From a virus, in the IMG/VR virus record IMGVR_UViG_3300025084_000006: DNA of 64,000 nt. One strand, 5' to 3'. The notes beneath the pieces are model-generated. The model saw nothing but the letters and a program-made list of their open reading frames with translations, made no database searches and was not told the origin of the DNA. The position numbers and the translations under genes were made by a program. Of this stretch, positions 1 through 64,000 are shown piece by piece. The first letter of the stretch is position 1. The number at the start of each line of letters is the position of its first letter.

Positions 1-2412
1 AAGTCCATGACTAGTTACTGTAAATGTAGCGATGCCAGTAGCAGGATCATAGTCTACATCAGTTGGAGTAAGTGTAGAATCTGGAGTGCCACCAATTTCG
101 TAGACAGAATAATATTCTTTCTTAAATTGATCATTAACTTTTCCAACAACTTCATCTGCAATAAATTCTACGTTGTTTCTAATTTGCAAACAAGCATCTT
201 GAAATCTTCTGGCAACAGGTGTTGCCATTGGGAATCTATTAGGAGAGTTCAGCAAGGAGATGGTAATTGACTTACCATAACGTTTTACAGATGAAAATTG
301 ACCTGGATCAAAATTATCAGTTGTAGTAATCGTAGTTTTCTTGGGGATTACAAAACGTCTTGAACGACCATCAGCATCTTCCAGAACTTTGTAAATTCTT
401 TGCTTTCCATTCAGGAAAGATAGATCAGGAGAACTGGTAGGCATTCCCTCAATAACGATTTCATCTCCTTCCTTAAAATCATGAGTGTTCTGCCTACCAA
501 CCAAAGCATTGGTGTAGAATATAATACCACCATTATCTTCTACAACATTAGGGTCTTGGAAACCACCAGTTGAAACTTCTGCAGTGCCTTGCTTGGAGAA
601 ATCAATTCTTACGAGAGGTAGAGCATCAGTAATGTTGGTATCTTCAAAAACAACTTCGCCTTCTGCTCTAATTGATCTAATATCAGTAGATACAAATTCG
701 TATGCATCTCTAAGGAACGTAAGTTCTAGTGTATCGGGACCAGTAGCAACTGTTCCCGTAGTATGAATAGGAGATGATGCAGCAGAAGTACCAGCAACAG
801 CTACTTGATAAACATTATCAGTTGCCCAAACTAGTTGTCCAATTGTATATGATGTATTTGGAGTCCATTTGATAGACCCTGTACCACCAAACAAGAAAGT
901 TTCACCCGCTGTAAATGCGCCACTGGTAACAGAAAAATCAAGTTTACCAGAAATGTAAGCTTGTGGTCCAACGATAGATCCGAAGTTTACTTCATTAATA
1001 ATACCTTCAGCACCAGTGTTGATACCTTTGACTGCTAAATTTGATGTAAGATTTGCAAGACCTGTGTTTGTTTGGAAGTCTGCACGGAATTTTTCTGGTC
1101 CAAAGATTTGTGTACCAATTGGGAAAGAGGTTCCGAAATCTCCATTTGCTGTATAGTCATAATTGATTCTTTGCTTGTCGTCAAAGACCATCGCAAAGTC
1201 CCAAGTTGCTACTGCATCTCCAGTAGAGTCAACTTGGTCGCGATACGTAACACCAATGACATAGTTCTTGTCACCGAACTTGAAGATGTGCTTCCTTGGG
1301 TTAGCAGGACGAATGATAACCAAACGTAGGTTATCACCAACAACTGATGCATCAGGTGGTAGTGAAATTGGATTATCTTCTACGTAATCACCACCAGAAA
1401 CAATAAGAGTCTCCTTGACACCAGGAGTTGCCCATGCAAGTTGTGCTGCCTTCTTGATTGTTCTAACAGGAGCAACAGCAGAACGACCATCGTTTAGGTC
1501 AGAACCAATCTGTGCTGAAACGTAAATACGACCACCAACGTCATTCGTTGCTAGGTTGAGGACGTATTCTGTGGTTGCAATTTTAGTAGATCTATCACCA
1601 AGTAGAGGTGTGATAGAACGAGGGAACTCTCCAGATTCTCCAGTCTCATTATACTGGAACGCTGAAGGATCAGTTACTCTAAAACCAATATGCTTGAATT
1701 GAACTTCATTGTTGGTTTCAATACCATCTTTATGTAGAGGTGGTACAGTTCCCGTTTCACCAGCATTCAGTGCTTGATAAACGTTTGGACCCCTATACCT
1801 ATAAGCATCTTTCTGAACAATAGTTTGGGCAGTCCATGGGATGCCCGTGTTGTTCATATAAGTTTTCAGATCAGGTGCTCTAAACTTAGCATCTGGAGTG
1901 ATAAAGTTATCAATATCTAGGTTTAGAATTCTCGCCGTGTCTGAAATGATCGACGTAGATGTTCTAATAGCACCATTAATGTCAAGTTCAAAATCAACAG
2001 TATCAAGGAATGCCTCGACTTGAGCACCTGTACCATTACCACCAGTAATTGTTACGGCAGGAGCAGTGATGTATCCTTTACCAGGATTGTCAATAAGAAC
2101 GGCAGTAACAAAACCTTCATCAATAATTGCAGAACCTACTGCTTGAGTACCACCAGCTGGTGGTGGAGCAATATTAACAGTTGGTTGAATAGTGTATCCA
2201 GTACCACCTAAATTTACTACAACTCTGTCAATTCTATTTCCAGTCCTATTGATACCGACTCGCGGCAAGTCTGTCCCTGGATCAAGTAGAGTTCTGAGTA
2301 CTTCCTTTTCGTCAGAACCAGAACCTGCCCTAATGGATAATTCTTGAGATCCAATTAGAGTAGGAGCAATGGCTCTAATAGTTTCTCTGTCGGAATTTAA
2401 CTGAAAACTCAT
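1..2412 (-). CDS. Large virion structural protein, N-terminal 804 codons (runs off the left edge; absent from the ORF track)
   Basis: ATG at 2412 reads MSFQLNSDRETIRAIAPTLIG... and stays open in the parts I translated. It contains GGRIYVSAQIGSDLNDGRS..PVRTIKKA and GDYVEDNPISLP..SVVGDNLR (beta-helix start typical of cyanophage structural proteins) plus CBM-like W-x-P/A-x-T...VYQ repeats. A late promoter lies upstream. Confidence 0.85.
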   Translation of the reverse strand, partial: MSFQLNSDRETIRAIAPTLIGSQELSIRAGSGSDEKEVLRTLLDPGTDLPRVGINRTGNRIDRVVVNLGGTGYTIQPTVNIAPPPAGGTQAVGSAIIDEGFVTAVLIDNPGKGYITAPAVTITGGNGTGAQVEAFLDTVDFELDINGAIRTSTSIISDTARILNLDIDNFITPDAKFRAPDLKTYMNNTGIPWTAQTIVQKDAYRYRGPNVYQALNAGETGTVPPLHKDGIETNNEVQFKHIGFRVTDPSAFQYNETGESGEFPRSITPLLGDRSTKIATTEYVLNLATNDVGGRIYVSAQIGSDLNDGRSAVAPVRTIKKAAQLAWATPGVKETLIVSGGDYVEDNPISLPPDASVVGDNLRLVIIRPANPRKHIFKFGDKNYVIGVTYRDQVDSTGDAVATWDFAMVFDDKQRINYDYTANGDFGTSFPIGTQIFGPEKFRADFQTNTGLANLTSNLAVKGINTGAEGIINEVNFGSIVGPQAYISGKLDFSVTSGAFTAGETFLFGGTGSIKWTPNTSYTIGQLVWATDNVYQVAVAGTSAASSPIHTTGTVATGPDTLELTFLRDAYEFVSTDIRSIRAEGEVVFEDTNITDALPLVRIDFSKQGTAEVSTGGFQDPNVVEDNGGIIFYTNALVGRQNTHDFKEGDEIVIEGMPTSSPDLSFLNGKQRIYKVLEDADGRSRRFVIPKKTTITTTDNFDPGQFSSVKRYGKSITISLLNSPNRFPMATPVARRFQDACLQIRNNVEFIADEVVGKVNDQFKKEYYSVYEIGGTPDSTLTPTDVDYDPATGIATFTVTSHGL

Positions 2413-2451
2413 TTCTTACTCAGCCTTTGCCGTAGGTTTTATTCTCTTATC

Positions 2452-2458
2452 TATTTAG
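2452..2458 (-). promoter_or_regulatory. T4-type late promoter (CTAAATA)
   Basis: tatttag on the + strand, intergenic, about 40 nt upstream of ATG 2412. Confidence 0.65.
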
Positions 2459-2460
2459 CA

Positions 2461-2970
2461 TCAAGTCCATTGAATGCTAACAACTCTAGCGTATGCAATC
2501 CACTTGATAGAAATGGTTGTACCTGCTCTAGAAGTTGTATAACTAAATGAATTTGAAGAACCACCAACAAAAGGATTAATAGTCCAAGTTTGACCTTGCG
2601 GAACAGTATCTTTTATGATAGTGGTCATTGTTGACATTTCTGCTAAACTACCAGCAGAATTTACAGAAATAGCACTTTCCATTTTCTGTAGTAAATTTCC
2701 TCCACCAGAATCATTCACTCCAACAATAGTAGATTCAATAAAATTAATAGTATTGTCTGGTAGAAAAATTTGACCACCAGTATCATTAATTTCAAGAATA
2801 GACGTGTTAAGTCCTCTCATAATATAATGCTCTGTATAACTATCTGCAAAAAAAGAATTTTTTACCTGCAGACTATTAACATTTTTGATATCAAAAGTTT
2901 CGTTAACAATAGTGGTATTGTCAACAGAAAAACCTCCTAGCGAATCTAAATTTTGTAAATTAGATGCCAT
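2461..2970 (-). CDS. Hypothetical virion-associated protein (169 aa)
   Basis: ORF in the structural operon, 2 nt from the upstream gene, beta-rich composition. Confidence 0.75.
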   Translation of the reverse strand: MASNLQNLDSLGGFSVDNTTIVNETFDIKNVNSLQVKNSFFADSYTEHYIMRGLNTSILEINDTGGQIFLPDNTINFIESTIVGVNDSGGGNLLQKMESAISVNSAGSLAEMSTMTTIIKDTVPQGQTWTINPFVGGSSNSFSYTTSRAGTTISIKWIAYARVVSIQWT

Positions 2971-2972
2971 TT

Positions 2973-5900
2973 TTACCTCTTAGTTACTTGATTGACGACT
3001 GTAACGTCTACTACATTACCTGTATTTAAATTCGTATCCAATGTATATGTAATGCGAACATCACTATTAGCATCAAAGTCGAATTCGACTGAAACAATTT
3101 CTTGTCCAGTCTTAAGATTATTATATTCAGTATATGAAATATCAGTGCCGTTATCAATAACAGCAAACTCTAAAAATTCTTTGTTTCCAGAAGTTTTATT
3201 ATGTGCTGTTAGTGTTACCTTTGCCGATGCTTCTACTGCAGGATTATAAAGAACTGTGGCACCTTGATCAATAGTATCTTTAACTAGATTACTTTGCTCA
3301 GTGCGAACTGCAAATTTTTGTAGTTCAAATGCACTCAGTTCGCTATCAAGAATCTTGAGATCATTGTAATTTCCTGTTCCAAAACCTAAGTTGAAGAATA
3401 CATCTCCGTCAGCTGTAAGTCTGACCAATGTATCTGTAGTCAAACCAGCAGATAAACCTAAATCAAAATTTTGTTTTGTGCAAAATAAGAAGGTAGAGTC
3501 AGCACTCGTATTATCAAGCGTAGTTGCGAGATTATCAAATGTAACTTTATTTGCATTAATATTAAGCAAATCTTTGATACCACCTGCTCCCAAAGAAGTG
3601 ATGGTATCAATGTCACGAAACTCTAATGCATTTTCAGTAAGTTGCAGGGTGTTCAGACCATTATTATAGAAGTATAGAATATTTTCATTTGCGCCAGGAG
3701 CAGTTTCAGGAATAATGTAAGTGTTCTGATCAACGTCTTTAACACCACCGAGAGATCCCCACTGAGATCCATCATAACCTTCATATGTTAGGTCACTTGT
3801 GTTATAGCGAATAGAACCTGTCTCGGCATTTCCTCTAGAGTTGGAGTCTCCAACTGGAACTACAAGAGATGTGTTGGAATCAATTTTAACTTTTTGTCCT
3901 GGATTTGGAACAAACTCAAGGTCGCTAACATTAGTAGAAATTGTATTGTTAAACAATTTCAAATCGCCATTAATCTCTAGAGGAATTGGATTGCTTGAAC
4001 CAATCCTAACAATCTCAACTTCATTAAAGTCAATTGGAGCAACTGCTAGAGAATCAAATTTAAGAACAGAACTACCATTATTGAAATTATTTCCAGTAGT
4101 ATTTCTAGGTTCATTACCTGATGTTCCAGTAACACCAGCAGTTACTACCTCAAATAGATTCAAACCAAACTTTAGATATTCTCCTTGAGTAACAGGAGTA
4201 TTTGTGTTCCAATTTCTATTGTCTGGTGCCCCAATTCTAGTAGATTTAATATCTTTAGTTGTAAAGAAATCAAGGAAGTTTCTGTCCAACTTCATTGTTG
4301 TGACAGCATCATTAACGAAATAAAGTGTATTATCGTTAGCACCGATAAATTCTTCGGCAAGAATAAAGGTATTTCCGTCTAGGTCACGTACACCACCAAG
4401 AGAATTCCATGCACCAGCAGTAGAACTATAACCCTCATACTGATTAGTATCTGTATTAAATCTAATCTGACCACTCTCTACAGAGAGCACACCAGGACGA
4501 TCATTTGTAGTACCAACAGGAATTGTAAATGCAGTTGTGGTATCAACTTTTGCAACTTTACCAAGACCAGGAGTTAGTACAATATCATCAAGAGAAGTTG
4601 TTGAAATATTGTTATTAACAATACTGAGTCTATCATTAACATTAAGTTTGGTAGTTGTTTTAATTTCTCCAGTAGTCTCAATTAAATTGAGAGCAGAATT
4701 TAATTTAATACCTGTACCAAATTTAACTTCAACAGCTTGCAATATAAGATCTGCTGCAGAAGTGAGATTTAAATTTCCTCCAGTAACAGCAATAATATTA
4801 GTTGAATTTAATGTATCGATAGTACCAAGAGGCGCAGTAGCACTTGTCGTGAAGGTTCCTTCGCCAATGGTTGAAGTTTCTGAAGTTAACTTAACAGCAT
4901 CAAAAATACCTAAGTTAATATCCGCACTAATAATATCATCAACATCAACAGATGAAACTAGAATTTCTAAATTAGAACCAAATACTTTAGGGTTGTTTAA
5001 ATCAATTGTATGTTCGCCACCCATTCCATTATGGTTCGGGCAATAATAATAAAGTGGATTTGGTGTTGCAGCGGTAATTGTAATTTGGTTTCCTGCTGCA
5101 CCCTGTACTACGCCATCAGTATATGCCGCACCAGAGAAACTTAGAGTTGCTGCTCCATCTGCTACAGCAGGTTCGGACATGGTAATTGTAGTACCAACAA
5201 CACTGGTAACGGTTGTTCCGATTGAAACACCACCAGGACCATCATCTGTAACAGCAACAATCATTCCTTCTAGAATACCAGTAGTACTACTAGCAGTAAA
5301 AGTATTTGAACCTACTGATAGCGTAGTAGTAATATTTTCAACAACATTCCTAGTTCCATCAGGATGCTGCGAGAAACTCATTGGGTGAACTGAAAAACTT
5401 CCATCAGATTGATTGAAGTAGTATGTGTTACCTGAGTATAGTGTGTAATTTGGTTGGAGATTTGATCCGTTTCCATCATCAATATAAAATCTTCCTGCAG
5501 GATCGTAAGTAACAACTGTGAATACTCCAGAACTATTAATACCGAATTCAGCACCTGCATCTAATTGAGTAGCAGACCCTGCGATAAATCCAGTTGCCGC
5601 ACCAGGACTTCCTGCAGTGATAGCAATGACTTCCATGTCTTCGCCATATTCTGCAGGTGTTCCTGCTTCGGTATCAGGTGGAGTGTATCCGTTAATTACA
5701 CTACCAACGCTAACATTAATTGGAGAAGCAACAGTAAGTAACTGACCAGGAAATACTATAGTCTCGTATTCAAGTGGTTGAGTAACACTGAGTGGGTTAA
5801 TTGTTAGTACATCACCAACAGCATAACCATTACCTTCACCCGAAGATGATAAAGTTCCTGTAGTAACAACACCAACAGCATCAATTTCAAAGTTAAATCC

Positions 5901-7241
5901 ACTACCAGATCCGTATGGTGGAGCGATAGTAAATGTAACTCCTGCTTGAGCACCACCTACTGGTGCTGGATCTAAAGTAATAACATTCAGATCGTAATCA
6001 ATGCCACCAACAACGCCAGTATATCCACCACCAGTAACAATACCACCATTAATTACATCACTTGCGTCACTAACAGTTATAGTGTCAACAGGATCACTAG
6101 TAAAATCAATAGTTGCAGTACCAGCTACTGTTGGCAACTCAGATAGTTGAATAGTGGTTCCATTAATAACACTTTGTACAACTGAACTTCCTTCAATAGC
6201 GCCATCCCCACCAGTCTGGGTAGCAATCATTCCATTAACAATACCAGTAGTTGAGGATACTGTAATGTTTGCACTAGCAGTACTAACTGTAGTCGAAAGA
6301 CCAGTTACCGCACCAGGCAAATCTGCTGTTTTAGTTATAGAACCAGGAGTTGTTAGATTGTTTCCAACTGCGTGACCAGATCCTTTTTCTTGAAAAGTTA
6401 AAGTTGCTACATCAACTTCATTAACGTTATTACTAATAGTTAATTGAATGCCAGAACCACCACTCTGTGACTCTAGTCCTGTAGCTTCATCAATATAAGT
6501 TAGCGTCGTGTTATCAATTGTAAATGTATCGGATGAATCGTGACCACTTCCTGTTTCGTCTACAGAAACAGATGTCAATACACCACCAGCAACAATTAGT
6601 GTTACAACTAAACCAGTTCCATTTCCAGATGATACTGGTTCAACAGAACCATATTCATTATCATCATAACCACTACCAGCGTTTCCAATTGCAATTACTG
6701 GTGCGGCAGTAGAAAACGAGACCTGAACTCCAGAACCACTACCATCAGTAACTAAAGGAATATCACTATAATCTCCTGAAAGATAGTTATTACCATTATT
6801 AGTTACAGATCCATTAAACGCTTCAACAACTATGTCAATTAAACCATTAGAACCAGAACCACCTGTTAGGTCAAGACCAGTATATACACCTGGATCATAA
6901 TTCTGACCTTCATCCTGAATAGTAAGACCAGAATTCAATAGAATTCTTTTTCTAATATAAAGATCTTGGAAAGAGTAAATACCATCTGGTCTATAGTTGA
7001 TAATATCTTTACCAGCAGCAACAAAACCAATCTCTTGTGATGCTGGTTTGTATAAACCTAAAGTTCCTTCACTAGTGAATGCCAGAGAAGGAGCTGTTTT
7101 AGTTCCGTCTCCTAGTTTTAATTCTCCAGTAGCCAGGTCACTACCACCAGCCGAAATATTGAAAATTTGCGTTCCAATATTATTGATCTTCTGCCTTTGA
7201 ATCTCAAAGGTATCTGTTTTTGCGACGTTAATTGCTGGCAT
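2973..7241 (-). CDS. Large virion structural protein (1422 aa) with G/S/T-rich beta repeats and a cupredoxin-like motif
   Basis: N-terminus MPAINVAKTDTFEIQRQKIN; two IRF/YNT..YEGY..W.SLGGV.D.D repeats; LYYYCPNHNGMG motif. Confidence 0.8.
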   Translation of the reverse strand: MPAINVAKTDTFEIQRQKINNIGTQIFNISAGGSDLATGELKLGDGTKTAPSLAFTSEGTLGLYKPASQEIGFVAAGKDIINYRPDGIYSFQDLYIRKRILLNSGLTIQDEGQNYDPGVYTGLDLTGGSGSNGLIDIVVEAFNGSVTNNGNNYLSGDYSDIPLVTDGSGSGVQVSFSTAAPVIAIGNAGSGYDDNEYGSVEPVSSGNGTGLVVTLIVAGGVLTSVSVDETGSGHDSSDTFTIDNTTLTYIDEATGLESQSGGSGIQLTISNNVNEVDVATLTFQEKGSGHAVGNNLTTPGSITKTADLPGAVTGLSTTVSTASANITVSSTTGIVNGMIATQTGGDGAIEGSSVVQSVINGTTIQLSELPTVAGTATIDFTSDPVDTITVSDASDVINGGIVTGGGYTGVVGGIDYDLNVITLDPAPVGGAQAGVTFTIAPPYGSGSGFNFEIDAVGVVTTGTLSSSGEGNGYAVGDVLTINPLSVTQPLEYETIVFPGQLLTVASPINVSVGSVINGYTPPDTEAGTPAEYGEDMEVIAITAGSPGAATGFIAGSATQLDAGAEFGINSSGVFTVVTYDPAGRFYIDDGNGSNLQPNYTLYSGNTYYFNQSDGSFSVHPMSFSQHPDGTRNVVENITTTLSVGSNTFTASSTTGILEGMIVAVTDDGPGGVSIGTTVTSVVGTTITMSEPAVADGAATLSFSGAAYTDGVVQGAAGNQITITAATPNPLYYYCPNHNGMGGEHTIDLNNPKVFGSNLEILVSSVDVDDIISADINLGIFDAVKLTSETSTIGEGTFTTSATAPLGTIDTLNSTNIIAVTGGNLNLTSAADLILQAVEVKFGTGIKLNSALNLIETTGEIKTTTKLNVNDRLSIVNNNISTTSLDDIVLTPGLGKVAKVDTTTAFTIPVGTTNDRPGVLSVESGQIRFNTDTNQYEGYSSTAGAWNSLGGVRDLDGNTFILAEEFIGANDNTLYFVNDAVTTMKLDRNFLDFFTTKDIKSTRIGAPDNRNWNTNTPVTQGEYLKFGLNLFEVVTAGVTGTSGNEPRNTTGNNFNNGSSVLKFDSLAVAPIDFNEVEIVRIGSSNPIPLEINGDLKLFNNTISTNVSDLEFVPNPGQKVKIDSNTSLVVPVGDSNSRGNAETGSIRYNTSDLTYEGYDGSQWGSLGGVKDVDQNTYIIPETAPGANENILYFYNNGLNTLQLTENALEFRDIDTITSLGAGGIKDLLNINANKVTFDNLATTLDNTSADSTFLFCTKQNFDLGLSAGLTTDTLVRLTADGDVFFNLGFGTGNYNDLKILDSELSAFELQKFAVRTEQSNLVKDTIDQGATVLYNPAVEASAKVTLTAHNKTSGNKEFLEFAVIDNGTDISYTEYNNLKTGQEIVSVEFDFDANSDVRITYTLDTNLNTGNVVDVTVVNQVTKR

Positions 7242-7422
7242 TTCTTAATATCTCTCTAAGAAGATGTTTAATATCAGATAGTTCTTCCTTCAATGTATTT
7301 ATGTCAGTCCGCATTCCTTTGATTGTATGGGATGCGGTCTTATTAGGAGACGATCGTGTAGTTACAATCGCCCCCGAATCTGGGTCTCGATAAAGACCAT
7401 CATGACCTTCAACCTTTATCAT
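7228..7422 (-). CDS. Conserved cyanophage small protein (64 aa)
   Basis: IKVEGHDGLYRDPDSGAIV motif plus C-terminal coiled coil; ATGA overlap with the upstream gene. Confidence 0.8.
   Translation of the reverse strand: MIKVEGHDGLYRDPDSGAIVTTRSSPNKTASHTIKGMRTDINTLKEELSDIKHLLREILRNASN
7296..7302 (-). promoter_or_regulatory. Late promoter (ATAAATA) inside the small ORF, serving the 1422-aa gene
   Basis: tatttat about 55 nt upstream of ATG 7241. Confidence 0.5.
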
Positions 7423-10400
7423 ACCGAAGCAACTACTCTAATATCCTGAATTTTGGGTACATATGCAGGATCATCAGATGACATGGTAACTTTGACACCA
7501 AACGAAATAAAGTCATCTAAGTTGTCAACACTATATCTGAACTCTTGATAAGCAGATTGTTCTTCTTTCTGAGCGGAGATAGTATTTTGTGGAGTTGCAT
7601 TCTCTGGATTGATAGGCATACCAGTATCATTAAATAGAATCCATTCAATATCCTCAAATTTCTTCTGAACAGAAGTTGTTTTTGTTTTGTAGGATAGTTT
7701 AATATTTTCAGAATTTGATACGTTTGCAGTAATGATAACATCAATTCCTGATGCTTGAGTCTTAAGAGCAATTTCTTTTGTGGTGTACTTAGCAACAGCA
7801 GATGTTTCTTTAGCACTATTTTCAGGAACAAAGTCAACTCCATCAGTAAATCTCATAGATTTAATTTCGTATAACTTTTCATAACCTGCTATCAACCCAG
7901 ACCAGGAAACAAGATCACCAACTCTAAGAATATCAGATGCTTGATCTGCAACTTGCTGTGCTCTAACAAATGAACCAGATTTGTTATCTGAATTATAGTC
8001 AGAATTGACAGGTTCTTTATCATTTTCCAAAATCAATATTTGATTAGGAACATCCCAAGAAGTAACTGTTCCTGCAATTAAATTATCATAATTTGTCGTA
8101 GTGGCAGAAGGATTAATTGCTGTCACTAATTGATCAAAATTGAAGTTAGGTCTAATGAGTTGTGGTGCCGCCCCAGAAATTCTAATGGTGTCATTTTCAA
8201 AACTTTCACCTGCTTGCGATTGAATGGAGAAGAATAATTGCTCTCCAGATATAAAGTTGCTTTGATTTTTAACCTTGACAAGTATCGTGGAGTTTGATTG
8301 ATTCCAGAATACAATTTCTCCGCGAGCACCAGATGCCTCAATACCGCTTGCCTCGTAACCAACACCTTCTACTGTTTGTCCAAGACTTACGTCAACACTA
8401 TTACCAGCGACAACAAATGAATATACTGGGAAGAATTCTACAACTTGCAATCTCTTGCCATATCTTCCTTCCTTTCCTTTGGCATTCTCAACTCTATTAG
8501 AAGAAATTTTAATAGAAGAGGTATTTAAATCAATAATTGGAGAAAGATAAGATTTGTTGGATGATAGATTTAATCTGTAAGTAAGACTTCTTTCTAAATC
8601 ATTCATCAAAACATTAATATCAGAAGCAATTACTTTTTGATTAATAAAGAATTGCTCTTCATTTAGGAAAGTCTTCTCAAAATCTACTGGACCATATGAG
8701 TTATAGTTTTCAGTTGAAGAGTCAACAGCAATAACATCTGTTGATTTAACAAAAGTTTCGATGTTTGTAGAAGGAGACTGCAAGTAAGCAATCTGTGCTA
8801 ATAGTCTTTCATATTTTTTATTAGAAGCAATCAATCCATTTGCGCCGCCACCAGTAATTGTGTCTGCTGCTCTACCAATACCACTGATATTAAATGTGTC
8901 AAGACCAGCATTGGAAACTTTAAATAGAGTTGTATTCAAAGAACCTTGAGTGAATCCAGCAGTCGTATCTAAATTTTTAAAGAATACATACGAATTGTTT
9001 AAATCAAAACCATGATTTTTATGATTTACTTTAATAATGTTATTGTTATTTTTAAAGAGAGATGATGTTGCATTGGCATTAGCAAATGCATATGTTTCTA
9101 GAGGATTCTCGATCATGTTCTCATAACCTTGACTAATAGTTGTGAGATCAATGGATGCAGTATTAGAGATATCAAACTCTGCTCTGTATAGAGTAAATTT
9201 AATATCTTCAAATAGATCCTCTACCCAGGAACCAGTATTCTGTGATTTGTAAACAGATCCTAGTGATGGATTTGTGGTAACTGTTGTATTTGTAGCAATT
9301 TCAGTTTCACCTAACTTAGATACCCAAATGTTATAGTCTTTAGAATCAGTTTCTACAACTAGAGAATATTCTGTATTGTTTTGCAAGAATACAGGGTAGT
9401 CAAACATAAAGTTAGTTGGAGTTACTGATGGGATACCGCCATCCACATCTTCAGCAACACCCATTCTGACAGCAGGTTCTGTGATTTCAATTTCAGTTTC
9501 AATAGTAGCACCAGTGTTACCGATACCAGATCCTCTAATAACAACAGAAGGTGGTTCTGTATAACCTCTACCAGAAAGTGTAATTGTAGTGTCATAGATG
9601 AGACCATCAGATACTTTAACACTACCAGTAGCGTTACTGCCACCAGGAAGACTTGGAGACTCAATGGTGATAGTTGCAGAATCATAATTAGATCCTGTAT
9701 TAGTTACTTTCATTACAGAAACAACACCAGAGTCTTTTGCGATACGTGCAGAGATCTCTGTATTGTTTGCGTTATTGAATACTGTAATAGAGTTAAGTTT
9801 TAATTCCTCGTTTGCTATGAAAGCAGTACCATTGTTATTAGATAGAACAAAAGTATATACTTGTTCGTTATTTAATTGAATTTCATTATCTTCTGATACA
9901 GGAAGTTGGTTATTGTTCTTGTCTAAGATTTTAAGGATAGGACCAGAAGCATTGGTTGTTACACCAATAATATTTTCTTCCTTAATAACAGTTACAGAAG
10001 CTGATACATATGCTTTAACATAAGTATATGGTTCCTTGACAATTTCTGTGCCAGGAATAATATTTTTACCTGGTTTTTCTGAATCTACATCGGTAAGGTA
10101 TACTCTAATAGGAATAGAATCACTCTTCTTAGAAATGTATAGATCTACACCAGTAGCAAACACACCTTCATCATACTCTTCAACTTTAAATGTTTGTGCT
10201 AAAGGATTTGGTTTTTGCTCAACTTCGGTATTATTTGTAACCAATTGAGTTCCTTCATTTGCCTTGAAGTATGCTGGTTTCGTGGATACGATGCTAGCAG
10301 GATTATCGGGAAGAAGACCTGATGCATAGAACTTAGTTTCTGCAAATGTTTCTACATCTGCTTTGTTGCGGTTCGTTGCACTGGAAGTAAAGCGTAAAGT

Positions 10401-13400
10401 TTTTTCTCCAGTAGTAATTCTAACTTCTTCAGATGAATCATCATACGATACTGTTTCTGCTTCTCCTGTCCATGCAGCAGATTCTCTAGGTGCTTTACCA
10501 GCAGGGATCAAAACAATACCACTAGCATTGCCACTTTCGTCAGTGATGATAGGTGCATTGAAAGTAGATAATGAGTTGCCAGGAATACCAGTAAATCTAA
10601 TATCAGGAACAACCCATCTGTTAATCTTCTTACCTTCTAAGTATACGTATACTTCAGTTTTTGGTTTAAGTCTACGGATGGTAAATTTAACTGGAATGCT
10701 GCGAGCAAAATATTGCAGTGCAGCTGCAACAGACTTACCGCGACTAGTTCTAGAAGAAATACCTTTACCGATCTCATTATTCATCGGACTGATATTAGAA
10801 GAACTCGCAACATTTGCTTTGATAACTTCTTCACCAGATATTTCTGTATTGGTTTTTGATAGAGGATTGATATTATAGAAAGATCTTTCGGTGCCAGACC
10901 AGGTTACAATAAAGGAATTGTACAGACTTGCGAATGCCACTTCTAGATCTTCTTTAGCAAGGAAGGGTACAAATAGATCCGTATTGTTATCTGTAACTAG
11001 AGGAGCAATAGATCTATCGTACCAAGAATCAACATTGGGGTCTACGGATAGATCACCAACATATTGAAGAACAACAAATGGATTTGGATTAATTGTCTTC
11101 GTAGCAAAATTATTACCAAGTAATCTACGATTAGTATATGGTAGTGTTAGAACACCTTTATTGTTAACATAACCAGAAACTTCTCTTTGATCATTTCTAG
11201 TATTAATTTCCTTGACGAGGAAACTATCTTCACTAACTTGTGGTCTAAGAACAGACTGCTGAGTATCAATAGAACATACATGATCTATTGATTTGATATC
11301 TCCTTTATGTGTTTCAAAGTTATCTACATAAAAACCACACTTAAATCTGTCAAGACCAATATCATCGGTAACTTGCATGTTCAGTGTTTGCTGTTCTAAA
11401 ACACTAAGAGAAGTATAATACTCTAGACGTTCGACACGTTGATTTAATTTTCCAATATCCTTCATCGTGTAACGCTTATTCTCTACAGGAATAATACGGA
11501 CATCTCTGTAAGAATCTGTAAATGCAGGAATGTAGAGATAGTAGAGTGGAGTAGAATCGCTGATTGTCTCTGGACGTGATGGGTTAAGTGAAGAATTTCC
11601 TTTCTTAACAACAAAATTTCCATCAGTATTCAAGAACACACCATCAATTCTATCAAGGTATTGCTCTTTATTATACTTGATAGTAAATTCTAGATTAGAA
11701 TCATCCGATGGACAATTAGCGGGAATACCAGATACACCAGAGAATGACAAGAAGTCAGATTCTGAAAGGAAAGTTTTATCTTGATATCCAGGAAGTATGT
11801 TAGAGTTATCTACTTTAGGTCTGAAATCAATAACATCTTTAAGTGATACTAAACCACTAACAGATGAGTTAAAAGATGGAATGTCTTTCTCAGTTACACC
11901 TGCTTCATGCAAATACGAATCGATAGTACAGAAGTCACCTTGTGAGTGCTCGAAGTAATCAAATGCAATTACAAGTTGACCTGTAGGTGCAGTAAGACCT
12001 GGTTTTAAAACCAATCTTGCAACATCATAAAATGTATCTCTTTGTCCATTGTCAAATGTATACTTATTAGAAACATCTACTCCGCTAATAAGATTACCTC
12101 CAGCATCTACAGTAGGAGGAGAAGAAACAGATCCTTCATAAACATATCTTAATTTGAAGACATCTGAGTAAGAAGTAATTTGAATAGTTTCGCCACCAAG
12201 TTCTTGTCCTCTTAGTGGTACTACAGAAGTTCCTCCAGATTGAACAATAATTTGCTTGTTCAGAATAGAAGTTTTGAGTCTTGGTTTTGCTTTAGATACT
12301 TCTAAAGTAGCAGTCAACTTCATCTTAGGGAAGTTGTTTTCAGGAAGAGTCCAATCGGGATCACCTGATTGAGGATTTGCAGCTCTTGCTTCTAGAGCAG
12401 TACGCAGAGCAGTGATATCACCAAAATGATTTTCAGGGAAATTAATTGTGACACTTCCTGCAGTTAGATTACTATCTGATTGAGCAATAGTTACATATTC
12501 AGGATCAACGTAAACTACATCACCTTTCTTAAGAGGACCACCAAACAATTGAAGAGCTCCACTCGAATCAATAGCATGCTCAGCAACACCTGTCTCTAGA
12601 ACAGTAATCAAGAAGTTCTTATCTGAGAAAGGAGCAAAGCGTTGAGTACCAAATGGAAGTTGAGCAGCAAAAGTTAAGTTTCCACTAGCAGATGCAGCAC
12701 TCGTAATAAAATCTCTTCTAAAATAATATTTGATTTTAGAGTCTTCTGAAGAATCAATAAGAGTCTTAATCTGCTTGTCGCCAGTTGGGAAAACTAGAGT
12801 ACCGCTTGGATTTTCAATTATTGGTCTTTGCAGAACAACAGAAGCATTCTCTGCATTTGCCTGCAGAACTCTATCTAGATAGATTCTCGATCTCTTTGTT
12901 CCGTCAGGTCTAGTAGCATATTGAACGATGTACTTATATACGGCACCAGTAACGTCCGAGAACTGCACCACGTCGCCTTGAACAAGGTTCTTCGATGCAT
13001 CACCACCAAATCCATTACACTCGATAAACTTGTACCCTGCAGTGCCTGAGAAGGTAAAGTCAGTTACTGAAAGTGTATTGACATATCCAGTCTTTTCGAG
13101 TTCAATATCAGCAGAGAATTTATTGGCATTACCAGAACCAAACTGAGAGAATACAGATTTAATATTCTTTGGAGAATATGTATATACTGTATTTCTGAAT
13201 AGAACAGGAGTAACAATAGCAGCATTAGTTGGGACAGTACCAGTAAACTCAACAATCGGAGGACGTGAGTATAGAGTGTCTGTAGAATTTCTATCGCTAA
13301 CATAGATACTATCTAAAGCACCTGCACCAGATCTAACAATAGCAATTGAAGACTCGTCAAAAGTAACACCATCAAGAATAATTCTTGTTCCTGCAGCGTA

Positions 13401-15641
13401 ACTATCTCCCCTAGTAGGAATAATAAAGTGAGAAATTGTATTATCTGTCGCAATCTTAATTGTTTCGCCAGTTTCTGATGTAATTGTTTCACCACCTTTA
13501 AACTCGCCAAACACCATAGTAACAAACAACTTGGCGACTGACGAGTAGGTAGCCAATGTACCTCCCTCAATAACAGCAATAGCACCACTTATGGAACCAT
13601 AAATGTACTTACCAGGATTAAAAGAATCTCCAGTAATTTGTGTTTCTAAAAGAATTCTTGTGAAGAATTGAGGAGCAAAATATGAAAGGTCAAAAATAGA
13701 ATTGTATTGTTCTAGACCACCAGCAAGTCTACCTTTAGATACAATTTTATCAAGATCTTTATTAAAACCAGAACTAATTTCTTTTAGAGCAATATTTTTT
13801 GGTTTAGCAATACCTACGATAGGTGTAATAGTTTCATTATAATCACGCAGATCAAATAGTTCGCTACTATTATCTTCAACATCTGCTTGTGATTTAAATA
13901 ACTTCCTCAGTTTATTTGATGCTGATGCATCATAATCAATTACAAAAATATCTAGTTCAGATCTATTTCCTTTTACTGTAATTTCAACAAATTGATTTGC
14001 ACCAGCGGCAGAAATTTCTGGACGGGATACAATTGAGAATGCTAAAACATCTACCTCTCCAAAACTGGTAACCTGACTAGAAGATCTAGTTTTGATAAAA
14101 TATAATTTTTTAAACGTAGATTTAAAGTTAGCATCAGTCATATCTGCGATGCCAAAACCAGATCCAGCTTCAATCTGACAATAGATTGTCTTGACTCCTT
14201 CTTCTACGCCATATCCTTGTCCACGGCGATTGGTAGTCTGCTTGACACCATCATTTGCTTCTGTGTCATTAAGACCGACAGAACCATCATTGTAAGTAGA
14301 ATTTAAAAATAGTGTAGGATACGATGTTAGTTCAGCACCCTCTGCATTAAGTGGGGTTGTACCATATACGTTACTAATATAGAAGGAAGTCAGACCTGTT
14401 GTTTTTAGTGTCTGATTTTCTCTTTTAATTGTATCTCTTGCTTTATCAATTTCGAGATACTTACTCTCTTTATTTTTAACTTCATATCCTTTAATATATG
14501 CTTTACCAGAACCAATAGTTCCTAGGAGTTTTGCGGATGCTTGATTTACTGATAGACCATTAACAAGTCCATCAGCATCGGCAGTATAGAATCCTAAGTT
14601 ATTATCATTTTGATAATACTCTCTAACTTGTAGAGGGAATGGTTCTACAACATAATCACCAGATTCGTCAAAAGTTTTCTTAGCAATTGCTGCTTCTACA
14701 AGAGAATAGTCATTTGCTTTAATTTGTTTCTGAATAGTACCACTTTTAATAAGTAGTAGTTGAATAAAATTCTTATCAGTTAGATCATAGTAACCATACT
14801 TAACAAGTTCTAGACTAATTTTAAGTCTATGAGCACCAGGAGCAGAGAAATTAGAATAACCCCTTGCATTATCATACAAAGAACTATCTTCCTCAGGTGT
14901 AACCAGAGACTCTACAATTTTAAAACCAATTTTGCTGGAAGGTGCATCGTAGTATTTGCTAACAACTAAAAGTTGCTCAGCATTTCTTACAAAATATCCA
15001 TTAACAAAGTAAATACCTTCTTCTACTTTTATAGCAGAAGCAAATCCCAATGCGGGACTATCAATAAATTGTTCAATACCTGTGTCAGGATCAGTAACAC
15101 TGATACTGGTAGGAAGAGATACTCCATCAGTTCCGACAACCAATAGAGGAGAATTAACACCACCAATTACTTCTAAAGTCTCACCTTGACGGAATCTCTC
15201 TTCGTCACCAGATGCACCAGAGTCTAAGTAATTGACATAAATTGTATCTGATTCTGTATCAGAACCAAATTCTGTAGCAATAACACTTGCAATAACACTA
15301 GATGATACACCCTGAATTTTCAGACCGACCAGTTGACTAATGTCATATTTTTGATATACAACGTTTCCTGCTTCGTCACTGATTGCAACCTCAGAAACAG
15401 AAGATAGTTTAACGTAATTTAGTTTCGTATTGAACCCGACTTCTCCAGGCACAACAAGATCGCCTTGCTTGAAGACGTTCCTCCCGAATGATTCTAATTG
15501 AGTTTGTAATACAGACTGGAGAGTTGTTAGTTCTCTAGTCTGTACCGCAAACCCTGGTCTAAACAAGACCTTATAGAAATTATTCTGAGAATCAAAGTCT
15601 TCAAAGTAAGGCGATGCGTTTAAGTTAGTATTTTGAGGCAT
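7419..15641 (-). CDS. VrlC-like (DUF4815-type) large structural/baseplate-associated protein (2740 aa)
   Basis: N-terminus NLNASPYFEDFD..NFYKVLFRPGFAVQTRELTTLQS; internal RYTMKDIGKL..RVERLEYYTSLS and PLAQTF motifs; C-terminus VPKIQDIRVVA; follows gp8 as in cyanomyoviruses. Confidence 0.85.
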   Translation of the reverse strand: MPQNTNLNASPYFEDFDSQNNFYKVLFRPGFAVQTRELTTLQSVLQTQLESFGRNVFKQGDLVVPGEVGFNTKLNYVKLSSVSEVAISDEAGNVVYQKYDISQLVGLKIQGVSSSVIASVIATEFGSDTESDTIYVNYLDSGASGDEERFRQGETLEVIGGVNSPLLVVGTDGVSLPTSISVTDPDTGIEQFIDSPALGFASAIKVEEGIYFVNGYFVRNAEQLLVVSKYYDAPSSKIGFKIVESLVTPEEDSSLYDNARGYSNFSAPGAHRLKISLELVKYGYYDLTDKNFIQLLLIKSGTIQKQIKANDYSLVEAAIAKKTFDESGDYVVEPFPLQVREYYQNDNNLGFYTADADGLVNGLSVNQASAKLLGTIGSGKAYIKGYEVKNKESKYLEIDKARDTIKRENQTLKTTGLTSFYISNVYGTTPLNAEGAELTSYPTLFLNSTYNDGSVGLNDTEANDGVKQTTNRRGQGYGVEEGVKTIYCQIEAGSGFGIADMTDANFKSTFKKLYFIKTRSSSQVTSFGEVDVLAFSIVSRPEISAAGANQFVEITVKGNRSELDIFVIDYDASASNKLRKLFKSQADVEDNSSELFDLRDYNETITPIVGIAKPKNIALKEISSGFNKDLDKIVSKGRLAGGLEQYNSIFDLSYFAPQFFTRILLETQITGDSFNPGKYIYGSISGAIAVIEGGTLATYSSVAKLFVTMVFGEFKGGETITSETGETIKIATDNTISHFIIPTRGDSYAAGTRIILDGVTFDESSIAIVRSGAGALDSIYVSDRNSTDTLYSRPPIVEFTGTVPTNAAIVTPVLFRNTVYTYSPKNIKSVFSQFGSGNANKFSADIELEKTGYVNTLSVTDFTFSGTAGYKFIECNGFGGDASKNLVQGDVVQFSDVTGAVYKYIVQYATRPDGTKRSRIYLDRVLQANAENASVVLQRPIIENPSGTLVFPTGDKQIKTLIDSSEDSKIKYYFRRDFITSAASASGNLTFAAQLPFGTQRFAPFSDKNFLITVLETGVAEHAIDSSGALQLFGGPLKKGDVVYVDPEYVTIAQSDSNLTAGSVTINFPENHFGDITALRTALEARAANPQSGDPDWTLPENNFPKMKLTATLEVSKAKPRLKTSILNKQIIVQSGGTSVVPLRGQELGGETIQITSYSDVFKLRYVYEGSVSSPPTVDAGGNLISGVDVSNKYTFDNGQRDTFYDVARLVLKPGLTAPTGQLVIAFDYFEHSQGDFCTIDSYLHEAGVTEKDIPSFNSSVSGLVSLKDVIDFRPKVDNSNILPGYQDKTFLSESDFLSFSGVSGIPANCPSDDSNLEFTIKYNKEQYLDRIDGVFLNTDGNFVVKKGNSSLNPSRPETISDSTPLYYLYIPAFTDSYRDVRIIPVENKRYTMKDIGKLNQRVERLEYYTSLSVLEQQTLNMQVTDDIGLDRFKCGFYVDNFETHKGDIKSIDHVCSIDTQQSVLRPQVSEDSFLVKEINTRNDQREVSGYVNNKGVLTLPYTNRRLLGNNFATKTINPNPFVVLQYVGDLSVDPNVDSWYDRSIAPLVTDNNTDLFVPFLAKEDLEVAFASLYNSFIVTWSGTERSFYNINPLSKTNTEISGEEVIKANVASSSNISPMNNEIGKGISSRTSRGKSVAAALQYFARSIPVKFTIRRLKPKTEVYVYLEGKKINRWVVPDIRFTGIPGNSLSTFNAPIITDESGNASGIVLIPAGKAPRESAAWTGEAETVSYDDSSEEVRITTGEKTLRFTSSATNRNKADVETFAETKFYASGLLPDNPASIVSTKPAYFKANEGTQLVTNNTEVEQKPNPLAQTFKVEEYDEGVFATGVDLYISKKSDSIPIRVYLTDVDSEKPGKNIIPGTEIVKEPYTYVKAYVSASVTVIKEENIIGVTTNASGPILKILDKNNNQLPVSEDNEIQLNNEQVYTFVLSNNNGTAFIANEELKLNSITVFNNANNTEISARIAKDSGVVSVMKVTNTGSNYDSATITIESPSLPGGSNATGSVKVSDGLIYDTTITLSGRGYTEPPSVVIRGSGIGNTGATIETEIEITEPAVRMGVAEDVDGGIPSVTPTNFMFDYPVFLQNNTEYSLVVETDSKDYNIWVSKLGETEIATNTTVTTNPSLGSVYKSQNTGSWVEDLFEDIKFTLYRAEFDISNTASIDLTTISQGYENMIENPLETYAFANANATSSLFKNNNNIIKVNHKNHGFDLNNSYVFFKNLDTTAGFTQGSLNTTLFKVSNAGLDTFNISGIGRAADTITGGGANGLIASNKKYERLLAQIAYLQSPSTNIETFVKSTDVIAVDSSTENYNSYGPVDFEKTFLNEEQFFINQKVIASDINVLMNDLERSLTYRLNLSSNKSYLSPIIDLNTSSIKISSNRVENAKGKEGRYGKRLQVVEFFPVYSFVVAGNSVDVSLGQTVEGVGYEASGIEASGARGEIVFWNQSNSTILVKVKNQSNFISGEQLFFSIQSQAGESFENDTIRISGAAPQLIRPNFNFDQLVTAINPSATTTNYDNLIAGTVTSWDVPNQILILENDKEPVNSDYNSDNKSGSFVRAQQVADQASDILRVGDLVSWSGLIAGYEKLYEIKSMRFTDGVDFVPENSAKETSAVAKYTTKEIALKTQASGIDVIITANVSNSENIKLSYKTKTTSVQKKFEDIEWILFNDTGMPINPENATPQNTISAQKEEQSAYQEFRYSVDNLDDFISFGVKVTMSSDDPAYVPKIQDIRVVASV

Positions 15642-15675
15642 TGTATATGCACTAACGTCCTGGTTTTCCTAACGT

Positions 15676-15682
15676 TATTTAG
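15676..15682 (-). promoter_or_regulatory. Late promoter (CTAAATA)
   Basis: Intergenic tatttag about 35 nt upstream of ATG 15641. Confidence 0.65.
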
Positions 15683-15686
15683 GAGG

Positions 15687-17555
15687 TCAGAACTCAATTA
15701 CTAACTTGATGTCTTCAATTTGGTCAGGAGCACGTGTGATGAGTCTTCTGTTCTCAACATAAATGACATCTCCAGAGTTCGCTTCGATCTCAGGATTACC
15801 TTGACCATTGGTGAAACTAACACCTAGAAGTGTGACAGCAGTGGTTGTTGTATCAACTGTGCCAGAAGCAAGAGATGAAGTACCAACAACAGCAGCACTA
15901 GAATCAAATTCTCTTACAACTCCGTTTTCTGCATGCAAACCAGGGACTTGGATGTACTTAAGAACACCATCAGTGGTAGAACCAGAATCAAGAGTCCAAG
16001 AAACTACGGTGCCTTTTGCAGTACCACCAGAAGACAATGCTTGAGTAATTTCTTCATCAGCATTGTAGTCAGCAGTTGCATTTTCGATCTTAACTGCAAA
16101 CAAACCATTACGGGTGTCGTTAGTTGCGAAATCGGTAGTGCCGTAGTTGTATGGGTCCTTGATAATGCCGATACGACGGAAGTCGTTATCAACGGGGAAG
16201 TCGCCAGAACCTTCAGCGTAGGTCAAACGAATGTTCGTCATAACACGCTTAGCGCCGAACTCAGACTCCATGTCTGAACCATGACCGCCTTCGGGGGCAA
16301 TAATAACTTCCAAAGCACCTGTGCCAGAAACGCCAGTGCGTCCAGTTGTAAGTGCAGAAGTAGTGAATAGACCAGTCTTGATACCACCGACTGTTACGCC
16401 GTCAGCAAGGTTGACTGAACCATAAGTATAACCAGCACCTTCTGTTACAATTTTAGCAGACTGGATAACATTAGAAGCAACTACGATTTCTACAACTGCT
16501 TCAGTACCGCCAGCAAGTTGACCATCACCATTAATAGGTGCATAGTGGGTTCCGTTAGGAAGACCGCCGCCAACTTCTTCTACTAGAACAACGTTTACTG
16601 CACCTTCAACCGCAGCAGATTGGACAGCAGCTCTAGTGCTTTCCGATGGTAGGTTGATGGGTAGGAAGTTGGTAGAAAGGAAGCGAAGAACATCATCTGT
16701 TGGGATGGTGTACATATACTTCCAAGCATAACCTGCAGTTTCAGAAACTTCTAGGTCAGCACCTTCGGTAAACACATTACCATTATAAGTACCTTGACCA
16801 GCAGAAGGAGAGGTCTTGGGTTCGTACTGAGGGTTAGGGGAAGTTCTGCCAGGGAACTCACCATTATAGAGGCACTTGAATACCTCGTAGTTAGAGTTGA
16901 TTACATAGTACTTAGCAGTTGCTAGAGATGCAGCATTAGTAAGTGCTAGTTTGCCGATCTGACCAGTCGTGGTTGCGGTGTAGTCAGGCTTGTACATGTC
17001 GAAACGAGGTTCCGCAGCAAGCGTGTTCCAATCGTAACGAGTAATTACACCACGGGCAAACGAATCGGTGATACGCTTAGCAGCAATAATTTCATCATAA
17101 ACATCAAATTTTTCCGACTGGTGATCCAGTGGAGTAGGAGGGGTGTCTTCTGTAGCAAAGCGATATACACCTGCTCTTGCTTCTGCTCCTGTATCGGATG
17201 CTCCGTTCCAACCTTCAACTACAGAGTTGGGGAGAGGAGTTGAAGATGTACTTGGAGAAACTGAACTAAGGATAAGAGAATTTTCGTATACTGCTACAAT
17301 GCTTGCCTTGAAAGGTGCATTTGCCCAAGTATACGATCCATTCGTATCGCTAGAAACATAAACAAACTGACCAGCAGTAAATGCTGTTGCGTTTGCGGAG
17401 TAAATCTCCAAGTATGAATTCCATGCTTGTGGACGACCCACAAAGAAGTACATTCTAGTTCTGTCGGATCCAGTATCACTACTGCCTTCGGACAGAGACT
17501 CTAGAAATTGTTTAGCATTGAAAATTCTAAATTTGTCTGAAATAATTGCAGCCAT
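15687..17555 (-). CDS. gp8: Baseplate wedge subunit gp8
   Basis: MAAIISDKFRIFNA..F; YYVINSNYEVFKCLYNG; WKYMYTI; NDFRRIGII.DP; C-terminus IYVENR..ITRAPDQIEDIKLVIEF. Confidence 0.92.
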   Translation of the reverse strand: MAAIISDKFRIFNAKQFLESLSEGSSDTGSDRTRMYFFVGRPQAWNSYLEIYSANATAFTAGQFVYVSSDTNGSYTWANAPFKASIVAVYENSLILSSVSPSTSSTPLPNSVVEGWNGASDTGAEARAGVYRFATEDTPPTPLDHQSEKFDVYDEIIAAKRITDSFARGVITRYDWNTLAAEPRFDMYKPDYTATTTGQIGKLALTNAASLATAKYYVINSNYEVFKCLYNGEFPGRTSPNPQYEPKTSPSAGQGTYNGNVFTEGADLEVSETAGYAWKYMYTIPTDDVLRFLSTNFLPINLPSESTRAAVQSAAVEGAVNVVLVEEVGGGLPNGTHYAPINGDGQLAGGTEAVVEIVVASNVIQSAKIVTEGAGYTYGSVNLADGVTVGGIKTGLFTTSALTTGRTGVSGTGALEVIIAPEGGHGSDMESEFGAKRVMTNIRLTYAEGSGDFPVDNDFRRIGIIKDPYNYGTTDFATNDTRNGLFAVKIENATADYNADEEITQALSSGGTAKGTVVSWTLDSGSTTDGVLKYIQVPGLHAENGVVREFDSSAAVVGTSSLASGTVDTTTTAVTLLGVSFTNGQGNPEIEANSGDVIYVENRRLITRAPDQIEDIKLVIEF

Positions 17556-17588
17556 TTATTTTTTCTCTAGAACGTTGTTGTCTTGATT

Positions 17589-17596
17589 TATTTATA
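17589..17596 (-). promoter_or_regulatory. T4 late promoter (perfect TATAAATA)
   Basis: tatttata in the intergenic gap upstream of gp8. Confidence 0.85.
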
Positions 17597-17609
17597 CAAT
17601 ATAGTTTGA

Positions 17610-18155
17610 TCAATCAACAGAATACTGGATGAACTCCGTAGAAGGCGGAATATTCACATTTCCAGACTTAACATAACCAATAAATCCTGTGGCAGTCTTA
17701 GATGTATACTCAAAAAGAGTACGCGCACTACCACCAATAAAAAGATGACCAGCACTTCCAAATCTTGTAATGTTAGTTTCTGCTTCAAGAATTGTTTGAT
17801 TTGACTCATCAGTAGTCAGTACTTGTAGACTATTGATGCTAGAACCAAAAGGTAATGCTTGAGTAGAACCAGCAAAATTGAATTTATTACCTGTCAATGT
17901 GAATGAAGAATCTGGTCTTAATTCAAAATCTCTAATTTGAAGAGTAGGAAATTCTCTTGTTAAATCATCAATAACATTATCACCACTGAAAATGTGCTTT
18001 TCAAAAGCCGCAAGAGTATGGAAAGCATTACCAGAATCAAACGAATCAAATCCCTCTGGTTTTCTTTGCTTAAAATTTTCTACTTTAATAACTAAAGTAT
18101 TTCTTTTAAGTACCTCATTATAAGGACTTGCTAATTGTAACTGCGTTTGTGGCAT
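17610..18155 (-). CDS. Hypothetical baseplate-associated protein (181 aa), possibly a detached C-terminal module of gp7
   Basis: Starts 5 nt after the gp7 stop and lies between gp7 and gp8. Confidence 0.7.
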   Translation of the reverse strand: MPQTQLQLASPYNEVLKRNTLVIKVENFKQRKPEGFDSFDSGNAFHTLAAFEKHIFSGDNVIDDLTREFPTLQIRDFELRPDSSFTLTGNKFNFAGSTQALPFGSSINSLQVLTTDESNQTILEAETNITRFGSAGHLFIGGSARTLFEYTSKTATGFIGYVKSGNVNIPPSTEFIQYSVD

Positions 18156-18160
18156 TGATT

Positions 18161-21100
18161 TTAACGGAGAAGGACACTGGTTTCTAGTACAACTAGTTCT
18201 TCAAAGAAGTCTAAGACTCCCATCTCTCTATTTAACGTAATATCTGCAGGTTTATCTTTACCATCAATAACTGGTAGATGGTTGCCAAGAATAGCAACTT
18301 CAGTTTCAGTTCCGTGAATAACTGCATATAGAGCAGTTTCAGTACTTAGAATAGAAGCAACTGGAATTGGTGAATTGAGTCCACCTGGATCAGTGCTTGG
18401 AGGAATTGCTGCAAATATTTGTAGAGATTGAGAGACTGATGTTTCAACTTGTGAAGTATGTAGATCTAGTGCCTTTTCTGTTACAATAGAAGCATTATTA
18501 ATAGTTTGAATTGTAGATGCAACGACAGATACACTTTCATCACTCATCAAGACAGAAGACTCAGTTGGAGTTGCTGTAGAAGTGAGCTGTAGAGTTATAA
18601 CTTGATCATTGTATGTTAGGTATGGAGCAATCTCATATTCAATAACGTCAGTAAGAACCTGCTGAGGAAGTTCAGCACTATTAATAGATTGAATTGTAGA
18701 TGCAGCAACAGATACACTCTCACTGCTCATCAATACAGAAGATTCAGTTAGTGAGATTACATAATTTTGAATTGCAACAGATACTTCAGTTACAGAAGGC
18801 TGAATCTCCTTCTGTAGAGTCATCTTAAGGTTAGTATCTACCTGAACGTCTACAATATCACTGATGGAGTGAATTTGATTCTTAACTTCAATGTTGGATA
18901 CATCACTCTGTGCAACACTGACGATAGTAGCAATAATGCTTCTAGGACCAGCATCAATAACCCTTACAGAATCTGGGATAGTTCTGATGTATTGACCTGC
19001 AGGATGAGCAACTGCTACAGTTCTATCAAGACCTCTAGTAACATTAAGGAATCTATCTTGTAGTTTTCTTTCATATCCAACAATCTCTCTACCAACTTGT
19101 AGTTTACCAACGTCTGCAAACAGAGACGTATTATTAACATATAGAGTAGTACCTATTGGAGATAGTGGGGAATCCAACAATGCACCAGTTGCAGATGCAG
19201 ATTCTTCACGGAAGTATGCAATTGGTGTATTAATAATCTTCTGTAAATTATTAATAATAACGTCAACACCACCAGCAGGACTGATGTTAGTGATACTTGC
19301 AATTGGGTTATCAAGTGTAACTGTGATGAGAGTCTCATTAATAAGAAGTTCAGATGCAACTTGATCAATTGCAGTGAATGGATCCCTATTAGTAAAGATA
19401 ATAGAGTTACCTTCAGGCAACCCTAGTTGATCACCAACTTCTTCTGCCTCAGGTGTAATGATGTTAACAATTTCATCGTTATCAATTGGTGTAACTGAAC
19501 CAACAATACCAAATGAGATGAGAGAGAAGAGACCAGTAGATTGTCCCTGACCAGAAATAATAATCTCTGTAGCAATGGTAGTTTGCTGTTGTAAACCAAT
19601 TTGTGTTCCAATCTCAAGTCTATAGTTAGATTGAATAGTTCTATTTGGTTTACGTAGAACGTTATATCCTCGTGTTACAACTGCCCTAGGTGGTTGAGTG
19701 TATCCACTACCACCCTCAAGGAGAATAACATCTAAAACTTGTCCTGCAATAGTGAGAACTTCTGCTCTTGCACCACCACCTCTTCCATCGACAGGAATAA
19801 ATTTAACTTGAGGTGGAACAAAATACTGATATGCTGTTGGTTGTAGTAGAATACCTGTATCAAAAAAGAGTTTTAGATCTCTTCTATTCCACTCAAGGTC
19901 ACTAAAACCAACACCAGTGACGGCACCACCATCACCAATAGTGCAAGTAACACTAAGACCTTCTCCTCTTACTATATCATTATAGTTAGTAACTTCAATA
20001 GGACTATAGTGCTCAAATTTGGCAGTCTGTCCGTTGTTGAAGTTTCTTCCTTTTACTTCTGGTGGGATATACAAAATTTTTCTGTAATCTTTCTCACCAT
20101 CAATCATAATTTCATCGCCAGGAGCAATGTCAACTAGATTATTATAAAGATTGAAGTATGCATCATCACCTAGTTTAGATCCTTTCAACCAATCAGGAAT
20201 ATCTTGAACAAGAACCCTTTCACCATCAGCATTTTTAGAATATTCCCAATCAATTTTAAAGATAGGATATGCTGAGTTGAAACTTACGAAATCAGTAAAG
20301 TCAGTTTGGTCTGTAATGAAGATTCCTTTAATTCTTAGTTCATCATCATCGCTAACTCTTGGATCATAATCATTTGCGGTAAACTTAAGGTTTTCTGCAT
20401 TGAGAATCTTGATAGTTAGTTGTTCTGCAACAACTCCTGGTTTTGCATTGCCAGTTGCTGTTCCGTCTTCTAGAAGATCAAATCTTACACTATTAAGTTT
20501 ACCAATGAATACTCTGTTACCATTATCATCAAATGTGAATACATTCTTGGTAACAGAAGGATCAAAAGCAGTAAAGTTTTCCTGCCACTCAATATATTCA
20601 TCTTTTCCATTAGGATCATCTAATACTTTAGTTAGAACTATACTAACTTCATTTCTAAAAATAATTCTATCATAATCATATGCAGATAAAGTTTTAGGAA
20701 CTTGTCTACCAAACAAAGAAATAATTTCTACTTTGCTTGCTAAAGATTCTCCAGTACTAGGAATATACTTAATAAGTTTTTCTGTAAACGAAATATTTGG
20801 TCCATTCAACTTATAAGTATCAGGTGCTTGTAGAACACCATCAACAAACACTAATGCAAAGTCTGCTTCATTAATATTTTTGACTGTATCAGTTTCTTCA
20901 TCAAATACAAGATATGGACCCTCACCACGATAAGGAATCAATCTCTCATCAATTCTAAGTCTATCGTAACTACCAACACCATATCCATAGAAATATTCTT
21001 TTTGATCTAATTGTTCTGGAGTGTAGTCAATAACATCATAGAAATTTCTTGGTGGTTCAATGAATACAATAATATCTGTTTGGGAATCATTAGCACTCCT

Positions 21101-24100
21101 TCTAATAGTATATGCGGTATTTACTGCCTGTAAAACACCATTAACAAAAATTAGAAGATTTTCTTTGGTGTCAGTTTTAACAATAGTATCGTCATCCCAA
21201 CTTAATGCAAACTCTGTAGAAATACCATCAAAACTTCCAGAAATATCTTTAATTTTTTTAAGATACTTATCATTAAATGTATCATTTTTAAATTTAAATG
21301 ATTTACATACAAACTTTGTTGGATCTGTAGTGTAAGTATCATCAAAATTTTCCCCAGTAATAGGATACTGAGGTCCTAAAGGAGCAGATGCAAATGTAAT
21401 TTGACTTCCACTTATCTCGTATGCTTTTTTTGGTTCTTGTGCAACACCATTTAAAGTAATGAATGTTTCTTGCTCATTATATGGTGAGTATGCTAAATTA
21501 TTTGCTTTGTCTAAAAGTTGGAAGGTTCTTCTTCCAAGAACATTACCATCACCAATAACACCTAGCGTTGGGTGGTATGCTGGAGAATCTACAGTTACAA
21601 CTTCAACTTTAACAAACGTTGAAGCATTTTCATAAAAAGTAATAGTATCACCAACTTCAAATCCTGATGCAATCTCAGAAAAGTCAGATTCGTTTGATTG
21701 GATAACCGCACCAAATTCAGTATTTGAAGTACCTTGATTACTTGAGAACTCACCAAACTCAGGCATGAAACCAATAGTCATAAGATTGATCTTTGACAGA
21801 TCAAAATTACCACCTCCACTGGTTACATACTCATCATTTGGGAGAATAGAGTAGTTGTGTAATGATCCGCTCCATGATTGTGCAGGAGAAGTAGCATCAA
21901 CATAAGGAGTGATGGCAGGTTGATTATTGGTGTTGCCAAGCATTTTAAACTTGACCCAGTGATTATATTCACCAGCAATAGTGGTAAAGTTAGTTCCACC
22001 ACCAAAACCAACAGCAATCTCAGAAGTGCCATCACCTACTTTTGTAATTGATTTGATAGGTCCAATATAATCTTCCTGAGTTGCATAGCGACCAGAGAAA
22101 TCTTGTGCTAAAATTAATTCTTTAGATAGAATACCTTCAGTATCATACTCATTAATGGAAACACTACCAACACCTCTACGAAGATTGGTATCTCTAACTC
22201 TAATTGAACTTTGAGTAACTCTAGTAGATTTTCTTTCTACTGTAACATTTTTAGGTGCTAGTTCGATAAAAGAAATTTTATCCGACTTTGGTTGTTCAAT
22301 TGGCATTGAACTTTCTTGTTCACTTTCAATGACAACTTCACCAAACATCAAGAAACCAGCTGGATGCGTAGTTTGCTTGATCAAGTCTCTCCACGTATTA
22401 ATAGGAGTCTTGGATTGAATTACATAAGAATAATCTTGGTAGAAGAAAGAATCGGTAAGTCTTTGATTTCTATCACCAATTTTTCCCTTATCGGATGTAA
22501 ACCTACCCATGTTATCTGAGAAAGATTTAATGGTAGGTTTAAATTGAGTTGACAAAACATCTACTACTTCAACAGATCTTGATGTTTGCATTACCGAAAC
22601 TAGCGGTAAATTGAAATCTACATTACCTGTAATTTTTTCTAATCTTATAATGTTAGTACCAAGTCTCCATCCCTTATCAGAAATAATTGCACTGAATACT
22701 AAACGATTACCATCTCTCTGCTCAACTCTTTCTCCTTTGAAAAACTTAGATTGTCCTCTAATAATAAGAGCATAGTGTGATGTAAATTTAGGTAGAATAG
22801 TAGTATCATTATGGTATCCACCACCATTTTTAACAATACTCACATTCTTAGGTAATCCAATATTATTAGATCCAAAGTATGCTTCTACTCCGCCTTCGTA
22901 GATAGTAATTTCAGGAATGTAATTATATCCACTACCTTCATTAACAACATCTATTCTAACAATTCTGCCAGCATCTTGGAATACATTAAATACTGCTCCT
23001 GTACCATCACCTCTACTAACATATGCTTTAGGTGATACAAAATTCTTGCCACCTTGTAAAATTTCAACTCCAAGAATAGTTTTTGTAATAGAATCCCATT
23101 GAACTTTAAGGTTTGGTTGATTGTCAGAATCAACATTACATCCAGTAATTACTGGCAATCTTTTGTAATCTATACCTTTATTGTCAATAGTTGCAGATTT
23201 AATTTTACCAATAGCAAATGGGGAATCGGTGTTATACCTTAAAGATCCTTTGCCATTGTAATCAGGAGTCTCTGTATAAGCATATGCAAATTTAGTTTGA
23301 CTAGAGAACAAGATTTGCTTAGAACCTGCAATTGGATCATCAATAACTCGTAGAGCTGCACCATCAGTATTAACATCACTATTTGATTTAATAAAGTAAT
23401 AATACGTGTCAAAGTTTACTGGGAATCTCTGTTGAGTCTGACCTACAATATTTGGACCAAATCCGAGAGTAATTGAAACAAACGAACCAGCATTGCCAGG
23501 TTGAATGCCACTTACTATTTTTTCTTCTGTGAAGATAGTTCCTGTTCTGCTAGCAGAAAAATCTAGGAAGACACCTTGCATAGAAACATGACTAGTGTCA
23601 AACACATAATTGTAGTATTTTTGAATTCTAATATCAGTATTAACACCAAACGTAGCAAAATTAACATCTTTAGAAAATTCTAGTCTATTTTCTCCAGGAA
23701 CAACAGAACTTAGAGCAATAGACTTCTTAGGAGAACTATTATCTTGGAATACGCTACTTAGAGTAACTTCTCTAGGAGAAGTAGAACTATAATCATATGC
23801 CAACACAATGTTCTGTGTTGTAGAGTCATATGAAATAATAGTTGGATCGTTAGGACCAATTCCTAGAGGTCTTGAATTCGCATCAAATCTATAGACACCT
23901 TTGTATAGAGATACAAGCGTTCCATCAAAGTGATCTACAATATTACTACCTTCAATACCCCTTTCAATTGTTACTTCTCTATTACTAGAGTCAATACTAA
24001 CAACTTTGACAATTTCGCTATCAATTTTAAGAAGGTCATTCTCAGACAACTTATTGACTTGAACTAAACTCAATTTAGTATTAAGTTGTGCAAGACCAAT

Positions 24101-27100
24101 ATGATCTACATTGATTGCTAGTCTTTGAGAAGAAATAGCATTAGAAAGTCTACCAAGATCAGCATCTGCAACTGTTAGAATATCACCTTTGATATAATCA
24201 CTTCCTTTATTAGTAATAGTAAAATCAGATACACTACCATACCCAGTGCCATTAAAGTCACTAACATTAATAGTTGCGATAGCATTCTTACTATCACCAG
24301 GAGAACCAATTCCATTCCTAACTCTGCTTTGGTCAAGGAAAATCAATTCTACATCTACATAATTTCCAGAAGTATAGGCAAGACCACCATTTAATAGATC
24401 TCCTCTACCTACACCAGTATCAGTCATCAAACTACCAAAACTAGGAGTCTTGAGTTTAATTTCCTGATAGAAACGTTTTCTTACATAATATTCAGTTGTA
24501 GTCTGACTTACATCTGGATCTACTTCAACATCGATATAACTATTAACTCCTACATTATGAGTTCCATCAGTTTCGACTAGAACTAGATCATCTCTAACTG
24601 CAAAAGCTTTAATTTCTTTACTTAGATTTGAATAAACTACAACTTCACCACCAACACTATCACCTAGAGTTGTGCTCTGCAAAAAGTGTGCTGTGGTTAC
24701 ACTATCAGGAACAACAAACTCACCTGATAAAACTTCTACTTTAACAGAATTTTGATTAGATACTGATTCTAAAACTCTACCAGTAGCAAGGGTTGAATCT
24801 GCACCATCAGTTAACAGAAGAGTTGATTCTGCAGTAAAAAATACATTTCTATCAATTAAGATACTAATAATTGTACTAGAAGAATTAAGATCCTTACCTT
24901 CAACAAAAGTTCCTGATACTTCTTCAAGGACAAATTCACTCCTATTAGATATGTCGGAAATTACCTTACCAGTAAATGCAGAATCTTCTTGTGTAACAAT
25001 ATCATTTTCAAACAGGTATGTTGGAGAAATTAATCGTACTAGCGCAACTGACTTAGTATTAGTTGTTTCTAAGGACTTACAATCCATAGAAAGAATATCT
25101 TTACCTACAACAGAAGAAACAAATGCAGACGCACCAGATCCATCTGTTCTTACATCACTAACTTGGAATTTACCGCCAACTTTAAATTGATCCGTAGAAT
25201 TTAAAATACTTAAAGTTTCAACGTTTCCTGATAAAGTCTCAGCAATAGTTAGCATGGATTGGGAACCATTTCCGTCCATACCAGGAATTCTGTATCTTTC
25301 TGCTTTTGTCGGTAGATCGTCCTGAGTTAAATCTGCATTGTAGTTGGAATCAACAGGTAAAGAATAAAAATTGTTACCTAGAATGTATGGGAAAGTTGGG
25401 TTATCATCAGAATCAACACTAATAAAATATGCATAGGTGCCAGTAGGATATTCTGGAGTTACACAGAATCTACCATTGTTCTCATCTAGTTCAGTCTTAC
25501 CGATAGATGTACTTGCTACCCATTCATAATCTTGGATAAATGTTCCGATAGGAAATTCATCTACCGATGGTCCATCAATTCTAGTTGCTTTAATTCTATA
25601 TGCAGATCTGATCCTTCCTATTGTACTAGTAGAATCTAGTGGATTTTCAAATCCAAAAGGACCATAGATGGGATTACCATCATAAGCAAAACCTAAAATA
25701 GGTGAATGTCCAGTTCCATCATCAGATAACTCAGTTCTTAATTGAGTTGGGGATGCACAAACGCCATATCCAAATCCTCTAGTTGGATTATAGTGAGGAA
25801 ATACGTAAGAATTATTATTGTCTAGATCTGGTTGTAATTTATTATATCTGTTTTTAGTCCAAGTGAACACATCACATGTTACCAGACCATCTCTACCAAC
25901 TGGGAAAATTTCAACAATTACATTTCCTTTGCTGTAGAATTTACCCTGATCTACACTTTCAAAGGAAACAATTTTACCATCTACTAGAATTGCTTTATAT
26001 TCTGCAAAACGACCCTTACCTAGTTTATCTGTAATTACAACCCTAGGAGGAGTTGAATAGTATTCTCCAGAATTAACAACATTAATACTTGTGATAGCAC
26101 CGAAAGTTACAACAGCTGTTGCCTCTGCTCCTCTACCAGAAGTAATCGTAACTTCAGGAACACTAGTAAAAATATTATCAGTTTCTAGTTCAATACTACC
26201 AATTGTCTCTCCAGACAAAAATGTTCTTGCTAATCCTGGAGCTCCATTAATAAGAACGTTAGGGGGATCATTATATCCATTACCTTTGTTTTCAATATTG
26301 AATTTAGTAATTTTACCATATTTAATTTGATCAAAGTCTTTGTGACTGAACGCAATGGTGCCATCAACAAAAATACCAACATCACGTTGTGAAGTCTCAT
26401 AAGACTCGGTGATCGTAAGTGGTTTCTTACGAATCAATCTAAGAATTTTTTGATCACTTAGAGTTTGTCCAATACCACTATACAAGATAGGTCTATTTGG
26501 CAATCCTCCTGTAGCAAGATAATAATAGTTTTCATCACGATATACAGCAGAAATGTTATTCTTTAACTTACTAATAACATTACCGACATTAATATCGCCA
26601 GATGATCCATAACCAGCATTTTCAAACCATCTTAGATTACCATTAGTATCAATAAGAATTGGATCGATACTAGTGAATCCTGGTTCGGAGATTTGAATCC
26701 TATCACCTGGTTCTGAATACGGAGCAGAGGTCTCTTGCTCCAAATTGTATAGAACTCCTAGACAAAGTAATCTAACGTCTCCAGAGGTGATTGTAGAGTA
26801 ACTATAGACGTTAGTATCTGCAGCATACCCATCAGATCTTTCCCTGCGACTAATTACGAACTGATCTACATTTTTAGAGGAATATTGAACCTCTTCTCCA
26901 TTAATATAGATTCTGCCCTTCTGTAAAAATCCTTCTGTAGAGAATACATTAATCCTATCACCAACATCACTATTAGTTGGTAGACTATCAGTTAAGCGTG
27001 TTTTGGATGCAGTACCGAATTGATTATTAAGTGTAGCAGTATCAATCGTAATTTCATACAAAGACAATCCATCAACTGACCCAGCACTGAATACATTGTC

Positions 27101-27922
27101 TACAATAGCAGATGCATACTCAACAGATTCGTTGAGTGGATCTAAATTCTGAATAATTGTCTCACCGATTAAATCATCAGCATTTCCTTCTAAAACAATT
27201 ACCTTAAGAGCATATGATGTAATCCAATCAGAAAAAGATGATTTTAGAGTATTATCTTTAGGTCTTAGAACCTTGGGTTTATCATTAGAAACTAGTGTGT
27301 TGAAAATAAACTGAATAGACCTATCAGTACCCTTTGCCTGATAGAAATCAGTAATATTCTTGATTAGGGTACGCTTATCAACATCATCCTTTAAATACTT
27401 TTCTGGGAATGATGCTAGGTAATCATTTTCAAAGTTTTTGACAAATGCATACAAGAACAGATTACTAATGTTCTGTACATTGGCATTGATGTCATGATTT
27501 TCTGCCAGAGTGGTAACAAACTGACTGGAGCTGTACAAATCTCCTAGTCTTTGATTGCCACTGACACCACGGGATACTTCTCTAAATTCAGTATCTGTTC
27601 TGGACTTATAAAAGATGATCTCACTACCGATAGAGATGTAACCATCAGTTTCAGGGAAGGAAGTTGCATCTTCAACCCGAATAGTGGTATCAACTGCATC
27701 AACGTAAGATACTACTTTAGTAGACTCTTTAAGTAGATTTTTTTCATAAAAATCAATATCACGATATTTCGTGATATTACTAATCACGTCAAGAGGATTG
27801 CCTCTTAACTCCAACTGCTCATAATATTTCTCAATGACTTTAGAGAAATTCTCATATTCATTGATAATGAACTCAGGGAGTTGAGATTCAATAAGAGTAG
27901 ATATTCTTCTGGTCTCTACCAT
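18161..27922 (-). CDS. gp7: Baseplate wedge initiator gp7-like protein (3253 aa)
   Basis: ISTLIESQLPEFI; LIKNITDFYQAKGT; HSPILGFAYDGNPIYGPFG..LDENNGRFCVTPEYP; DSFFYQDYSYVIQS..W...IK.TTHPAGF; located between gp6 and gp8. Confidence 0.85.
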   Translation of the reverse strand: MVETRRISTLIESQLPEFIINEYENFSKVIEKYYEQLELRGNPLDVISNITKYRDIDFYEKNLLKESTKVVSYVDAVDTTIRVEDATSFPETDGYISIGSEIIFYKSRTDTEFREVSRGVSGNQRLGDLYSSSQFVTTLAENHDINANVQNISNLFLYAFVKNFENDYLASFPEKYLKDDVDKRTLIKNITDFYQAKGTDRSIQFIFNTLVSNDKPKVLRPKDNTLKSSFSDWITSYALKVIVLEGNADDLIGETIIQNLDPLNESVEYASAIVDNVFSAGSVDGLSLYEITIDTATLNNQFGTASKTRLTDSLPTNSDVGDRINVFSTEGFLQKGRIYINGEEVQYSSKNVDQFVISRRERSDGYAADTNVYSYSTITSGDVRLLCLGVLYNLEQETSAPYSEPGDRIQISEPGFTSIDPILIDTNGNLRWFENAGYGSSGDINVGNVISKLKNNISAVYRDENYYYLATGGLPNRPILYSGIGQTLSDQKILRLIRKKPLTITESYETSQRDVGIFVDGTIAFSHKDFDQIKYGKITKFNIENKGNGYNDPPNVLINGAPGLARTFLSGETIGSIELETDNIFTSVPEVTITSGRGAEATAVVTFGAITSINVVNSGEYYSTPPRVVITDKLGKGRFAEYKAILVDGKIVSFESVDQGKFYSKGNVIVEIFPVGRDGLVTCDVFTWTKNRYNKLQPDLDNNNSYVFPHYNPTRGFGYGVCASPTQLRTELSDDGTGHSPILGFAYDGNPIYGPFGFENPLDSTSTIGRIRSAYRIKATRIDGPSVDEFPIGTFIQDYEWVASTSIGKTELDENNGRFCVTPEYPTGTYAYFISVDSDDNPTFPYILGNNFYSLPVDSNYNADLTQDDLPTKAERYRIPGMDGNGSQSMLTIAETLSGNVETLSILNSTDQFKVGGKFQVSDVRTDGSGASAFVSSVVGKDILSMDCKSLETTNTKSVALVRLISPTYLFENDIVTQEDSAFTGKVISDISNRSEFVLEEVSGTFVEGKDLNSSSTIISILIDRNVFFTAESTLLLTDGADSTLATGRVLESVSNQNSVKVEVLSGEFVVPDSVTTAHFLQSTTLGDSVGGEVVVYSNLSKEIKAFAVRDDLVLVETDGTHNVGVNSYIDVEVDPDVSQTTTEYYVRKRFYQEIKLKTPSFGSLMTDTGVGRGDLLNGGLAYTSGNYVDVELIFLDQSRVRNGIGSPGDSKNAIATINVSDFNGTGYGSVSDFTITNKGSDYIKGDILTVADADLGRLSNAISSQRLAINVDHIGLAQLNTKLSLVQVNKLSENDLLKIDSEIVKVVSIDSSNREVTIERGIEGSNIVDHFDGTLVSLYKGVYRFDANSRPLGIGPNDPTIISYDSTTQNIVLAYDYSSTSPREVTLSSVFQDNSSPKKSIALSSVVPGENRLEFSKDVNFATFGVNTDIRIQKYYNYVFDTSHVSMQGVFLDFSASRTGTIFTEEKIVSGIQPGNAGSFVSITLGFGPNIVGQTQQRFPVNFDTYYYFIKSNSDVNTDGAALRVIDDPIAGSKQILFSSQTKFAYAYTETPDYNGKGSLRYNTDSPFAIGKIKSATIDNKGIDYKRLPVITGCNVDSDNQPNLKVQWDSITKTILGVEILQGGKNFVSPKAYVSRGDGTGAVFNVFQDAGRIVRIDVVNEGSGYNYIPEITIYEGGVEAYFGSNNIGLPKNVSIVKNGGGYHNDTTILPKFTSHYALIIRGQSKFFKGERVEQRDGNRLVFSAIISDKGWRLGTNIIRLEKITGNVDFNLPLVSVMQTSRSVEVVDVLSTQFKPTIKSFSDNMGRFTSDKGKIGDRNQRLTDSFFYQDYSYVIQSKTPINTWRDLIKQTTHPAGFLMFGEVVIESEQESSMPIEQPKSDKISFIELAPKNVTVERKSTRVTQSSIRVRDTNLRRGVGSVSINEYDTEGILSKELILAQDFSGRYATQEDYIGPIKSITKVGDGTSEIAVGFGGGTNFTTIAGEYNHWVKFKMLGNTNNQPAITPYVDATSPAQSWSGSLHNYSILPNDEYVTSGGGNFDLSKINLMTIGFMPEFGEFSSNQGTSNTEFGAVIQSNESDFSEIASGFEVGDTITFYENASTFVKVEVVTVDSPAYHPTLGVIGDGNVLGRRTFQLLDKANNLAYSPYNEQETFITLNGVAQEPKKAYEISGSQITFASAPLGPQYPITGENFDDTYTTDPTKFVCKSFKFKNDTFNDKYLKKIKDISGSFDGISTEFALSWDDDTIVKTDTKENLLIFVNGVLQAVNTAYTIRRSANDSQTDIIVFIEPPRNFYDVIDYTPEQLDQKEYFYGYGVGSYDRLRIDERLIPYRGEGPYLVFDEETDTVKNINEADFALVFVDGVLQAPDTYKLNGPNISFTEKLIKYIPSTGESLASKVEIISLFGRQVPKTLSAYDYDRIIFRNEVSIVLTKVLDDPNGKDEYIEWQENFTAFDPSVTKNVFTFDDNGNRVFIGKLNSVRFDLLEDGTATGNAKPGVVAEQLTIKILNAENLKFTANDYDPRVSDDDELRIKGIFITDQTDFTDFVSFNSAYPIFKIDWEYSKNADGERVLVQDIPDWLKGSKLGDDAYFNLYNNLVDIAPGDEIMIDGEKDYRKILYIPPEVKGRNFNNGQTAKFEHYSPIEVTNYNDIVRGEGLSVTCTIGDGGAVTGVGFSDLEWNRRDLKLFFDTGILLQPTAYQYFVPPQVKFIPVDGRGGGARAEVLTIAGQVLDVILLEGGSGYTQPPRAVVTRGYNVLRKPNRTIQSNYRLEIGTQIGLQQQTTIATEIIISGQGQSTGLFSLISFGIVGSVTPIDNDEIVNIITPEAEEVGDQLGLPEGNSIIFTNRDPFTAIDQVASELLINETLITVTLDNPIASITNISPAGGVDVIINNLQKIINTPIAYFREESASATGALLDSPLSPIGTTLYVNNTSLFADVGKLQVGREIVGYERKLQDRFLNVTRGLDRTVAVAHPAGQYIRTIPDSVRVIDAGPRSIIATIVSVAQSDVSNIEVKNQIHSISDIVDVQVDTNLKMTLQKEIQPSVTEVSVAIQNYVISLTESSVLMSSESVSVAASTIQSINSAELPQQVLTDVIEYEIAPYLTYNDQVITLQLTSTATPTESSVLMSDESVSVVASTIQTINNASIVTEKALDLHTSQVETSVSQSLQIFAAIPPSTDPGGLNSPIPVASILSTETALYAVIHGTETEVAILGNHLPVIDGKDKPADITLNREMGVLDFFEELVVLETSVLLR
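18492..18749. repeat. Two ~75-bp in-frame direct repeats within gp7 (18492-18566 and 18675-18749)
   Basis: TESSVLMSSESVSVAASTIQSINSA versus TESSVLMSDESVSVVASTIQTINNA, offset 183 nt. Confidence 0.85.
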
Positions 27923-27928
27923 TTAAAC

Positions 27929-29737
27929 TTACTCTGCGATAATCGTGAACAAACTCTTAGGGATATCTACGTCAAGATAAACTTCCCTGATGGCACTAAT
28001 ATCATTGCTTAGAGGGACAGATCTAATTTCAATACGATTGTCAAAGAAACTACCTTTGATAATCGTTAAGTCAAACAATTTAACCTCGCCTTTCTTGTAA
28101 TCTACTGTTCCAACAGAATCGTTGAGAACAATTTTTTCACTAGTTATAGAGTCTATTCTATATAGGACCATTTTACCAGCACGATCCTCCAGATACACTG
28201 TATACAAAGGATATTCGCTGACCTTAAATCCAGTAGATTGAACTACAGTATCCTCATCACATGTGTCATCGAATGCATTCTGGAAACACACTTCATAAAA
28301 GAATTTGTTATTGATACTAGGATAGAAATCCTTTCTCATTTTAATTGTTGTGAGATTGCCGTTAATACTACGATCTGCATCATCGATGACACTGACAAAT
28401 TTTGAATACCTAAATTTGCCATTAAATTTTTCTGTATCAGATGTTTCGATATATTTCTCTAGTCCAGCAATAACTTTGGATTTGATATCGTCATTAGTTT
28501 GATTAGTCTTAGTCTTATCAAACATGATTCTAGATGTCATCTCAACATATAGTACAGATGCATCAACAATATCAGCACTGATAGAAGCAACAATATATGG
28601 TTTGAGACCAGTTTTAATTTCTTTCTTGGTTCTCGAACTCAACCTTGATGCGGATTTTGGTTTTACTACAATCTTTACCTTACCATATTCTGGGGGATCA
28701 TCCTCTTCTCCGCCAAACGTAATGATATCAGCAACAGCAGGATAAATCTCACGAACAATTGCTGCGTAGTCTTCTGCAGTTACTGCTCTGTTCTGTGTAC
28801 CAAAAAACTTAGGTGCGTTGTACTTGATCTTTTTAAGTGACTCAATTTCAGCACCTCCATTTGCCGCTTCAGCAAGATCTGCTGCTGACGTGTAGGAAAT
28901 GCTGTAATTATAGTTAGAAGACCCCTGTGGGTCCTCTAGGACGCCATTGAAGGTGAATGATTTGGCACCATTGCTCTCAGGACCATTTGTAGAGAGATAT
29001 GTAATGTCAATCTTGTTTCCTGCTTCTAATTTCTTTCCAAGGACTCCATCACCGAAGAAAATTTCATATTGCTCATCTTCAATCTCTTCTACGTAGAATA
29101 CCTTGCTATCTCCCGTAACAGAAAGTATATTGTCCGCTCTTGCAAACATAGTTCCCGTACTTGCCTGTGCAGAAGGGAGAACACGTACTCTTAACGTAGA
29201 AATGTCCGCAGATGGGTTCTTAATTGTAAACCTGTTCGACGCAGTTGCATTTACAATATAAGTATCTGTAACAAAATTACCCTCATAGATCGCAACTTCA
29301 TCAAAAGTTGCGGTTCCATTAACTACTTGTGTTTTAATATCCTCAACTGCAACGTAATTATACGCTCTTGTGTCATACGATGCGGTAAATCCTGTACCTC
29401 GCTTCAGTATGATCTCATTGGGTGCAGTGTTGGGGAAAACTGCTCTAAACGTTAATACTGCTTTTGGTGATGTTGCAGACTTGGGTGTGTATCCTAATTG
29501 CTTCGCTAATGCTACTACGTTGTCCCTCAGCGTTGCTGAATCAAGGAACGTCTCATTCACCACCATGTTAGTGTTGAATGCCGTGTAGTAGGTGTTATAC
29601 GCCAACACATCCAAAAGGTTCGCCCATGTCGAACCTTCAAAATCGAAGTCAGTAAATTCTTGCTGCGATCTCAAGTATTCCTTGAGAGCAGTCTTAATAT
29701 CTGCAAAATCTAGGTTTGACAGCTGAACGTATGGCAT
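27929..29737 (-). CDS. gp6: Baseplate wedge subunit gp6
   Basis: LDFADIKTALKEYL..Q.EFTDFDFEGS...LLDVLAYNT; FGDGVLGK; QNRAVTAEDY; PPEYGKV. Confidence 0.95.
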   Translation of the reverse strand: MPYVQLSNLDFADIKTALKEYLRSQQEFTDFDFEGSTWANLLDVLAYNTYYTAFNTNMVVNETFLDSATLRDNVVALAKQLGYTPKSATSPKAVLTFRAVFPNTAPNEIILKRGTGFTASYDTRAYNYVAVEDIKTQVVNGTATFDEVAIYEGNFVTDTYIVNATASNRFTIKNPSADISTLRVRVLPSAQASTGTMFARADNILSVTGDSKVFYVEEIEDEQYEIFFGDGVLGKKLEAGNKIDITYLSTNGPESNGAKSFTFNGVLEDPQGSSNYNYSISYTSAADLAEAANGGAEIESLKKIKYNAPKFFGTQNRAVTAEDYAAIVREIYPAVADIITFGGEEDDPPEYGKVKIVVKPKSASRLSSRTKKEIKTGLKPYIVASISADIVDASVLYVEMTSRIMFDKTKTNQTNDDIKSKVIAGLEKYIETSDTEKFNGKFRYSKFVSVIDDADRSINGNLTTIKMRKDFYPSINNKFFYEVCFQNAFDDTCDEDTVVQSTGFKVSEYPLYTVYLEDRAGKMVLYRIDSITSEKIVLNDSVGTVDYKKGEVKLFDLTIIKGSFFDNRIEIRSVPLSNDISAIREVYLDVDIPKSLFTIIAE

Positions 29738-30130
29738 TTATCGAGTTCTCTCTAGGAAGAATTCTAGTGTTTGTGGAAAATCTTCTCTACCAACAATCTC
29801 AAACTCTATTTCTACATCAAACCCGTTACTATCAAAGTTTGCTTCAACAGAAAGTTGAGTCGTTGCAACACGTGGTTCATAATCACGTAACGTTTTTTTA
29901 ATATTAGTGGCAACCTGACCTGCAGTTGCCACATCAAGTGGTTCAAACATTAATGAACGTAAATCAGAACCTAGATCAGGAGCAAAGGGCCTTTCTCCCT
30001 TATTTGTTAATAATAAATTTACAATCGCCTGCTTAATTGCAGCATCATCCTTCTTAACGACTAAATCGCCTGTTACAGGATGAGGTTTGAACGTAATGCT
30101 CAAATCTTTAAACGATTGTTGATTCGCCAC
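29738..30130 (-). CDS. gp25: Baseplate wedge subunit gp25 (GTG start)
   Basis: FKDLSITF.PHPVTGD..AIKQAIVNLLLT.KGERPF.P..GS..YEPRV. Confidence 0.95.
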   Translation of the reverse strand: MANQQSFKDLSITFKPHPVTGDLVVKKDDAAIKQAIVNLLLTNKGERPFAPDLGSDLRSLMFEPLDVATAGQVATNIKKTLRDYEPRVATTQLSVEANFDSNGFDVEIEFEIVGREDFPQTLEFFLERTR

Positions 30131-30154
30131 TTATTAGTAGAGGTTACCTCCTAG

Positions 30155-30161
30155 TATTTAG
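30155..30161 (-). promoter_or_regulatory. Late promoter (CTAAATA) upstream of gp25
   Basis: Intergenic tatttag followed by a GGAGGT Shine-Dalgarno-like sequence on the minus strand. Confidence 0.7.
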
Positions 30162-30338
30162 TCACTTACCAACAAATCCATCGTCCCATTCTGCTGTTGC
30201 TAAAAATTCTCTGGTCTGTTGCATTAGTTCATTTTCTTTAGCAGACTTATTCAACCAATAATCACTTTCTACTTGAGTGATCAAGGTCATTCCTGATTGT
30301 ACGAAATCGTTGCTCTTATCGGTGGGACTATTTGCCAT
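30162..30338 (-). CDS. Small hypothetical protein (58 aa, MANSPTDKSNDF...; below the track cutoff)
   Basis: Hand-translated ATG..TGA that fills the gap and overlaps the upstream stop. Confidence 0.7.
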   Translation of the reverse strand: MANSPTDKSNDFVQSGMTLITQVESDYWLNKSAKENELMQQTREFLATAEWDDGFVGK

Positions 30339-30765
30339 GGACTATTCTCGTATACATTTTTGGTGACCAATAACTATAATAATTGGTCTGGTGCAAAGAT
30401 TTCCTTGCCTGTACTAATTTATCAATCTTTGAACATAGCACTATATTGTATTCACCAAAGTTCGTCTGAACTCCATTGATATATGAAGGATCATGTTTAT
30501 GATCATCTAATACAATATATTCATTTTGTGCCATGTTCAACATTGATACACTTTGTAGCATTGCTGCTTCTGAAACGTCATCCTCAACTATAAAGATGAT
30601 AATCTCAGCGTTAAGGTCTGAATTCAGAGCAATGTCGATTAAATTACACTCTATAACTTCTACACTTGCTGCTGCTGCAAAGGGACATATAGCATGCCCA
30701 CCGAGTTCCTTTCGTTTTACTGAAACATACTCGATCCATTTACTAACAGCATCAATCTTAGACAT
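30328..30765 (-). CDS. Hypothetical protein (145 aa, LGGHAICPFA motif)
   Basis: ORF overlapping its neighbours in the operon. Confidence 0.75.
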   Translation of the reverse strand: MSKIDAVSKWIEYVSVKRKELGGHAICPFAAAASVEVIECNLIDIALNSDLNAEIIIFIVEDDVSEAAMLQSVSMLNMAQNEYIVLDDHKHDPSYINGVQTNFGEYNIVLCSKIDKLVQARKSLHQTNYYSYWSPKMYTRIVHGK

Positions 30766-31402
30766 CGGTGAAAAAGAATACTTGGTTTAATCTATACTCT
30801 TCACCAAAATACATATCATCAACAATATTCATTCCATGCGTGAATTTATTTCCGTTGAAAAGATATAATCGATTGTATATTGGTTCTAACGTATGTATCA
30901 CTTCATAATACTCTTTAGATCGCCATGGGAATTCGTGCTCATTGACTCCCGTCTTATTATCGATATCCTTGGAAATATAAAGATTCGTACCTGAACGATC
31001 ACCTGGATTATTATTTAAATATATGATCCCAGTATACCCTGCATCTTTATGTGGCCACCAATAATGATCATGATAGTTATTAAACTCACATTTCTTGAAG
31101 CGAGTTAAATTTGTAATCACTTGACCTGATTCAATAGCACGATGTCCACAAATTTCTGCTAAGTCATCATAAACTCTTATTGAATCAGAGTGATAAACAT
31201 CATGTCTACGATCCTCAAAGTGTATCCCGTTCATTGATCGACTCTCATCACCCTTCCATAACCCAGGTAGTGTGCCGAGAAAACTTCCGACAACACTATC
31301 TGGATCTGAATAATAATCGTCGATCTGATATATCGTAGATCCTTCTACCTTACTTTCCTTGACCACGATAACGCTTCTTTGCTCCATTACGACTGGTTGC
31401 AC
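30758..31402 (-). CDS. 2OG-Fe(II) oxygenase-like protein (true start probably a little downstream)
   Basis: PHKD (HxD), GIIYLN, GTNLY, YNRLYLF..THG, RLNQVFF: double-stranded beta-helix fold motifs. Confidence 0.75.
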   Translation of the reverse strand: MQPVVMEQRSVIVVKESKVEGSTIYQIDDYYSDPDSVVGSFLGTLPGLWKGDESRSMNGIHFEDRRHDVYHSDSIRVYDDLAEICGHRAIESGQVITNLTRFKKCEFNNYHDHYWWPHKDAGYTGIIYLNNNPGDRSGTNLYISKDIDNKTGVNEHEFPWRSKEYYEVIHTLEPIYNRLYLFNGNKFTHGMNIVDDMYFGEEYRLNQVFFFTDV

Positions 31403-31496
31403 TTAACTTGGTGTGCTTCCCCTTACCCTGACGACTCTTCTTGGGAATTGCTTCCACATACGTGCCGCCTTTCATGAATCCGCCTGCTTTTGCCAT
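31350..31496 (-). CDS. Small basic protein (48 aa, ...KKSRQGKGKHTKLSATSRNGAKKRYRGQGK)
   Basis: Hand-translated; resembles a small basic ORF family of cyanomyoviruses; has its own promoter upstream. Confidence 0.7.
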   Translation of the reverse strand: MAKAGGFMKGGTYVEAIPKKSRQGKGKHTKLSATSRNGAKKRYRGQGK

Positions 31497-31519
31497 GAGT
31501 CTCTCTTGGTTACCTCCAT

Positions 31520-31548
31520 ATTATAGCACATACCTCACTACCCTGCAA
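31520..31548 (-). promoter_or_regulatory. Sigma70-type promoter TTGCAG-N17-TATAAT with extended -10 TG
   Basis: Direct reading; upstream of ATG 31496. Confidence 0.6.
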
Positions 31549-31867
31549 AGACTTTGTTCGTACCCTTTGCAATCGTGATCCCTGTGCCAGGATTCAATGT
31601 ATCACCCATTCTTCCAATACTTGCCCCGTTTACTCTCACAGTACTCGATCCCTTCAATGTCCTAGGACTCGTACATGGATCGCCCTTTGGTGTAGTGCCA
31701 GGTACAGGTTTAAATGCATCACCCTCCTTTAATACAACTTTACCCCCCACATATACCTTCCCACTAGTTGCAACACTCGGTGTCCCTAAAACAGTCGGAG
31801 GGGTGTTACATATTCCTGCGCCACCAGAATCTATGAAGGTGGGGTCTGCAATTGACGGACCTGGCAT
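31538..31867 (-). CDS. PAAR-domain spike tip protein (gp5.4-like)
   Basis: KVYVGGKVVLKEGD...GSSTVRVNGASIGRMGD...IAKGTNKVFAG. Confidence 0.8.
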   Translation of the reverse strand: MPGPSIADPTFIDSGGAGICNTPPTVLGTPSVATSGKVYVGGKVVLKEGDAFKPVPGTTPKGDPCTSPRTLKGSSTVRVNGASIGRMGDTLNPGTGITIAKGTNKVFAG

Positions 31868-32025
31868 TTTATCTCCTGTAGTTGTATATACACATCATTG
31901 AGAAAATCTGCCAACTTTTCATGTTGCACAGATCCTGGACGACAATAATACATCGTCCCAGGTTCCTCACAATCCTTCAACCTCTTCTCCAAGGAATTCA
32001 ATCTCGCTGTTAACTCTTGATCCAT
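31831..32025 (-). CDS. Hypothetical protein (likely start MDQEL, 64 aa)
   Basis: C-terminal part of track ORF 31831..32109; the internal ATG minimises overlap. Confidence 0.6.
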   Translation of the reverse strand: MDQELTARLNSLEKRLKDCEEPGTMYYCRPGSVQHEKLADFLNDVYIQLQEIKCQVRQLQTPPS

Positions 32026-32233
32026 TCTTAAATTGCTCCTTCTGTTGTATGCCGTATGCTCCAAATGCTGCAGAAATATCCATCTCTGGTGCTGCCTCAG
32101 CACCCGCATAGTAATCTAATGCAGCATCTTGGATGGCATCGGCAAATTCATTGAAATCATCAAACCTTTGCTCCTTAATAGTGCCATCCTTTGTTTTATA
32201 CCTGATCTCTAGGTTTTCCTCTTTTTCAGTCAT
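31967..32233 (-). CDS. Hypothetical acidic protein (88 aa)
   Basis: ORF; ATGA overlap with the upstream small ORF. Confidence 0.7.
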   Translation of the reverse strand: MTEKEENLEIRYKTKDGTIKEQRFDDFNEFADAIQDAALDYYAGAEAAPEMDISAAFGAYGIQQKEQFKNGSRVNSEIEFLGEEVEGL

Positions 32234-32346
32234 TTTTTTACTGGGCGAATTTTTTCATATGCATTTAATCCTAAAATACGTATTACCTCCACTAAACACA
32301 TACTAATATAACTGATTTCTTCAAAAGGGGTTGTGCGAGTGTTCAT
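32230..32346 (-). CDS. Small hypothetical protein (38 aa, MNTRTTPFEEISYISMC...)
   Basis: Hand-translated; its TGA overlaps the next ATG; downstream of a late promoter. Confidence 0.5.
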   Translation of the reverse strand: MNTRTTPFEEISYISMCLVEVIRILGLNAYEKIRPVKK

Positions 32347-32381
32347 ACCTGGAGGATTTTTTATATTCGGAGATGCACTAA

Positions 32382-32388
32382 TATTTAT
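32382..32388 (-). promoter_or_regulatory. Late promoter (ATAAATA)
   Basis: tatttat in a non-coding gap just after the early-region terminator. Confidence 0.55.
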
Positions 32389-32455
32389 CTCGCTTGGGTA
32401 ACACTTTGTAGGTTAGAGTACGAGTAGGAGTCCCGCTCGGCATTCGGGGGTATAC

Positions 32456-32480
32456 AAAAAAAGGGGCATATTACTGCCCC
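32456..32480 (-). terminator. Rho-independent terminator closing the early region
   Basis: GGGGCA-GTAATA-TGCCCC followed by T7 on the minus strand, 5 nt after stop 32486. Confidence 0.85.
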
Positions 32481-32485
32481 TGTGT

Positions 32486-32692
32486 TTAATTTAGTGCTGT
32501 CAGTGATCTTCTCAATTGTCGCTTAATCTGTGCGATGGCATAGTTATCACTTGGTGTCTTTGAGCATGTTTGAATGATGCCTAGGTCAGGGTGTTTGTAT
32601 TTCAAATGCTTCGATTCATCGATGCAGATGAGACCTTCGGCAAACATGATTGAATCAACTGCCTTGCGGTATTTCCTGATGTTCATTGACAT
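32486..32692 (-). CDS. HicA-like (dsRBD-fold mRNA interferase-like) protein; start 32692 or 32686
   Basis: SKHLKYKHP...QTCSKTPSDNYAIAQIKRQLRR matches the HicA-type H-x-K..HP..TPSD..I++ pattern; about 66 aa, basic. Confidence 0.55.
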   Translation of the reverse strand: MSMNIRKYRKAVDSIMFAEGLICIDESKHLKYKHPDLGIIQTCSKTPSDNYAIAQIKRQLRRSLTALN

Positions 32693-32732
32693 ATAGTGTG
32701 GTGGGGTTAGTGTAAGGAAAGGGGGCGACCCC

Positions 32733-32954
32733 TTAGAGTTCAGCGAGCATCTCATCCATCTCGTCGGTGTCTACGTCATCGGATAACCAGGAGATGCCGT
32801 CGCCTGTGATGTACTCGCCGTACTCATCGATCCAACGCTTCGCCCACTTGCGATAACCTAGATTCTTGTTTGCTTTGGCGTGGCGGTAGATCGTCTCATC
32901 GTTGCCGATCCAAAGAGCGACGTTCCAGGTTGCGTGGTTTGCCCATCCGTTCAT
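32733..32954 (-). CDS. Early hypothetical protein (MNGWANHATWNVALWIGND family)
   Basis: ORF with its own promoter; widespread phage motif NGW.N..TW.V.LW..ND. Confidence 0.8.
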   Translation of the reverse strand: MNGWANHATWNVALWIGNDETIYRHAKANKNLGYRKWAKRWIDEYGEYITGDGISWLSDDVDTDEMDEMLAEL

Positions 32955-32981
32955 GCTGTGTCCTGTGTTGTGTTCTCTTGT

Positions 32982-33039
32982 ATTGTAGTCGGTAGGCAGA
33001 CGCTGCCTAGGAGAGCAGTGCCAGTTCCTGCTCTGTCAC
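32982..33039 (-). promoter_or_regulatory. Early promoter: palindromic box 33018-33039 plus TACAAT -10
   Basis: GTGCCAGT-TCCTGC-TCTGTCAC, 30 nt from the -10. Confidence 0.7.
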
Positions 33040-33234
33040 GCTGCTGATGTTCTCGTCTTCGTAGACACGCACCCATGGGATGGGGTTGCCTTCGGTGAGA
33101 CGCCAGATCATTTGATCACCCTCGCGTTCCTGCTGTCTGATTGCTGCGATGCGATAAGCGCCAGCAATGGTGGGGGTATAGTCAGCACCCCACTCGTCAA
33201 AGGTGCCGAAGGAGGTGGGTTGAACTGCGAACAT
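33007..33234 (-). CDS. Early hypothetical protein (75 aa)
   Basis: ORF with an upstream promoter and an AC-rich leader. Confidence 0.75.
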   Translation of the reverse strand: MFAVQPTSFGTFDEWGADYTPTIAGAYRIAAIRQQEREGDQMIWRLTEGNPIPWVRVYEDENISSVTEQELALLS

Positions 33235-33257
33235 GTGTTTGTTTGTTTGTTGAACTT

Positions 33258-33316
33258 AGTCTACAGGGTCAGGGTGGCAACCTAGGGGTTGCCTGTGTCA
33301 CTTATCCGATTGTCCC
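33258..33316 (-). promoter_or_regulatory. Early promoter: box 33295-33316 plus TAGACT -10
   Basis: GTGTCACT-TATCCG-ATTGTCCC, 31 nt from the -10. Confidence 0.65.
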
Positions 33317-33541
33317 ACCCATCATGACGCTGTACTGAGAGATGGAGATGATCTTCATCAGCACGTATTCAAAATCGTCTTTGATTTCTTCTTTGTAGGC
33401 GTCTGCCGTTGATTGGCAATCAAAGAGACGAAGAGAATTGAAGGACTGGAAAAGATGTTCCAGTCCTTCGTAATGTCCGTCAAGATAATCACCACCGATG
33501 ACGGCGTAGCATTTTGGGTCGTTCATGGTTTCGTTTCTCAT
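33302..33541 (-). CDS. Early hypothetical protein (79 aa)
   Basis: ORF; ATG 7 nt after the -10. Confidence 0.75.
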   Translation of the reverse strand: MRNETMNDPKCYAVIGGDYLDGHYEGLEHLFQSFNSLRLFDCQSTADAYKEEIKDDFEYVLMKIISISQYSVMMGGTIG

Positions 33542-33547
33542 GCTGTT

Positions 33548-33605
33548 AGTCTACAGGGTCAGCGCCTAGTGTCTGTCGCTGATGTTCCAGTTCGTGAACT
33601 GTTCG
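33548..33605 (-). promoter_or_regulatory. Early promoter: box 33584-33605 plus TAGACT -10
   Basis: GTTCCAGT-TCGTGA-ACTGTTCG, 30 nt from the -10; shares a 17-bp exact match (ttagtctacagggtcag) with the previous promoter. Confidence 0.65.
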
Positions 33606-33754
33606 GGTTGGATCTTGCCTGCTCTCACTGCCATGCGATACTCATGCTCTGCCTGCTGTTGCTTAAGGATCGAATCCATGACACGACTCATCAAAGGGGT
33701 AGGGTCGCCCGTGGTGATGAATTGTCCGTTGTGATGGCGTTGTGTTTTGTTCAT
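33566..33754 (-). CDS. Early hypothetical protein (likely start MNKTQRHH, 62 aa)
   Basis: Track ORF trimmed to the ATG downstream of the promoter. Confidence 0.7.
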   Translation of the reverse strand: MNKTQRHHNGQFITTGDPTPLMSRVMDSILKQQQAEHEYRMAVRAGKIQPEQFTNWNISDRH

Positions 33755-33760
33755 GTCCTT

Positions 33761-33817
33761 ATTATAGGGGCTGTGAGAGGCAGTGCCAAAACCATGTGAC
33801 ACTTAGGCGATTGGGAG
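33761..33817 (-). promoter_or_regulatory. Early promoter: box 33796-33817 plus TTGGCA-N17-TATAAT
   Basis: GTGACACT-TAGGCG-ATTGGGAG, 29 nt from the -10. Confidence 0.75.
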
Positions 33818-33870
33818 GCAGCCGACCAGTTAGTGTTACTTAGTGGGGGGATTGTCCCCCCTAAGTGTGA

Positions 33871-34197
33871 TCAAGCAAACTCGACAAAAGTGTAACCATT
33901 GACGAAATCATGGGTGACGTTGTTGTCACGAATGAACCATGCAAAATTGCTTTGATGTACTCCATCAGTCATGCCATTACAGAACTCGTTGATGATAGCA
34001 TTGAGACGTGATTTGGTTGTGTTTGACTGCCAACCGCCATCGAAGATGCGAACGAACTCATCACCAATCTCAGCAATTTTGTTGCCATGCAAGCGAACCT
34101 CAGACACACCATCTTGAGTCGTAACTGTTGTGTTTGCCTTTGACCAGTTGGCGTTGCCTTTGATAGCAGCGTTCATTTGGGTTTCGATCTTACGCAT
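33871..34197 (-). CDS. Early hypothetical protein (108 aa, MRKIETQM..V.LHGN.IA..GW.S.TTKSRLNA family)
   Basis: ORF with a conserved phage motif. Confidence 0.85.
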   Translation of the reverse strand: MRKIETQMNAAIKGNANWSKANTTVTTQDGVSEVRLHGNKIAEIGDEFVRIFDGGWQSNTTKSRLNAIINEFCNGMTDGVHQSNFAWFIRDNNVTHDFVNGYTFVEFA

Positions 34198-34226
34198 GAA
34201 AGTCGTGAGTTGTTTGTCTTGAATGT

Positions 34227-34285
34227 ATTGTTGCAGGGATGGGGGTGAATTGCAACCCCCTATGTGACACTAGTCAGACTGGTTG
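34227..34285 (-). promoter_or_regulatory. Early promoter: box 34264-34285 plus TTGCAA-N17-AACAAT
   Basis: GTGACACT-AGTCAG-ACTGGTTG, 31 nt from the -10. Confidence 0.7.
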
Positions 34286-34467
34286 GATTCGTCCACATCC
34301 AGCATGATTGCCATGGCAAGATCACAGAGGTGATCATCTGCCTCGAATGGGACAATCTGTGAGTCTACGAAGTCCATGACCATTTCAAAGTCTGCCTCAG
34401 GATTGGAGATACAGAACCCCCTGATGTCTGAAGCGATGTTGTTGCGTGGATCGTTGAGTTTGTTCAT
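34270..34467 (-). CDS. Early hypothetical protein (likely start MNKLNDP, 65 aa)
   Basis: ATG 7 nt after TATACT (34474-34479). Confidence 0.7.
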   Translation of the reverse strand: MNKLNDPRNNIASDIRGFCISNPEADFEMVMDFVDSQIVPFEADDHLCDLAMAIMLDVDESNQSD

Positions 34468-34502
34468 GTGTCTAGTATAGAGGTTGATGGGGCAGGATGG
34501 GG

Positions 34503-34691
34503 TCACAGACCATTAAGATAATCTGCAAGTGCCTCATCGTAGTCTGCCTTAGTCTCAAAGGTGCGACCATGGATCACACGTGGGTACGTGGCATCGCGAC
34601 CAGCAGCAGCGACCATCTCGCAGTCGGCACGATCGTATCCCATCTCAACCAGGTTGTTGACGTATGGGTTGTTGCTTGGTGTTTCGTTCAT
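34503..34691 (-). CDS. Early hypothetical protein (62 aa; LVEMGYDRADC resembles a UBA-type motif)
   Basis: ORF; ATG 7 nt after the -10. Confidence 0.7.
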   Translation of the reverse strand: MNETPSNNPYVNNLVEMGYDRADCEMVAAAGRDATYPRVIHGRTFETKADYDEALADYLNGL

Positions 34692-34697
34692 GTGTCT

Positions 34698-34754
34698 ACA
34701 ATACAGGATCTGAGGCAGAAATCAAGCGATGGTGTGCTGTTCACCGATTGTCCT
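34698..34754 (-). promoter_or_regulatory. Early promoter: box 34733-34754 plus TTGATT-N16-TATTGT
   Basis: TGTGCTGT-TCACCG-ATTGTCCT, 29 nt from the -10. Confidence 0.6.
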
Positions 34755-34777
34755 GTGGAATAAAAGTTTTCCACAGG
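34752..34777. repeat. Inverted repeat CCTGTGGAA-N8-TTCCACAGG containing a DnaA-box-like TTTTCCACA (34767-34775)
   Basis: Direct reading. Confidence 0.7.
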
Positions 34778-34907
34778 CAGCTGACTAGTTCTTCTTACTT
34801 AGTCGCACTACGAGTTTGATACACTTAGTCCAAAACTTGACACCAGAAGTATACTCCACAAATGTGGGTATGTATGGTTCAGTCACAAAAAAATCCCAAC
34901 CATGTAT

Positions 34908-34964
34908 AGACTACACGATCAGGATGATTTTGGATGATATAGTGGACGCTTCAACTAGTGGCAC
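34908..34964 (-). promoter_or_regulatory. Early promoter (box 34943-34964 plus TAGTCT) with no sizeable ORF downstream
   Basis: TGGACGCT-TCAACT-AGTGGCAC, 29 nt from the -10; the ATG at 34903 stops after 6 codons. Confidence 0.5.
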
Positions 34965-34974
34965 ATAATTCTAC

Positions 34975-35130
34975 TCAATCCTCAAAATATTCGTTATCTT
35001 TAAACTTGCGCTCATGCTTGTTACGCTTATTGTAACGCTTAGCATTTGACACATTGTAACCATACGACTCATAATCGTCTCTAACTTGTTTTGTAGACGA
35101 TTCAGTATACTTTTTGCTAGTTTTTGCCAT
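34975..35130 (-). CDS. Small basic protein (51 aa, MAKTSKKYTESS...)
   Basis: Hand-translated; ATAAATA late-promoter motif at 35170-35176 upstream. Confidence 0.6.
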   Translation of the reverse strand: MAKTSKKYTESSTKQVRDDYESYGYNVSNAKRYNKRNKHERKFKDNEYFED

Positions 35131-35172
35131 CTTTAGTGTAAAAATCAGTCAATTAGTGATTAATATGAGTAT

Positions 35173-35433
35173 TTATGGTACAATCTTGTCAATTAGAGTC
35201 AGTTCCTCTTGTTTAATACTATTATTCAAGAATTTACCTACTGATTCTTTACTATCAATGACTTTTTGTAAGTTATTATCGAAAGTATCTACATTTCTTT
35301 GATACTTATACACTACACTACTAGTAGTAAATTGTATTTCAATATAGTCTTCTCTTAATACTATACGATTAACCATAGATGACTCTAATGATTTAAAGTC
35401 TTTAAGAATAGTAGAGAATTGTGATTCTGTCAT
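35173..35433 (-). CDS. KTSC-domain-like protein (86 aa)
   Basis: ESSMVNRI...IEIQF....VYKY......SVGKFLN..IK fits the KTSC pattern SS.I..v.Y...L.V.F..G..Y.Y...S.G.F.N..I. Confidence 0.6.
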   Translation of the reverse strand: MTESQFSTILKDFKSLESSMVNRIVLREDYIEIQFTTSSVVYKYQRNVDTFDNNLQKVIDSKESVGKFLNNSIKQEELTLIDKIVP

Positions 35434-35438
35434 TTGTG

Positions 35439-35546
35439 AAATTAAATTAAATCTTAAAAATTAAACTTTTTAAAAAATTAAACTTTTTTAAAAAACGAAC
35501 TTTTTGACTTTCTTAAGTTTTTGAGTTTTTGATCTTTTTGCTTTTC
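35439..35546. repeat. Very AT-rich tract: tandem AAAAATTAAACTTTTT units followed by closely spaced T-tracts
   Basis: Direct reading; non-coding or nearly so. Confidence 0.75.
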
Positions 35547-35583
35547 TTCGGATTGCCTCTGTGTGCCTCTCGAAGACCTTCAT

Positions 35584-35679
35584 ATTATAGCAGCGACCCC
35601 ATGACCCTCGGCGGGGGTTTGTGCCAGTTTGCAACGTGTCATAGAGGGCATTGACAATCGATGCAGGGTGCGCTAAGAC
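35584..35679. promoter_or_regulatory. Divergent promoter pair centred on palindromic box 35621-35642
   Basis: Minus-strand TATAAT (35584-35589) and plus-strand TTGACA-N17-TAAGAC (35651-35679); each -10 is exactly 31 nt from the box. Confidence 0.6.
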
Positions 35680-35722
35680 AACAACTCCACCGCACCTTAC
35701 CTATATTAAATAAACCATTTAG

Positions 35723-35745
35723 TTTTCCACAGGTTTTTCCACAGG
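35723..35745 (+). repeat. Tandem TTTTCCACAGG x2 (DnaA-box-like, 12-nt period)
   Basis: TTTTCCACA at 35723-35731 and 35735-35743. Confidence 0.75.
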
Positions 35746-35791
35746 CACTCAACATATTATAAAGTTTTATCTTTAAAAGTCGTTGTAAACA

Positions 35792-36016
35792 CTAGGGAGT
35801 GCCTTTGCGGTGTATAGTGAGTATCTCTGGAGATAATACCAATTTCTTTTCTTCCATCCCTGTTACGTCTTGTCCTCTCTTAATCATCTTCATCATTGCT
35901 TCTTGTGCTGATTGAAGGGTCATATAACAGGCATATTGAGTGGTTGATTCAGTATGCCCATAGAGGATATGTTCGTAACCTATAGCATAGTAAGTGTTGG
36001 GTAACTTTGGTCTCAT
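35792..36016 (-). CDS. Early hypothetical protein (74 aa)
   Basis: ATGA overlap with the upstream ORF. Confidence 0.7.
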   Translation of the reverse strand: MRPKLPNTYYAIGYEHILYGHTESTTQYACYMTLQSAQEAMMKMIKRGQDVTGMEEKKLVLSPEILTIHRKGTP

Positions 36017-36243
36017 TTATCGAATACATCACTTAGTTCATCCGAATTATAATAACTGATCTCTTCCTGTTCATTCTCTTCTTCACCTAGTAGCATCCAC
36101 TCATAGAATTCATCAGCAAGTGCCATGGCATCATCCATACGATCTTTCTTGAGAAGAAACTTAAATCTTCTCAATCTATTCTGCATGATGGTGTCTATCT
36201 GATTAGAGACAGATGCTTGTTCTTTAGCAAGTTTATTGTTCAT
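36013..36243 (-). CDS. Early hypothetical protein (76 aa)
   Basis: ATGA overlaps on both sides. Confidence 0.75.
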   Translation of the reverse strand: MNNKLAKEQASVSNQIDTIMQNRLRRFKFLLKKDRMDDAMALADEFYEWMLLGEEENEQEEISYYNSDELSDVFDK

Positions 36244-36458
36244 TGGATTGTAAGTACGTTAGATAGATGATCATAACGAACGAACACTTGTTCTTTAGCA
36301 AGTGCTAGGGACAAACCTTTAGCAAACTCATTAGGGAATTTTGAGAAGTAACGCCAGTATTTGTCTGGGTCAATTTGATTAGGTACTGGTTTAAATGTAG
36401 TTGGTGTCAGTTGTTGGAGTTCAACTAGTTCTTTGACGTGATCAGAAATTAAATTCAC
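36240..36458 (-). CDS. Early hypothetical protein (likely GTG start, 72 aa)
   Basis: GTGA overlap with the upstream stop. Confidence 0.65.
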   Translation of the reverse strand: MNLISDHVKELVELQQLTPTTFKPVPNQIDPDKYWRYFSKFPNEFAKGLSLALAKEQVFVRYDHLSNVLTIQ

Positions 36459-36685
36459 TTGACAAATACCTCGCTGGTGTGTTCTTGAGTCAGTTGTTGT
36501 GCTTGTTTGAGAAGATGGCACATATGAACAATATGATCTACATCCTCATCTTGGGGATTGAAGTCATAAGATGTAGACCAATCAGGAATACCATCATTGT
36601 CAATGTAAGCACCAAACATGTAACCATCAGCACCAATGGCATATACATGGGGAGAGGCAACAAGAAAGAACTGGGGAGCAGTCAT
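36455..36685 (-). CDS. Early hypothetical protein (76 aa)
   Basis: ORF downstream of a consensus promoter. Confidence 0.75.
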   Translation of the reverse strand: MTAPQFFLVASPHVYAIGADGYMFGAYIDNDGIPDWSTSYDFNPQDEDVDHIVHMCHLLKQAQQLTQEHTSEVFVK

Positions 36686-36708
36686 CGGTCTGTGTGTTGA
36701 ATGAATTC

Positions 36709-36737
36709 AGTATACTATGTATTGGGTTGAATGTCAA
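36709..36737 (-). promoter_or_regulatory. Consensus sigma70 promoter TTGACA-N17-TATACT
   Basis: Direct reading; the -35 lies within the inverted repeat GGGTTGA-N3-TCAACCC (36724-36740). Confidence 0.85.
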
Positions 36738-37186
36738 CCCTGGTAGTATGCATTTTTGTAGAGATAACCGCCACTCCAGTCAGCATTCTCAAATACCCAC
36801 TCACGTTCTTTGATGATATTCAGATCGAAACGTGCTTCTTTCACTGGTGCTTTGAATGATGCTGCCTTGTGCAACTCACCAGTTTTCATATTGATGAAGC
36901 AATGAACACTACGTGAACCACTATCAGTCTCCATGATGATCTTGTGATACTTACGACCACTTTCAATGTAGAACTTATACAGACATTCACCACTCTCAAT
37001 CGAAGCAAGACGCTGTGCTTTATATTCAGGTTCAGTATGATTGAAGAAGTTAGCACGGCGAATGCTATCACGCTTGAAGTCATACTCCAATGCATCACAT
37101 AACATCAGGCAATACTCTCTCACTTTGAGTTGAATGCTGTTACGAGCGTCTTGAGTGGCAACGAAGTCAGTGAATGAAGCAGTCAT
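36734..37186 (-). CDS. Conserved phage early protein (G.KY.KI...SVH.FI...TG...K.AS.KAP family; likely start MTASF)
   Basis: Motif and upstream promoter. Confidence 0.8.
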   Translation of the reverse strand: MTASFTDFVATQDARNSIQLKVREYCLMLCDALEYDFKRDSIRRANFFNHTEPEYKAQRLASIESGECLYKFYIESGRKYHKIIMETDSGSRSVHCFINMKTGELHKAASFKAPVKEARFDLNIIKEREWVFENADWSGGYLYKNAYYQG

Positions 37187-37207
37187 GTCGTTTGTGTCGA
37201 TGTTGTT

Positions 37208-37266
37208 AGTATAGTGCTTTGTGGGGATCATTGCAACCCACATACAGACACTTGATCAGGTGTCAT
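37208..37266 (-). promoter_or_regulatory. Early promoter: box 37245-37266 plus TTGCAA-N17-TATACT
   Basis: CAGACACT-TGATCA-GGTGTCAT, 31 nt from the -10. Confidence 0.75.
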
Positions 37267-37464
37267 AGTCTCAACTGTCAAGCGTCTCCATCCACGCACG
37301 TCTCGGATGCCTTCCACTACCATGTTCACAACACGCTCTAATTGCTGCTGACGACCCTTGACGGTGGTGCATTGACCTTGCTTAGAGTAAAGTGTGCTCA
37401 CTGTGTTGTCTTCATTGGTGATGAAGATGCGATAGTGTGCATGCTTGACTGCTGTGACTGCCAT
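37228..37464 (-). CDS. Early hypothetical protein (78 aa)
   Basis: ORF with a promoter. Confidence 0.75.
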   Translation of the reverse strand: MAVTAVKHAHYRIFITNEDNTVSTLYSKQGQCTTVKGRQQQLERVVNMVVEGIRDVRGWRRLTVETMTPDQVSVCGLQ

Positions 37465-37491
37465 GTGGGTCGTTCCCTTTGGTATGAATAT

Positions 37492-37548
37492 AGTATAGCG
37501 TGGTGAGGTGCCTTGTGGTGGGTGAGTGGTCAGTTCATGAAGTGGTCA
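37492..37548 (-). promoter_or_regulatory. Early promoter: box 37527-37548 plus TATACT -10
   Basis: TGGTCAGT-TCATGA-AGTGGTCA, 29 nt from the -10. Confidence 0.7.
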
Positions 37549-37750
37549 GTCGAGACATGCTGATCATGAATAGAAACACTACCATGATCACCACATCCCA
37601 TGACTTTGTTCTAATGAAGTATGGGATGCTAATCAGATCAGCAACACAATTAATCATCACACCAACAATCACATTGACATGTAGAATCACAAAATAGGCA
37701 GTGATAACACCAACACTACCTAATACTCTTGCTTTACTGTCGAGTTTCAT
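37535..37750 (-). CDS. Small multi-pass membrane protein (71 aa)
   Basis: Three hydrophobic segments. Confidence 0.75.
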   Translation of the reverse strand: MKLDSKARVLGSVGVITAYFVILHVNVIVGVMINCVADLISIPYFIRTKSWDVVIMVVFLFMISMSRLTTS

Positions 37751-37919
37751 GCCATGTGATACCTAGTCTGTCCCATAACTCATCAATTGTAATCTCTAAC
37801 TCTGCTGCTACTTCTTCATCCCATTCACGATTGTTCTTCTCACATTGTGCAACGAAGGCAGGATCATCACACATCTCTTCAATCAAGTCTTCAAATGAAG
37901 TTGTATCTGGAATGGTCAT
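37734..37919 (-). CDS. Small acidic hypothetical protein (61 aa)
   Basis: ATGA overlap with the upstream gene. Confidence 0.7.
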   Translation of the reverse strand: MTIPDTTSFEDLIEEMCDDPAFVAQCEKNNREWDEEVAAELEITIDELWDRLGITWHETRQ

Positions 37920-38206
37920 TGTTCTACGTATGATTTGAGTAGTGGCATAGAAGTATATGCCGTGGTGTTGCTTACGTCTACTGGTTTGCCAGGACGTTTA
38001 TGGTTGATTGGGGCAATGTAGCATCGTTTTTTTGTGTTGTAGAATCCCCAAATTGAGACGACAGGATCATTGGTGTAACTAAACCTAGCATGATTCCTAA
38101 TCCAAATGCCAACGATGTTGGTCTTATGTTCCTTAACATAGTATGAGTAACCTTCTGGTGGTTGATGTGGGAAATCAGTTGGCAGATTGTTCAATGGTTG
38201 AGTCAT
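37916..38206 (-). CDS. Conserved cyanophage hypothetical protein (96 aa)
   Basis: DFPHQPPEGYSY...IWGFY..K...Y.APIN motif. Confidence 0.8.
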   Translation of the reverse strand: MTQPLNNLPTDFPHQPPEGYSYYVKEHKTNIVGIWIRNHARFSYTNDPVVSIWGFYNTKKRCYIAPINHKRPGKPVDVSNTTAYTSMPLLKSYVEQ

Positions 38207-38309
38207 AGTAGTTCATCATCTTACTATCACGCTCTGCTAAGAATAGCAGGTAGCATGTGAGAGCAACAAAGGCAATAATGCCGCTGAGGAGATACTGGGT
38301 GATTTTCAT
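38175..38309 (-). CDS. Small single-pass membrane protein (44 aa, MKITQYLLSGIIAFVALTCYLLFLAERD...)
   Basis: Hand-translated; one transmembrane helix. Confidence 0.6.
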   Translation of the reverse strand: MKITQYLLSGIIAFVALTCYLLFLAERDSKMMNYYDSTIEQSAN

Positions 38310-38326
38310 AGTTAAAATTGATTAGG

Positions 38327-38358
38327 ATGAAGCGATTACCTCACCCTAATCGCTTCAT
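38327..38358. other. Perfect 12-bp intergenic stem-loop without a U-tract
   Basis: ATGAAGCGATTA-N8-TAATCGCTTCAT. Confidence 0.75.
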
Positions 38359-38361
38359 TGA

Positions 38362-38616
38362 TCAACCAACTGCCATTGGTGAATACTCGGAACGTGGCAT
38401 TTGGTCTACATTGTAACCAGTAACCTCAGCACCATTAGCAATGCGCTCAGACCACTCATTACGTGCTGTTAGTGCTGTGACTGTGCTGTAAGACTTCTGA
38501 CCATTAGAGTTGAAGGTGACGCGCTTCTGGAAACGCTTGACGATTGTGCCAGACTCTTCAGCAATGAATGCCTCAGGGAAGAAATCAACGGTGGTGACGA
38601 GTGTAGTGAGTTGCAT
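38362..38616 (-). CDS. Early hypothetical protein (84 aa)
   Basis: ORF with a promoter. Confidence 0.8.
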   Translation of the reverse strand: MQLTTLVTTVDFFPEAFIAEESGTIVKRFQKRVTFNSNGQKSYSTVTALTARNEWSERIANGAEVTGYNVDQMPRSEYSPMAVG

Positions 38617-38642
38617 GTGAGGTGTGTTCCTTTGACTCTCTT

Positions 38643-38699
38643 AATATACAGGGTTTTGGGGTGCTGTGCCACAATTGTGGACACTACACCGACTGGCAC
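38643..38699 (-). promoter_or_regulatory. Early promoter: box 38678-38699 plus TATATT -10
   Basis: TGGACACT-ACACCG-ACTGGCAC, 29 nt from the -10. Confidence 0.75.
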
Positions 38700-38884
38700 A
38701 TGTCCATGACTGAAACGACAGCACCTGTGGTATCCATAGATTGAAACCAAAAGGCACGTACCACTTCATAATCAGGGAATTGATATGATCTACCATCAGG
38801 AAATGATATCTGATAGTAATGTCTATCATATGGTGCATCACTAGTTTGTTCAAACCATTTGACTTTCTTAGACTTCTTAGACAT
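38684..38884 (-). CDS. Conserved cyanophage hypothetical protein (likely start MSKKSK; F.QTSD.PYDRH.Y motif)
   Basis: Motif; overlap with the upstream stop. Confidence 0.75.
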   Translation of the reverse strand: MSKKSKKVKWFEQTSDAPYDRHYYQISFPDGRSYQFPDYEVVRAFWFQSMDTTGAVVSVMDMCQSV

Positions 38885-39023
38885 CTTTCTTTTGTTTGTG
38901 TGGATTTTTGATTGGGAATGGTTTCTCAAATCCCCATTTCTTATTCTTTATCTTGTTTTCATGTCTAATAGCATTGATCATCTCTTCTCTGCTATTCCAA
39001 GGAGAGTTCTTATTAGTGTCCAT
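38877..39023 (-). CDS. Small hypothetical protein (48 aa, MDTNKNSPW...)
   Basis: Hand-translated; tiles the gap. Confidence 0.55.
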   Translation of the reverse strand: MDTNKNSPWNSREEMINAIRHENKIKNKKWGFEKPFPIKNPHKQKKDV

Positions 39024-39147
39024 GGTATCGATTGATCATGTTCCTTATCTTTTGTTCAATACGTGAGTGTTCCTCATCATTCTCTTCAGATTGAAGTGAT
39101 TCAAACACATCTAAGATGTACACAAGTTCTTCAGCAGTGAATTTCAT
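39013..39147 (-). CDS. Small hypothetical protein (44 aa, MKFTAEEL...)
   Basis: Hand-translated; tiles the gap. Confidence 0.55.
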   Translation of the reverse strand: MKFTAEELVYILDVFESLQSEENDEEHSRIEQKIRNMINRYHGH

Positions 39148-39148
39148 T

Positions 39149-39340
39149 TTACTTCCAACGTTTTGTTTTTAAATAATCTAGAACATCACCACGTACATCC
39201 ATTAATTCATGGTAGCACATCTGATTGTGAGCACACTGACGTAATGCAGGATCAGGTTTCAGTACAGATTCAATGAACAAATCAAGTCCACGATTCCATT
39301 TGTCTTGTTTACTTTCTTGATCGATGTTGTCAGGGTTCAT
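39149..39340 (-). CDS. Conserved cyanophage hypothetical protein (63 aa)
   Basis: KWNRGLDLFIESVLKPD..LRQCAHNQ.CY.ELM motif. Confidence 0.8.
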   Translation of the reverse strand: MNPDNIDQESKQDKWNRGLDLFIESVLKPDPALRQCAHNQMCYHELMDVRGDVLDYLKTKRWK

Positions 39341-39738
39341 GAGACTGCTTCCTGTAGTTTATATTGAAGTTTAGTCAGATTATATCGATTGATATATTTC
39401 TCTGCATGATCATAACACTGAAACCAACATACTTTCTTTTCTTTTCGATCTTCCAATCGCCAAGGGAATGTACCAAGATGTGGGAATAGTTTCAGATCTT
39501 TTGATCTGGTGTATTTAATGGAATCCGAAACCTTCGTCTTCGGACCAGAACTTGTTCCAGTCTTCTTCTGTTGCTTGACTGATGTTAACTTTTCTAGATT
39601 GCTCTCTAGAGTTTTCTGTACTGATTTTGATCGAGTTGTCTTCGTTGACTTCCCAGTTGACGATTGTACCTTCACCCCAGTTGAGTTTTTCGATGATCTC
39701 TTCGGGGATCTCGATGTAGAGTTCTTTTGTTGTGGCAT
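39337..39738 (-). CDS. Hypothetical protein with a K/S/T-rich N-terminus overprinted on the AbrB-like gene
   Basis: C-terminal FPWRL...KVCWFQC..H..KYI.RY domain; the nearest in-frame ATG (MPQQK) is at 39738. Confidence 0.6.
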   Translation of the reverse strand: MPQQKNSTSRSPKRSSKNSTGVKVQSSTGKSTKTTRSKSVQKTLESNLEKLTSVKQQKKTGTSSGPKTKVSDSIKYTRSKDLKLFPHLGTFPWRLEDRKEKKVCWFQCYDHAEKYINRYNLTKLQYKLQEAVS

Positions 39739-39766
39739 CTTCTTGGATTTCAATTGATATATCCAT
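39515..39766 (-). CDS. AbrB/MazE-like (SpoVT-AbrB) DNA-binding protein (83 aa)
   Basis: LYIEIPEEIIEKLNWGEGTIVNWEV...SIKI matches the swapped-hairpin pattern I.IP..I...L.W..GD.V. Confidence 0.7.
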   Translation of the reverse strand: MDISIEIQEDATTKELYIEIPEEIIEKLNWGEGTIVNWEVNEDNSIKISTENSREQSRKVNISQATEEDWNKFWSEDEGFGFH

Positions 39767-40430
39767 TTTCTCTCAACCACTCGCCTGTTTTGGGGGTGGG
39801 ATCATACACTTCCCACATATTGCCACCAGCACACGCTGCTAGGGCGTCCATAGTCATGTTCTCTGTTCTACCTGCCCATTGTGCTTCTGCCTCCCATGGG
39901 ACTGCTGCAGCAGGGTAGGTGCGCTCTACCATCACACGCCAGATCATAGGAACTTGATCTTCAGGTTTAATAATAGCAATCAAACTATTGTCAATACTAC
40001 CTGCCATACAATCTTGAGCAGCATGCCACCCTTCATGTCTCATCACCATCATTAGAGTAGCAGGATCACCCATGAAATCCTTATTCAGAAAGAAGTTATT
40101 GCTAACTGTATGGTAGACACCACGATGCATCGCGGGGAAATACTTCTCATCAGCAAGAAATACATTTACACCAATCTGATTGAGTGAGTGTAAGATGTTA
40201 TGAAACTCACCAGTGACACTAGTGAATGCTCCTGTGTTGTCATACTTAGATGAGATGTCAAGCATAGAGTATACTTTCTCTACACCATCCGTGCATTCAC
40301 CCAGTAGCATACAACCAAGAGAATCCATGGTCTTATATCCTTGGGTGATCTTACTATCATCAGCAAGAACATGTGGCGATGCACCTAAACTGAGTGTAGT
40401 TAAGAGTGCAAGTAGTGTTGAACGTAACAT
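39750..40430 (-). CDS. Secreted/periplasmic zincin-like (HExxH) protein (226 aa)
   Basis: N-terminal signal peptide; RHEGWHAAQDC and a downstream WEAEA. Confidence 0.75.
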   Translation of the reverse strand: MLRSTLLALLTTLSLGASPHVLADDSKITQGYKTMDSLGCMLLGECTDGVEKVYSMLDISSKYDNTGAFTSVTGEFHNILHSLNQIGVNVFLADEKYFPAMHRGVYHTVSNNFFLNKDFMGDPATLMMVMRHEGWHAAQDCMAGSIDNSLIAIIKPEDQVPMIWRVMVERTYPAAAVPWEAEAQWAGRTENMTMDALAACAGGNMWEVYDPTPKTGEWLRENGYIN

Positions 40431-40441
40431 AAAGGTGATTA

Positions 40442-40630
40442 TTAAGTGTTGGTGCTGTCTGCTGCATTGTCTGCTACAAGGTGAGACAGACGTTTTTCTA
40501 AATCAACATCATTGATGCCGTACTTAAATGCCATTGCTTGTGAATCGTGGCGCGTATGTCCCCACATACAATCAATGAGAAATTGAATCTCATTGACAGA
40601 TAGGGTTATATTGATTTGATCAGTATTCAC
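40442..40630 (-). CDS. Small hypothetical protein (likely GTG start)
   Basis: Track ORF trimmed to avoid a long overlap. Confidence 0.6.
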   Translation of the reverse strand: MNTDQINITLSVNEIQFLIDCMWGHTRHDSQAMAFKYGINDVDLEKRLSHLVADNAADSTNT

Positions 40631-40763
40631 TGAGGAGGTCTTCTGGGAGGAGTTCATAGATTTCATTACTGGGCAGGTAATATTCTGCCATATGTAGTGC
40701 TTTCATACGCTCATCATACTCCAGTACTTCAGCGTAGTCAATGTCAAGGACAGAATTGTTCAT
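40620..40763 (-). CDS. Small acidic hypothetical protein (47 aa, MNNSVLDIDY...)
   Basis: Hand-translated; ATGA overlap with the MTase stop. Confidence 0.55.
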   Translation of the reverse strand: MNNSVLDIDYAEVLEYDERMKALHMAEYYLPSNEIYELLPEDLLSEY

Positions 40764-41647
40764 CGTTTGATAATAAGGATTTCGTGTGATTCTTTGGTGT
40801 GGTCGGTTTTGTTGGCGATACGATTGTCACCAATACGTGTCTCACCTAGTTGGTAAGAGTAGTGCCACTCAGGATAGTGTAACTCGAAGTCACCATACCA
40901 CTCGCGAATGGTCTCACAATTATTGTATGAGAGAATGAATGGACCTTTGTGCGAGTGGAGCAGGTCTCTCAGTATAGCATGATCGAACCCAGTGTGGTGG
41001 ACATCAATGTTACAATTTGGATACATGCCCTTGAGCATCTTGTTATCCTTATCTTTCTTGAGATAATATGGTGGGTCAAGATACAAGAAGTCAGTATCAT
41101 ATGAAGTTATGACATCTTCAAATGATGACTGGTACACACTGAGATTCGGATTCTTGTAGTTACGAATCTTCTTGATCATAGTGTCCCACTTCTTCTGATC
41201 TTGGTAGATCTTACTCATCCACCCCAGATACATCGGACCATAGGATAGATTGTGGTTGTAATAGTAATATGCTGCGGCAGTGATGTTATCAAGACGGATT
41301 GGATCACGCTTGTAATACTCTGTCTTCCAGTCTTTGAGCATTTCCTGAGTGTAATCCCAGCAAATTAGTTGCTCTTTGATCTCAGCATACTTCTCTTTGG
41401 TTGGTTCGATGAGTTGTAGAGCGTCTGCTAGTTCATCTGGTTGGTTTAATAGAACTACCCAGAAGTTTACTAGCGCAGGAAATACATCCCAACCAATGAC
41501 ATTCTTACCCAATTCACCTGCCCAACGCGATTCTAGTGAACCACCACCAATGAATGGTGACACAATACGATCTGTCTCAGGCAATTGCTGCGTGATGATC
41601 TTGTATGCTTTACTTTTACCGCCAGCATAGCGAATAGGTGTCTTCAT
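40760..41647 (-). CDS. DNA N6-adenine methyltransferase (alpha/D12 class, Dam-like)
   Basis: PIRYAGGKSK, SPFIGGGS (SAM-binding motif I), FLYLDPPY (motif IV), FILSYN, EILI. Confidence 0.92.
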   Translation of the reverse strand: MKTPIRYAGGKSKAYKIITQQLPETDRIVSPFIGGGSLESRWAGELGKNVIGWDVFPALVNFWVVLLNQPDELADALQLIEPTKEKYAEIKEQLICWDYTQEMLKDWKTEYYKRDPIRLDNITAAAYYYYNHNLSYGPMYLGWMSKIYQDQKKWDTMIKKIRNYKNPNLSVYQSSFEDVITSYDTDFLYLDPPYYLKKDKDNKMLKGMYPNCNIDVHHTGFDHAILRDLLHSHKGPFILSYNNCETIREWYGDFELHYPEWHYSYQLGETRIGDNRIANKTDHTKESHEILIIKR

Positions 41648-42210
41648 TTAGTCTTACGATCGATTTTGTACTGACCGAACGCTTCATGAATGGAATCAGG
41701 AAGAGAAACGCCAGTCTCTTGATAGTTCCACTTAGGATAGCATCCTTCAATGGTATTATACTCCATCAAGCAGTTTTCTTCAATACCTTTGGCACTGACA
41801 GGAACACTCACTTGCTGAGACTTGAACAAACCAGGAACTTCAACTACAATGGGTTCCATGTAAATCATGTAAACCTCAACTTTGTTGCCCTTGTTCAGTT
41901 CTTCACGCATGAACCAGTTAATGGCAAAGCGATTGATGCCAGGGTCATCTTGACCAGCATTGAGATAGAAACCCATGCAACCTTGAATGCCACTCTTGGT
42001 AGAAGATTGACCAATCTTGTAGATCTCTCCATCTACACACAGAATGTACACAAGAGACACATGCTTGCTCTTCAGTTTCTTAGGAAAACTGGTATCATAG
42101 TTCATCACAAGTTTGGTCTTGTAAAGAACATGCTTGGGACCAGAGTAAGCAGCAGTGCCGTGAGAAATCTCACCAACACGAATGGCGTTAGGAACGTCAG
42201 TGATGTGCAT
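41644..42210 (-). CDS. GIY-YIG-family endonuclease, Hpy188I-like type II restriction enzyme candidate (likely start MHITD, 188 aa)
   Basis: LVYILCVDGEIYKIGQS (GIY-YIG variant), IEE helix, YPKWN; ATGA-coupled to the MTase. Confidence 0.65.
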   Translation of the reverse strand: MHITDVPNAIRVGEISHGTAAYSGPKHVLYKTKLVMNYDTSFPKKLKSKHVSLVYILCVDGEIYKIGQSSTKSGIQGCMGFYLNAGQDDPGINRFAINWFMREELNKGNKVEVYMIYMEPIVVEVPGLFKSQQVSVPVSAKGIEENCLMEYNTIEGCYPKWNYQETGVSLPDSIHEAFGQYKIDRKTK

Positions 42211-42231
42211 GATGTGTGTCTCAATACAAGT

Positions 42232-42289
42232 AGTATGACATAAAAAAGGGAGGGTGTCAACCCTCCCCAACCAGTTCATCAAGTGTCAC
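42232..42289 (-). promoter_or_regulatory. Early promoter: box 42268-42289 plus TTGACA-N17-CATACT
   Basis: CAACCAGT-TCATCA-AGTGTCAC, 30 nt from the -10. Confidence 0.8.
42242..42267 (-). terminator. Rho-independent terminator whose loop is the -35 hexamer TTGACA
   Basis: GGGAGGG-TTGACA-CCCTCCC-TTTTTT. Confidence 0.8.
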
Positions 42290-42452
42290 CAAAGATGGGG
42301 ACGATGTTAGTCTTTACATGTATTGTCATGTTGATATGTTGTTCCCACTTAGTTGCGTCTTCTAGGTTGTAGAAGACTGCTTCTTGGCGCGATAACGCTT
42401 TGCCCATCGCTTTCTTGTCCTTGTTCTTGTTGTAAACAACTGCGTACTTCAT
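42279..42452 (-). CDS. Small conserved cyanophage protein (57 aa, MKYAVVY...Q.A.FY..EDA..WE.H)
   Basis: Hand-translated; stops just before the terminator. Confidence 0.65.
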   Translation of the reverse strand: MKYAVVYNKNKDKKAMGKALSRQEAVFYNLEDATKWEQHINMTIHVKTNIVPIFGDT

Positions 42453-42615
42453 GCCAAAATTCAGAATAAACGATCAGGTTGACTTGATAACGACCCCAAC
42501 GACAACTAGCGTCGGGGCGATCAATGAAACAAATACTAATGTATCTGTCACAAATAAACGAAATGTAGCCCGAGTTCTGTCGGTATGCTACTGGTTGGAG
42601 CAATTCAAACGTCAT
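42349..42615 (-). CDS. Hypothetical protein (likely start MTFELLQ)
   Basis: G.ISFIC..YISIC..V.LIVY..W motif. Confidence 0.65.
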   Translation of the reverse strand: MTFELLQPVAYRQNSGYISFICDRYISICFIDRPDASCRWGRYQVNLIVYSEFWHEVRSCLQQEQGQESDGQSVIAPRSSLLQPRRRN

Positions 42616-42778
42616 ACTCTCTGTTTTGCATGTCACTCATTTGGGTCTGTAGTTCGATAACGTAGCAATCTAGAGATTTTAGTTTGCTTTCTAATTGCTT
42701 GTTACGATCTTGGAGATCTTTAACCAAGTCTTTTACTTCATCGGTTAGTGCATCTGCCGCGTCTTGATTGTGTGCCAT
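42605..42778 (-). CDS. Small coiled-coil protein (57 aa, MAHNQDAA...)
   Basis: Hand-translated; heptad pattern. Confidence 0.6.
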   Translation of the reverse strand: MAHNQDAADALTDEVKDLVKDLQDRNKQLESKLKSLDCYVIELQTQMSDMQNREYDV

Positions 42779-42789
42779 GTAAATTTGAC

Positions 42790-43041
42790 TTAGAATGATG
42801 TCTTATTTAATTGCTTTAGAGTTTCAGTTGCTTCATCTGCGGTAGATTGAAGTCCTGATTGTGTGAGATCAATAACAGGAGCACCCCCATTACCGAACCC
42901 ATTACCTCTAGTCATGTCTCTCTTGATAGCACGAAGATCACGGAGACGGCGTTTTAAACGTCGTAGTTCATCATCATCGTACAAGTGAGGACTTTCGAGA
43001 GCAGTCTTCACGTATTTAATCTCTTTTTGTGGTGTCCACAT
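42790..43041 (-). CDS. Hypothetical protein (83 aa)
   Basis: ORF tiling the operon. Confidence 0.75.
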   Translation of the reverse strand: MWTPQKEIKYVKTALESPHLYDDDELRRLKRRLRDLRAIKRDMTRGNGFGNGGAPVIDLTQSGLQSTADEATETLKQLNKTSF

Positions 43042-43042
43042 G

Positions 43043-43372
43043 TCAATAACGTTCGGGTATTTCGGTATACTTTATTTCACAATCTTTCTTTGCTTTCAAG
43101 AACTCATGGCGTCCAAGATCAGAACTGATGTTGTCAATACACTCAGCAAGATTGTCGATGTTGTCAATTTCTCTGTAACCACACATCAGCATTTTGAGTT
43201 GACGTGCTTTCTCAAGATGTTTTTCATGATACTGCATCCAGTCATCGATGACGCATAGCATTTCTTCGTATGCACGTCTTGCATCTACAGCATCATCATT
43301 TAGATAATCTGCAATGGCATCATCAAGTCGTAATTTACGACTATGTTCAAAGGAGGGCGTGGTCTCGGTCAT
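43043..43372 (-). CDS. Hypothetical protein (109 aa)
   Basis: ORF downstream of a consensus promoter. Confidence 0.75.
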   Translation of the reverse strand: MTETTPSFEHSRKLRLDDAIADYLNDDAVDARRAYEEMLCVIDDWMQYHEKHLEKARQLKMLMCGYREIDNIDNLAECIDNISSDLGRHEFLKAKKDCEIKYTEIPERY

Positions 43373-43416
43373 TAGATTGCGTGAGAGGGGTCTATAAGGC
43401 GTTGTGAGGCGTCTCC

Positions 43417-43445
43417 AGTATATATCACGTGGTTTGGTTTGTCAA
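43417..43445 (-). promoter_or_regulatory. Consensus sigma70 promoter TTGACA-N17-TATACT
   Basis: Direct reading; the -35 overlaps the helicase stop codon. Confidence 0.85.
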
Positions 43446-44683
43446 GCGACTACAGACGTGGCAGGGAGACCTTCTACGAAAATGGTGTTGACGATGTGCT
43501 GAAGACGTTTGATTGTCTTGGCACCATAGTTCTTGAATACAGGCACTGTCACATAACCAGTGGATTTACGATAGAGTCCAACAGCACCAGCAGGGATCTT
43601 GCCGTTAGCAATATCAGCAGCATCATCCTTGTTCATACGGATAACACGACCGATGGTCTGTGCCATCTCAATGATGTCAAGATTGCGAAGCATGATAGTA
43701 TTGGTAAGACCATGCACATTGATGCCTTCAGACAGAATGCTGTAGTGAAAGATGACAAACTTCTTGCTTGGATCTTTGCCCCAAGCATCAAATGTGTTGA
43801 AGAACTCTTGACGATTGACTTTAGTCTTGTTTACATAAGCACCATACTTGCTGGTGATGTGGAGGACATTGTAACCACGTTCCTTGAGATCGTGGAGAAT
43901 GCTGGTCTTGAATAGTAGAGCACCCATGATCTTGCTGGCAGGTGCTGCTACAAGGATCTTGCTTGCCTTGTCAGCAGGCAGAGAGTCCACGATGTCTAGA
44001 AGCATGGTACGATCGCCTACAGAGGCATCAGCACCCTTCTCACGAATGATATCCATTTCATAAGGTACTACAGTTGGAGCAAGGATGCTACCACTTGCGA
44101 TCAGTTCGGGAGCTGGCACATTGCACAACACATATCCAAAGACTTCGGTATTATTCATACCACGTTCAGTCTTACGAGTATGCTTGGGTGTTGCAGTAAA
44201 GAAGTATGATGCTTTGCTACTCAGACTAGCAGCAGCAACACCAACAAAATGGTTGCGCTGAACTGCATTGTGTGCTTCATCAAAGTAGCAGCAATCGATG
44301 TCGATACCAGAATCAATGATACGTCCGAGTGAGTGATATGTGGTGAAGATGATTACATGCTCACCAACATGGTGACACATGCGAGTGAATAGGTTGATAC
44401 GATCAGACTTAGTAGTACTGAAGTGTTTTGTCTCTCCACTATGAACATGAAGAACATTAGCATTGGTGATGCATTCAAGATATTCCGCACTCAGTTGCGT
44501 TGCAAGCATGATACGAGGAGCAACAACAACAATAGTTTGCGGAGTCTTTGCGGAACTAAGACGCTTTACAGCATCCATGATAGCAATGAGAGTCTTGCCA
44601 CCACCAGTAGGCACAATGATTTGACCTTTGTCATCCATGTCCATCGCGTCGAGAGCACGTTGCTGATGGGGACGGAGTTGCAT
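43442..44683 (-). CDS. SF2 DEAH-box (ResIII-like) helicase
   Basis: LRPHQ, PTGGGKT, TTYHS, FDEAH, FTATP, LSEGIN, QTIGRVIR. Confidence 0.92.
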   Translation of the reverse strand: MQLRPHQQRALDAMDMDDKGQIIVPTGGGKTLIAIMDAVKRLSSAKTPQTIVVVAPRIMLATQLSAEYLECITNANVLHVHSGETKHFSTTKSDRINLFTRMCHHVGEHVIIFTTYHSLGRIIDSGIDIDCCYFDEAHNAVQRNHFVGVAAASLSSKASYFFTATPKHTRKTERGMNNTEVFGYVLCNVPAPELIASGSILAPTVVPYEMDIIREKGADASVGDRTMLLDIVDSLPADKASKILVAAPASKIMGALLFKTSILHDLKERGYNVLHITSKYGAYVNKTKVNRQEFFNTFDAWGKDPSKKFVIFHYSILSEGINVHGLTNTIMLRNLDIIEMAQTIGRVIRMNKDDAADIANGKIPAGAVGLYRKSTGYVTVPVFKNYGAKTIKRLQHIVNTIFVEGLPATSVVA

Positions 44684-44709
44684 CGGGTCTGTCTTGCGTT
44701 GATGCCATT

Positions 44710-44765
44710 ATTATAGCAGATCAACGCACCCTTGTCTAGTCAGTGGACACTACAGCAACTGGTCA
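44710..44765 (-). promoter_or_regulatory. First early promoter: box 44744-44765 plus TAGACA-N17-TATAAT
   Basis: TGGACACT-ACAGCA-ACTGGTCA, 28 nt from the -10; marks the late/early boundary. Confidence 0.8.
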
Positions 44766-45638
44766 TGGTCTCCATGAGACAAAATCTTTTGCTTCTCTCT
44801 TATATACTAGTATATCAATGAGGTTGTAATCGCCATCAAATTCAAATGAGAAGTCAATTTCTTGCTCATCATGATCAAACAGAGATTTACACCACGCAGC
44901 ATCTTCATCATTCATCATAGCATAACGTGACACCATAAGATCGATCCATAGATCTCTGCTTTGAATCTTAGTCCACTTCTTCTTACTATGCTTAAACTCT
45001 AGGATTCTATCACCAGTTGGATCTTTGGGTAGTGTATATGGTCTTGTAGTGTATCCACGATGAGTATGAACAATCAATCCACTATCACCTTTAGTGTGCT
45101 CAAATGTGACCTTACATGATATTCTATCCGCCAAACTCTTCATGAATACACCGAGTTGTGTATCCTTATGTGCTGGATCTAAGACTCTTGGTGATGTGTT
45201 CAACCCAGTAATATTACCATCTACATCCATATGCATTTCACTGATACCAACATTGATAGGACCAGGAATATCAAACAGAGCAACAATTTTCTCTCTAATA
45301 TCACGATTCAGGTCTAATACAGCAACTGCATTCTCCCACTCGCTGGGATCAACAATGGATGATATCAATACACCACATGTAGCAGAGATCTTCTCAATAG
45401 TATCGTTATAACATATATCAATGTACTTTGTCATACTATTTGATACTTCTAATCCTTTAGAAATATAGTCAAAGTTCAATACATCAATAAGTTGACTCTT
45501 AGCAGAATCAGTAAATATTTCATCATAAGAATCTGAAGCAATTGATGTACATACTGCCCACATTGATGCAGTTGTATATTGAATTTCTTTAGTACTAAGT
45601 CTATAAACCTTAGATACGTCTAGTTCTTCTGAAAACAT
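44763..45638 (-). CDS. Hypothetical protein (291 aa)
   Basis: ORF, TAATG-coupled to the upstream gene. Confidence 0.75.
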   Translation of the reverse strand: MFSEELDVSKVYRLSTKEIQYTTASMWAVCTSIASDSYDEIFTDSAKSQLIDVLNFDYISKGLEVSNSMTKYIDICYNDTIEKISATCGVLISSIVDPSEWENAVAVLDLNRDIREKIVALFDIPGPINVGISEMHMDVDGNITGLNTSPRVLDPAHKDTQLGVFMKSLADRISCKVTFEHTKGDSGLIVHTHRGYTTRPYTLPKDPTGDRILEFKHSKKKWTKIQSRDLWIDLMVSRYAMMNDEDAAWCKSLFDHDEQEIDFSFEFDGDYNLIDILVYKREAKDFVSWRP

Positions 45639-45991
45639 TATTCGTTATCCGCCAGCAACTGACCTTGAGGATTATACACCGCATAGAAAATGTAATCTTC
45701 TGGTCTAGAACATGCTTCCTGACTTGATGGGAAGAGATCTTCACAATATTCTAATGCTTCTTCTGTATTATCACATACAATGAACACATATTCAGACTGA
45801 TCTAAACCTGTCCACACATCAAGTTCCATTCTTGTTTTGTACAAGTTTCTCGATGCATTGATTGCATCTACATCACTACTACTATTCCACCCAGTAGAAC
45901 GCAGAAAGATAATAGTCTTCTCTTGCATCTTTGCAGACGCACCGATGAAGTCTTGTAGATAATCAATAGTATAGTTTGCGTGTAGCTCCAT
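45638..45991 (-). CDS. Conserved cyanophage hypothetical protein (117 aa)
   Basis: ORF in the operon. Confidence 0.75.
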   Translation of the reverse strand: MELHANYTIDYLQDFIGASAKMQEKTIIFLRSTGWNSSSDVDAINASRNLYKTRMELDVWTGLDQSEYVFIVCDNTEEALEYCEDLFPSSQEACSRPEDYIFYAVYNPQGQLLADNE

Positions 45992-46511
45992 TTAACTTCC
46001 AGGCGATAGTGACTCTCAATGAATTGAATACCCTAGAGACTTCTTCGGCATGATGTTTTCTCATACCAGGGAAGAATATTCCTCTATTAGGTGCTGGTTC
46101 AACGTATGACCATGTGTTGTCTTCGTTTAGAAAAGCAGTTTTGCCTCCCCAGAGATGATCCCAATTACTATTTGCATAGAGTAGGAATGTTCTGCAGTCT
46201 TCATAATCTCCATCTGTATGAGGCATTGCCTTGTCACCATATACGTGTCCATTTGCATAAACACGTTCTAGTTCTAGATGAGGTTCGTCTACAGTTTCTC
46301 TAATGATATTTAGTAAATAATCTGAAAAGAACTCATCATCAGTCAATTCCATCTGCCAAAAGGGCAATCCAGATGATCCTCTTAAAGAACCATGACCATA
46401 CGCCCATTTTGGTTGAGTTACCTTCTCTAGTACTTCTGCAAAATCAAGATTGGTTAACGTTTGGTCGTAGATCTCCATATTCTCTAATAAAGTTAGCTCT
46501 AATTTGTTCAA
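45963..46511 (-). CDS. 2OG-Fe(II) oxygenase
   Basis: RVYANGH, PHTD, WGGKT, FPG...HH, RVTIAWK. Confidence 0.85.
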   Translation of the reverse strand: MNKLELTLLENMEIYDQTLTNLDFAEVLEKVTQPKWAYGHGSLRGSSGLPFWQMELTDDEFFSDYLLNIIRETVDEPHLELERVYANGHVYGDKAMPHTDGDYEDCRTFLLYANSNWDHLWGGKTAFLNEDNTWSYVEPAPNRGIFFPGMRKHHAEEVSRVFNSLRVTIAWKLNGATRKLYY

Positions 46512-47139
46512 ATGGCAAGAATGTGTCTACTGGTGCATCAGGACATGCCTTCATTGCTGCTAAAGTTGCTGTAGATTGTGCGATTAATTGATAACGCAAG
46601 AAAGTTTCATCAATAATACTAGTTGCCCACAAAATAACAACACGACGTTTGCCACTTGTAACAGGATTAACATGATGTATCAACCCAGTTGGGTATACTA
46701 ATGCATTACCTGCTTTTGGTTTAAAGGGTACAGATTGATCTCCTACTGATAGCATAAGTTCCCCGCCTTCATATTCGTCAGGTTCGGTAAGAAATATGCT
46801 AATACTATGATGTGTCTTGATACCAGAAATAGTGACATCATCAATATGCTTATTGTAAAACCCACCAGTTCTATACTCTGCAAAAATAGGAACAGTGAGT
46901 TCTTTGAAGATATACACTGATGTGAATTCTTCATTATTTCTCATTGCTGTTTGAACAACATCCAAACACTTTCTGAACTGAGGGGAAGTTTGTTGTATGA
47001 TGTGGTTGTCCTTTACATCAGGATTAACCTGATGTTTGCCATCTCTCTTTACTAATCCTGGTTTGGTTGGTGCATCATCAAAATAACTATTGATTCTTGA
47101 TAGTTCTTTACTATCAAGAAGTTCACTTTCATAAATCAT
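46444..47139 (-). CDS. PKHD/PiuC(YbiX)-like 2OG-Fe(II) hydroxylase
   Basis: Y..G.FY.KHIDD, SIFL..PDEYEGGEL, KAG.ALVYP...HHVNPVTSG.R. Confidence 0.88.
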   Translation of the reverse strand: MIYESELLDSKELSRINSYFDDAPTKPGLVKRDGKHQVNPDVKDNHIIQQTSPQFRKCLDVVQTAMRNNEEFTSVYIFKELTVPIFAEYRTGGFYNKHIDDVTISGIKTHHSISIFLTEPDEYEGGELMLSVGDQSVPFKPKAGNALVYPTGLIHHVNPVTSGKRRVVILWATSIIDETFLRYQLIAQSTATLAAMKACPDAPVDTFLPFEQIRANFIREYGDLRPNVNQS

Positions 47140-47140
47140 A

Positions 47141-48085
47141 TCAATCCTCTTCTTCCTCTTCTTTGAATAGTTCGTAGTCGAAATCAGGATAGATTTCTGT
47201 TACCTTCATTTCTTTAATAATATCAAGAATTTCTTTCTTGATAAGTTTTGTTGATGTAACTCTAGATCTAGCATAGATCAGTTGACTTAGCATTCTGCTG
47301 TCAAGGAAATCGGATGATGCATCATCATCGTAATTTGTCCACTGAGAAGCATCATCAGCATCCATGAATGCAGGTGCATCAGTTACACCATCTTCCAATT
47401 TACCATCTGGATATAGTTTGAGATAGTTCTTAGGATCAATAGGGAACACCTGTTGATACAATGATTTAGCAAAATCTAATGGTGATGGGAAATCTTTTGG
47501 ATTGGGGATACCAATAGATCTAATTTTTGCTCTCCAGTCCATCCAACGTTGCTTTTCACCCTCATAACTATCCTCAACGTCAGGCAATACATGCCAATCA
47601 GACGCACTAAGCATCATTCTTTTTTCTCTAAGTCTCTTCAACCATTTTGCATCAAAGAATGAATATTCTTTTTCAACACCATCAAGTTTCTTTAATGTAG
47701 CAGCAGTTTTAACACCAGCAGCAGCAATAAACAATGCCAAAGCAGTATTGTAAACTGCTTTTGCTTGTTCTACTGTGCCACCTTTAAACTGATATTCATT
47801 CCAATAACTAGATTCAGAAGCAAAATCATACTTCTGTCTGTTTCTCTGTGCATAAAAGGTATCATCACTATTGTAAGCAAAGAATAGCAATAGATCTTCA
47901 TCAGTATGCCAAAAAGAATCAATTTGTTCGTAGAACTTTGCCTTCAATTCGTCACTGAATTTAGTGCGAGTCATCGCAGCATCTACATTGATATCTACTT
48001 GATCAATCGGTGCAGTTAGAATGGTATTATTAACCAAATCTACTTGAAGGATTGGTCTTTTGATTTTTGGTGTTGTTGAGGTCAT
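47141..48085 (-). CDS. Tail-fibre assembly chaperone-like (Tfa-type) protein
   Basis: R..R..MLSASDW.VLPD.....W..WR.KIR.I.......FP.DP. Confidence 0.65.
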   Translation of the reverse strand: MTSTTPKIKRPILQVDLVNNTILTAPIDQVDINVDAAMTRTKFSDELKAKFYEQIDSFWHTDEDLLLFFAYNSDDTFYAQRNRQKYDFASESSYWNEYQFKGGTVEQAKAVYNTALALFIAAAGVKTAATLKKLDGVEKEYSFFDAKWLKRLREKRMMLSASDWHVLPDVEDSYEGEKQRWMDWRAKIRSIGIPNPKDFPSPLDFAKSLYQQVFPIDPKNYLKLYPDGKLEDGVTDAPAFMDADDASQWTNYDDDASSDFLDSRMLSQLIYARSRVTSTKLIKKEILDIIKEMKVTEIYPDFDYELFKEEEEED

Positions 48086-48801
48086 GCTAGGTGCGTTTTA
48101 ATATACCATCCTGTCAAAAGATATTTATCATCTTTAAGAAGGGTATTTCCTTTATGGACATGTGTCATGCCAGCAGGGAAGAATACAACTGTGCCTTTTG
48201 TTGGTCTAATTCTTCTACCTTGATACAAAAACTCAGTCTCACCACCTGCCTCTGGATCTACATCATTGAGATAAATCATCCACACAACTTCTCTTTGTGC
48301 ATGTGATGCAGCAGAGTTTTCATAATGCCATTGATGATATCCACCTTGAGGTAGTGTCTTCTGCATTTTAATATCACTTGAAAGCATAGGAACATTTTTT
48401 AATTGTCCGTACTCACTGATATAATGCTTGAGACAAGACTTCAGAAACTGATTAACTTGGTAACTTAGTCCATCATTGCAATAATTTGCTAGAAGTGAAA
48501 GATCTTTTCTATACAAATTACTACCATATTGGATGTGACCATCCATTTTAAATTCATCTACATATTCGGTATCAGTTTTTGATCCAAAATCTCTTTCTAG
48601 TTCCTCAAAATCAACACCTGAACTATTGCCATTCATCACATGCTCAAACCATGCAATACATTTATCACAAAATGGTTCAGGTACAAAATTGTCCCAAACT
48701 CCAATAAAGTCATCAAAGGATGCTTTTGTAATCTGCTCATTCATCATTAATTCTAAAGGTCTCCATTCTTGGACCTTCTTGGATAATGTATTAGATACCA
48801 T
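48082..48801 (-). CDS. 2OG-Fe(II) oxygenase (prolyl-hydroxylase-like)
   Basis: GGYHQWHYE, WMIYLND, GGETEF, P.KGTVVFFPA..THVH.G, KY..TGW. Confidence 0.9.
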   Translation of the reverse strand: MVSNTLSKKVQEWRPLELMMNEQITKASFDDFIGVWDNFVPEPFCDKCIAWFEHVMNGNSSGVDFEELERDFGSKTDTEYVDEFKMDGHIQYGSNLYRKDLSLLANYCNDGLSYQVNQFLKSCLKHYISEYGQLKNVPMLSSDIKMQKTLPQGGYHQWHYENSAASHAQREVVWMIYLNDVDPEAGGETEFLYQGRRIRPTKGTVVFFPAGMTHVHKGNTLLKDDKYLLTGWYIKTHLA

Positions 48802-48811
48802 TATTTAAAAC

Positions 48812-51800
48812 TCAGTATGCCTTTATTATATATTTGATTTTATGGAAGGGTGCTAGGATAGGAACCTTCCTTTGTGGATTCATTTTTGCTTGAGGAATTG
48901 GTTTGGTTGAGTTATTCCAACTAAACGTTGCTGGATTAAGTTCAATTTGAACGTCGCTTTGACTAAATTGTAAGTCAAATGTGGAATTAAACGTAGCAAG
49001 ACCAGATCTATATGCAACTGCATCGCCATTTACATTACCATAAGTATAATCATTTTGTGGATCTAATACAGGATCAGTACCCAACAAGTGTGCGTGAGTC
49101 AATGTTCCTGTGTAGATGGATAGATAGTTTTTAATTCTTGCTCTTCCTTCAGTTGTATCAATGACACCAGCATCTTGAGTGAATGCACCAATAGCAGCAA
49201 ATCTATCAGGTGAGAATGAACCACCCTTACCATCACTATTTGCTTCAGACTGCAGATCACCAGCAGGAGTTCCCCAATAGTTACCGAAAGCAACTGTTGT
49301 ACTACCAGATCCAGGCAATACATCTTCTAAAGAACCACGACCTGCTCTACTAAATTCTCTGTCTGCATCAGCATAGTTCCAGAAATTTGCATCTTCCCAG
49401 TAACCATCATCAACTGCGTCATCCTTACTATCATTTTGACCACTCCAACTTTGTGATCCCTCACTCGCAGTACGTAGATATGCGTAAATATTCCATGGAA
49501 TAACAGGATCACCATCAGGATCTTCTGGTTGACCAGTAATAAATTGGTGTTCATGTTGTGGTGGACGAACAGAAACACTAGTCACAGGACCAACATTAGC
49601 ATTAACATTACCTGTAACAGTAAAGTCAACTTCAGTAGTTACTAATTCTGTACCAAATGTTCTTGGTGTTCCTAATGTATAGAACGAAGATTCTGTTCCA
49701 CTAGTCTGTCCAGCTGGTGCAATAACCTGTTCTAAGGGATCAGGGGCAGCAGAAACATCTACATCATCAAAATACCACCAACCACCAGTAGAACCAGGAA
49801 GTTCTGCACTACCACCAGCAGAAGTAACAGGAACAGATGGAGATGATCCTTTATTAAAGTCTACTCTACCAGGTCCTACCATTCTAACATTACGATAGTC
49901 GGGTAAGTTGAAATTACCAGAGTATGTTTTTGATGCACTAATATAGGTTGCATTTCCGCCATAGGTGTTACCAATTGATTCCCATAACCAAGGATACTCT
50001 GCTGCTGCTACTGAAGTTCCATCACATTCAAGGAATCCAGGGAATCTAATGTCGATATCACCATAACCAAAGTTACCATCATCAGCAATAGTTTCTCTAG
50101 GTACAGGTAATACAGTACCAATAGCATAACCATCAAGCTTGGGTTGTCTATAAAAACTCTTGGCATTTGCAGGATCTGAATTAGATACTGCTTCCCATGC
50201 TTCTTCAGCAAAGAATGCATTCTTCTCGGAATACCAAACACCAAGATATGATGGAGGAACTGGTTTTACTGCATAGTTTACAGATCTAAGTGTAAATGGC
50301 GCTGCAGTTCCAAAACTAATATCTGCTACACCATAATGAGATAGTCCTACAACTGGATCTAAATTAGCATTACCTGGTTGTTGGTAAATAATCGTTACAA
50401 ATACTGGATTATTACCAGGATCAGGACTCAATGTACGAGGTCCAGGTGCTGGTGTGTCCCCATTAAGAGAGAACAATACGTTACCGATGTTTTCGCCTGT
50501 AGCAAAATTAAACTCATTATAGGCAACTAGACTGGATGCTGATATTGTAATCGGTAAGTTGAAATTTGTCAAGCCTATAGGTCCGATCACACTCGCTCCA
50601 CCAGGAGTCCTATTTAAAACTTGATTGATTGGAGTAAAAGATGGACTAGTATCAGGACCAGTCCAATTAGTAATAGACCATGTTGGGACAAATCTATCAC
50701 CAACATTAATACCCATTTTTGTTGATCCTTGACCAGGAAGCAAGGGATTACTAATATCATTACTACCATCAAGAACTAATTCAATAATATCACCATTTTG
50801 AACTTGAATGTTACTAATAATACCAGATGATCCACCATTAACACTAATTCTCGGATTTGCTGTAGATGTAGTGTCACCACTCCTCAAAGAAACAGGAACA
50901 AATATACCAGGAGTTAGACCAGCAATTAATGCTTTGCCACTAGATGCCGATCCAGATTGAACAGTTGATCTATAATTAACATTACCAGGAATCTGTTCGA
51001 CGAGATTTTGGAAGACAAAACTATCAGGATTTTCATCAAGACCAGCACCTGTCGTCACTATCCATCCAGAAATACCATTTCCATCACCAATAGTTACACT
51101 AAAATTCTTTGGCGAGAACTCACTTCCAGAACTAGTTCCTCTTAATTGAACATATTGACCATTCTGAACTGTTTTATTATTGCCCCATGTACCAATAATA
51201 TTAGATAAAACTTCAAAACCATCAGCATTTGTAAATGTTGTATTGAAATTAGAGACAGCAATTTCAGCACCATTATCAACAGTCATAAGTGCTTGAGTTG
51301 TCAACCCTAAAATCTGAGGTCTGTCGCTATAGACAAGAGCATTCAACTCTTGGTTATTTAAACTACCGAAATTAGGTGCAGGATTTGGAGTGTTGATAGG
51401 AATAGCACCTGTAGTGATTTCCCATTCAGCAGAACCAGTACCAACAACAACGTTAACATTTTTGGTATCAGATGGTGCCGAAGAAGCTCTTAGTCTAACT
51501 TGAATTCTGTCAAGGTTAGAAATAGTCTGGTTAATTGCTCTTGTCCATGGACCCCAAGCACCATATGAACTAGTTGCTGTGAGATATTGATTAACACGAT
51601 AAGCGTAGTCATTAGGATCTAATACGTTAGATGTGACTGATAATGGTGCTTCAGTTCCAGGATCTAAACCAGTAATAGTAATAACTTCTTCACCACTACG
51701 AAGAGGATCTGGTTCTCCAGGAGTTAATCCAGTATATGCAACGCCATCATCAGGAAACGCAGTTTGTGCATATGTATACATGACATCACTTTCTGCTTCA

Positions 51801-51994
51801 TCTATATTCTGTAGAAAGAATGGATCTGGAGCAAAATCTTCTAACTTGGTTTCAATAACCCAAGTAATAGTGAGCTCACCAATATCAATAGTTACATTAG
51901 TAACTTCCGAGTAACTAGGAGGTGCCTCATACCTAAACTGGATGGACTGACCTTCCTCAACATATAGTGGGGTAGCACTAAACTGATACGCCAT
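48812..51994 (-). CDS. Tail-fibre protein (1060 aa): N-terminal half-repeat, four beta-rich repeats, then tail-collar and HxH tip domains
   Basis: GYAIGTVLP..PGFLECDG..YPWL...IGNTYGG...FNLPDY; QHEH and THAH; C-terminus KYIIKAY. Confidence 0.85.
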   Translation of the reverse strand: MAYQFSATPLYVEEGQSIQFRYEAPPSYSEVTNVTIDIGELTITWVIETKLEDFAPDPFFLQNIDEAESDVMYTYAQTAFPDDGVAYTGLTPGEPDPLRSGEEVITITGLDPGTEAPLSVTSNVLDPNDYAYRVNQYLTATSSYGAWGPWTRAINQTISNLDRIQVRLRASSAPSDTKNVNVVVGTGSAEWEITTGAIPINTPNPAPNFGSLNNQELNALVYSDRPQILGLTTQALMTVDNGAEIAVSNFNTTFTNADGFEVLSNIIGTWGNNKTVQNGQYVQLRGTSSGSEFSPKNFSVTIGDGNGISGWIVTTGAGLDENPDSFVFQNLVEQIPGNVNYRSTVQSGSASSGKALIAGLTPGIFVPVSLRSGDTTSTANPRISVNGGSSGIISNIQVQNGDIIELVLDGSNDISNPLLPGQGSTKMGINVGDRFVPTWSITNWTGPDTSPSFTPINQVLNRTPGGASVIGPIGLTNFNLPITISASSLVAYNEFNFATGENIGNVLFSLNGDTPAPGPRTLSPDPGNNPVFVTIIYQQPGNANLDPVVGLSHYGVADISFGTAAPFTLRSVNYAVKPVPPSYLGVWYSEKNAFFAEEAWEAVSNSDPANAKSFYRQPKLDGYAIGTVLPVPRETIADDGNFGYGDIDIRFPGFLECDGTSVAAAEYPWLWESIGNTYGGNATYISASKTYSGNFNLPDYRNVRMVGPGRVDFNKGSSPSVPVTSAGGSAELPGSTGGWWYFDDVDVSAAPDPLEQVIAPAGQTSGTESSFYTLGTPRTFGTELVTTEVDFTVTGNVNANVGPVTSVSVRPPQHEHQFITGQPEDPDGDPVIPWNIYAYLRTASEGSQSWSGQNDSKDDAVDDGYWEDANFWNYADADREFSRAGRGSLEDVLPGSGSTTVAFGNYWGTPAGDLQSEANSDGKGGSFSPDRFAAIGAFTQDAGVIDTTEGRARIKNYLSIYTGTLTHAHLLGTDPVLDPQNDYTYGNVNGDAVAYRSGLATFNSTFDLQFSQSDVQIELNPATFSWNNSTKPIPQAKMNPQRKVPILAPFHKIKYIIKAY

Positions 51995-52020
51995 GCGAAC
52001 TTATACTTTATCCCGTATTG

Positions 52021-52027
52021 TATTTAG
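52021..52027 (-). promoter_or_regulatory. Late promoter (CTAAATA) overlapping the upstream stop codon
   Basis: tatttag about 27 nt upstream of ATG 51994. Confidence 0.55.
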
Positions 52028-53526
52028 GGTGATTGTCTGACATCATTCCAATTTGCTTCAATTAGAGGATCAGCATCGTCAAATTTAACTTTAATTGGTT
52101 TGTTCGATCTAATTTCTACAGCAACATCAATATCATCAACAATAATAGGGTCACTCAGTACTGACTCTTGATCAGGTGCCAATACATTATCTGTTGGAAC
52201 TTGATTTAGACTAGGGTCAATAGTAATAGAGTCAGGTAGTTCATCAATACTGACATCTATAGAGTTCGATACGTTGGTAGTACCACCGCCACCAGAAGCA
52301 GCTAAAGAAATTTCTATACCAAATACACCTTGTACTGTCCAAGGAATACTTAAATTAACGGTACCTGTAATGGCACTACCACTTTGATCAGATGTTGTTC
52401 CAGGTAAACTAATATTTTGTGAAACAGTAATAAAACTACCAGTAGTAGGATTTCTAACACTATAAACTGCTGTACCATTGACTCCACCTGTTGCATACCT
52501 ATATGTCACTACAAACCCTACGCTTGCTCCATAATCTATATTAGTTGGAACATTATAACTAATTTCTGGTAGTTGATTTACTACGATAGTCACAGAATCA
52601 CTATCACTACCACCAGGTCCGCTGGCAGATAAAGTATATGTGGTTGTACTAGATGGAGATACAGATTTATTGCTACTAAACAATACAGCACCAATACCTT
52701 GATTAATAGTAGCAGGAGTATTAGCAGAACCTGATACTACCCAAGTTAGAGTTGTTGATTGTCCAACAATAATAGGGTTTGAAGATACACCTGTAAATTG
52801 AGCAACTACTGGTTGATATACAGTTATAGTTACATCAGTAGTTCTGCTGGTGATACCATAATAACTCGAAACTAACGTATAAGTTGTACTATTAGTAGGA
52901 GATTTTGTTAAAGACCCACTAGACGCAACACTACCAGAACCTGTCAAAGTTTGTGATGTAGAACCACTGACAGACCATGCTAGAGTAGCATTCGCACCCG
53001 CAATTATAACATTAGGAGTTATAGTAAGAGTATTAGATGGTGTGGGATATACACAAGTTCCATTATTAACATCTGCGTTTGGATTATAGTTTGAAGCACG
53101 GGAATCTGTACATCCATAAACAAGTGGTGGTGGAAGAAATCCTTGCCACTTAATTGCGATGCCCCAAGGTCCACCACCACTATTATTAGCATTAGCACTA
53201 AGAGTATATGTGCCTGGTCCATAATAATTTGTGGTAGTGACTAAACTTCCAATGTCTGGACTAGAATTTGGATTTCCAAATCCACCCATTCCCATTTCAT
53301 AGTTGCCATTAATATAAATCCCTCCATTATCATCACAATTAGCATAGAATCGTTGTCTACCATAATTATTAAAAGTGATAGTCCATGAATATGTCCTATT
53401 AGGACCAGGAGTACCACTGGCATCCCTACCCCCAACATTCCATTTGTTCATGAACTGAGACCAATTCGGCTCATAAAATTTAGGACCGCCGTTGGATCTA
53501 CTACTAAAATTAAAATCTTGTGTCAT
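52024..53526 (-). CDS. Adhesin-like paralogue 3 (PA14/jelly-roll-like N-domain, GCTD..A.NYNP.A motif, Ig-like repeats, shared C-domain)
   Basis: FYANCDDNGGIYING; YGCTDSRASNYNPNA..NGTC; C-terminus DELPD...NW.DVR. Confidence 0.8.
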   Translation of the reverse strand: MTQDFNFSSRSNGGPKFYEPNWSQFMNKWNVGGRDASGTPGPNRTYSWTITFNNYGRQRFYANCDDNGGIYINGNYEMGMGGFGNPNSSPDIGSLVTTTNYYGPGTYTLSANANNSGGGPWGIAIKWQGFLPPPLVYGCTDSRASNYNPNADVNNGTCVYPTPSNTLTITPNVIIAGANATLAWSVSGSTSQTLTGSGSVASSGSLTKSPTNSTTYTLVSSYYGITSRTTDVTITVYQPVVAQFTGVSSNPIIVGQSTTLTWVVSGSANTPATINQGIGAVLFSSNKSVSPSSTTTYTLSASGPGGSDSDSVTIVVNQLPEISYNVPTNIDYGASVGFVVTYRYATGGVNGTAVYSVRNPTTGSFITVSQNISLPGTTSDQSGSAITGTVNLSIPWTVQGVFGIEISLAASGGGGTTNVSNSIDVSIDELPDSITIDPSLNQVPTDNVLAPDQESVLSDPIIVDDIDVAVEIRSNKPIKVKFDDADPLIEANWNDVRQSP

Positions 53527-55283
53527 TAGTTAGGACGCACGTCGTACCAATTGGAGTTTATTAATGGATCATCGTCATCAAACCTAACTTGTATTGGTTT
53601 GTTTGATTTAATTTCAACAGCAACATCAATATCACTTACAATAATAGGATCACTGAGAACAATATCAAAATCAGGTGCTTCTACATCATCTGATGGTATT
53701 TGTTCTAAACTATTTGGTAGAGTAATATTATCGGGTAATTCATCAACATTAACATTTATAGTTTCTAATTGATTTGTAACTCCTCCCGCACCATTGGAAG
53801 ACAAAGAAATATCTATAGCAAATACACCATGTAAACCATATGGAATATTAGCAACAACATTACCTGTTTTCTCTGCACCTGATTCATCCGAACTAGTTCC
53901 AGATAAAAATACATTTTGTACTTGAGTTTCGTTCAAACCAGTAGTGGAATTTCTCATAGTATATGTAATAGTTCCATTGACACCACCACTAGCGTATCTA
54001 TATGTTACTGGAAATTCTAAAGTATCTCCATAATCTATATTAGTTGGAACATTATAACTAATTTCTGGTAATTGATATACTGAAATTGTTACACTATCAC
54101 TATCAGTACCACCAAGACCACTAGCACTAATTGTGTACGTAGTGCTGGTTGATGGTGAAACTGAAGTATTTGATGTTAAAACAACAGCACCAATACCTTG
54201 ATTAATAGATGCTGTGGTGCCACCAGCACCAGAAACAACCCAATTCAATGTAGAATTTTGTCCAACAATTATTGAGTTAGGGGATGCAGAAATGGTAGCA
54301 ATTGTTGGTGGATAAACTGTAATGCTAGCATCTGCTGTATCATTACCTGCTAATCCAATTGCAGTCATTGTATAAGTTCTAGAACTACCAGGACTAATTG
54401 TAGTTGAACCAGAAACACCAACAGAACCAATACCTTGATTGATACTTCTTGATGTAGAGTCAGCAGTACTCCACGACAATGTGGCAGATTGTCCAGCAAT
54501 TATAGTATTAGGTGATATAGTAAATGAAGTGATCTCGGCAATTGTGACTGTGAATGATAGCGTCATGCTACCATTACCACTATTGGTTGACTGATTAACA
54601 AAACTAACTTTACTGCTGTTGTATCTGGAAGTTCCACCGCCTCCTCCACCGCCGCCATAGTTACAATCAACACCTTGACCGCCTCCACCGCCGCCTGAAG
54701 AACCGCCGCCTCCACCGCCTCCGCCTCCGCCGTCTCCACCACCAGGAGAACCGCCGCCGCCACCATTAGATAAACCAACACCACCAGATGAAAACCCACC
54801 ACCAGTGCCGCCAGTGCCACCAGGACGTTGAGCACCACCACATGAGTAGGATCCACCTCCACCACCGCCACCGCCTCCAGCGGTAACTACAATATTTCCA
54901 CCCAAATAAAATACAGATGCTGCTCCCCCACCTGCTCCACAACCAGACCATCCACTAGTTCCATCATCACCACCTTTGCCACCTTTGCCACTTCCACCAG
55001 CAATATTTCCGCCAGGACCACCAACAGCAGCACCAGATCCACCAGGACCATTACTACCTCTAGCACCCCATCTACCAAGAAAAGATCTATTGCTATTTGA
55101 TGTTGGAATATTAAAATTACCAGATCTACCATTACCTCCACCGCCACCAGGACCACCAGAGTCAAAACCTCCAGAACCTCCTGATCCTGCTGCAATACTT
55201 AAAGAAATATTTTGAGCACCACCAGGAATTGTTCCTGATTGACCCCCAAATGGTATGTTGTAACTAACAGGTGATGAACTCAT
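53526..55283 (-). CDS. Adhesin-like paralogue 2 (polyglycine N-domain, Ig-like repeats, shared C-domain)
   Basis: About 200 aa of glycine-rich blocks reminiscent of T-even gp38-type polyglycine sandwiches; C-terminus DELPD...NWYDVR. Confidence 0.8.
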   Translation of the reverse strand: MSSSPVSYNIPFGGQSGTIPGGAQNISLSIAAGSGGSGGFDSGGPGGGGGNGRSGNFNIPTSNSNRSFLGRWGARGSNGPGGSGAAVGGPGGNIAGGSGKGGKGGDDGTSGWSGCGAGGGAASVFYLGGNIVVTAGGGGGGGGGSYSCGGAQRPGGTGGTGGGFSSGGVGLSNGGGGGSPGGGDGGGGGGGGGGSSGGGGGGQGVDCNYGGGGGGGGTSRYNSSKVSFVNQSTNSGNGSMTLSFTVTIAEITSFTISPNTIIAGQSATLSWSTADSTSRSINQGIGSVGVSGSTTISPGSSRTYTMTAIGLAGNDTADASITVYPPTIATISASPNSIIVGQNSTLNWVVSGAGGTTASINQGIGAVVLTSNTSVSPSTSTTYTISASGLGGTDSDSVTISVYQLPEISYNVPTNIDYGDTLEFPVTYRYASGGVNGTITYTMRNSTTGLNETQVQNVFLSGTSSDESGAEKTGNVVANIPYGLHGVFAIDISLSSNGAGGVTNQLETINVNVDELPDNITLPNSLEQIPSDDVEAPDFDIVLSDPIIVSDIDVAVEIKSNKPIQVRFDDDDPLINSNWYDVRPN

Positions 55284-57112
55284 TAAACGTCCCTACTTCT
55301 TACATCTTTCCAATTTGCTTCAATTAGAGGATCAGCATCGTCAAACCTAACTTGAATTGGTTTGTCTGATCTAATTTCAACAGGAATATCAATATCCGTG
55401 ACAACAATGGGGTCACTGAGAACAATATCAATTTCTGGTGCTTCTACGTCATCAGATGGTATTTGTTCTAAACTATCTGGTATAGTAATATTATCAGGTA
55501 ACTCATCAATTTCAATAGTTAATGTTGGAGTAACATTTACATTAGTTGTTCCACCACATCCCTGTGCTGATAAACTATATGAAATAAACTCAGGTCCAAA
55601 ATCAGTATATACAATGGATGAATTAAATGTTTCAGTTTTTTGTGTAATATTTTTGTCACTATCATTGCCTGCCAAGTCAAATACAACATTAGCAACACTA
55701 CCATCAGTATAAGTCATCAATGCTGTTACTTGAACAGTTGGTGCTGCAGCATATGTAATATCTACATTAAATTGTTCCCCATAATCTATATTAGCTGGGA
55801 AATTGGCACTAATTTGAGGTATTTGACAAACATTAGCTGTTACACTAGCAGTATCAGTACCTCCAGGACCACTAGCAGTAATAGTATATGTAGTTGATGT
55901 AGATGGACTAACAGGAGTATTTGATGTCAGTAGTACAGCACCAATACCTTGATTAATAGTTGCTGTATCAGCATCACCACTAACAACCCAAGACAAAGTT
56001 GGAGTTTGACCGACTGTAATTGGGTTAGGATTAATAAAAATAGTAGCAACTGTCGGTTCATAAACAGTTAGATCTACACTTTTTGTAGTTGTAGATCCTA
56101 ATGCACCACCGAAATTTTTTGCAGTTATAGTGTAAGTACGTGATACACTCGGATTAACTACTATACTACCATTTAATCCAAGTGGTAAAACATTACCAAT
56201 TCCATTATTAATTGATAGAAAATCAACATTAACACCAGTAACATCCCAACTTAACGTGGCAGAACCAGGGTCAATATAGTTATTAGGAGTAATTGTAAAC
56301 GTAACTGTTGGTGGAGGTGGAGGTAATACCGTAACAGTGACTTGTCGTGTCGTAGTACCAGCAGGACCAACAACAGTTAAAGTATAATTTGTTGATGATG
56401 TTGGATTAACAGTAATAGTACCTGATGGATCAGAAACTACTCCTACATCTGGTAATATATTTGCTGATGTAGTGTCTCCAAATACAATCCACGATAGTAC
56501 TGCAGTTCCATTATATGGAATAGTAACACCACTTTGCTCATTAAAGTTAGTCTGATGATTGGGATCTGTAGAGAATGATGCCGATGGAGGAAAATCAACT
56601 GCCTGATCTGCAGACCATCTTTCACCTTGATCACTCTCTTCATAAACAACATTAATACCTTCTGCTGCACATCGTTCAATAAAATAGTTGTACGACGCTA
56701 GTACAGTAGATTTTCTCATCGAACCCGAAACGTCTAGCCACAAGGATACATAAGAACCTGGTGGTTGACTTCCTAGATTACAAATAGCAAACCAATCTGA
56801 TCTTGAAGCAACGTTGCCGTTATCTCTAGCAACTGTAACAGTATGAGTTAATGAGTCATTAATATAACTGGTTGGTCTTAATAGTTGAGACTGAGTTCGT
56901 CCTGGTTGTAGTAACCAAAACTCTCTACCAGTACCACTATTGTTGGGATATAAATCTCTAAATCTGGTCCAATCGTTAGCAATCGCCTGTGCGCTGCTAC
57001 TTACACTTTGTGGATAAGGTGCTGGTGGTGGAAAACTATTATAATTATTTCTTGCCTGATTACCAACCGATTCGTCAATAATTGATATACATTGTGTCCT
57101 TGGAACTACCAT
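55283..57112 (-). CDS. Adhesin-like paralogue 1 (VWA/MIDAS-like N-domain, Ig-like repeats, shared C-domain)
   Basis: SLWLDVSGSM (DxSxS); C-terminus DELPD...NWKDVR. Confidence 0.8.
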   Translation of the reverse strand: MVVPRTQCISIIDESVGNQARNNYNSFPPPAPYPQSVSSSAQAIANDWTRFRDLYPNNSGTGREFWLLQPGRTQSQLLRPTSYINDSLTHTVTVARDNGNVASRSDWFAICNLGSQPPGSYVSLWLDVSGSMRKSTVLASYNYFIERCAAEGINVVYEESDQGERWSADQAVDFPPSASFSTDPNHQTNFNEQSGVTIPYNGTAVLSWIVFGDTTSANILPDVGVVSDPSGTITVNPTSSTNYTLTVVGPAGTTTRQVTVTVLPPPPPTVTFTITPNNYIDPGSATLSWDVTGVNVDFLSINNGIGNVLPLGLNGSIVVNPSVSRTYTITAKNFGGALGSTTTKSVDLTVYEPTVATIFINPNPITVGQTPTLSWVVSGDADTATINQGIGAVLLTSNTPVSPSTSTTYTITASGPGGTDTASVTANVCQIPQISANFPANIDYGEQFNVDITYAAAPTVQVTALMTYTDGSVANVVFDLAGNDSDKNITQKTETFNSSIVYTDFGPEFISYSLSAQGCGGTTNVNVTPTLTIEIDELPDNITIPDSLEQIPSDDVEAPEIDIVLSDPIVVTDIDIPVEIRSDKPIQVRFDDADPLIEANWKDVRSRDV

Positions 57113-57124
57113 ATCTCAACCTCC

Positions 57125-58015
57125 TCAAATTTTAATAATGTAACTAACAATAATGAATGGAGTAACCACATCATCCAACTTAGTGATTCTTTCTGTGGAA
57201 ATATTTAATACAGTATTCACATTATCAGCAGGGATTGGAAATACAGTATGCTGATATTGAAAATTTTGAGTGTAAAGTGTTGGTTTGGCAATTTTATGTG
57301 TGTGCGATGATAATGCCGACGTATTTGAATTTGAAACGTCTAGAACATTACCAGAACCTGAGTTACCAATATCTTGTCCATCATCTTTACCATCACCACC
57401 AACAATATGAGATGTAGTATAGTTTAGATATCCTACATCAGCATCATGAGCATGTCCTTGAAAGTTTTCGATATCAAGGAATTGTTCTGTTGATGTAGTT
57501 TCAAATTGATATTTGGGACTAGATTTAAAATCATAATTAGTTGAAACAGGAACTCCTTCAAAACTACCAATAAAGTCACATGTTAGTTGAGTTCCTTCAT
57601 TACAAATAACTTCTGCTGCTGGTCCTACTCTATATTCATCTGTATCACCAACAGTTGTTGAAAGATAATCACCAACACTTCTGCTAGGAATAATAACTTT
57701 TGATCCTAAGTCAGGTAATTGAAATTGTCCTAGATCTCCAGTTTCTTCATCTGGTTCTCTAAGATCAACATTTAGTTTTTTAAATTTAGATTCACTACCT
57801 ACACCTAATACCTTACTTAAGGCAAGATATTTTTGAGCATTTTGAATTGACCCATCACACTTCAAAAATCCTGCGGGAATAATTTCCTGAAACGATGTAA
57901 AATTTGGATCATTTACACTACCAAGTGACGATGTTGCATGAGTTTGGATAGATCCAATAAATCCACCAAAATGTGCTTTAATTTGAGAGTAGTTATTATT
58001 GGTATTAAATGCCAT
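57125..58015 (-). CDS. Tail-collar fibre protein (296 aa)
   Basis: IPAGFLKCDGS..Y.AL..VLG..FQLPDL; GHAH and SHTH; C-terminus YIIKI. Confidence 0.85.
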   Translation of the reverse strand: MAFNTNNNYSQIKAHFGGFIGSIQTHATSSLGSVNDPNFTSFQEIIPAGFLKCDGSIQNAQKYLALSKVLGVGSESKFKKLNVDLREPDEETGDLGQFQLPDLGSKVIIPSRSVGDYLSTTVGDTDEYRVGPAAEVICNEGTQLTCDFIGSFEGVPVSTNYDFKSSPKYQFETTSTEQFLDIENFQGHAHDADVGYLNYTTSHIVGGDGKDDGQDIGNSGSGNVLDVSNSNTSALSSHTHKIAKPTLYTQNFQYQHTVFPIPADNVNTVLNISTERITKLDDVVTPFIIVSYIIKI

Positions 58016-58016
58016 T

Positions 58017-59711
58017 TTAATATGCTCGGATTACGTAGACACATGTCATGCCTGGTTGTGTCGTGTTGAGGTTTATTTGGAAAACACCAACATTTCTAGA
58101 ATTATCTAGGTTTAAATTATCATTAGGAGCAGTAACATACACATTGATACTATTTTCTGGTCTCATTCCTGCTCTATCAAAGTTAACATCAAATTCATCA
58201 TGGGTATGAGCAAGAATTTGATCCTGTGTTGCTGTTGATGGACTTTTTACTCCAAAATCCCAACCAGGATTACTATTAAATGTATCATAAGTATCGAATG
58301 CAGAAGGCGCAGATAGTCCAGAATCTGACGTTCCAGCATATTCTAGAAGATCAGGATACCAGTTTGTAAGACCTGACCCTATATTTGCAATAGGAATTCC
58401 ACCGATACCATAATCAACATCTCTTTTTTCTCCAGGACCTTTATTAAAACCAAAGATACCACCAGACAGAGCACCCTTCTTCAAACCAACACCTTCATTA
58501 AATGTTCTGTGGTTTAGTGGTTGATTAAGCTCTGCTTGAATGGGAGTATAAGTAACCTGCTTTGGTGTCCAGTTAACTGGTGGACTTTCTGCATTAATGA
58601 TAGCAAGCGTTCTGCCTGGTTGTCCACCACCAAGACCAGATCTGCCTCTATTGTAGTCTCCCATAGTATACTCTAGATCAAATTCATTATCATTTGTAAT
58701 AAAAATATCACTATCACTAGTTTGAACTTCTGCAGTAAAGTTAAAGTTCAAAGATGACCATGGAATAACACCTTCTCCAGGTTGTGTAGTAGGATTAACT
58801 TTAATAGTATCATATCTACCACCATGCCCATGTCCCTTAATATGTCCTCTACCCAATTTTCTAGGTCCAAAGAACATAACTTTACTACCTTCACCTGATC
58901 CAGGAATGACTATATTACCCTGTAACTTACCACCATAGTAATAATCTACTCCACCACCAGATCCAGGTGTTGTATTTCTTTCGTTTAATTCAAATACAAC
59001 ATCGGTTGCAACATCATTAAAAGATGTGGGCACACCAGTGTCGCTATTTGCTCCAATATATGGTGTAATTTGTGTAAATGCATCCGACTCTTGGTCAAAT
59101 GCTCTGCCTGTAGGAGTACCAGGACCAAAATAATCTTCTTGAACATCAACCAATGGTCTGTTTAAAAGATTTGGAAGAACAATTTCGCCAGCATAATTCG
59201 GAAACTCTCCACCAAAAGTAGAAACAGATCCCTGCTTAATTGACTGAACAGCAACAGACATATCAGAACCATTACCAGAGTTACCTCCAGGAATACTTAA
59301 TACATCACCAACAACATAATTAACACCTGGTGCTAAAAGTTGGAATGTAACTGTACCACCTACACCATTAGGAGCATTGCCTGATTGGGTGCCAGCATCG
59401 CCTACAATGATAGCAAAGTTAGCTCCACCCCCACTACCATCTAAAGGTGAATAGATGTATGTTCCAGGTATTCTTCCTGCTTGTACTGCTGCAGTTCCAG
59501 CAAAATTTTCAATTAGACCTTCAGTTACTGCTGTTGATAGATTATATGTATCTCCAATTGCTCTAGACAGCAAAGGAAAATCACCTGCACTAATCTGTGA
59601 TCCATCACAAGGAATCCACCCATTGGGGATACTTGAGATACCCCCTGTCCATGGCATGATTGTACCAATAGCAGCTGCTTTGGCAGTTCTTATTTCCTGA
59701 TAGAATGACAT
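58017..59711 (-). CDS. Tail-collar / short tail fibre-like protein (564 aa)
   Basis: IGTIMPW.G...IPNGWIPCDG...FPLL...IGDTY; GHGH and AHTH; C-terminus YVIRAY. Confidence 0.85.
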   Translation of the reverse strand: MSFYQEIRTAKAAAIGTIMPWTGGISSIPNGWIPCDGSQISAGDFPLLSRAIGDTYNLSTAVTEGLIENFAGTAAVQAGRIPGTYIYSPLDGSGGGANFAIIVGDAGTQSGNAPNGVGGTVTFQLLAPGVNYVVGDVLSIPGGNSGNGSDMSVAVQSIKQGSVSTFGGEFPNYAGEIVLPNLLNRPLVDVQEDYFGPGTPTGRAFDQESDAFTQITPYIGANSDTGVPTSFNDVATDVVFELNERNTTPGSGGGVDYYYGGKLQGNIVIPGSGEGSKVMFFGPRKLGRGHIKGHGHGGRYDTIKVNPTTQPGEGVIPWSSLNFNFTAEVQTSDSDIFITNDNEFDLEYTMGDYNRGRSGLGGGQPGRTLAIINAESPPVNWTPKQVTYTPIQAELNQPLNHRTFNEGVGLKKGALSGGIFGFNKGPGEKRDVDYGIGGIPIANIGSGLTNWYPDLLEYAGTSDSGLSAPSAFDTYDTFNSNPGWDFGVKSPSTATQDQILAHTHDEFDVNFDRAGMRPENSINVYVTAPNDNLNLDNSRNVGVFQINLNTTQPGMTCVYVIRAY

Positions 59712-59714
59712 TCC

Positions 59715-62700
59715 TTATACGTCCATTAGATACCAACCTGCTTTATTGGGGTTAGCGCCTCCGTTACCATCGGCATCAACCTCACCACAGAACACAAGAC
59801 CAAATGCAGCATTTGGAGTTTGAACAACCAATTCACCGCCGTTATGTGTTAGTGAGAAGTTTTCGCCAAGAGTGTTTCCTGTTACGGTAGTGCCTGTATT
59901 ACTTTGAGATCCTTGAACATTGACTAGAGATTGTGCTCTAACAACCAAAGACTTATCGTAAGATAGGATACCACTAATATCTATAATGCGAACCATGTCG
60001 CCCATTTGAGCATTAACAGGTAACTTGAATAGTGTTGTACCAGAGACATCAACAAAGTAATTGACATTTGCATCAGCATTGATAATGCTAGTATTAGCAA
60101 CAACCCACTTCATACCACCAGTAGGTGAGATGTAGTTAGAAATTCCAGCAATATTGAGGGATCCGTCATCGTCAACTGCAAAGACTTCATTACCATTTTG
60201 ATTAACAACGAAGTCTCCACCATTGACTGTTAGGTCACCAGCAATTTGAACAGGACCACCGAATTTAGATAGTCCATCACCTTCAGCAGATAGAGAACCA
60301 TAAACTGTAAGATCGCCTGCACCTGTAAGGGTTAAACGTTCAGTTGTACCATCAACAGCATAGATGTTAAGGTTACCCCCGTTCATCGTTACATTGCCAT
60401 TAGCAGTATCGATTTCAAATGTAGTTCTTAGCGGAGTAGCAACTGTAACACCATCGTTCTGGAAAGAAGGACCGCCATTGGTGATGGTAAAGAATTGCTG
60501 GTTAACAATCGTAGATCCATTTAGTGTCAGTGTATTTTCAATAGTCGTAGTGCCATTGATATTAGTGTTACCATTTGCACCATTGATAGTAAACTGATTG
60601 AATCCAAGTCCAATACCAACATTACCTGCAATAGTAGTGTCACCAGTAGTAGAGTTAACTCTAAAGTTTTCTACCGCAGGTGATCCACCATCGTTAACAA
60701 TCAATGCTTGAACATCGGTGCTAATAACATCAGCAATACCAACAATTTCAGCGCCATCTAGTCTCAATAAGTCAAGAGTAGTTAGAACGCCACCAAACTC
60801 AGCAACACCAATTCTTACATTAGCAGTAGAGCTATCAATACCTGATCTAGGTTCGTCAATAATGCCATCTGGTACTGTTGGTTGACCAGGTGATCCAATA
60901 TCCTTACCAGTAATGAAGGATGCAGCAGGTTGCTTATCAAGTTTAGCAATTACTGTGCCATCAGGGTGATCGATCCAACCAGAACGACCCAGAGAAGTTT
61001 GTGTTGTAGGATCACCAGTACCTTCTTCTGCTCTTGTAACAGAGATTCTGAATCCTTGACCATCACTAGGATTAGTTACGTTATCTAATCCAACAACACG
61101 CATGATCTCAGACTTTGCTTGATCACGCAGACCTGTAATAGAACCGCCACCAGTAACAATAATGTTGTTAGGAGATGCAGAGTTACCACGATCAAGAAGA
61201 ATTAGATCACCGATATCAAAGTCGCCAGCTCCAGGTGTACTGATTGGTAGGATGAATACATCACTAGAATCAGTAACTCCATTAATATCCAGAGTAATAT
61301 CTGGAGCACCACCGCCACCAATTAAGGAGTCGGCAATCGTTAGTTGCTGATTATCAGCATATCCAGTACCAGTTGAAACAACCTCTACTGATACTGTTCC
61401 ATCAAATGCAACCGAAATATCGAATGCAGCACCACTACCACTACCACCAGTAGCGAATCTAAACGCATATTGTCCAGAAACACGCAAGTTAGAAGGATCA
61501 GGTGCTTGTAGGTTATCAAATCCAGAGATTCTACCACCACCAGCAATGTCCTGACTACCACCCCAAAGTCTTACACCAGGAGTATCAATTACTCTACCAG
61601 TACTCTTATACTTGTAGAAGTCAATGTTAGGAGTATCAAGGGATCCTAGGTTGTGAAGACTAATAGGAGTAGAGAATCTTTCTCTTACAATTTCAATGAT
61701 ACCTGCAGTTGTACCACCATCAAGGATAATACTGGAATCAACTGTTGCAGATGCTTGAACTTTCAGGGAGTTTCTAATGGTAGTTGTACCACCAAGAGAT
61801 GCAATTGTAATCTTATTTGCTTTAGTAAACGCTTCAACTTGTTGCGTTCTATCATCATCAAATAGTCTTGCTTTACCAGTTTGAGTGAAGATTCTTGCTT
61901 CACCAGTACCAGCAGCAACTTTACTGCCAACCTCTAATGTACCACCAGTGATAGTTTGTGCAGATCCTAGAACAACCTTGGAGTCTGCATTTCCCCATGC
62001 ACCACCGATGAAGACTTGAGAATCCTTATCAGCATCATCAGCAACTGTTGCAATGTCTACAAATGCATTTTCTGATAGAGCATGAACACTGAAGATTGAT
62101 CTAGGTACGTTCGTACCAATTCTTACTGTTTGGAAGTCAGCATTAGCACCAATAGTGATCGTTTGATCATTACTGGTATTACTGAACATATCAATCAGTT
62201 GTGCATCACCAGCAAAGTTCAGGATTGTAGCATTGTTATTAATTAGATTAAATGCTTGTGATGTAGTGTTAATATCACCACCATCGACACTGATGTCATC
62301 GGAGATCAAGAAATTACCAGTGATTCTACCATCACCAACAACAACCAAGTTACGATCTAGTTCTCTTTCAGGAGTAACACCAAGAGCAGTATTAATACCA
62401 ACTCTACCACCAGCAGTGTAAGTAGTGCCAGGAGTTAAATCATCACTGGTTGCAACACGTAGAGTTGCAGGTTGATCAAGGTTATTACTATCACCACCGA
62501 CTAGCAGTGCATTATCCTGAGGAATGAATCCCTTCTGGGTAAGTAGAGCACCTGTTAGACCTTCACGCTGATCACTATTAAGATTACCAAGACCATTAAT
62601 GTTGACTATGGTGTTTCCACCAGAATCTTGACCAACGTTATCGTAGCGGTTCTCTTGTACAACACCATTGACATCGTATGAGACTAAAGTTTTACCAGAG

Positions 62701-63998
62701 ATGAATGCAGTACCTACAACATCAAGGTTTGCGCGAGGAGTGGTGAACTCGTTAACATTGTTAGAGAGAACTGCATCAAAAGCAGTTCTTGCAACTGTGT
62801 TAACACCGAGTCTGTAATCTCCACGCTCATCTGTGTAAGTTCTGATTGTTTCAGCACCAAGAACACCTTGTTCTTTCCATTGCTTGGAAGAAACTTGAAT
62901 GTCTCCACCAGCCCAATCTGTAGCAGTGTAGATAGTACCAGCACCAATCTCAGTTGAAATCTGGAATTGGAATGTAACACCTGTTTCAGACCAAGTACCA
63001 TCAACAACTTCCCAGTCACCATTAAGAACGTTGTTAGAGAAGTTAATGATTCTAATCTGAGAATCTTGCAGAATCTTGACATTCTCGTTAGTAAAGGTTG
63101 CAGCAAACTCAACTGTTAGATTCTTTGTTCCATCTGCAGTAATTCTAAAGATTTTAGCAGCAAAACTAGTGAATTTATTAGCAAGAATCCAACCAAGTGA
63201 ACCAGACTCTCCAACATAGCTACCTTTGTATAGAAGATCGCCAGCGGCAGGATCTTTCAGTAGGTTGGCACCATACTCAACAACCTGAGTTCCATAGAAT
63301 GCAGTATCTTCATCCTGCCAAGGTGTAAGGTTAGATGGTTCAGAACCAAGATAGTTAGTTCTCCAAGTGTAGGACTGACCATACTGAGCAGATGGTTTTG
63401 GACGAGCATTTAGAACAAATACAGCGGATCTAATCTTGTTACCAGAGAGTAAGATATCACCATCTGATTGAGTTCTCCAAGAACCAGCAAACAATGTTTG
63501 ATCTTCATCAGCAGAAATATTAGAGAGTACTCTAAGTGCATCGCCTTCAGATGCTTCAACATTGATCTCAACAGGTCCGTTCAATGAGGACTTGCCAGCA
63601 ACTACAATTGTAGAATTAAACGTTACTGGAGAATCGAATGTCGTAACAAGCGTTCCGATGTTCTCATCATCATCCTCAGAATCAATCAATGAAGCAGATT
63701 CAAGGAATGTCTCTTCGCCAGTGATAGCGTTGACTTTCTTGTTACCAATATAGAGGTCGCCGTTAGAGTTTAGACCTGTGTAGAAGACGATACCACCATC
63801 TTCACGTTTTGCCTGAGCGTAGAAGTCTTGCTTATCAGTAAGAACAACTTCTTGGCGAAGTGGGAAACCAGTTGAATAGTTACCAGGACCGAATCCAAGA
63901 TACTCAAATGTGTGGTTACCAGATCTAGCAATAGATGGTCTACGAAGTTCGACGTAAAGTTTACGTTCTGTTGGGAACTGCGAGTCTCCAGAGATTGG
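59715..63998 (-). CDS. Giant tail-fibre-like structural protein, C-terminal 1427 aa (start lies beyond the right edge)
   Basis: The frame is open to the window end (..ELRRPSIARSGNHTFEYLGFGPGNYSTG..), so the track 'start' at 63689 is an internal TTG. The C-terminus LP..AQMGDMVRIID..G.L..ELVVQTPNAAFGLV..GW is typical of cyanophage fibres. Confidence 0.88.
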   Translation of the reverse strand, partial: PISGDSQFPTERKLYVELRRPSIARSGNHTFEYLGFGPGNYSTGFPLRQEVVLTDKQDFYAQAKREDGGIVFYTGLNSNGDLYIGNKKVNAITGEETFLESASLIDSEDDDENIGTLVTTFDSPVTFNSTIVVAGKSSLNGPVEINVEASEGDALRVLSNISADEDQTLFAGSWRTQSDGDILLSGNKIRSAVFVLNARPKPSAQYGQSYTWRTNYLGSEPSNLTPWQDEDTAFYGTQVVEYGANLLKDPAAGDLLYKGSYVGESGSLGWILANKFTSFAAKIFRITADGTKNLTVEFAATFTNENVKILQDSQIRIINFSNNVLNGDWEVVDGTWSETGVTFQFQISTEIGAGTIYTATDWAGGDIQVSSKQWKEQGVLGAETIRTYTDERGDYRLGVNTVARTAFDAVLSNNVNEFTTPRANLDVVGTAFISGKTLVSYDVNGVVQENRYDNVGQDSGGNTIVNINGLGNLNSDQREGLTGALLTQKGFIPQDNALLVGGDSNNLDQPATLRVATSDDLTPGTTYTAGGRVGINTALGVTPERELDRNLVVVGDGRITGNFLISDDISVDGGDINTTSQAFNLINNNATILNFAGDAQLIDMFSNTSNDQTITIGANADFQTVRIGTNVPRSIFSVHALSENAFVDIATVADDADKDSQVFIGGAWGNADSKVVLGSAQTITGGTLEVGSKVAAGTGEARIFTQTGKARLFDDDRTQQVEAFTKANKITIASLGGTTTIRNSLKVQASATVDSSIILDGGTTAGIIEIVRERFSTPISLHNLGSLDTPNIDFYKYKSTGRVIDTPGVRLWGGSQDIAGGGRISGFDNLQAPDPSNLRVSGQYAFRFATGGSGSGAAFDISVAFDGTVSVEVVSTGTGYADNQQLTIADSLIGGGGAPDITLDINGVTDSSDVFILPISTPGAGDFDIGDLILLDRGNSASPNNIIVTGGGSITGLRDQAKSEIMRVVGLDNVTNPSDGQGFRISVTRAEEGTGDPTTQTSLGRSGWIDHPDGTVIAKLDKQPAASFITGKDIGSPGQPTVPDGIIDEPRSGIDSSTANVRIGVAEFGGVLTTLDLLRLDGAEIVGIADVISTDVQALIVNDGGSPAVENFRVNSTTGDTTIAGNVGIGLGFNQFTINGANGNTNINGTTTIENTLTLNGSTIVNQQFFTITNGGPSFQNDGVTVATPLRTTFEIDTANGNVTMNGGNLNIYAVDGTTERLTLTGAGDLTVYGSLSAEGDGLSKFGGPVQIAGDLTVNGGDFVVNQNGNEVFAVDDDGSLNIAGISNYISPTGGMKWVVANTSIINADANVNYFVDVSGTTLFKLPVNAQMGDMVRIIDISGILSYDKSLVVRAQSLVNVQGSQSNTGTTVTGNTLGENFSLTHNGGELVVQTPNAAFGLVFCGEVDADGNGGANPNKAGWYLMDV

Positions 63999-64000
63999 AA

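Follow-up and report, generated by a model that had tools for sequence, protein, structure and literature searches.

How might several proteins with different heads be mounted on one tail fibre? This question is raised by a locus in which three such proteins are encoded directly upstream of a fibre gene, each ending in a segment that resembles the N-terminal half of an Ig-like repeat (termed A), and in which the fibre itself begins with a segment that resembles the C-terminal half of the same repeat (termed B). Little is understood about the adsorption apparatus of T4-like cyanophages. The genes g10, g11, g12, g34, g35, g37, and wac are not listed among the T4-type genes common to cyanomyoviruses (PMC2984593). 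An assembly rule is proposed here for one conserved fibre module, which states what proteins join, by which ends, and in what fold, and which is directly testable in culturable phages, e.g. S-PM2 and Syn1.

The phage and the locus

The window (the whole stretch of DNA that was analysed, 64,000 nucleotides) comes from a marine T4-like cyanomyovirus of the Kyanoviridae, the nearest relatives being Syn1 and S-RIM44. The four ORFs of the original prediction are all present, and all lie on the minus strand. Read along that strand, they are the genes for three A-ending proteins of 609 aa (55283..57112), 585 aa (53526..55283), and 500 aa (52024..53526), followed by the gene for the fibre, or 'socket' protein, of 1060 aa (48812..51994). 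The common gene order is collar proteins, A-genes, fibre, 2OG oxygenase, and chaperone, and this synteny is kept in Syn1, S-RIM44, S-PM2, S-H9-2, S-CAM1, ACG-2014i, ACG-2014e, S-CAM3, and S-CAM4.

Downstream of the fibre gene lies a probable tail-fibre assembly chaperone gene (47141..48085, minus strand). Its syntenic counterparts in Syn1, S-RIM44, and S-PM2 carry the annotation 'tail assembly chaperone', and the Pfam Phage_tail_APC match of the candidate is weak (E 0.0011) and below the cut-off. Just upstream of the A-genes, there are genes for three further fibre-type proteins.

The fibre protein

The ORF and its translation comprise a B-half, four Ig-like domains, a collar, and a C-terminal region. 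The protein matches phrog_4924 'short tail fiber' with E 0, residues 1-1060 aligning on positions 1-1022 of a profile of 1022, and by this full-length match it belongs to the cyanomyovirus collar-domain fibre family (phrog_4924; T4-GC 740). Close homologues in the family, 32 in number, are collinear with it from residue 1 and share the conserved N-terminus; 32/32 begin with B.

An intact repeat of ~98 aa from the bacterial protein P0214 served as the reference. The four full repeats that had been predicted in the fibre (D1-D4; 50267..51847, minus strand) were recovered by AF2 as four Ig-like sandwiches (pLDDT ~75-93), with bounds at residues 50-197, 198-316, 317-446, and 447-576. In profile alignment, each of them spans positions 1-97 of the 98-aa P0214 repeat (hhalign 96, 94, 88, and 64% for D1 to D4), and their Foldseek matches are to tandem Ig-like chains, e.g. 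titin and cadherins. Residues 1-50 (51845..51994, minus strand), by contrast with these, match only the C-terminal half of the repeat (hhalign), in agreement with the view of the fibre N-terminus as an orphan B half.

The C-terminal part (48815..50266, minus strand) contains the collar at residues 652-702 (49889-50041; Pfam Collar, E 5.8e-8) and two HxH motifs, HEH and HAH, seen in the translation, and is homologous to the C-terminus of the unsplit protein P0038 (E 1e-53). The C-terminal region is probably trimeric: the poor AF2 monomer model of residues 577-1060 (pLDDT <50), taken together with the HxH motifs, is suggestive, and only suggestive, of a fibre trimer.

The Pfam Collar domain and the HxH motifs are common to T4 gp12 and the cyanophage fibre, which databases annotate as 'gp12 short tail fiber'. 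T4 gp12 is not known to have Ig-like repeats or a half-domain at its N-terminus. When the fibre-family profile, B-half included, was searched against the Protein Data Bank, no chain was found at E up to 0.01. Orthology of the fibre to T4 gp12 was rejected, since Pfam and the PDB profile search gave no homology beyond the 50-aa collar; because the match is to the collar only, the name 'short tail fiber' is regarded as a carried-over annotation and not as a mark of orthology.

The A-ending proteins and their heads

The three A-ending proteins match phrog_2155 with E values of 1.8e-144, 2.4e-193, and 3.8e-200, and all three alignments stop at profile position 1190-1191 of 1193. The family (phrog_2155 / T4-GC 737-739) is annotated 'virion structural protein', and the match extends over the stalk and tail that they have in common at the C-terminus. 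For two of the A-ending proteins, mass spectrometry has detected the S-PM2 orthologues in virions, with 3 peptides for each of the products of genes of 1704 and 1749 nt (Table S8, PMC3037559).

The orphan A half that had been noticed at the end of each protein is well supported, the A profile matching the three C-termini at E values of 1e-32 to 1e-35. The A-halves comprise residues 536-609 of the 609-aa protein (55286-55507; E 1.6e-35), 512-585 of the 585-aa protein (53529-53750; E 5e-34), and 428-500 of the 500-aa protein (52027..52245, minus strand; E 1.4e-32). Each protein has a head and an Ig-like stalk, the latter at residues 164-426 of the 500-aa protein (AF2).

The head folds named in the original prediction fared unequally. 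In the 585-aa protein, the Gly-rich head is evident from the sequence itself. For the 500-aa protein, a PA14-like head (residues ~1-135) is a lead, with an Atlas feature score of 0.88 and TM of 0.57-0.64. The putative VWA fold of the 609-aa protein is suggested only by a DVSGSM motif (DxSxS, MIDAS-like; residues 127-132, 56717-56734), and Pfam and Atlas searches with this head gave no assignment.

Complementarity of the halves

By hhalign, the orphan halves match complementary parts of the repeat, as had been anticipated. The B profile (fibre residues 1-50) aligns with repeat positions 44-96 (88%) and with the C-terminal parts of D1 and D2 (82-83%), and the A profile aligns confidently with positions 1-37 (76%). 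Joined in the order A+B, the two align end to end with positions 1-97 at 95.3% (E 2e-8), with a score of 49 versus 31 and 33 for the single halves. The reversed profile, B+A, gave no end-to-end alignment with the intact repeat, and its B part alone aligned. Within the window, the A profile matches the three C-termini only, and the B profile matches the fibre N-terminus (E 3e-33) and otherwise only, and weakly, the ends of D1 and D2.

The A-half is ~73 aa and the B-half ~50 aa in length, the cut lying near the middle of the repeat. The A-half segment PIQVRFDD...W.DVR is without a secure counterpart in the repeat, and A+B exceeds the canonical repeat by ~25 aa in length. At the level of sequence profiles, A and B are complementary halves of a repeat type that is present intact four times in the fibre.

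The proposed joint

Because A and B are two halves of one domain, the head proteins and the fibre are predicted to snap together, most likely by rebuilding that domain. Under this reading, which is considered probable, a ~100-aa Ig-like beta-sandwich repeat would be divided between genes, and its two parts would co-fold in trans and join the head proteins to the fibre. Each upstream protein would carry a head, an Ig-like stalk, and then the first half, A, at its end; the collar-domain fibre would carry the second half, B, first and then the four intact copies of the repeat. Neither half would be able to fold alone, and after synthesis A and B would form one composite sandwich. This tight non-covalent joint would extend a string of beads in the order head, stalk, [A.B], D1-D4, and fibre shaft. 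We infer physical complementation of A and B, a trimeric fibre with three sockets, and binding of the host surface by the heads.

If true, such a joint would account for several unrelated head domains mounted on one fibre, would let new heads be gained via gene duplication or fusion without redesign of the interface, and would represent a natural counterpart to engineered split-domain connectors.

Occurrence in relatives

A-halves were surveyed in 122 cluster representatives out of 1.8 billion proteins. The last A-half lies ≤10 aa from the C-terminus in all but three of the 122, and one of these three exceptions, P0214, has only weak A matches, inside its intact tandem repeats. Internal A-halves are confined to fusions with 2-3 A-halves. 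All fibres with a readable N-terminus begin with B. A and B co-occur, almost always adjacently, in at least nine genera and ~80 metagenomic loci, and an A-half ends <120 nt upstream of a B-start fibre at 73/77 loci, with one small gene intervening at the remaining four.

Variable numbers of A-genes had been expected in relatives and were found, with 2-6 A-halves per fibre gene, most commonly 3. Fused versions also exist, both as multi-A fusions and as an unsplit single gene at the syntenic locus L028. The latter encodes 1239 aa with a Gly-rich head, intact repeats, and a fibre-like C-terminus (E 1e-53), and A or B halves were sought at this locus and none was found.

Within a genome, A-halves are 68% identical, versus 47% between genomes, with mosaic tracts of identical DNA. 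Judged from these sequences, they are homogenised, at least partly, by gene conversion, and for this reason their identity within a genome is not independent proof of a common partner. As the A-halves of one genome would be near-identical plugs for a single socket type, the fibre complex could bear different heads (PA14-like lectin, Gly-rich, and DxSxS/VWA-like). The copy number of 2-6 and the gene-converted A-halves fit interchangeable plugs; natural polypeptides with two or three A-halves, and a copy number that is most often three, suit a trimeric fibre with all its sockets occupied at once. A further step, which is rather doubtful, would be that the three identical sockets of a trimeric fibre are filled from 2-6 plugs, or by one three-plug polypeptide, and that the mix of heads varies per virion or fibre, giving combinatorial receptor specificity with gene conversion of the plugs. 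Receptor specificity would then be varied at the level of protein assembly in some of the most abundant phages of the ocean, and host range might, speculatively, be diversified.

A different account of the same distribution is that the halves are relics of gene fission which act independently, A anchoring the heads on another part of the virion (the collar proteins or a giant fibre) and the fibre N-terminus docking elsewhere on the baseplate, with no contact between A and B. The intervening gene at 4/77 loci and the presence of three other fibre-type proteins encoded just upstream would suit this account. It is nevertheless held to be unlikely, for it leaves unexplained the exact complementary and collinear halves of one repeat, the constant co-occurrence of B-start fibres with A-ending genes, and the lack of both halves in the unsplit relative.

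Folding of the halves alone and together

In an AF2 monomer model, the A-half of the 500-aa protein has a pLDDT of 45-69 and almost no secondary structure, versus >90 for the adjoining stalk; a short hairpin is predicted within it (479-481 / 493-495), and it is the best-conserved segment of the 65-row alignment. The B-half in the monomer model of the fibre has a pLDDT of 42-73, with its last hairpin alone formed. Folding of each half into a complete domain by itself, which would have spoken against co-folding, was not seen, both being poorly folded in these models.

A single test of the A-B complex gave ipSAE values of 0.44, 0.42, and 0.44 with 0.00 for the best control, in a range (≤0.60) in which the calibration mark, reached by 58/80 solved complexes and 2/110 mismatched pairs, was reached by 7 of the 80 solved complexes and by both passing mismatches; the tool's verdict was 'weak support', and the interface was not returned. 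The contacts of the runs agree to ≥96%, with a partner pLDDT of ≥66. The pLDDT of the A chain is 60-62 with B versus 44-47 with unrelated partners, and that of the B chain is 66-68 with A versus 41. The original idea of folding in trans stands as regards the complementarity of the halves, and as regards binding it has a weak signal (0.44 versus 0.00 in the control). Co-evolution of A and B, estimated from distance matrices, gave a partial r of 0.37, versus 0.44 for a non-interacting control pair.

The poor order of both pieces alone, like that of docking peptides, and the weakness of the complex prediction would also be compatible with independently acting relics, but the controls at 0.00 weigh against that account. 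Alternatively, each half may be a small autonomous beta-sheet module, truncated but stable, that is descended from the repeat and belongs to a separate virion component, with no need for a joint. This is quite unlikely. Although the A-half (73 aa) is longer than a canonical half (~55 aa), and hairpins are predicted in the A-half alone and at the end of the B-half alone, the low pLDDT and near lack of secondary structure of the A-half persist despite a deep, conserved alignment and neighbours at >90. Moreover, half a sandwich would have an exposed core, and the strict terminal placement and adjacency would be left unexplained.

Gene junctions

The three upstream genes are coupled as had been described, both junctions being TAATG overlaps. 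The fibre gene is set apart by an out-of-frame spacer of 29 nt, likewise in agreement with the original prediction, as is the late promoter placed there: the promoter-like CTAAATAC (52020..52027, minus strand) overlaps the stop codon that ends the last A-gene, and nine genomes from different genera have kept the motif (C/A)TAAATA(C/A/T) upstream of the fibre ATG. Assembly may be aided, and the stoichiometry of the joint set, by the late promoter that the fibre gene has to itself and by the gene order, in which A is made last and B first.

Simple readthrough had been dismissed, and fibre-frame stops are indeed found upstream of the ATG in the window and in ten genomes; inspection of the junction between the last A-gene and the fibre gave no recoding route, whether readthrough or frameshift. 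In L044, L045, and L055, the fibre continues the reading frame of the A-gene, with only one or two stop codons in between, and these junctions are taken as clean points of gene fission. Covalent fusion of the last A-protein to the fibre by recoding (stop readthrough, frameshift, or ribosome hopping), with the domain formed in cis, is thus highly improbable, for in spite of the adjacent genes, the short spacer, and the single in-frame TAG that is the separator in the L044 lineage, the window has a fibre-frame TAA 9 nt before the ATG and more stops further upstream, the ten genomes have frame offsets of 0, 1, or 2 with a fibre-frame stop 3-33 nt upstream in all, the stops of L045 and L055 are double, a B-half is never adjacent to any of the remaining one to five A-ending proteins, and a conserved promoter-like motif lies inside the spacer.

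Comparison with known systems

The original statement that no description of such a system was known needs qualification, because a composite Ig-like domain formed by BppU and BppA has been solved in the Lactococcus phage Tuc2009 (PMC4742702). This joint, seen in the crystal structure of the baseplate tripod (mBio 2016, PMC4742702), is the closest solved precedent: a two-chain Ig-like (titin-like) beta-sandwich holds an accessory protein, whose head binds carbohydrate, on the adsorption scaffold (PMC4742702). As in Tuc2009, the pieces of the predicted A-B joint are at chain termini, and one head is lectin-like (the PA14 lead). In Tuc2009, however, a 25-residue two-strand hairpin completes a nearly whole domain, whereas the cut between A and B is mid-domain (~73 + 50 aa). 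The cyanophage system also differs in that 2-6 paralogous plug proteins would share a single type of socket, the socket protein has four intact copies of the split repeat, the phage is a T4-like myovirus, and the joint is predicted from sequence and models. The PDB search with the fibre-family profile brought up no sequence relation to BppU or BppA. Fold completion may be a widespread and under-recognised joint of viral fibre proteins, with Tuc2009 as the solved case (PMC4742702).

In the chaperone-usher pili (Fim and Pap), as in the predicted A-B joint, one subunit contributes a terminal segment that completes the unfinished Ig-like fold of its neighbour, and a very stable non-covalent chain results. 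The pilins, however, lack only the one G strand and depend on an usher and on a chaperone in the periplasm, whereas one chain of the A-B domain would supply about four strands and the other chain the remainder; cyanophage assembly is cytoplasmic, with no evident dedicated chaperone for the joint. Donor-strand complementation of the chaperone-usher type was rejected on the grounds that the cut is mid-repeat (A at positions 1-37 or more, B at 44-96 of 98) and that the locus has no chaperone-usher genes. A split intein was also rejected, as the halves align to a beta-sandwich repeat rather than to an intein and inspection revealed no conserved Cys, Ser, or Thr junction nucleophiles; the A-halves end in ...W.DVR.I, and the fibres begin with M(A/P/T)Y.(F/Y)S.

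Several receptor-binding proteins encoded in a row and attached at one point via conserved terminal docking modules, as proposed here, are also a feature of CBA120 (TSP1-4), G7C (gp63.1-gp66), and the SP6/K1-5 adaptors. In such branched or adaptor-based phages, the docking modules are complete domains that meet surface to surface, whereas the A-B module would need two chains. In the podophage A1002, fibre dimers dock on a 'rope' protein by an 'augmented beta-sheet fold' (PLoS Biol 2026, PMC13730344). Fibre parts are joined there, as proposed for A and B, by interchain sharing of a beta-sheet, but by edge-strand augmentation of whole folds along the rope protein, without a split domain, and the family and geometry differ (PMC13730344).

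Phage identity and gene order

Base composition, PHROG matches and megablast assign the window to a T4-like marine cyanomyovirus of the Kyanoviridae, the closest isolates being Syn1 and S-RIM44 at a DNA identity of ~73%. The genes considered here lie on the minus strand, namely P0004 (55283-57112; 609 aa), P0003 (53526-55283; 585 aa), P0002 (52024-53526; 500 aa) and the fibre gene P0001 (48812-51994; 1060 aa). From the N-terminus on, P0004, P0003 and P0002 carry VWA-like, Gly-rich and PA14-like heads, respectively, then an Ig-like stalk and, as their C-terminal segment, the first half of an Ig-like repeat (the A-half, or plug). The fibre begins with the second half (the B-half, or socket), followed by four intact domains, D1 to D4. 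The VWA-like and Gly-rich heads have no match in Pfam or Atlas.

P0002, P0003 and P0004 all match phrog_2155 ('virion structural protein'), and the fibre has a full-length match to phrog_4924 ('short tail fiber'). The sole Pfam domain in the fibre is a phage tail collar (residues 652-702), and its 'gp12' name has no basis other than this domain. The annotations of nine isolate genomes, from at least seven genera, share one gene order, in which a giant fibre protein is followed by two collar proteins, consecutive 'virion structural proteins', the fibre, a 2OG-Fe(II) oxygenase and a tail assembly chaperone. In S-PM2, orthologues of two of the three upstream proteins are marked as detected in the virion, with three peptides each (Table S8 of Sullivan et al. 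2010, PMC3037559, a summary of Clokie et al. 2008). In every relative, genes for 2OG-Fe(II) oxygenases (46444-47139 and 48082-48801 in the window) accompany the fibre and chaperone genes as flanking genes, which hints at hydroxylation or other modification of fibre proteins.

Complementarity of the two halves

The AF2 model of the fibre (30-sequence alignment) contains four Ig-like sandwiches with pLDDT of about 75-93, D1 at residues 50-197, D2 at 198-316, D3 at 317-446 and D4 at 447-576; its Foldseek neighbours are tandem Ig-like chains, e.g. titin and cadherins. When the fibre N-terminus is compared with itself by BLASTP, no internal repeats emerge, and the C-terminal tails of the upstream proteins give one short match to the fibre, where D2 meets D3 (E 1.7e-5, from a very small database). 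The repeats are too diverged for pairwise search, and profiles are needed.

The A-half profile (a 74-position alignment) was searched against 1.8 billion representatives. Among the matches is a bacterial protein of 1528 aa, P0214, residues 525-1122 of which consist of six near-perfect tandem copies of an intact 98-aa repeat (D.TPDPF.F...SDPITVTGI...ISGG.YSI.G...TLTIGG..F.VTT), flanked by Lcl_C and FG-GAP domains. This repeat, which is widespread and belongs to no Pfam family, was taken as a neutral yardstick for hhalign. D1, D2, D3 and D4 align with its positions 1-97 (probability 96, 94, 88 and 64%, respectively), the B-half with positions 44-96 (88%), and the confident part of the A-half with positions 1-37 (76%), including a striking match of ..SDPI.V.DIDIPVEI to ..SDPITVTGIDAPATI. 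When the halves are joined as A+B in a profile built from 18 genomes, the alignment runs end to end over positions 1-97 (95.3%, E 2e-8) with a score of 49, versus 31 and 33 for the separate halves. In the reversed order, B+A, nothing but the B part aligns. The original prediction that the orphan halves are complementary parts of the repeat is thus upheld; judged from sequence profiles, their complementary homology is close to certain, and the split-repeat observation is confirmed, at a level far above chance expectation.

Among the proteins of the window, the A profile matches the three C-termini only, and the B profile the fibre start only, apart from further matches of the B profile to the C-terminal ends of the fibre domains D1 and D2. 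The A profile weakly matches the start of D4 in several relatives. Aligned alone with D1-D4 by hhalign, the A-half gives weak probabilities (≤ 10%), and its homology shows clearly in just two comparisons, that with the canonical bacterial repeat and that of the joined profile. For the last ~25 residues of the A-half (PIQVRFDD...W.DVR), the repeat has no secure equivalent, and A+B exceeds the canonical unit by ~25 aa.

Survey of relatives

The comparative evidence is the strongest part of the case. The last A-half ends ≤ 10 residues from the C-terminus in all but three of 122 representatives; one of the exceptions is P0214, where there are weak matches only, inside the intact repeats. Internal A-halves are confined to natural fusions with two or three A-halves (three each in P0144 and P0146, two in ACG-2014e gp032), in which a Gly/Ala-rich linker of ~15 residues leads into the next head and no B-half follows an A-half. 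These fusions indicate that A-halves need no free C-terminus. Two or three complete head-stalk-A units occur in one polypeptide in L025:6592-11961 (ACG-2014e gp032), P0144, P0146, L061 and L062. Among 1.8 billion proteins, no chain with A followed by B was found, only the multi-A fusions and the unrelated bacterial intact-repeat protein.

The B-half begins at residues 1-3 in 32/32 close homologues of the fibre family. Among the 77 IMG/VR loci with a B-start fibre and > 400 nt of upstream sequence, an A-half ends < 120 nt upstream of the fibre in 73. One small gene is inserted in each of the remaining four, and in two of them (L047:1190-1820 and L086:5010-5630, between the last A-ending gene and the fibre) it is 2OG-Fe(II) oxygenase-like by motif.

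As anticipated, the number of A-halves per B-starting fibre gene varies among relatives, from 2 to 6 with a mode of 3. When dereplicated loci with 9.4 kb or more of upstream sequence are counted, seven have two A-halves, fourteen have three, one has four and two have five; S-CAM3 has six and S-CAM4 two, and the closest record to the window, a 102-kb fragment, has just three. An unsplit version, also foreseen, occurs in a related cyanophage contig, at the syntenic locus L028:10001-13720, where a single gene for a protein of 1239 aa (P0038) lies between those for a small collar protein and a 2OG oxygenase, and where neither A- nor B-halves are found. P0038 has a Gly-rich head, intact repeats and a fibre-type C-terminus homologous to the window fibre (E 1e-53), the two proteins ending in ...KYIIKAF and ...KYIIKAY, respectively. 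The Gly-rich heads of P0038 and the 585-aa protein have no significant similarity by BLASTP or phmmer, so that synteny and the fibre part, not the heads, are the basis of the Rosetta-stone argument.

Predicted complex and mechanism

The most likely mechanism, which we consider fairly probable, is co-folding of A-halves with the B-half in trans. The outcome would be one Ig-like sandwich, a composite through which each protein of head and stalk would be held by non-covalent contacts on the fibre's N-terminal arm.

A complex of A (residues 421-500 of the 500-aa protein) and B (fibre residues 1-55) was predicted with alignments for both chains and three controls. The ipSAE values are 0.44, 0.42 and 0.44, versus 0.00 for the best control, with a tool grade of 'weak support' and no interface returned; in calibration, 58 of 80 solved complexes passed the ipSAE mark, as did 2 of 110 mismatched pairs, but at 0.60 or under the passes comprised only 7 of the 80 solved complexes and both of the mismatches. 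The runs share at least 96% of contacts, with a partner pLDDT of at least 66. The A chain has pLDDT 60-62 beside B versus 44-47 beside an unrelated protein, and the B chain 66-68 beside A versus 41. Direct A-B binding is a prediction, and a likely one. A docking of each half independently on other parts of the virion is improbable.

A still less probable reading is that the halves are autonomous mini-domains. In AF2 models of the single proteins, fibre residues 1-50 have pLDDT 42-73, and the last beta-hairpin (31-38, 41-48), the counterpart of the hairpin that closes every intact domain, alone forms. The stalk of the 500-aa protein (residues 164-426; 65 aligned sequences) has pLDDT > 90, and its A-half (428-500) pLDDT 45-69, with secondary structure almost absent. 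Neither half is thus predicted to be a complete domain alone. The A-half is also the most conserved part of the 65-sequence alignment, and low pLDDT together with high conservation is as expected of a segment that may fold on binding. The split-domain docking system as originally proposed is thus supported in part: the complementary halves, their poor folding alone and a variable number of A-ending genes are borne out, and trans co-folding stands as a prediction.

The closest solved case is that of Lactococcus phage Tuc2009, in which the 25-residue C-terminal hairpin of BppU completes the beta-sheet of domain 2 of BppA, a protein with a carbohydrate-binding module, and the composite resembles a titin Ig domain (PMC4742702). 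The phage types differ, however, and in the cyanophage the domain is cut near its middle, one socket would serve several paralogous plugs, and the intact repeat also occurs within the socket protein. Donor-strand complementation in pili and the beta-augmentation docking of podophage A1002 are related in principle. The proposed A-B joint may be regarded as a form of inter-chain fold completion serving as a phage fibre joint, the principle of which has solved precedent. By sequence, neither the fibre family nor the intact-repeat protein P0041 has a match among solved structures, and literature searches found no published description of this cyanophage module. The joint bears on how abundant marine phages mount adhesins, and is directly testable in culturable phages.

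Gene junctions

TAATG overlaps are present at both junctions within the three upstream genes. Between the last of them and the fibre ATG lie 29 nt, the frames differ, and the fibre frame has a TAA 9 nt before the ATG and further stops beyond; simple readthrough, as had been argued, cannot fuse the two proteins. Ten genomes were compared: offsets of 0, 1 or 2 occur between the frames, and in each genome the fibre frame contains a stop 3-33 nt before the ATG. Covalent fusion of an A-ending protein to the fibre by recoding is accordingly very improbable.

In three loci of one lineage, the last A-ending gene and the fibre share a frame with stop codons alone in between (...RRI-stop-stop-MAYQFS...): a single TAG before the ATG at L044:1100-1230, TAG TAG at L045:8100-8230 and TAA TAG at L055:2420-2550. 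These junctions show A and B to be immediately adjoining segments of a single virtual chain. Suppression of the one TAG in L044 would yield a covalent fusion.

A T4-type late-promoter-like motif, (C/A)TAAATA(C/A/T), is conserved in the spacer of nine genomes and lies here at 52020-52027, overlapping the stop codon of the last A-ending gene; the in-frame lineage has no spacer, and the motif would not fit. The fibre is probably transcribed from its own late promoter as well as by read-through from upstream. Such a promoter would let the fibre outnumber the plug protein, and the gene order, with A synthesised last and B first, would favour assembly near the ribosome.

Similarity of the A-halves and possible occupation of the sockets

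A-half identity is 68% within a genome versus 47% between genomes, and the A-half DNA of the three paralogues contains mosaic identical tracts, which point to gene conversion among them. The A-half and stalk DNA at 52040-52264, 53539-53763 and 55302-55526 (also 52472-52771 / 53971-54270) is 73-85% identical in mosaic fashion, and one exact 32-nt tract is common to the first and third genes only. At the sequence level, the homogenised A-halves would fit functionally interchangeable plugs. Because of gene conversion, however, their similarity is no independent proof of a shared partner. A mirror-tree analysis with partial Mantel test on 52 pairs gave a partial r(A,B given flanking domains) of 0.37 (permutation p 0.0005), but the value for a control pair expected not to interact was as high as 0.44. 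An A/B charge swap seen in S-CAM3 (A ...VE.I, B ...KYRAP) is not general, other lineages pairing Arg with Lys.

The collar domain, the HxH motifs and the poorly modelled C-terminal half suggest that the fibre is a trimer, which would have three sockets. Simultaneous filling of all three would agree with the mode of three plug genes and with the three-plug polypeptides, and competition among plugs, with mixed decoration, would agree with the range of 2-6 plug genes and with the homogenised A-halves; the two are not mutually exclusive. Two genes upstream of the A-ending genes (57125-58015 and 58017-59711) also encode collar domains (E 1.7e-5 and 7.6e-10, respectively). If their products and the fibre formed a heterotrimer, there would be one socket per fibre, not three.

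At 54637-54788, the coding sequence for the Gly-rich head (585-aa protein) is a degenerate CCGCC(T/G)CC-type repeat, as read on the plus strand (runs of GGN codons), which is likely a site of length variation.
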